From NCBI GenBank assembly GCA_963575745.1, contig CAUYUJ010000115.1, forward strand, positions 186,001-250,000: 64,000 nt of DNA. Direction: 5' to 3'. A program made the translations under genes and the position numbers. Source of the stretch: Prorocentrum cordatum (lineage: Eukaryota). Position 1 is the first letter of the stretch. The number at the start of each line of letters is the position of its first letter. This document shows positions 1 through 64,000 of the stretch, piece by piece. Below the pieces are notes generated by a model. It saw only the letters and a program-made list of their open reading frames with translations. It made no database searches and had not been told where the DNA came from.

Positions 1-503
1 TTGGGCCGTCTTGGGGGAGTCTGGGGCCGTCCTGGGCGCCTCCTGGGAGCCTCTGGGGGCCGCCTGGGGGCCGTGTTGGGCGCCTCTTGGGTCTCTGGAC
101 GCTCTCGCGGGCCTGTTTTCGTGCCTCTGGGGGGCCTCTTGGGCCGTCTTGGGGCGGTCGTGGGGGCCTCTTGTCCCATCTTTTGCGCCATACTCCCGAC
201 AAGCAGTGCGTGCTAAAATTTGATGTTTTTCGTTGGAAAAACAATGATTTGATCCTGGGACGCCTCTTGAGCGTCTCTGGGGCCGTCGTGGAGGCCTCCT
301 GGGCCTTGTCGGGACCGTTTTCGGCGGTCTGGAGCTCTCTTGGAGCGCTCTTGGGCCGTTTTTGGGGTGTCTGGGGCCGTCCTGGGCGCCTCTGGGGCCG
401 CGTGAGCGCCTCTGGGGCGTCCCTGGAGCCGTTGTGGGGCATTTTTCGCCCATCAAGACAGGGACCCTTCCCGCACGCACGGGTCCCTGCATTGTAGAGA
501 AGA
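1..503 (-). mobile_element. Helitron-like element E19 (runs off the window)
   Basis: Left end TCTTCTCTACAATGCAGGG directly after the CTAG of E18. Confidence 0.65.
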
Positions 504-1185
504 CTAGGGCTGACCTGTGGACTCCGTCCACGACATCTTTCTGTAATGGTTCTCGGAGGAACGGCGGAGATTTTGCCGAAGGCCAATAAGCACGGCGGCG
601 GCCGGGGCGGAGGCAGCCAAACTGAAGTCTCACGGGGATGTGCGTCAAAATTGAAGCCCATCTGAGGCGTCTCGTGAGCGCCTGGGGAAGGGCTCGGGAG
701 GCCCTCGGGGAAAGCCACCGGGAGCGCCGGGGAGTCTTGCCAGGATCTCTTCGGGCGCTTTTGGGCCATCTTGGAACCCTTTTGGCCCGTCTAGGACCTC
801 TCTTGGAAGTTTGAGGCACTAGGAGCCGTCTGGAGCAGTTCTTGGGGCGAAGTTGGGAGATCCTGAGAGTCAGTCAACGACTATGGGAAATCTTCGATTC
901 GGGCATCGTGGGGCCGTCAGTCATCCAGGTCCTCTTGGCCGTCTTGGAGGGCCTCCTGGCTCGCGTTGGGGCCGTCTTGGGCCATTCTGAGGCTCGCTTC
1001 GGGCTCTCTGGGACCACCTGGGCTTGGGCCGTCGTTGGACGTCCTGGAGCCTTCCAGCGGCCGTCCAGCGCCGTCCGGGGTCGCCCCAGGGGCACCGGGT
1101 CGCCCCTGGAGCGCCGGGAGCCGCCCCGGCCTGCTGCCGCTGCAGCGCCATCTCGCGCGCGCGGGCCCGAGCTTGGTGGTACAGG
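504..1185 (-). mobile_element. Helitron-like element E18
   Basis: Left end gtcA^CCTGTACCAC; right end GTGGAC-GGA-GTCCAC-aggtcagccCTAG. Confidence 0.75.
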
Positions 1186-46748
<45,563 letters not shown>

Positions 46749-47557
46749 CTGTGAGATCTGACGCCGAAGCCAAGATACACCATCATTAATAATCACAACA
46801 ATCGAGCATTTATTCGCGGCGATCATGGACGTTATGGGGGTGGGAGAGGAGGTATGGCGGAGGGGGCATAACGCAACGCCCCCGCCGTGTGGGTCCAGAC
46901 TGTGGAGTTGAACGCAATGCGGCAGTACCAGGGACGTATTGGGGGGGGCGTTGCGTTAGGGGGTGGGGGAGGGGAGGGGAGAAGGGCAGAACGCGCGTTA
47001 TTGCCCAAAGGGTAAAAAAAACAATCTCAAAAACCCTCGGCCCAATCTTTCCGCGGCACTTCTCGAGCCGGATCGACCCGTGAGAGCCGCGGCCTCCAAA
47101 ACGGAGCGAAAGCGCCAGGTGTGCCAAAAAAGTCGACACCCCAATTTCAGGGTCCTTCCTTATTCCCTGAGTCAACAACAGGAGTGCAATGTCCGAAGGT
47201 CCGCGCGGGTTTCCTGAATCGGCGCAGGACACCCCTGCCCTGGCGCGAGGAGCGCGCCAGAGGCGGCACAAGAAGCGCCGCCAGGGGGATCCAGCGCAGA
47301 TCCAAGAGATCCGCGCGGTCATTCCAACATTGCGTTTCTGCGCAATCGATCTGTATATATGGCGGATTTCGGAGACCCTGAACCCAAACAAGTTTTCATC
47401 GATTGGGAGATCGACTTGTTACTTCCGCCGCCTTCCGCAAGCCTTCCGCCGCCTCCCGCCGCTCTTCGGCCGCCTTCCGCCGCGGAAGAGATGACAGCTC
47501 CTCTATCCTCGAAGGCAAGGCGTGTGTGTTTTTTGTCTCTGGGACACCTCATACGTG

Positions 47558-47950
47558 TATATATGAATGTATGCATGTATGTTTGTGTGTATGTTTGTTT
47601 GCATGCATGTATGCATGTATCCATGCATGTGTGCCTGCATGCCTGCATGCATGCATGCATGCACGCCTGCTTGTATGTATGTATGTATGTATGTATGGAT
47701 GGTTGGATGGATGGATGGATGGATGGATGGATGGATTGATGGATGGATGACTGTATGCCTGTACGTATGTATGTCTGTGTGTATGTATGTATGTGTGTAT
47801 GTAGTTATGTACGTATGTACGTATGTACGTATGTACGTATGTACGTATGTACGTATTTATGTATGTATGTATGTATGTATGTAGGTAGGTAGGTAGGTAG
47901 GTAGGTAGGTAGGTAGGTCTGGATGGATGGATGGATGGACGGATGTATGC
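47558..47950. repeat. Mixed ATGT/GCAT/GGAT/AGGT tetranucleotide tract
   Basis: Direct reading. Confidence 0.9.
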
Positions 47951-48764
47951 ATGTGTGTGTCTTCGTCGATTCTCCTGGTCCGGGGGAGGGGCAGGGGGCC
48001 CGCCAATGGGGAGGAGAGACCGTGATCTCGGGCGACCGTCCGCCCTTTTGCTGCGGGGGCTCCCGGCGCTCCCACACTGGAGGCCCGGCGGCCCCCGCCT
48101 CCAATGGGCACTAACACCAGAACAGTCCTCCTCCTCCTCCTCCTCCTCCTCCTCCTCCTCCTCCTCGTCCTCCCCGTCTCCCTCTCCCTCCCCCCCCCTC
48201 CTCCTCCTCAGGGGGGTGCGCCCACCGGGTGAGGATGGTCCTAGATTTCGGTGCTGGTGGTAATCCTTCTGCCACCCTGGAAGCCCGAATCTGACCACCA
48301 TCGGGATCCTCTTCCCTCGGTTTGAGGCGCACACCGCCGGTATTGGTGTTGGCGTCCATCTCTAGGCCTCGTTTCTGGCTTCCTGGAATTCGGAGGCAAC
48401 TCCTGGGAGGCCTTCGTGGGAGCGCCCAAGGGCTACAAAGCCAGGTCCGGAAGGATTTGAATCATACTAAGACAGATTAGGCCCAGGAATAAAACCAGGG
48501 TGAACTAAATTCCGCTGGCTCGAGCAGGATTGGGCCGGGGTAGGACGGCCCGTGGATCTGCAGGTACGACATACCTGTTCGTGACAGAAGGTTTGGGGGG
48601 TGATGCTATCTTTGATTTGCACTGAACGCACAATTCAACTCACGAGTGGACACACTTCGGGGCATCAAGATTAATGTTCATCAATATATCAATGTATGTG
48701 AATGTATGTGTGTGTGTGTGCGTCTGCCTGTCTGTCTGTCTGTCTGTTTGTCTGTCTATGTGTC

Positions 48765-48795
<31 letters not shown>

Positions 48796-48932
48796 GTCTG
48801 TCTATCTGTCTGTCTGTCTGTCTGTCTCTGTCTGTCAATGATTCACGTGTTCCTCTCATCTCGCTATAAAAATACGTGGGTACACATCTGTAGATATACA
48901 TATATACGATCTAACAACCGAACCACCAGGAC

Positions 48933-49745
48933 AACCATCGGGTCAACAATCGGACCAACTATCGGGACAACCAATCGGGAAAACCATCAGGACAACCATC
49001 GCGACAACCATCGGGACAACTATCGGGACAACCAACAGGACAACCGATCAGGCAACCATCGGGACAACCCGTCGGGACAAGCGTCGGGTCTACCGCTGGA
49101 ACAACCAACAGAACAACCATCGGGGAAACCCATCGGGACAACCATCGGGATATCCATCGGGACAACAGCCAGGATAACAATCAGGACGACCATCGGGACA
49201 AGCATCGGGCAACATGTGGAGAAAACCGTCGGGACAACCATCGGGACAACCATCGGGACAACCATCGGGACAACCAACAGGACAACCATGGGGACAACCG
49301 TGTGGACAGCTATCGGGACGACCATCGGGACAACCATCAGGGCTACCATCGGAACAACCAACAGGACAACCATCGGGACAACCCATCGGGACAACCATCG
49401 GGACAACCATCGGGATATCCATCGGGGTATCCATCGGGACAGCAACCCTGGGGACAACCATCGGGGCTCTGATCGGAACAACTGTCGGAACAAGCCATCG
49501 GGGCAAGTCATTGGGACAACCAACTGGATAACCATCGGGACATCGATCGGGACGGCCATCGGGGCAACCATCGGGACAACCATCGGGACAACCATCGGAA
49601 CAACCATCAGGACAACCATCGGACAACCATCGGGACAACAATGGGGACAACCAACAGGACAACCATGGGGACAACCATGTGGAAAGCTCTTGGGACACCC
49701 ATCGGAGCAACCATCGGGACAACCATCGGGATCACCATCGGAACA
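48933..49745. repeat. 12-bp (ACAACCATCGGG)n satellite
   Basis: Direct reading; second array at ~53727-53995. Confidence 0.9.
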
Positions 49746-50371
49746 CAAAAGCGAACATCTGAACAAACATGGATCATCCCTCCATCGGCCCCACGATCTA
49801 TCGACCTCACAATATATCGATATACCTGTCTCTCCATCTAATTACACTGATTTGCACATCTATGTAGTATCATGTATGTGTCTACACACGTCCACTATGA
49901 AAGTACCAGTGTCCTTAGGTCTTAGATAGCTTTCAATCCTGCTGCATTGGTTGTCCGTTGTTTATCAAAAAGGGGCTCTTGCGTTTACAATGGTTGTCGC
50001 CTGGCTTGTCATAACTGCTGCTGCTTCCGCATGGATTGCCAAACACGGTTGATCTGTTTCTGTCCCACAGGGCGCAGTTTCCGCATTCTGTCCGCACTGA
50101 GCATCTATACTGATTTCTCATGAGGGCAACTTTCCTATTACATACAGAAGACATGTGTGTATATCGATGTGTATATATGTAGATATCGGAGGCTGGGGGG
50201 TGAGATCGCAATGGAACGGAGATCCCCAACCCGGAAATCGCTTCGTTTCGTTAGTGTCGTGCGTGCGGGCGAGGCGAAGCTGCGTGGGCGCGCGAGAGGA
50301 ATGAACCCGCCGTTGCCAGGGCGAAGTCAAGACAAATTATTCTTCCCCGCCCGCCCGTCCGGCGGCGGCTC

Positions 50372-51627
50372 GCGGTGTCCCGCGGTGTCCCGTGGTGTCC
50401 CGTGGTGTCCGCCGTTGCTAGGGCGAGGTCAAGACAAATGATTATCCCTCGCCCGCCAGTCCGGCGGTGGCTCGCGGTGTCCCGCGGTGTCCCGTGGTGT
50501 CCCGTGGTGTCCCTTGTTGTCCACCGTTGCTAGGGCGAAATCAAGACAAATGATTCTCCCCCCGCCTGCCGCCCGTCCGTCCGTCCGTCCGGCGGTGGCT
50601 CGCGGTGTCCCGCGGCGTCCCGTGCTGTCCCGCGGTGTCCCGTGGTGTCCCGTAGAGTGAGATCGATAGTGAGATCGACACTGAGATCGATACTGAGACC
50701 GATACTGAGATCCATACTGAGATCGATGTGATGCCCCGAGGTGCCCCGTGGAGTCCCAAAAAGTGAGATCGATAGTGAGATCGATAGTGAGATCGACAGG
50801 TGTCCCGTGGTGTCCCGTGGTGTCCGTCCCGTGGAGTAAGATCGATAGTGAGATCGATAGTGAGATCGATACTGAGCTCGATGTGGTGTCCCGTGGTGTC
50901 CCGTGGTGTCCCGTGGTGTCCCAAAAAGTGAGGTCGATAGTGAGATCGATAGTGAGATCGACAGGTGTCTCGTGGTGTCCCGTGGTGTCCCGTTGAGAGA
51001 GATAGATAGTGAGATCGATAGTGAGATCGGTAGTTAGACCGATAGTGAGATCGAGACGTGTCCCGCGGTGTCCCGTGGTGTCCCGTTGAGTGAGATCGAT
51101 AGTGAGATCGGTAGTGAGATCGACAAGTGTCCCGTGGTGTCCCGTGGTGTCCCGTTGAGTAAGATCGATAGTGAGATCGATTGAGTCAGATGTTTGTTCC
51201 CCCCCTCTCCCCCCCCCACAACCTCCTGATCACCCGAAGGGTGGTCGTATAAGTAGGTATTTACATCGGAGGTGAGGGGGTGAGATCGAAATGGAACGGA
51301 GAGCCCCCCTACCCGAAAATCGGTTTCGGTTTCGTGTTCGTGCGTGCCGTGCGTGCGGGCGAGGCGAAGCTGCGTGGGCGGGCGAGAAGAAAGTCTCCTC
51401 CGGCTGAGGCGCGGCCAAACCAAATGATTCCTTTCCGGGGGCCGGCGGCCCGCGGTGTCCCGCCGGTGTCCCGCCTCCGGCTGAGGCGCGGCCGGACCAA
51501 ATGATTCCTTTCCGGGGGCCGGTGGCCCGCGGTGTCCCGCCGGTGTCCCGCCGGTGTCCCGTCGGTGTCCCGATGATGGTGATGATGATGATGATGATGA
51601 TAATGATGATGATGATGTTGATGATGT

Positions 51628-51665
<38 letters not shown>

Positions 51666-52558
51666 GTGATGGTGATGGTGATGATGATGGTGATGTTGAT
51701 GATCAGGATGATGATGTGGTGATGATGATGATTTCGATGATGGTGGCCCGATAATGGTGATGATGATGCTGATGTTGATGATGATGATGGTGTCCCGGTG
51801 ATGATGATGATGGTGATGATGATGGTTACGATGATGATGGTGTTCCGATGATGATGATGATGTTGATGCTGATGGTGCTGATGATGATGGTGTCCCGATG
51901 GTGATGACAATTGATAATGATGTTGATGATGCTGTTCATGATGATGATGAGATGATGATGATGATGCTGATGATGATGGTGTTCCGATGATGATGATGGT
52001 GATGATGATGTTGTCCCGGTGATGATGGTGATGTTGATGATGATGACGATGATGGTGTCCCAATGGTAATGATGTTGATGATGAGGATGATGGTGATGAG
52101 GTGATGATCATGATATTGATGATGGTGGCCCGATGATGGTGATGATGATGATGCTGATGATAATGATGACGATGGTGTCCCGGTGATGATGATGATGGTG
52201 ATGATGATGGTGACGATGATGATGATGTCCCGATGATGATGCTGATGATGATATTGATGATGATGTTGCTGGTGATGATGATGGTGTCCCGATGATGATG
52301 ATGTTGATGATGATGGTGTTGATGAGTATGATGATGGGATGATGATGATGGTGTTGTTCTGATGATGAAGATGGTGTCCCGATGATGATGATGATGATGA
52401 TGTTGGAGATGATGGTGACGATGATGGTGTCTCGATGCTGCTGATGATGGTGGTGATGATGATGGTATTGGTGATGATGGTGATAAGGTGGTGATGATGA
52501 TGGTGTCCCGATGATGATGATGATGATGTTGATGTTGAAGACGATGATGTTGATACGA

Positions 52559-52591
<33 letters not shown>

Positions 52592-53300
52592 CTGATGGTG
52601 ATGATGATGATGACGTTGATTGTGGGATCGATAGTGAGATCGATCGTGAGATCGATAGTGAGACCAAATGTGAGATCGATTGTGAGATCGATAGTGAGAT
52701 CGATAGTGAGATCAATTGTGAAATCGATAGTCAGATCGACTGTGAGATCGATCGAATGAAATAGATCGGGTGAGATCGATTGTGATATCGATCGAGTGAG
52801 ATCGATCGAGCTAGTCCGATAGTGAGATCGATAGTGAGATCGATAGTGAGACCGATCGAGTGAGACGTTGGTTCATCCCCCCCGAACCTCCTGATCACCC
52901 GAAGGGTGGTCGTATAGATGTCGAAGGCGAGGGGTTGAGATCGCATTGAGATGGAGAGCCCCCCACCGGGAATTTGTTTTCGGTTTCGTGTTCGTGTCGT
53001 GCGCGCGAGCGAGACGAAGCTGCGTGGGCGGGCGCGAGGCTCCTCTGGCTAGGGCGCCGCCAGGCCAAAAGACCGCCCCTCGTCGGGTTGTCTGGCGGTG
53101 GCCGCGGGAGTCCCGCCATGGTGTCCCGATGGCGTCCCGGGGTGTCACGTGGTGTCCCGTCACGCGGTCTCCCTTGGTGTCCCATGACGCGGTCGCCCGT
53201 GGTGTCCCGTGAGGTCGATAGTGAGATCAATAGCGAGATCGATCGAGTGAAATCGATTATGAGATCGATCGTGAGATCGATACTGAGATTTATACTGAGA
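50372..53300. repeat. Composite satellite region: (GTGTCCCGTG)n, (GAGATCGATAGT)n and (GAT)n (51572-52620)
   Basis: Direct reading; interleaved with a ~150-bp dispersed repeat at ~50195, 51275, 52930 and inverted at ~54060. Confidence 0.85.
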
Positions 53301-55179
53301 TTGACTGAATGAGACGTTGGTTCCGCCCCCCCCCCCGCACCTCCTGATCACCCGGAGGTATGTCGTATAGCATCGCAAACCTATTCTTTGTTATGGCCAC
53401 GCAGAGCATGTGTTTGCAGCGTCGCATCAGACAGCGAGACAGACAGAAGCCGCGCCCAGACGGCGCATTGGCATGGAAAGTTGTGGCAAGTGACGCCGTG
53501 CGGGCACAGGCAAAGAATGAATTCGGATGTGATTGCGCTGCCGGCGGCTCGGTTGATCACCATGGGAAGACTTTGTATCCCATGGGACGCGATGCGTCAA
53601 CCGGCGGACAATCCGGAGAGAGGGAGGGGGAAGGAGGGGGGAGGGAGCGGGAGGGAGGAGGGGGACAAAGGCAAAGATGCGCAGAGCACATATGTTTTGG
53701 CACCATGGCCTCGCAACTGCATCGAAACAACCATCGTGAAAACGATCGGGATAACCATCGGGGCAACCATCGGGACAACCCATCAATACAAACCTCGGGA
53801 CAAGCCTCGGAGCGTCCATCGGGACAGTCATCGGTATAACAATCGGGATAACCATCATGACAACCACCAGGACACCCATCGGGATAAGCATCGGGACAAC
53901 CATCATGACAACCATCGGTTCACCCATCGGAGCAACAATCAAGGCAACCATCGAGAAAACCATCAAGACAACCATCGCGACAACCTATCGGGACAAGCCC
54001 GCGCCACGGCCGCGGCGGGGGGCGACTCAGTTTTGTCTGACGGTGTCTCTAGAGGACGAACTCGCGCAGCTTCGCCCCGCCACGTCCGCACGCACATCAC
54101 GCACGACACGAACCGAAACCGAATCCGACTCCCCAGTTGGGGCACCTCACGTTTCACTTCGGTCTCACCCTCCCAACCTCCGACAGGCGACGATGCTGAA
54201 TTAAACATTCCACCCCTCAGGAAACACATCCGAACTCCCCCTGCTTCGGGGAGAGCAAGCGACCACAACCACATCGACGACACCCCCAGGGGAAAGTCTT
54301 GCGCATGCCACAAACTGCCAGATGTGGCGACCCAGGGCGGCCAAATGGACAACAACCACAACCCAAGTGCTCATGTCGACGTCGGTGAGTTCTCCCCCGA
54401 AGGGCCCTCCCGAAAAACCACTTCGTTGTGGTTGTGGTTCTTTGATCTGCCCGCATTAACATCTGGCGACTTGAACAACGAGATCGTGGCGGACCTTCGC
54501 CATGGTCGACGCCCTGGAGAGGCTGCGTCTGGGACTCTGGGGGCCGCGGGAAAGAACGGTTCGTCATGAGAGGCCCGCACGGAACGGGGGACTCGAGAAG
54601 TCAGGGGGGCCTGCGTCTCGGACACATCGACTCTCGATCCCTCCCTCCCTCCCAGACGCCCCCAGAAGACCTTGATGACCATTTTTGCTGTTAAGGAGAA
54701 GCAGAGCGACGACGAGGACGGAGACGACCTGTGAGGCCCTGGTAAATACGACGATGGCCGAGACGTTGACAGGACGGTCCGCTGGAACGTGCTGAGAGGC
54801 CCTGGCACTTCTCGACAGCAGCCGCCCCTCTGTGCCAAGGTCGTGTGCCTTGGCACGCGTGGTCTCAAAGCTCACTGCCGACGCGAGCCCAGAGGACCTC
54901 GAAACGGAAGAGCTCATACGTGTTCCGGAAGCCTACGATCAGCCCACCCCCGCTCCGCCCCTCAAGGTAGTCCGGGGCGGCCCACGGAGGGGCTCGCAGG
55001 TGAAGTCAAGTCGGGTCCGGGGCTGTTCAAGTCCGGTTGAGGGGTCCAGAGGCCGCTCGCTCCGCAAGCGGAGACGGAGGGCGTGAAAGCATACGGCAAG
55101 AAGACGCGCATGCAAGAGAAAGGGTGAATCGAATATCGATGTAAAACTCTACCTTACATCGTGCGTTCCACCACGTGTG

Positions 55180-55600
55180 ATTCAAACATGCAGTCTCCAA
55201 CCGCTGCCAGGGGAAAGGCTCTTTGGCGACCTACAACATGTGATAAACTCGTACCTTGCTCCTGTCTTCAGAAAGAATCGACGGCGTCCGTCCATCTACG
55301 TCGCGGCCGGCCTCGGCGTCGAACTCCTGGCGGGCGCCATTGTAACACTTGCGCTGGCCACGTTTGCGGGCCACCAGTGGCAAGACGCGCCACAAGGCGC
55401 CACAGGGAGTGATACATCACAACGAGCCAGACTGAAATGGGGAAAATGCCTAAAACGACGCGCACTTTTTGCTTGCAACGTCGCCCCGCTTCCTCCCAGC
55501 TTTCGCTGGGATGCTTGTTGAAACCGACCATCTTGCGCAGCATTTTTGCTCGCGTCGACGCAATCCGCGACCGATGGACTGCTGTCGTGGCTGTCGTCGA
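55180..55600 (-). mobile_element. 5'-truncated LINE 3' fragment (RTE-like C-terminus)
   Basis: KMLRKMVG...ESWEE...WPAQVLQWRPPGVRRRGRPRRRWTDAV, matching the WxPxGxRxxGRPxxRWxD motif at the end of RTE-type ORFs. Confidence 0.75.
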
Positions 55601-56146
55601 GATGCCGTCGACACAAAAAAATAGACACAAATAAATAGACACAAACAAATAGACACATATCCCAGCATTCCCCCTATGTTTTCGATATGTTCTGGATGCT
55701 CGTCTTCCCCCCCCCCCACACACTTCCAAAATGTTCCCATCTTTTCCTGGCGGTCGACGATGAATTGTGTCTGTGTGCTTTTTCCCTCCTGACAATCACC
55801 TAAACTCTGTTAAGGTCCAGCGCACGAGGTCAGAACTCCAGCGCATGGGACCTTTACGCCAGCCAGCCTGCCCTGCTCGTACCGCACGTTAGCCTGCAAC
55901 TGAGGACGCGGCACGCGAATTCTGGGATTATTACGCTGCTGCGTGCAGCTGCACAGCTGATGCACTCAGCAGCGAAAACTAAGGCGCACAGGGAAGCACC
56001 AGTCATCAGCGCGCGCCTGCAATATTCAAAACCAGAGTAGCTGCAACCAGTGCAAAATAGTTGCAACTTATCCAGAACAGACCCGAGAAAACGATCCTCC
56101 GCCACCAGACGCGACTGGGCGATATCTGTTCGTACTCGCTGGAAAT

Positions 56147-56320
56147 GATATCTCGGCGTCCTCGTCGGTGGTGACTGGTATCTCGGGATCCTCTTCGGCG
56201 GTGACTGGTATCTCGGGGTCATCGTCGGTGGTGACTGGTATCTCGGCGTCCTCGTCGGCGGTGACTGGGATCTCGGGGTCCTGGTCGGCGGTGACTGGTA
56301 CCTCGGGGTCCTCGCCGGTG
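56147..56320. repeat. 30-bp tandem repeat, about 6 units
   Basis: tatctcgg.gtcctcgtcggcggtgactgg. Confidence 0.9.
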
Positions 56321-56971
56321 GAGCTCTACGGGCGGCGCTCACCGACCCAAGTTGGTGGACCCGTGCTCGAAGAACTCGGCGGGCAACACGCGACCGCGCT
56401 CCGCGAGCTGAAGAGCGAAGGCCGCGATCGCCGGGCGGAGCATCGCGCCGGGGCGCGGGCGCCCCATCCCGAGGGCAGGGGCCCGCAGCGCCGAGGGCTG
56501 CCAACGCGAGGCCGCTGGGACCGGCAGACGGCTCGAAGCAGCTGGCCTGCGCCAGGAGCGCCCCACGGGCACCGTCGGGAGCGCCGCAGGGGGACGTGCC
56601 ATCGCTCGGACGTGCATTCCCCGTGCATTGCTCGGTTTCGTGCGTGTTTCTGTTCGGCTCGATGAGCAAGGATGCTCCTCGATGGTCCTCGCCGAGGGAA
56701 ACGTGCACACGTCGGAGCGATGCCAAGGGGATGTCGCGACTGCCGACCACCCTGGGGGTTGGTTGAGGCCAGCCCAGCAGCCTGGACTGCTTTCAGGAGG
56801 CGGGGTCGGTCGGCATCGAATCGGGAAGCCGGATCAAGTCGGAATGTGCGTCGGAAAGGGCCGCATCGGCACGGCGTCAAAACCGAACAGGGTCAGCTGC
56901 GAAAGGACGCACAACAGCGCAATGCAAGCATTGGACCGCATCGGATCGTCGGAAGATCTGAAAGACCCACT

Positions 56972-57646
56972 TCTTGGCGGCGCGCACAAGGGGGTAAGGG
57001 AGGAGGGAAGGCTTCTTAGAAGGAGGCTGCTTCATAGAAGGCGCCGGCCCTACATCTGCACACAAGGACAGTGCATTCTAAGAAGCAGGGGTTACTTCTA
57101 AGAAGCCTTCCCCCCTCCCCCATACCCCCTTGTCTTGCCATCGCTCGGACGTCCATTCCCCGTGCATGTTCCGGCTTCGTGCGTGCTGTTTTTTGGCCAG
57201 ATGATCCGGGATGCTCCTCGATGGTCCTCGCCAAGAAAAAATGCACACGTCCGAGCGATGCCAAGTTGTGCGCGTGGCCGAACTCCATCGAAGTTTTATC
57301 GAATGGGCATCGGCATCGACATCGATCGGATCGCCTGCACCCTGCAACGGGACCGATTGTGCGCCTGTGCGCCACCCTGCGCCTCGCCATTTCCCCCCCT
57401 CATGTCTCCGAGGGTCCTTGCAAGAGGTCCTCGGAACTGCTGTGGAGGCCTCCGGGAGCTCAGAAACAACACGAAGGGCACAACAAAGAAACGCCCCAGG
57501 ATCTTTATCCTCGGCCCACGACCCTCGACCCTCGACCCCCGTGCCTCGACGGCGACGACGAAAACGACGACAAGAACGACGATGACGCACACGACAACCA
57601 GGTGCCGAAGACGACGACCAGGTGCCGACGACGACGACAACGACCC

Positions 57647-57690
<44 letters not shown>
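56972..57690 (+). repeat. Dispersed ~700-bp repeat, copy 1 (copy 2 at ~63047-63747)
   Basis: Collinear similarity from cttggcggcgcgcacaagggg through the foldback to the (GAC)n tail. Confidence 0.8.
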
Positions 57691-58814
57691 TGCCAGACGA
57701 CGACGACGACGACGACGACGAGCCAGACGACGACGGCGACGCAGGCGACGAGCACGACGACGACCACGACGACGGCGACGAGCACGAAGACGACGCCAGC
57801 GACCGAGCGCCCCCCCGGTGGGCGACGCAAGGCCGCCGCACGCCTCGTCCCCCAGCGTCGCCATCGCCTTGCTCGAGAAGGACGTCTTGCCCTGCGGGCG
57901 GCCGAGCCGCCCGCCGCCCGCGCCCCGCCGCGGCCGCGACTCGGGGGCCACGGGCGTGCTTTGTGTCTTTCATGTTTCCGCGTTTTGGTTTCCGGCGTGC
58001 TTTTTGTAGCCCTGGCAGCGAAGAACTTCATCGTCGAGAGCAGGAGGAGGCGGAGGAGCAGGGCACGAGCCTCCTCCTCGTCGTCGTCGCGCCCTGCTCC
58101 TCCTCCGGGGAGTCCGTGGGGGCGCCGCCGAGGCAGAGGCGGAGGCCGCCGAGGCCGAGGCCGAGGCCACAGGTCGCCAAGGGGCACCGGCGGTGACATT
58201 CACGTGGACTCTCGGAGGTCCGCGCGGACGACAGGGGATGTGTGGACCCCTATCCCCAGGCTTCGTGGGGTTTTCTCGAGTGGGCCAGAATTTTGGGTCC
58301 CAACCCCGGGGGGCACGAATGGGAGGGCATCGATCCTCGAGAGGCGTGCGTCGAAATGGCCCCCAATGGGGCGTATCCCAAGGTTCCCCCTCCTTCTGAG
58401 TGGCCAAACTTTTCGGGCAGGACCCGAGGGCCGGGCTAAAAAATCGCCGGCGGGAGGATTTCTCGGATGGGCGCTGGAGCCCTCTCCCTGGCGCGCTCCG
58501 CGCGCCAGGGGCGGCGACGGAGGCGCCGCCAGGGGGCTCCAGCGCTGATCCGAGAAAGCTGCGCGGACCTCCGAAAAGCTGTACTTCTGCCGTCCTTCCT
58601 CCTTCGAGTCTGGTCGGGTGTTGCCAAGGGTGCCCCTGGCCCAAGGTGCGCCCAGCTTTTCGCTCAATTGTTCGCGCCCCTGGAGCCCTCTGGGCCTCGT
58701 GAGGGGTGATCTGGAGGCCGCGGGGGCCTCTTTGGAACTCCTGAGGGCACCTTGGGCACGGGGCACTTCTAGGATTAGGTCGGTCAAACATAGTCCCGAA
58801 CTTTTTTTTTTTTA

Positions 58815-58854
<40 letters not shown>

Positions 58855-58990
58855 GTCCCCAGACGATTTTCTGACTATTTTTGAATTGTCCTCCTGTACT
58901 ATGGGCATGGCCGACTTCATTCTGGCAACACCCGATCAGAGCTCATGATCGTGGAAATGTTGGCTCCCCAATTTTGGACGCCCGAAATGG

Positions 58991-59163
58991 GTACGGAAAA
59001 ATGGGTACAGTACCCAACAACAAATGCTGTCCCAAACCCACAGCGGCCGCTATTGGGCAGGCCTTCTGTCTCAAATGTACACAGGCCGCGGCGACACCGA
59101 CAGCGAGTCCTGTTCAAAATGCACAGGAACCGCTGTTGGGCATTGTACCCATTCTTTCCGTAC
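58991..59163. mobile_element. MITE-like element with ~31-bp terminal inverted repeats
   Basis: GTACGGAAAAATGGGTACAGTACCCAACAAC versus reverse complement of 59132-59163 GTACGGAAAGAATGGGTACAATGCCCAACAGC. Confidence 0.7.
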
Positions 59164-60362
59164 ACGTCGTTCATTTCTAATCGTGCTCATTTCTAATTGT
59201 GCTCGCCAGGAAGAGGCCCAGAATAGAACAATTAGAAATGAAAGGATCTTGGCTCAAAAAATCTTGGCCCCCCAAAAAAGGGGCCGATCACAAGGACAGC
59301 GGATACAGTAAACCAGTATAGTAAGGATGCGCGGTAAGGGTGCAGGGACCTTGGACGCCCATTTCGAGGCTTTTCGAGCGGGGCGCGGCCAGCGAAAGTG
59401 GCCAAGGATGGACCCATGAGGCAAGGATGCAAGGGTACCCTTGGGAAGGTTGCCCATCCTTACTGTACGTCGACCCCTGTCCCAGGCTCTGCGGGGTGTT
59501 CGAGTGGACCTGACGATTAGGGCCCGGCCCTGGGATGCACGATTGGGGGGCGTCCATCCTCGATAGGGGGTGCGTCCGAACAGCCCCCCTTTGGGGGTGC
59601 ATCCCAGGGGATCCCCTCCTTTTCTGAGCGGCCTCAGCTTTCGTCGAAAAGTCTGGGTCTGGGGGGGGGGAAATCGCCTGCGGCACAACGATGTTTAGAA
59701 CGGCATCGCATTCAAAACGAGCATCGAAACAAAAACCCACGGTTTAAAACGAACGTTAACATTGAAACCAGTGCCAAACGAGACAAACGAGACGAGGCGC
59801 TTAAAGCAACTAAAGACAAGAAGAGACAATAACGAACAACGAAACAAACAACAAAGCAAAGGCCCAAACCAAGCTAAACAGCGTTGTGGTCGGTCCCTGT
59901 ATGTGTATGTATATTTATGTGTATATATATATATATACAGAGGGAGATGTCTATTGTTAGCCGAGCGCGGACAGGGAGGCTGGCCTACGTCGCGCCCAAC
60001 GCGCAAACCTGTGCGCGAGCGCGGAGGAGGAGAGAAGAAGCGGGAGAGAGGAGAGATGAGACGAGGGAGGAGGAGGAGGAGGAGGAGGAGGAGGAGGCGG
60101 GGGAGGGCGAGGAGGAAGAGAGATTCAGCAGGAGGAGGAGGAAGAGGAGGAGGAAGAGACGGAGGAGGAGGAGGAGAAAGGGAGGAGGAAGGAGCAAGGA
60201 GGGAGGAGAGAGGGGGGAGGAGGAAGCAGGAAGAAAGGACGAGGGGAGATGGATGAGGAGAGGGGAGGAAGGAGGCACGAGGGAGGAGGAGGAGGAAAGA
60301 GGAGGAGGGAGGAGGGAGGAGGGATGGGGGAGGAGGAGGGCTTCCGAGATTTAGGGCGTTCT

Positions 60363-60469
60363 GGCCTCCTCCTCCTCCCCCTCCTCCTCCTCCTCCTCCT
60401 CCTCCCCTCCTAATCATCATCAGAATCATCGTCATCATCATCGGCATCATCACCAGCATCATCACCACC

Positions 60470-60532
<63 letters not shown>

Positions 60533-60533
60533 G

Positions 60534-60564
<31 letters not shown>

Positions 60565-60830
60565 ACTGCTCCGCCTCCTCCTCCTCCTCATCATCATCAT
60601 CATCCATCTCCTCCTCATCATCCTCATCCTCATCCTCATGCTCATCCTCATCATTGTCCTCATCACCGTCCTCATTCCGTCTCGTCCCGTGTTCCATGTA
60701 CCTCCCTCTCCTCCTCCTCCTCCTCCTCCTCCTCCTCCTCCTCCTCCTCCTTCTCCTCCTCCCTCTCTTCCTCCTCCTCTTAAACTTTCTCCTCCTCCTC
60801 CTCCTCCTCCCCTCCTCCTCCTCCTCCACC
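60363..60830. repeat. (CCT)n/(CAT)n microsatellites
   Basis: Direct reading. Confidence 0.9.
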
Positions 60831-63046
60831 GTCTCCTCTCTCGTCTCTTTTAACCCTTCTCCTCCTCCCTCTCCTGCTCCTCATCTTCATCCCCACCCCC
60901 CTCGCTGCCGTGCAGCGCGGCGCTCCTGGTCCGTGTTGGAGCCGATGCTCGTCTTGCGGTCGCCGGCACCGTTGCCCATCTCTTCGAGCATCTTTCGGCG
61001 GGGGGCGTGGGAGCGGAAGGAGGGGAACGGGGTTCAAGCTCCACCCATCAGATCATGCCTGCTCCTCACTTCCTGCCCTTCCTGCATCCTCCTGCTGCTC
61101 CTCGACCGCCTCTTCCTGTCGCATCCTCCTGCACCCCCCCCATTCGTCCTTCTCATCCTCATCCACCCCGTCTTCCTGCATCCTCCTCCTGCAACCTCAT
61201 CCTCCTCCTGCTCATCGTCATCCATCTCATCCTTCGCCACATCCCTCCTCGCTCATTCATTCCCTCTTTTTGTCCCAGGGTATTTGTTCACACTCGTCAT
61301 TCCTCCGGCATCCTCGCCGCATTCCCCATGCTCCTGCTCCTGTTTCTCCTCCGACTCCGACATGCCCTCCTTTTCCACCTCCTGTCTTCCTTCATTCCCT
61401 GGTCCTTTTCTCCCCCTCCCTCCAGCAGGTAATGAAGTAAAAGAGTCCCCCTCGACAGAGGGTATGAGCGAAGAGGAACAGGGCTGGCGTCGATGAATTG
61501 GGCCGCGCGTGTTAACGGCACACGAGCACCTAACAACGACCAACAATCGAAACTACCGAACAAAACACGCGTCGCGAGTTCTGCCACCGCGCCAGAAGGC
61601 CTGTAGAAGAAGAGCCAGACGCATAAACAGAAATTTTCGGAACTCCGCACGGATTTCTTGGATCTGCGCTTGACCCTACCTGGACGGATTCCCCTGGGGC
61701 CGTAGGCGACCCGAGGAGGGGAGGGCGAGGAGGGGGAGGAGGAGGAGGGGGAGGAGGAGATGGAGGAGGAGGAGGAGGAGGAGGAGGAGGAGGAGGAGGA
61801 GGAGGAGGAGGAGGAGGAGGAGGAGATGGAGGAGGAGATGGAGGAGGAGGAGGAGGAGGAGGAGGAGGAGGAGGAGGAGGAGGAGGCGGGGGAGGGGGAG
61901 GAGGGGGAGAGGTCGCCTACGGAGAAACCCGCCGATTTCTTGCATCTGCGCTTGACCCACCTACCTGGCGCGCGAAGCGCGCCAGGGGCGGCGCCAGAGG
62001 CGCAGCCAGGGGGGGCCAGCGCCGATCCAAGAACTCCGTGCGGAGGTCAGAAAGGCTATGCTGAATGCCGCCCTGCCTCCGTCTTGAGCAGGGACCGGGC
62101 GACCCTGCATTCCTGCCGTCGGGGCGTTGACCTAAGGAACGATAAAAACATAGGAACGAGGCCCCTTTTTCCACATAGGTGAAACTTCGATTTCCAATGG
62201 AAAACCTCAGGAAGCCTGAGGCAAACTGCAAGACAATCAAGGAACACCGAGCCCCTCCCCAACGAAGCTCCTTCTTCAGCGCCCCGACTGTATAGGTCTA
62301 CCGCGACATGATCTTAGAGCCCCCAAAAAATGCCAAGAGCAAAAACAGTGTTCTCAGAACATAGAGAAATGCCCGACGCGTTAAAACAAGACGGCCCCAG
62401 CCAGAAGTGCTCTGAGGGCACTTCGTGCAGCCACAATCCTGGGCAAACCCGAGTGCCTGGCGAACCCGAGTCCTGGCAAACCCGGGTCTTACGCTCCCCC
62501 GAACAAGGTCCTAGGATCACTCTGTGGCACGCCTGTAGGCACGACACCGTCGACGCTGGCCGCCGGCAGAGCTCCGCAACCCCCCGAACCCTTCCGCACC
62601 ACAGGGGCGGCACTCCCGCCGGCGGCCCGCCTCTCGGCTGCGCGCGCTAAGGAAGGGGCCCCAGGACACAGAAATAAAGACACACAAATAAACATATGTC
62701 CCATATTTTCCCATGTTTTCGGGGTTTCTGTCTTTCCCCTCACTTCCCATATTTTCCCATATTTTCTTGGGAATCGAAGATTAATTGTGTCTGTGTGTTT
62801 CTTCTCCTCCTGAGCTAAGGGGGTATGGGCGGAGGGGGAGGGCTTCTTAGAAGACGGCCGCTTCTTAGACGGCGCCGGCCCTTCTCAGGAGAAGCATCGG
62901 ATCCTCGGATCGTCGGAAGGTCTGAATCGAATCGGACCGAGCCGGCCAGAATCAATATCGAATCGGGTCGAGATGGGCTATGGAACCTGGCGTGCGCACT
63001 GGGGCGCGACCCGCTCCGGCTGCGACTCTGGCGGCATGGCCCACGT

Positions 63047-63702
63047 CTTGGCGGCGCGCACAAGGGGGTATGGGGGAAGGGGGGAAGGCTTCTTTGAAGA
63101 CGGCCGCTTCTTAGAAGGCGCCGGCCCTGCATCTCTAGACAAGGCCCGCGCCTTCTAAGAAGCAGGGTTGCTTCTAAGAAGCCTTCCTCCCTCCCCCTCT
63201 ACCTTCTTGTCTTGCCATCGCTCGGACGTCCATTCCCCGTGCATTTGTCGGTGTCGTGCGTGCTTTTTTGGGCCAGATGGTCCAGGATGATCCTCGATGG
63301 TCCTCGCTGAGACAAAACGCACACGTCCGATGCTAAGTTGCGCGCGTGGCCGAACTCCATCGAACATATATCGAATAGGCATCGACATCGACATCGATCG
63401 GAACGAAGTGCACCCTGCAACGGGGCCGATTGTGCGCCTGTGCGCCACCCTGCGCCTCGCCATTCCTCCCCCCCCTCCCATGTCTCCGAGGGTCTCTGCG
63501 AGAGGTCCTCGGAACTGCTGCGAGGCCTCCGGGAGCCCAGAAACAACACGAAGGGCGCAACAAAGAAACGTCCCAGAATCTTCATCCTCGGCCCACGACC
63601 CTCGAACCTCGAACCCCGTGCCTCGACGACGACGACGGAAACGACGACAAGAGGGACGACGACGCGGACGACGACCAGGTGCCAACGACGAAGACCAGGT
63701 GC

Positions 63703-63747
<45 letters not shown>
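63047..63747 (+). repeat. Dispersed ~700-bp repeat, copy 2
   Basis: As for copy 1. Confidence 0.8.
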
Positions 63748-63748
<1 letters not shown>

Positions 63749-64000
63749 GCCGAGCCTCCACGATGTTCTTCTCGCTCAGGCTCTGTATGAGGCCACGGTC
63801 CTCCGCCAGAGGGCGCGGGAGCCCGGCAGGGGGCGCGCTCGGGCTGGGCGCTCTCGCCCACGGCGCCTTAACCCTCGCCGCGGAGGGGCAACGCCACGGC
63901 AGGCTCGCGCGGCGCTTCGGCGCGCGCGAAGGTTTTTGACACCCCGTCGATCGTTCAGTCCTGAGTCGATCGCGGACCCGATCGCTCAAGGTCGAATTCG

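What the first reader, a model, noticed from the sequence alone, without database searches (positions are those of the whole stretch)
462..503. Element left end mimics its own PPR target sequence
Seen: after TC(N4-5) the elements continue with a decayed copy of the sequence that follows the target site. The target is CTACAACGCTGGGATCAGCGCGTGCGAGAAGGG. E19 reads CTACAATGCAGGGACCCGTGCGTGCGGGAAGGG (27/33 by hand) and E11 reads CTACAATGCCGGGGACGCTGCGTGTGAGAAGGG (25/33). The same resemblance is visible at 46424, 43467, 41174, 37523, 12669, 7112, 3290 and 1185. Inference: if the HUH transposase recognises the left-end sequence, PPR motifs and existing left junctions both look like substrates, which would explain the site specificity and the tandem stacking. 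Alternatively the left end arose from a PPR motif recruited as a new rolling-circle origin, in which case the cassettes themselves (TCAGCTAC...) could act as left ends and be mobilised.
Basis: partly seen in the sequence, partly recalled or inferred. Interest (0 to 1): 0.8.

Follow-up and report, generated by a model that had tools for sequence, protein, structure and literature searches.

The report
Transposon start copies its PPR target
Rolling-circle-type (Helitron-like) mobile elements that sit between the repeats of a dinoflagellate PPR gene begin with a diverged 38-base copy of the repeat sequence that follows their landing site, which gives a testable clue to how such elements choose where to land.

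Summary
On the minus strand, 19 element left ends start with TC, a 4-base spacer, then a diverged copy of the first ~33 bases of the 105-base PPR repeat. E19 (window 503 to 465) matches 27 of 33 and E11 25 of 33, as stated. The 33-mer has 21 matches with 9 or fewer mismatches, all on one strand, against 0.00 in 100 shuffles.

The likeness ignores codon position. It lies in two blocks (CTACAA, GCGCGTGCGAGAAGG) and stops at about base 38. Every left end shares a 2-base longer leader that no cassette has. Related elements carry this end in different contexts. It is therefore one element-borne module, not decayed host repeats.

The elements have Helitron-type ends: 5' TC, a 3' hairpin then CTAG, and insertion at A|T without duplication. 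They lie only between cassettes or stacked head to tail. No transposase gene is in the window. That the module directs targeting is inferred, not shown.

Their ends also offer splice sites (T|GT ... AG|), so they probably act as introns. No RNA data were available.

Two earlier notes of this scan describe the same thing on other DNA of this genome. I found no paper on it.

The parts
465..503 (-). E19 left end, the flagged stretch: TC, TTCT, then a 33-base PPR-like module. It follows another element's CTAG directly.
   Evidence: score 16; 0.03% of random 46-mers reach it
504..540 (-). Right end of the element upstream of E19: hairpin CGTGGAC-gga-GTCCAC, 12 bases, then CTAG
1148..1185 (-). Left end after cassette 1186-1290 (CCTGTACCACC...)
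1186..1290 (-). PPR cassette (105 bases, open frame)
3253..3290 (-). Left end after cassette 3291-3395 (TATGCACTACAAC...)
3291..3395 (-). PPR cassette holding an exact copy of the 33-base target
7075..7112 (-). Left end after the triple cassette (TCTGTACTACAAGG...)
7113..7427 (-). Three contiguous PPR cassettes. The two inner boundaries (7217, 7322) are unoccupied target sites.
10300..10337 (-). Left end after cassette 10338-10442. Weak match to the cassette start.
10338..10442 (-). PPR cassette
12632..12669 (-). Stacked left end. Same subfamily as the cassette-adjacent element that starts at 39287.
13649..13686 (-). Left end after cassette 13687-13791
13687..13791 (-). PPR cassette holding an exact copy of the 33-base target
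16028..16065 (-). Left end whose first bases read CAG|GTATAT (donor-like). Match to the cassette start is not significant.
16066..16170 (-). PPR cassette
18089..18126 (-). E11 left end, stacked behind CTAG; 25 of 33 match the target
18855..18892 (-). Stacked left end behind GTAG. Weak match.
20231..20335 (-). PPR cassette. It is followed by only 10 bases of a next cassette, then unrelated sequence.
21435..21472 (-). Stacked left end (TCATCTCTACAC...)
30083..30120 (-). Left end after cassette 30121-30225 (TCTGCGATGCAC...)
30121..30225 (-). PPR cassette. Upstream is an ordinary-looking ...ttctcag acceptor with no hairpin.
34249..34286 (-). Left end reading CAG|GTGTACC (donor-like). Match to the cassette start is not significant.
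34287..34496 (-). Two contiguous PPR cassettes with Pfam PPR matches. The boundary at 34391 is unoccupied.
37486..37523 (-). Stacked left end behind CTAG
39250..39287 (-). Left end after cassette 39288-39392
39288..39392 (-). PPR cassette
41137..41174 (-). Stacked left end behind CTAG. Best score of all.
43430..43467 (-). Stacked left end behind CTAG
45636..45673 (-). Stacked left end behind CGAG
46387..46424 (-). Left end directly after the divergent first PPR exon
46423..46671 (-). Probable first exon of the PPR gene: an ATG and two divergent PPR motifs. It is 60-73% identical to the N-termini of 11 Prorocentrum cordatum PPR models.

Best explanation
The window holds one long PPR gene on the minus strand, running from about 46.7 kb to below 1 kb. 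Its 105-base repeat units (cassettes) are separated by one to four head-to-tail non-autonomous Helitron-like elements.

Each element starts with TC and ends with a hairpin, about 12 bases, then CTAG. It sits exactly between the A and the T of GACGTCA|TCAGCTACAAC, with no duplication.

The only parts conserved across element subfamilies are the right end (about 35 bases) and a 38-base left end. That left end is homologous to the first 38 bases of the cassette, which is the sequence lying just 3' of every insertion point.

Inferred mechanism:
- The family's rolling-circle transposase recognises this sequence 3' of its nick site in order to start transposition.
- It nicks look-alike sequence in single-stranded target DNA at the same relative place.
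- Cassette starts and resident left ends are therefore both landing sites. This gives the fixed site, the single orientation and the stacks.
- The module most likely arose once, from a PPR cassette start.

The insertions appear to be tolerated because element bases 4-5 (GT or GC) and the terminal AG can serve as splice sites. Splicing there removes all but TCT, which adds one Phe codon.

Shown: the anatomy, the homology, and the confinement of conservation to the termini. Inferred: transposase recognition, targeting and splicing.
For: Likeness is real:
- 21 one-strand matches against 0.00 in 100 shuffles.
- 15 of 19 left ends score in the top 0.3% of 20,000 random 46-mers.

The module is element-borne and has one origin:
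- All 19 left ends and the orphan have a leader 2 bases longer than all 13 cassettes.
- Likeness to the cassette stops near base 38. Block values are 0.79, 0.50 and 0.76, then 0.33. Ungapped pairwise identity is 0.62, 0.46 and 0.49, then 0.28-0.32.
- The elements starting at 12669 (stacked) and 39287 (after a cassette) are colinear from base 1 but have unrelated upstream flanks.
- Right ends show no likeness to the cassette tail, 0 of 19. This excludes a split cassette.

Pattern looks like a binding site, not coding: identity is 0.61, 0.63 and 0.66 at codon positions 1-3. No hairpin is shared among the left ends.

Helitron-type ends:
- 5' TC in 14 of 19.
- CTAG in 8 of 19, with AG in 15 of 19.
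- The flank is A at 9 of 10 cassette junctions, and T follows all 19 right ends.
- A hairpin is present in about 15 of 19 by eye from the alignment.

Site use:
- 10 of 13 cassette downstream boundaries are occupied and 3 are empty.
- The internal A|TCAGCGCG site, which shares A|TCAGC with the target, is occupied in 0 of 13. There are no half cassettes.
- A metagenome contig has the same right end, followed by CTAG|TCAC and three cassettes.

Established knowledge from the Helraiser paper (PMC4778049, passages read):
- Cleavage determinants lie within the terminal 40 bp.
- The left end is essential.
- Insertion is at A|T.
- Target preference is strongest on the flank 3' of the inserted element.

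Splice reading:
- GT or GC at bases 4-5 (or 2-3) occurs in 10 of 11 cassette-adjacent starts against 1 of 9 stacked ones, Fisher p = 0.0009.
- Frame-keeping donor-acceptor pairs at element termini occur in 6 of 10 intervals (my reading).
Against: - No transposase gene was found. Pfam gave no Rep or helicase hit in the 41 largest of 117 ORFs of 200 or more residues; the other 76 were not scanned. No genome was available, so an autonomous partner and its left end are unknown.
- The spacing from the nick to CTACAA differs: 6 bases in left ends, 4 in cassettes. Recognition cannot be a rigid ruler.
- Four of 19 left ends are no longer significantly PPR-like.
- One right end (43786) is followed by sequence that is not PPR-like. 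One PPR-like module (42656) has no right end before it.
- L001 and the window hold good but unoccupied targets.
- Site restriction could reflect selection on a coding gene rather than enzyme choice.
- Copies are old, 70-80% identical, so nothing shows recent movement.
- Splicing is untested. Three or four of 10 intervals lack a frame-keeping pair. The acceptors are not followed by G, although 79.7% of P. cordatum acceptors are AGG (PMC10666404, table passage).
Confidence: 0.5

Rival explanations
1. The PPR-like left end is only a relic of how the family was born, for example a 5' extension that started at a cassette boundary. It is kept because any left end is needed in cis, but it plays no part in choosing targets. 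The fixed site results from selection: only insertions at the cassette boundary can be spliced out in frame, so only they survive in a coding gene.
For: The homology alone cannot separate origin from function. The elements carry donor- and acceptor-like ends, and the donor is enriched next to exons. Cassettes keep 105 bases without indels or stops in 13 of 13, which suggests coding constraint. Good targets stay empty in L001 and the window.
Against: An insertion at the internal A|TCAGCGCG site would also add just TCT in frame, yet it is used in 0 of 13 cassettes against 10 of 13 for the boundary. Nine stack junctions lie inside introns, where selection on the frame does not act, and there too each right end is followed directly by a PPR-like module. 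No element lies in the 17 kb outside the gene or in the other orientation.
Confidence: 0.22
2. The elements did not transpose into each boundary. One or a few intron-like insertions spread along the PPR array, and between paralogous genes, by unequal crossing-over or gene conversion between the near-identical cassettes. The left-end likeness helps that recombination.
For: Cassettes flanking every site are 71-90% identical, so ectopic conversion is feasible. Neighbouring elements in the 46-39 kb stack are related, at about 75% over 500-600 bases. The N-terminal exon and cassettes form a multi-copy gene family.
Against: Different boundaries hold different subfamilies that share only their termini. 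Related elements occur with different neighbours on both sides. Junctions are exact to the base at TC and CTAG, with a conserved terminal hairpin typical of a transposase signal. Cassette similarity does not track the flanking element type.
Confidence: 0.12
3. There is no separate host target. The cassettes are themselves the long left ends of some elements, so the whole 46 kb is a stack of elements, some carrying one to three PPR units as cargo.
For: Every cassette block is directly preceded by an element right end, except the one at 30225. A cassette start has TC after the junction, like an element start. X1 contigs show cassettes and element ends both at very high depth.
Against: Cassettes keep exact length and open frames in 13 of 13, and vary somewhat more at third codon positions (0.246 against 0.185 and 0.161), unlike element bodies. 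The array begins with a divergent, ATG-led PPR exon that continues in frame into the repeat pattern. Cassette relatedness does not follow the element downstream.
Confidence: 0.1

Closest known systems
Canonical (Helitron1-type) non-autonomous Helitrons, with Helraiser as the tested model (Grabundzija et al. 2016, PMC4778049; passages read)
   Same: 5' TC, 3' CTAG, and a hairpin about 11-12 bases before the 3' end. Insertion between A and T without duplication. Conserved sequence limited to about 40 bases at each end. Head-to-tail junction CTAG|TC.
   Different: Helraiser lands at AT dinucleotides in AT-rich DNA genome-wide. Here all copies seen abut one specific GC-rich 38-base sequence, and the left end is homologous to it. 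No RepHel partner was seen here.
Telomere-repeat-specific Helitrons of Paramecium aurelia (Arnaiz et al. 2026, PMC13085455; passages read)
   Same: Site-specific, strictly one orientation, flanked on both sides by the target repeat, with bodies full of satellites between conserved ends.
   Different: Their target is a non-coding telomere repeat. In the passages I read, the paper does not say that the left end copies the target. Here the target is a coding repeat and the element may be spliced.
Introners derived from Helitrons (Gozashti et al. 2025, PMC12130899; abstract and passages read)
   Same: Rolling-circle elements without duplications that sit in genes as introns. About 1% of classified introner families are Helitrons.
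   Different: The example given (a Suillus family) inserts at TT or TC and is not tied to one coding motif. No dinoflagellate Helitron introner and no target-like left end appear in the passages read. Prorocentrum occurs 0 times in the main text.
IS200/IS605 and IS91 (bacterial HUH transposons). Recalled, and named in the Replitron paper PMC10288648 (passages read).
   Same: Single-strand HUH transposition with orientation-specific insertion next to a short target that is related to what the enzyme reads at the element's own end.
   Different: Their targets are 4-5 bases and are read through a subterminal hairpin guide. Here the shared sequence is 38 bases with no shared hairpin.

Membership tests
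Canonical Helitron (non-autonomous) | 5' terminus TC | tested here: met
   14 of 19 left ends start with TC. The rest start with TT, TA, CC or GG (twice).
Canonical Helitron (non-autonomous) | 3' terminus CTRR | tested here: met
   CTAG in 8 of 19 and CTGG in 1 of 19. Most of the others are one-base variants, and 15 of 19 end in AG. The copies are old, so the terminus is partly decayed.
Canonical Helitron (non-autonomous) | Hairpin about 10-12 bases upstream of the 3' end | tested here: met
   A CGTGGA...TCCACG stem lies 11-13 bases before the end in about 15 of 19 right ends, counted by eye from the alignment. One stem carries a two-sided change (GTGGAT/ATCCAC at 37551).
Canonical Helitron (non-autonomous) | Insertion between host A and T, no target-site duplication | tested here: met
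   The flanks GACGTCA| and |TCAGCTAC rejoin to the sequence of the three unoccupied boundaries. A precedes the element at 9 of 10 cassette junctions, and T follows all 19 right ends.
Canonical Helitron (non-autonomous) | Mobilised by a RepHel (HUH nuclease plus Pif1-type helicase) transposase of a related autonomous element | not testable with these tools
   No Rep or helicase Pfam hit in the 41 ORFs scanned, out of 117 ORFs of 200 or more residues. No genome was held. For this reason I call the elements Helitron-like.
Introner (intron-generating transposon) | Copies are removed from mRNA by splicing | not testable with these tools
   No RNA run was listed. Only indirect hints exist: donor enrichment next to exons, frame-keeping pairs in 6 of 10 intervals, and PDVIFS-type junctions in P. 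cordatum models. Those models are unreliable.
Introner (intron-generating transposon) | Many related copies as introns of unrelated genes | not tested
   Only one gene and one 1.3-kb metagenome contig were seen. All copies seen are tied to PPR repeats.
P-type PPR repeat (host target) | 35-residue repeats matching the PPR profiles | tested here: met
   PF13041, PF01535 and PF13812 score above their cut-offs for the ORF over 33721-34755. There are 13 in-frame 35-codon units. The best relatives are P. cordatum PPR proteins.

The most novel reading that the evidence does not exclude
In these Helitron-like families, one recognition event serves as both origin and address. The first ~40 bases of the element are a copy of the landing site, so the transposase nicks target DNA wherever it sees its own left end. 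If so, target choice in rolling-circle transposons is encoded in cis and evolves by swapping the left end. It would then be re-addressable, and it would explain site-specific Helitron lineages in general. An earlier, untested note of this scan reports a telomere-seeking family in the same genome whose left end carries telomere units. Here the address is a coding repeat, and the ends double as splice sites, which makes a motif-specific introner.
Probability: 0.3. Interest if true: 0.85.

Novelty: new variant of a known kind. Interest (0 to 1): 0.65.

Why it matters
How Helitrons pick their targets is poorly understood. Site-specific lineages are only now being described, and no rule links element sequence to landing site. 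A left end that is a recognisable copy of the sequence beside the nick in the target gives a concrete hypothesis that can be tested at the bench with short oligos.

It also offers a route by which a transposon can settle inside a coding repeat array without destroying it, by bringing both splice sites and adding a single codon. That bears on how dinoflagellate genes came to have so many long introns.

Tried and rejected
- Whole genome: none is held for this window. A genome-wide tally of right-end flanks and a search for the autonomous partner could not be done.
- RNA evidence: no RNA holder was listed.
It showed only that cassettes, element ends and the 10-base satellite have very high depth. 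No clean empty site or informative joint appeared.
- Annotated gene models: none of 120 PPR relatives matches the window's cassettes exactly; the best is 95% over 21 residues. The 11 relatives of the first exon are 46-73% identical. How this gene is annotated is therefore unknown.
- Split-cassette idea (element inserted at base 38 of a cassette): rejected, because right ends do not resemble the cassette tail, 0 of 19.
- Decayed host cassette idea: rejected by the shared 2-base leader, the sharp stop at base 38, and the colinear subfamily pair in different contexts.
- Shared left-end hairpin: E19 has one (z = -3.1). The others do not.
- Gapped pairwise identity of the first 240 bases was uninformative, about 0.58 everywhere in this GC-rich DNA. 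I replaced it with ungapped identity.
- Co-duplication of cassette plus element: no support.
- Occupied targets match the consensus better than the three empty ones (Mann-Whitney p = 0.019, n = 10 and 3). The sample is too small, and L001 holds a perfect empty target.
- Metagenome scan for the right end: only one short contig.
- Earlier-notes look-ups for an autonomous partner found none, and the look-up by sequence found nothing.
- timed out and was replaced.

Full report
WHAT IS THERE

The window is GC-rich (about 62%) eukaryote-like DNA. No whole genome is held for it. All relevant features lie on the minus strand.

Thirteen 105-base units encode 35-residue PPR motifs of the type SYNAGISACEKGEQWQRALALL...EPDVI. 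Pfam confirms PPR for the ORF over 33721-34755. The closest proteins are PPR proteins of the dinoflagellate Prorocentrum cordatum, about 70% identical and none identical.

Upstream, at 46423-46671, lies an ATG-led exon with two divergent PPR motifs. It belongs to a multi-copy family in P. cordatum. I read the region from about 46.7 kb down to the window start as one long PPR gene.

THE ELEMENTS

Between cassette blocks lie one to four elements of about 0.7 to 4 kb. Their bodies are mostly satellites, for example a 10-base unit and a 375-base unit repeated three times at 97%.

- Right ends: a hairpin (CGTGGAC-gga-GTCCACG or a variant), 11-13 bases, then CTAG. CTAG is present in 8 of 19 and AG in 15 of 19.
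- Left ends: 14 of 19 start with TC.
- After a cassette the junction reads GACGTCA|TC.... Before a cassette it reads ...CTAG|TCAGCTAC.
- Joining the two flanks restores exactly the sequence of the three unoccupied boundaries (34391, 7217, 7322). There is therefore no duplication or loss.
- Nine junctions are element-to-element (CTAG|TC...), with no host DNA between.

These are the hallmarks of canonical Helitrons, as shown for Helraiser (PMC4778049, passages read). No Rep or helicase domain was found in the 41 ORFs I scanned, out of 117 ORFs of 200 or more residues. I therefore call the elements Helitron-like and non-autonomous.

CHECK OF THE OBSERVATION

The 33-mer has 21 matches with 9 or fewer mismatches, all on the minus strand. 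The mean in 100 dinucleotide-preserving shuffles is 0.00.

I took 19 left ends defined by position, meaning the first base after a cassette or after a right end. Fifteen of them align to the cassette start with a score reached by 0.3% or fewer of 20,000 random 46-mers of the same strand. Four do not: 34286, 16065, 10337 and 18892.

WHAT THE LIKENESS IS

Three tests separate "decayed host cassette" from "part of the element".

1. In a joint alignment, all left ends have a leader two bases longer (TCTNTN before CTACAA) than all 13 cassettes (TCAG). This is a shared derived state.

2. Identity to the cassette consensus lies in blocks and then stops:
   - CTACAA: 0.79
   - next 11 bases: 0.50
   - GCGCGTGCGAGAAGG: 0.76
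   - beyond about base 38: 0.33, which is background
   Ungapped pairwise identity among left ends falls from 0.62, 0.46 and 0.49 to 0.28-0.32 at the same point. A cassette decaying in place would fade over all 105 bases.

3. Related elements carry the module in different contexts. The element starting at 12669, which follows another element, and the one starting at 39287, which follows a cassette, are colinear from base 1 (70% over about 520 bases, then 79% over 743). Their upstream flanks are unrelated.

The right ends do not resemble the cassette tail, 0 of 19. The element is therefore not sitting inside a split cassette.

Identity is 0.61, 0.63 and 0.66 at codon positions 1, 2 and 3, so the conservation is not coding. 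No hairpin is shared. E19's own hairpin is private to it.

Across subfamilies, only this 38-base left end and the roughly 35-base right end stay conserved, at similar levels. That is the usual signature of cis-acting transposon termini.

HOW IT PROBABLY WORKS

For Helraiser (PMC4778049, passages read):
- The determinants of precise end cleavage lie within the terminal 40 bp.
- The left end is essential.
- The nick falls between the flanking A and TC.
- Target preference beyond the AT is strongest on the side 3' of the inserted element.

Here that 3' side is a homologue of the element's own first 38 bases. The simplest reading is that the transposase recognises the same sequence 3' of its nick in both donor and target. 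Cassette starts and resident left ends would then both be substrates. That accounts for the fixed site, the single orientation, and the stacks.

Supporting detail: the cassette contains a second A|TCAGC at its bases 17-18. This site is never occupied (0 of 13), against 10 of 13 for the boundary, and there are no half cassettes. An insertion there would be equally in frame after splicing.

A metagenome contig (L001) shows the same right end, followed by CTAG|TCAC and three cassettes.

Points against:
- The nick-to-CTACAA distance differs, 6 bases in left ends against 4 in cassettes.
- One right end (43786) is followed by sequence that is not PPR-like.
- Good targets remain empty.
- The transposase is unseen.

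I put this reading at 0.5.

INTRON ASPECT

Element bases 4-5 are GT or GC (or GT at bases 2-3) in 10 of 11 starts that follow an exon, but in only 1 of 9 stacked starts. Fisher p = 0.0009.

Pairing T|GT or T|GC with the terminal AG| leaves TCT behind and gives ATC TTC AGC (Ile-Phe-Ser). Two starts that read CAG|GT pair instead with TCAG|C. By my reading, 6 of 10 intervals have such a frame-keeping pair. Three (46424, 39287, 13686) do not, and one (20230) is doubtful.

P. cordatum PPR models contain PDVIFS-type junctions. Motif spacing of 36 occurs 8 times, against 34 times for spacing of 35. These models also contain frame-shifted cassette translations, so this is weak support.

The P. cordatum genome paper reports mean introns of 4.7 kb, GT/GC/GA donors and 79.7% AGG acceptors. 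Its main text does not mention Helitrons (PMC10666404, passages read). The acceptors proposed here lack the following G. No RNA run was available.

WHAT IS KNOWN

- Helitron-derived introners are in print, at about 1% of classified families (PMC12130899, abstract and passages).
- Site-specific telomeric Helitrons are in print (PMC13085455, passages).
- My searches for Helitron with introner, with site-specific or left terminal, and with dinoflagellate and pentatricopeptide, and for P. cordatum with introner, found no description of PPR-targeted Helitrons or of a left end that copies its target.
- Two earlier notes of this scan (e1-7625270, e1-7625268) describe the same system on other pieces of this genome. 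My tests agree with them.
- A third note (e1-7695248) reports a telomere-seeking family whose left end carries telomere units. I did not test it.

VERDICT

It is a new variant of a known kind. Interest is 0.65.

Noticed in passing
window 39867-40995: Inside one element, a 375-base higher-order unit built from the 10-base CGTCTTGGGC satellite is repeated three times at 97% identity. That is much younger than the 70-80% identity between elements.
   Followed up: no
window 3463-4646 and 13880-14030: Tandem units of 179 and 328 bases, each holding a small hairpin (GTGGCG-tca-CTCCAC or its complement), fill the 3' part of two related elements.
   Followed up: no
window 43760-43815: A right end with a perfect hairpin ends in CCTAC. 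It is followed by CGACGTCGCC, like the last bases of a cassette, and then by sequence that is not PPR-like. This is the one exception to the rule; it may be a deletion.
   Followed up: partly
window 42618-42656: An orphan PPR-like left-end module (27 of 33 to the target) with no TC leader and no right end in front of it, inside another element.
   Followed up: partly
proteins P0121-P0128, P0072: Public P. cordatum PPR gene models contain stretches such as LQRWDQRVREG and ATTLGSARARRASSGSG. These are the cassette read in the two wrong frames, so many models of this family look mis-spliced.
   Followed up: partly
window 46423-46671: The first exon of the PPR gene is itself multi-copy. Eleven P. 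cordatum proteins share it, ten of them at 60-73% identity.
   Followed up: partly
L001 640-700: In the metagenome contig, a second right-end hairpin is cut off after GTCCA and continues directly into the 10-base satellite, as if something had landed in or just behind the hairpin.
   Followed up: no
window 1-364, 2185-2912, 8009-8372: The 10-base satellite that fills the elements reaches word depths of about 4,000 to 20,000 in the DNA run X1, against about 2-5 for apparently single-copy parts. It must be one of the most abundant sequences of that genome.
   Followed up: no
window 47500-54000: Beyond the PPR gene the composition drops to 52-56% GC. The DNA there is dominated by micro- and minisatellites: TGTA repeated 100 times, a 12-base AACCATCGGGAC array, and GAT repeated about 350 times. 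No element of the family is present.
   Followed up: no
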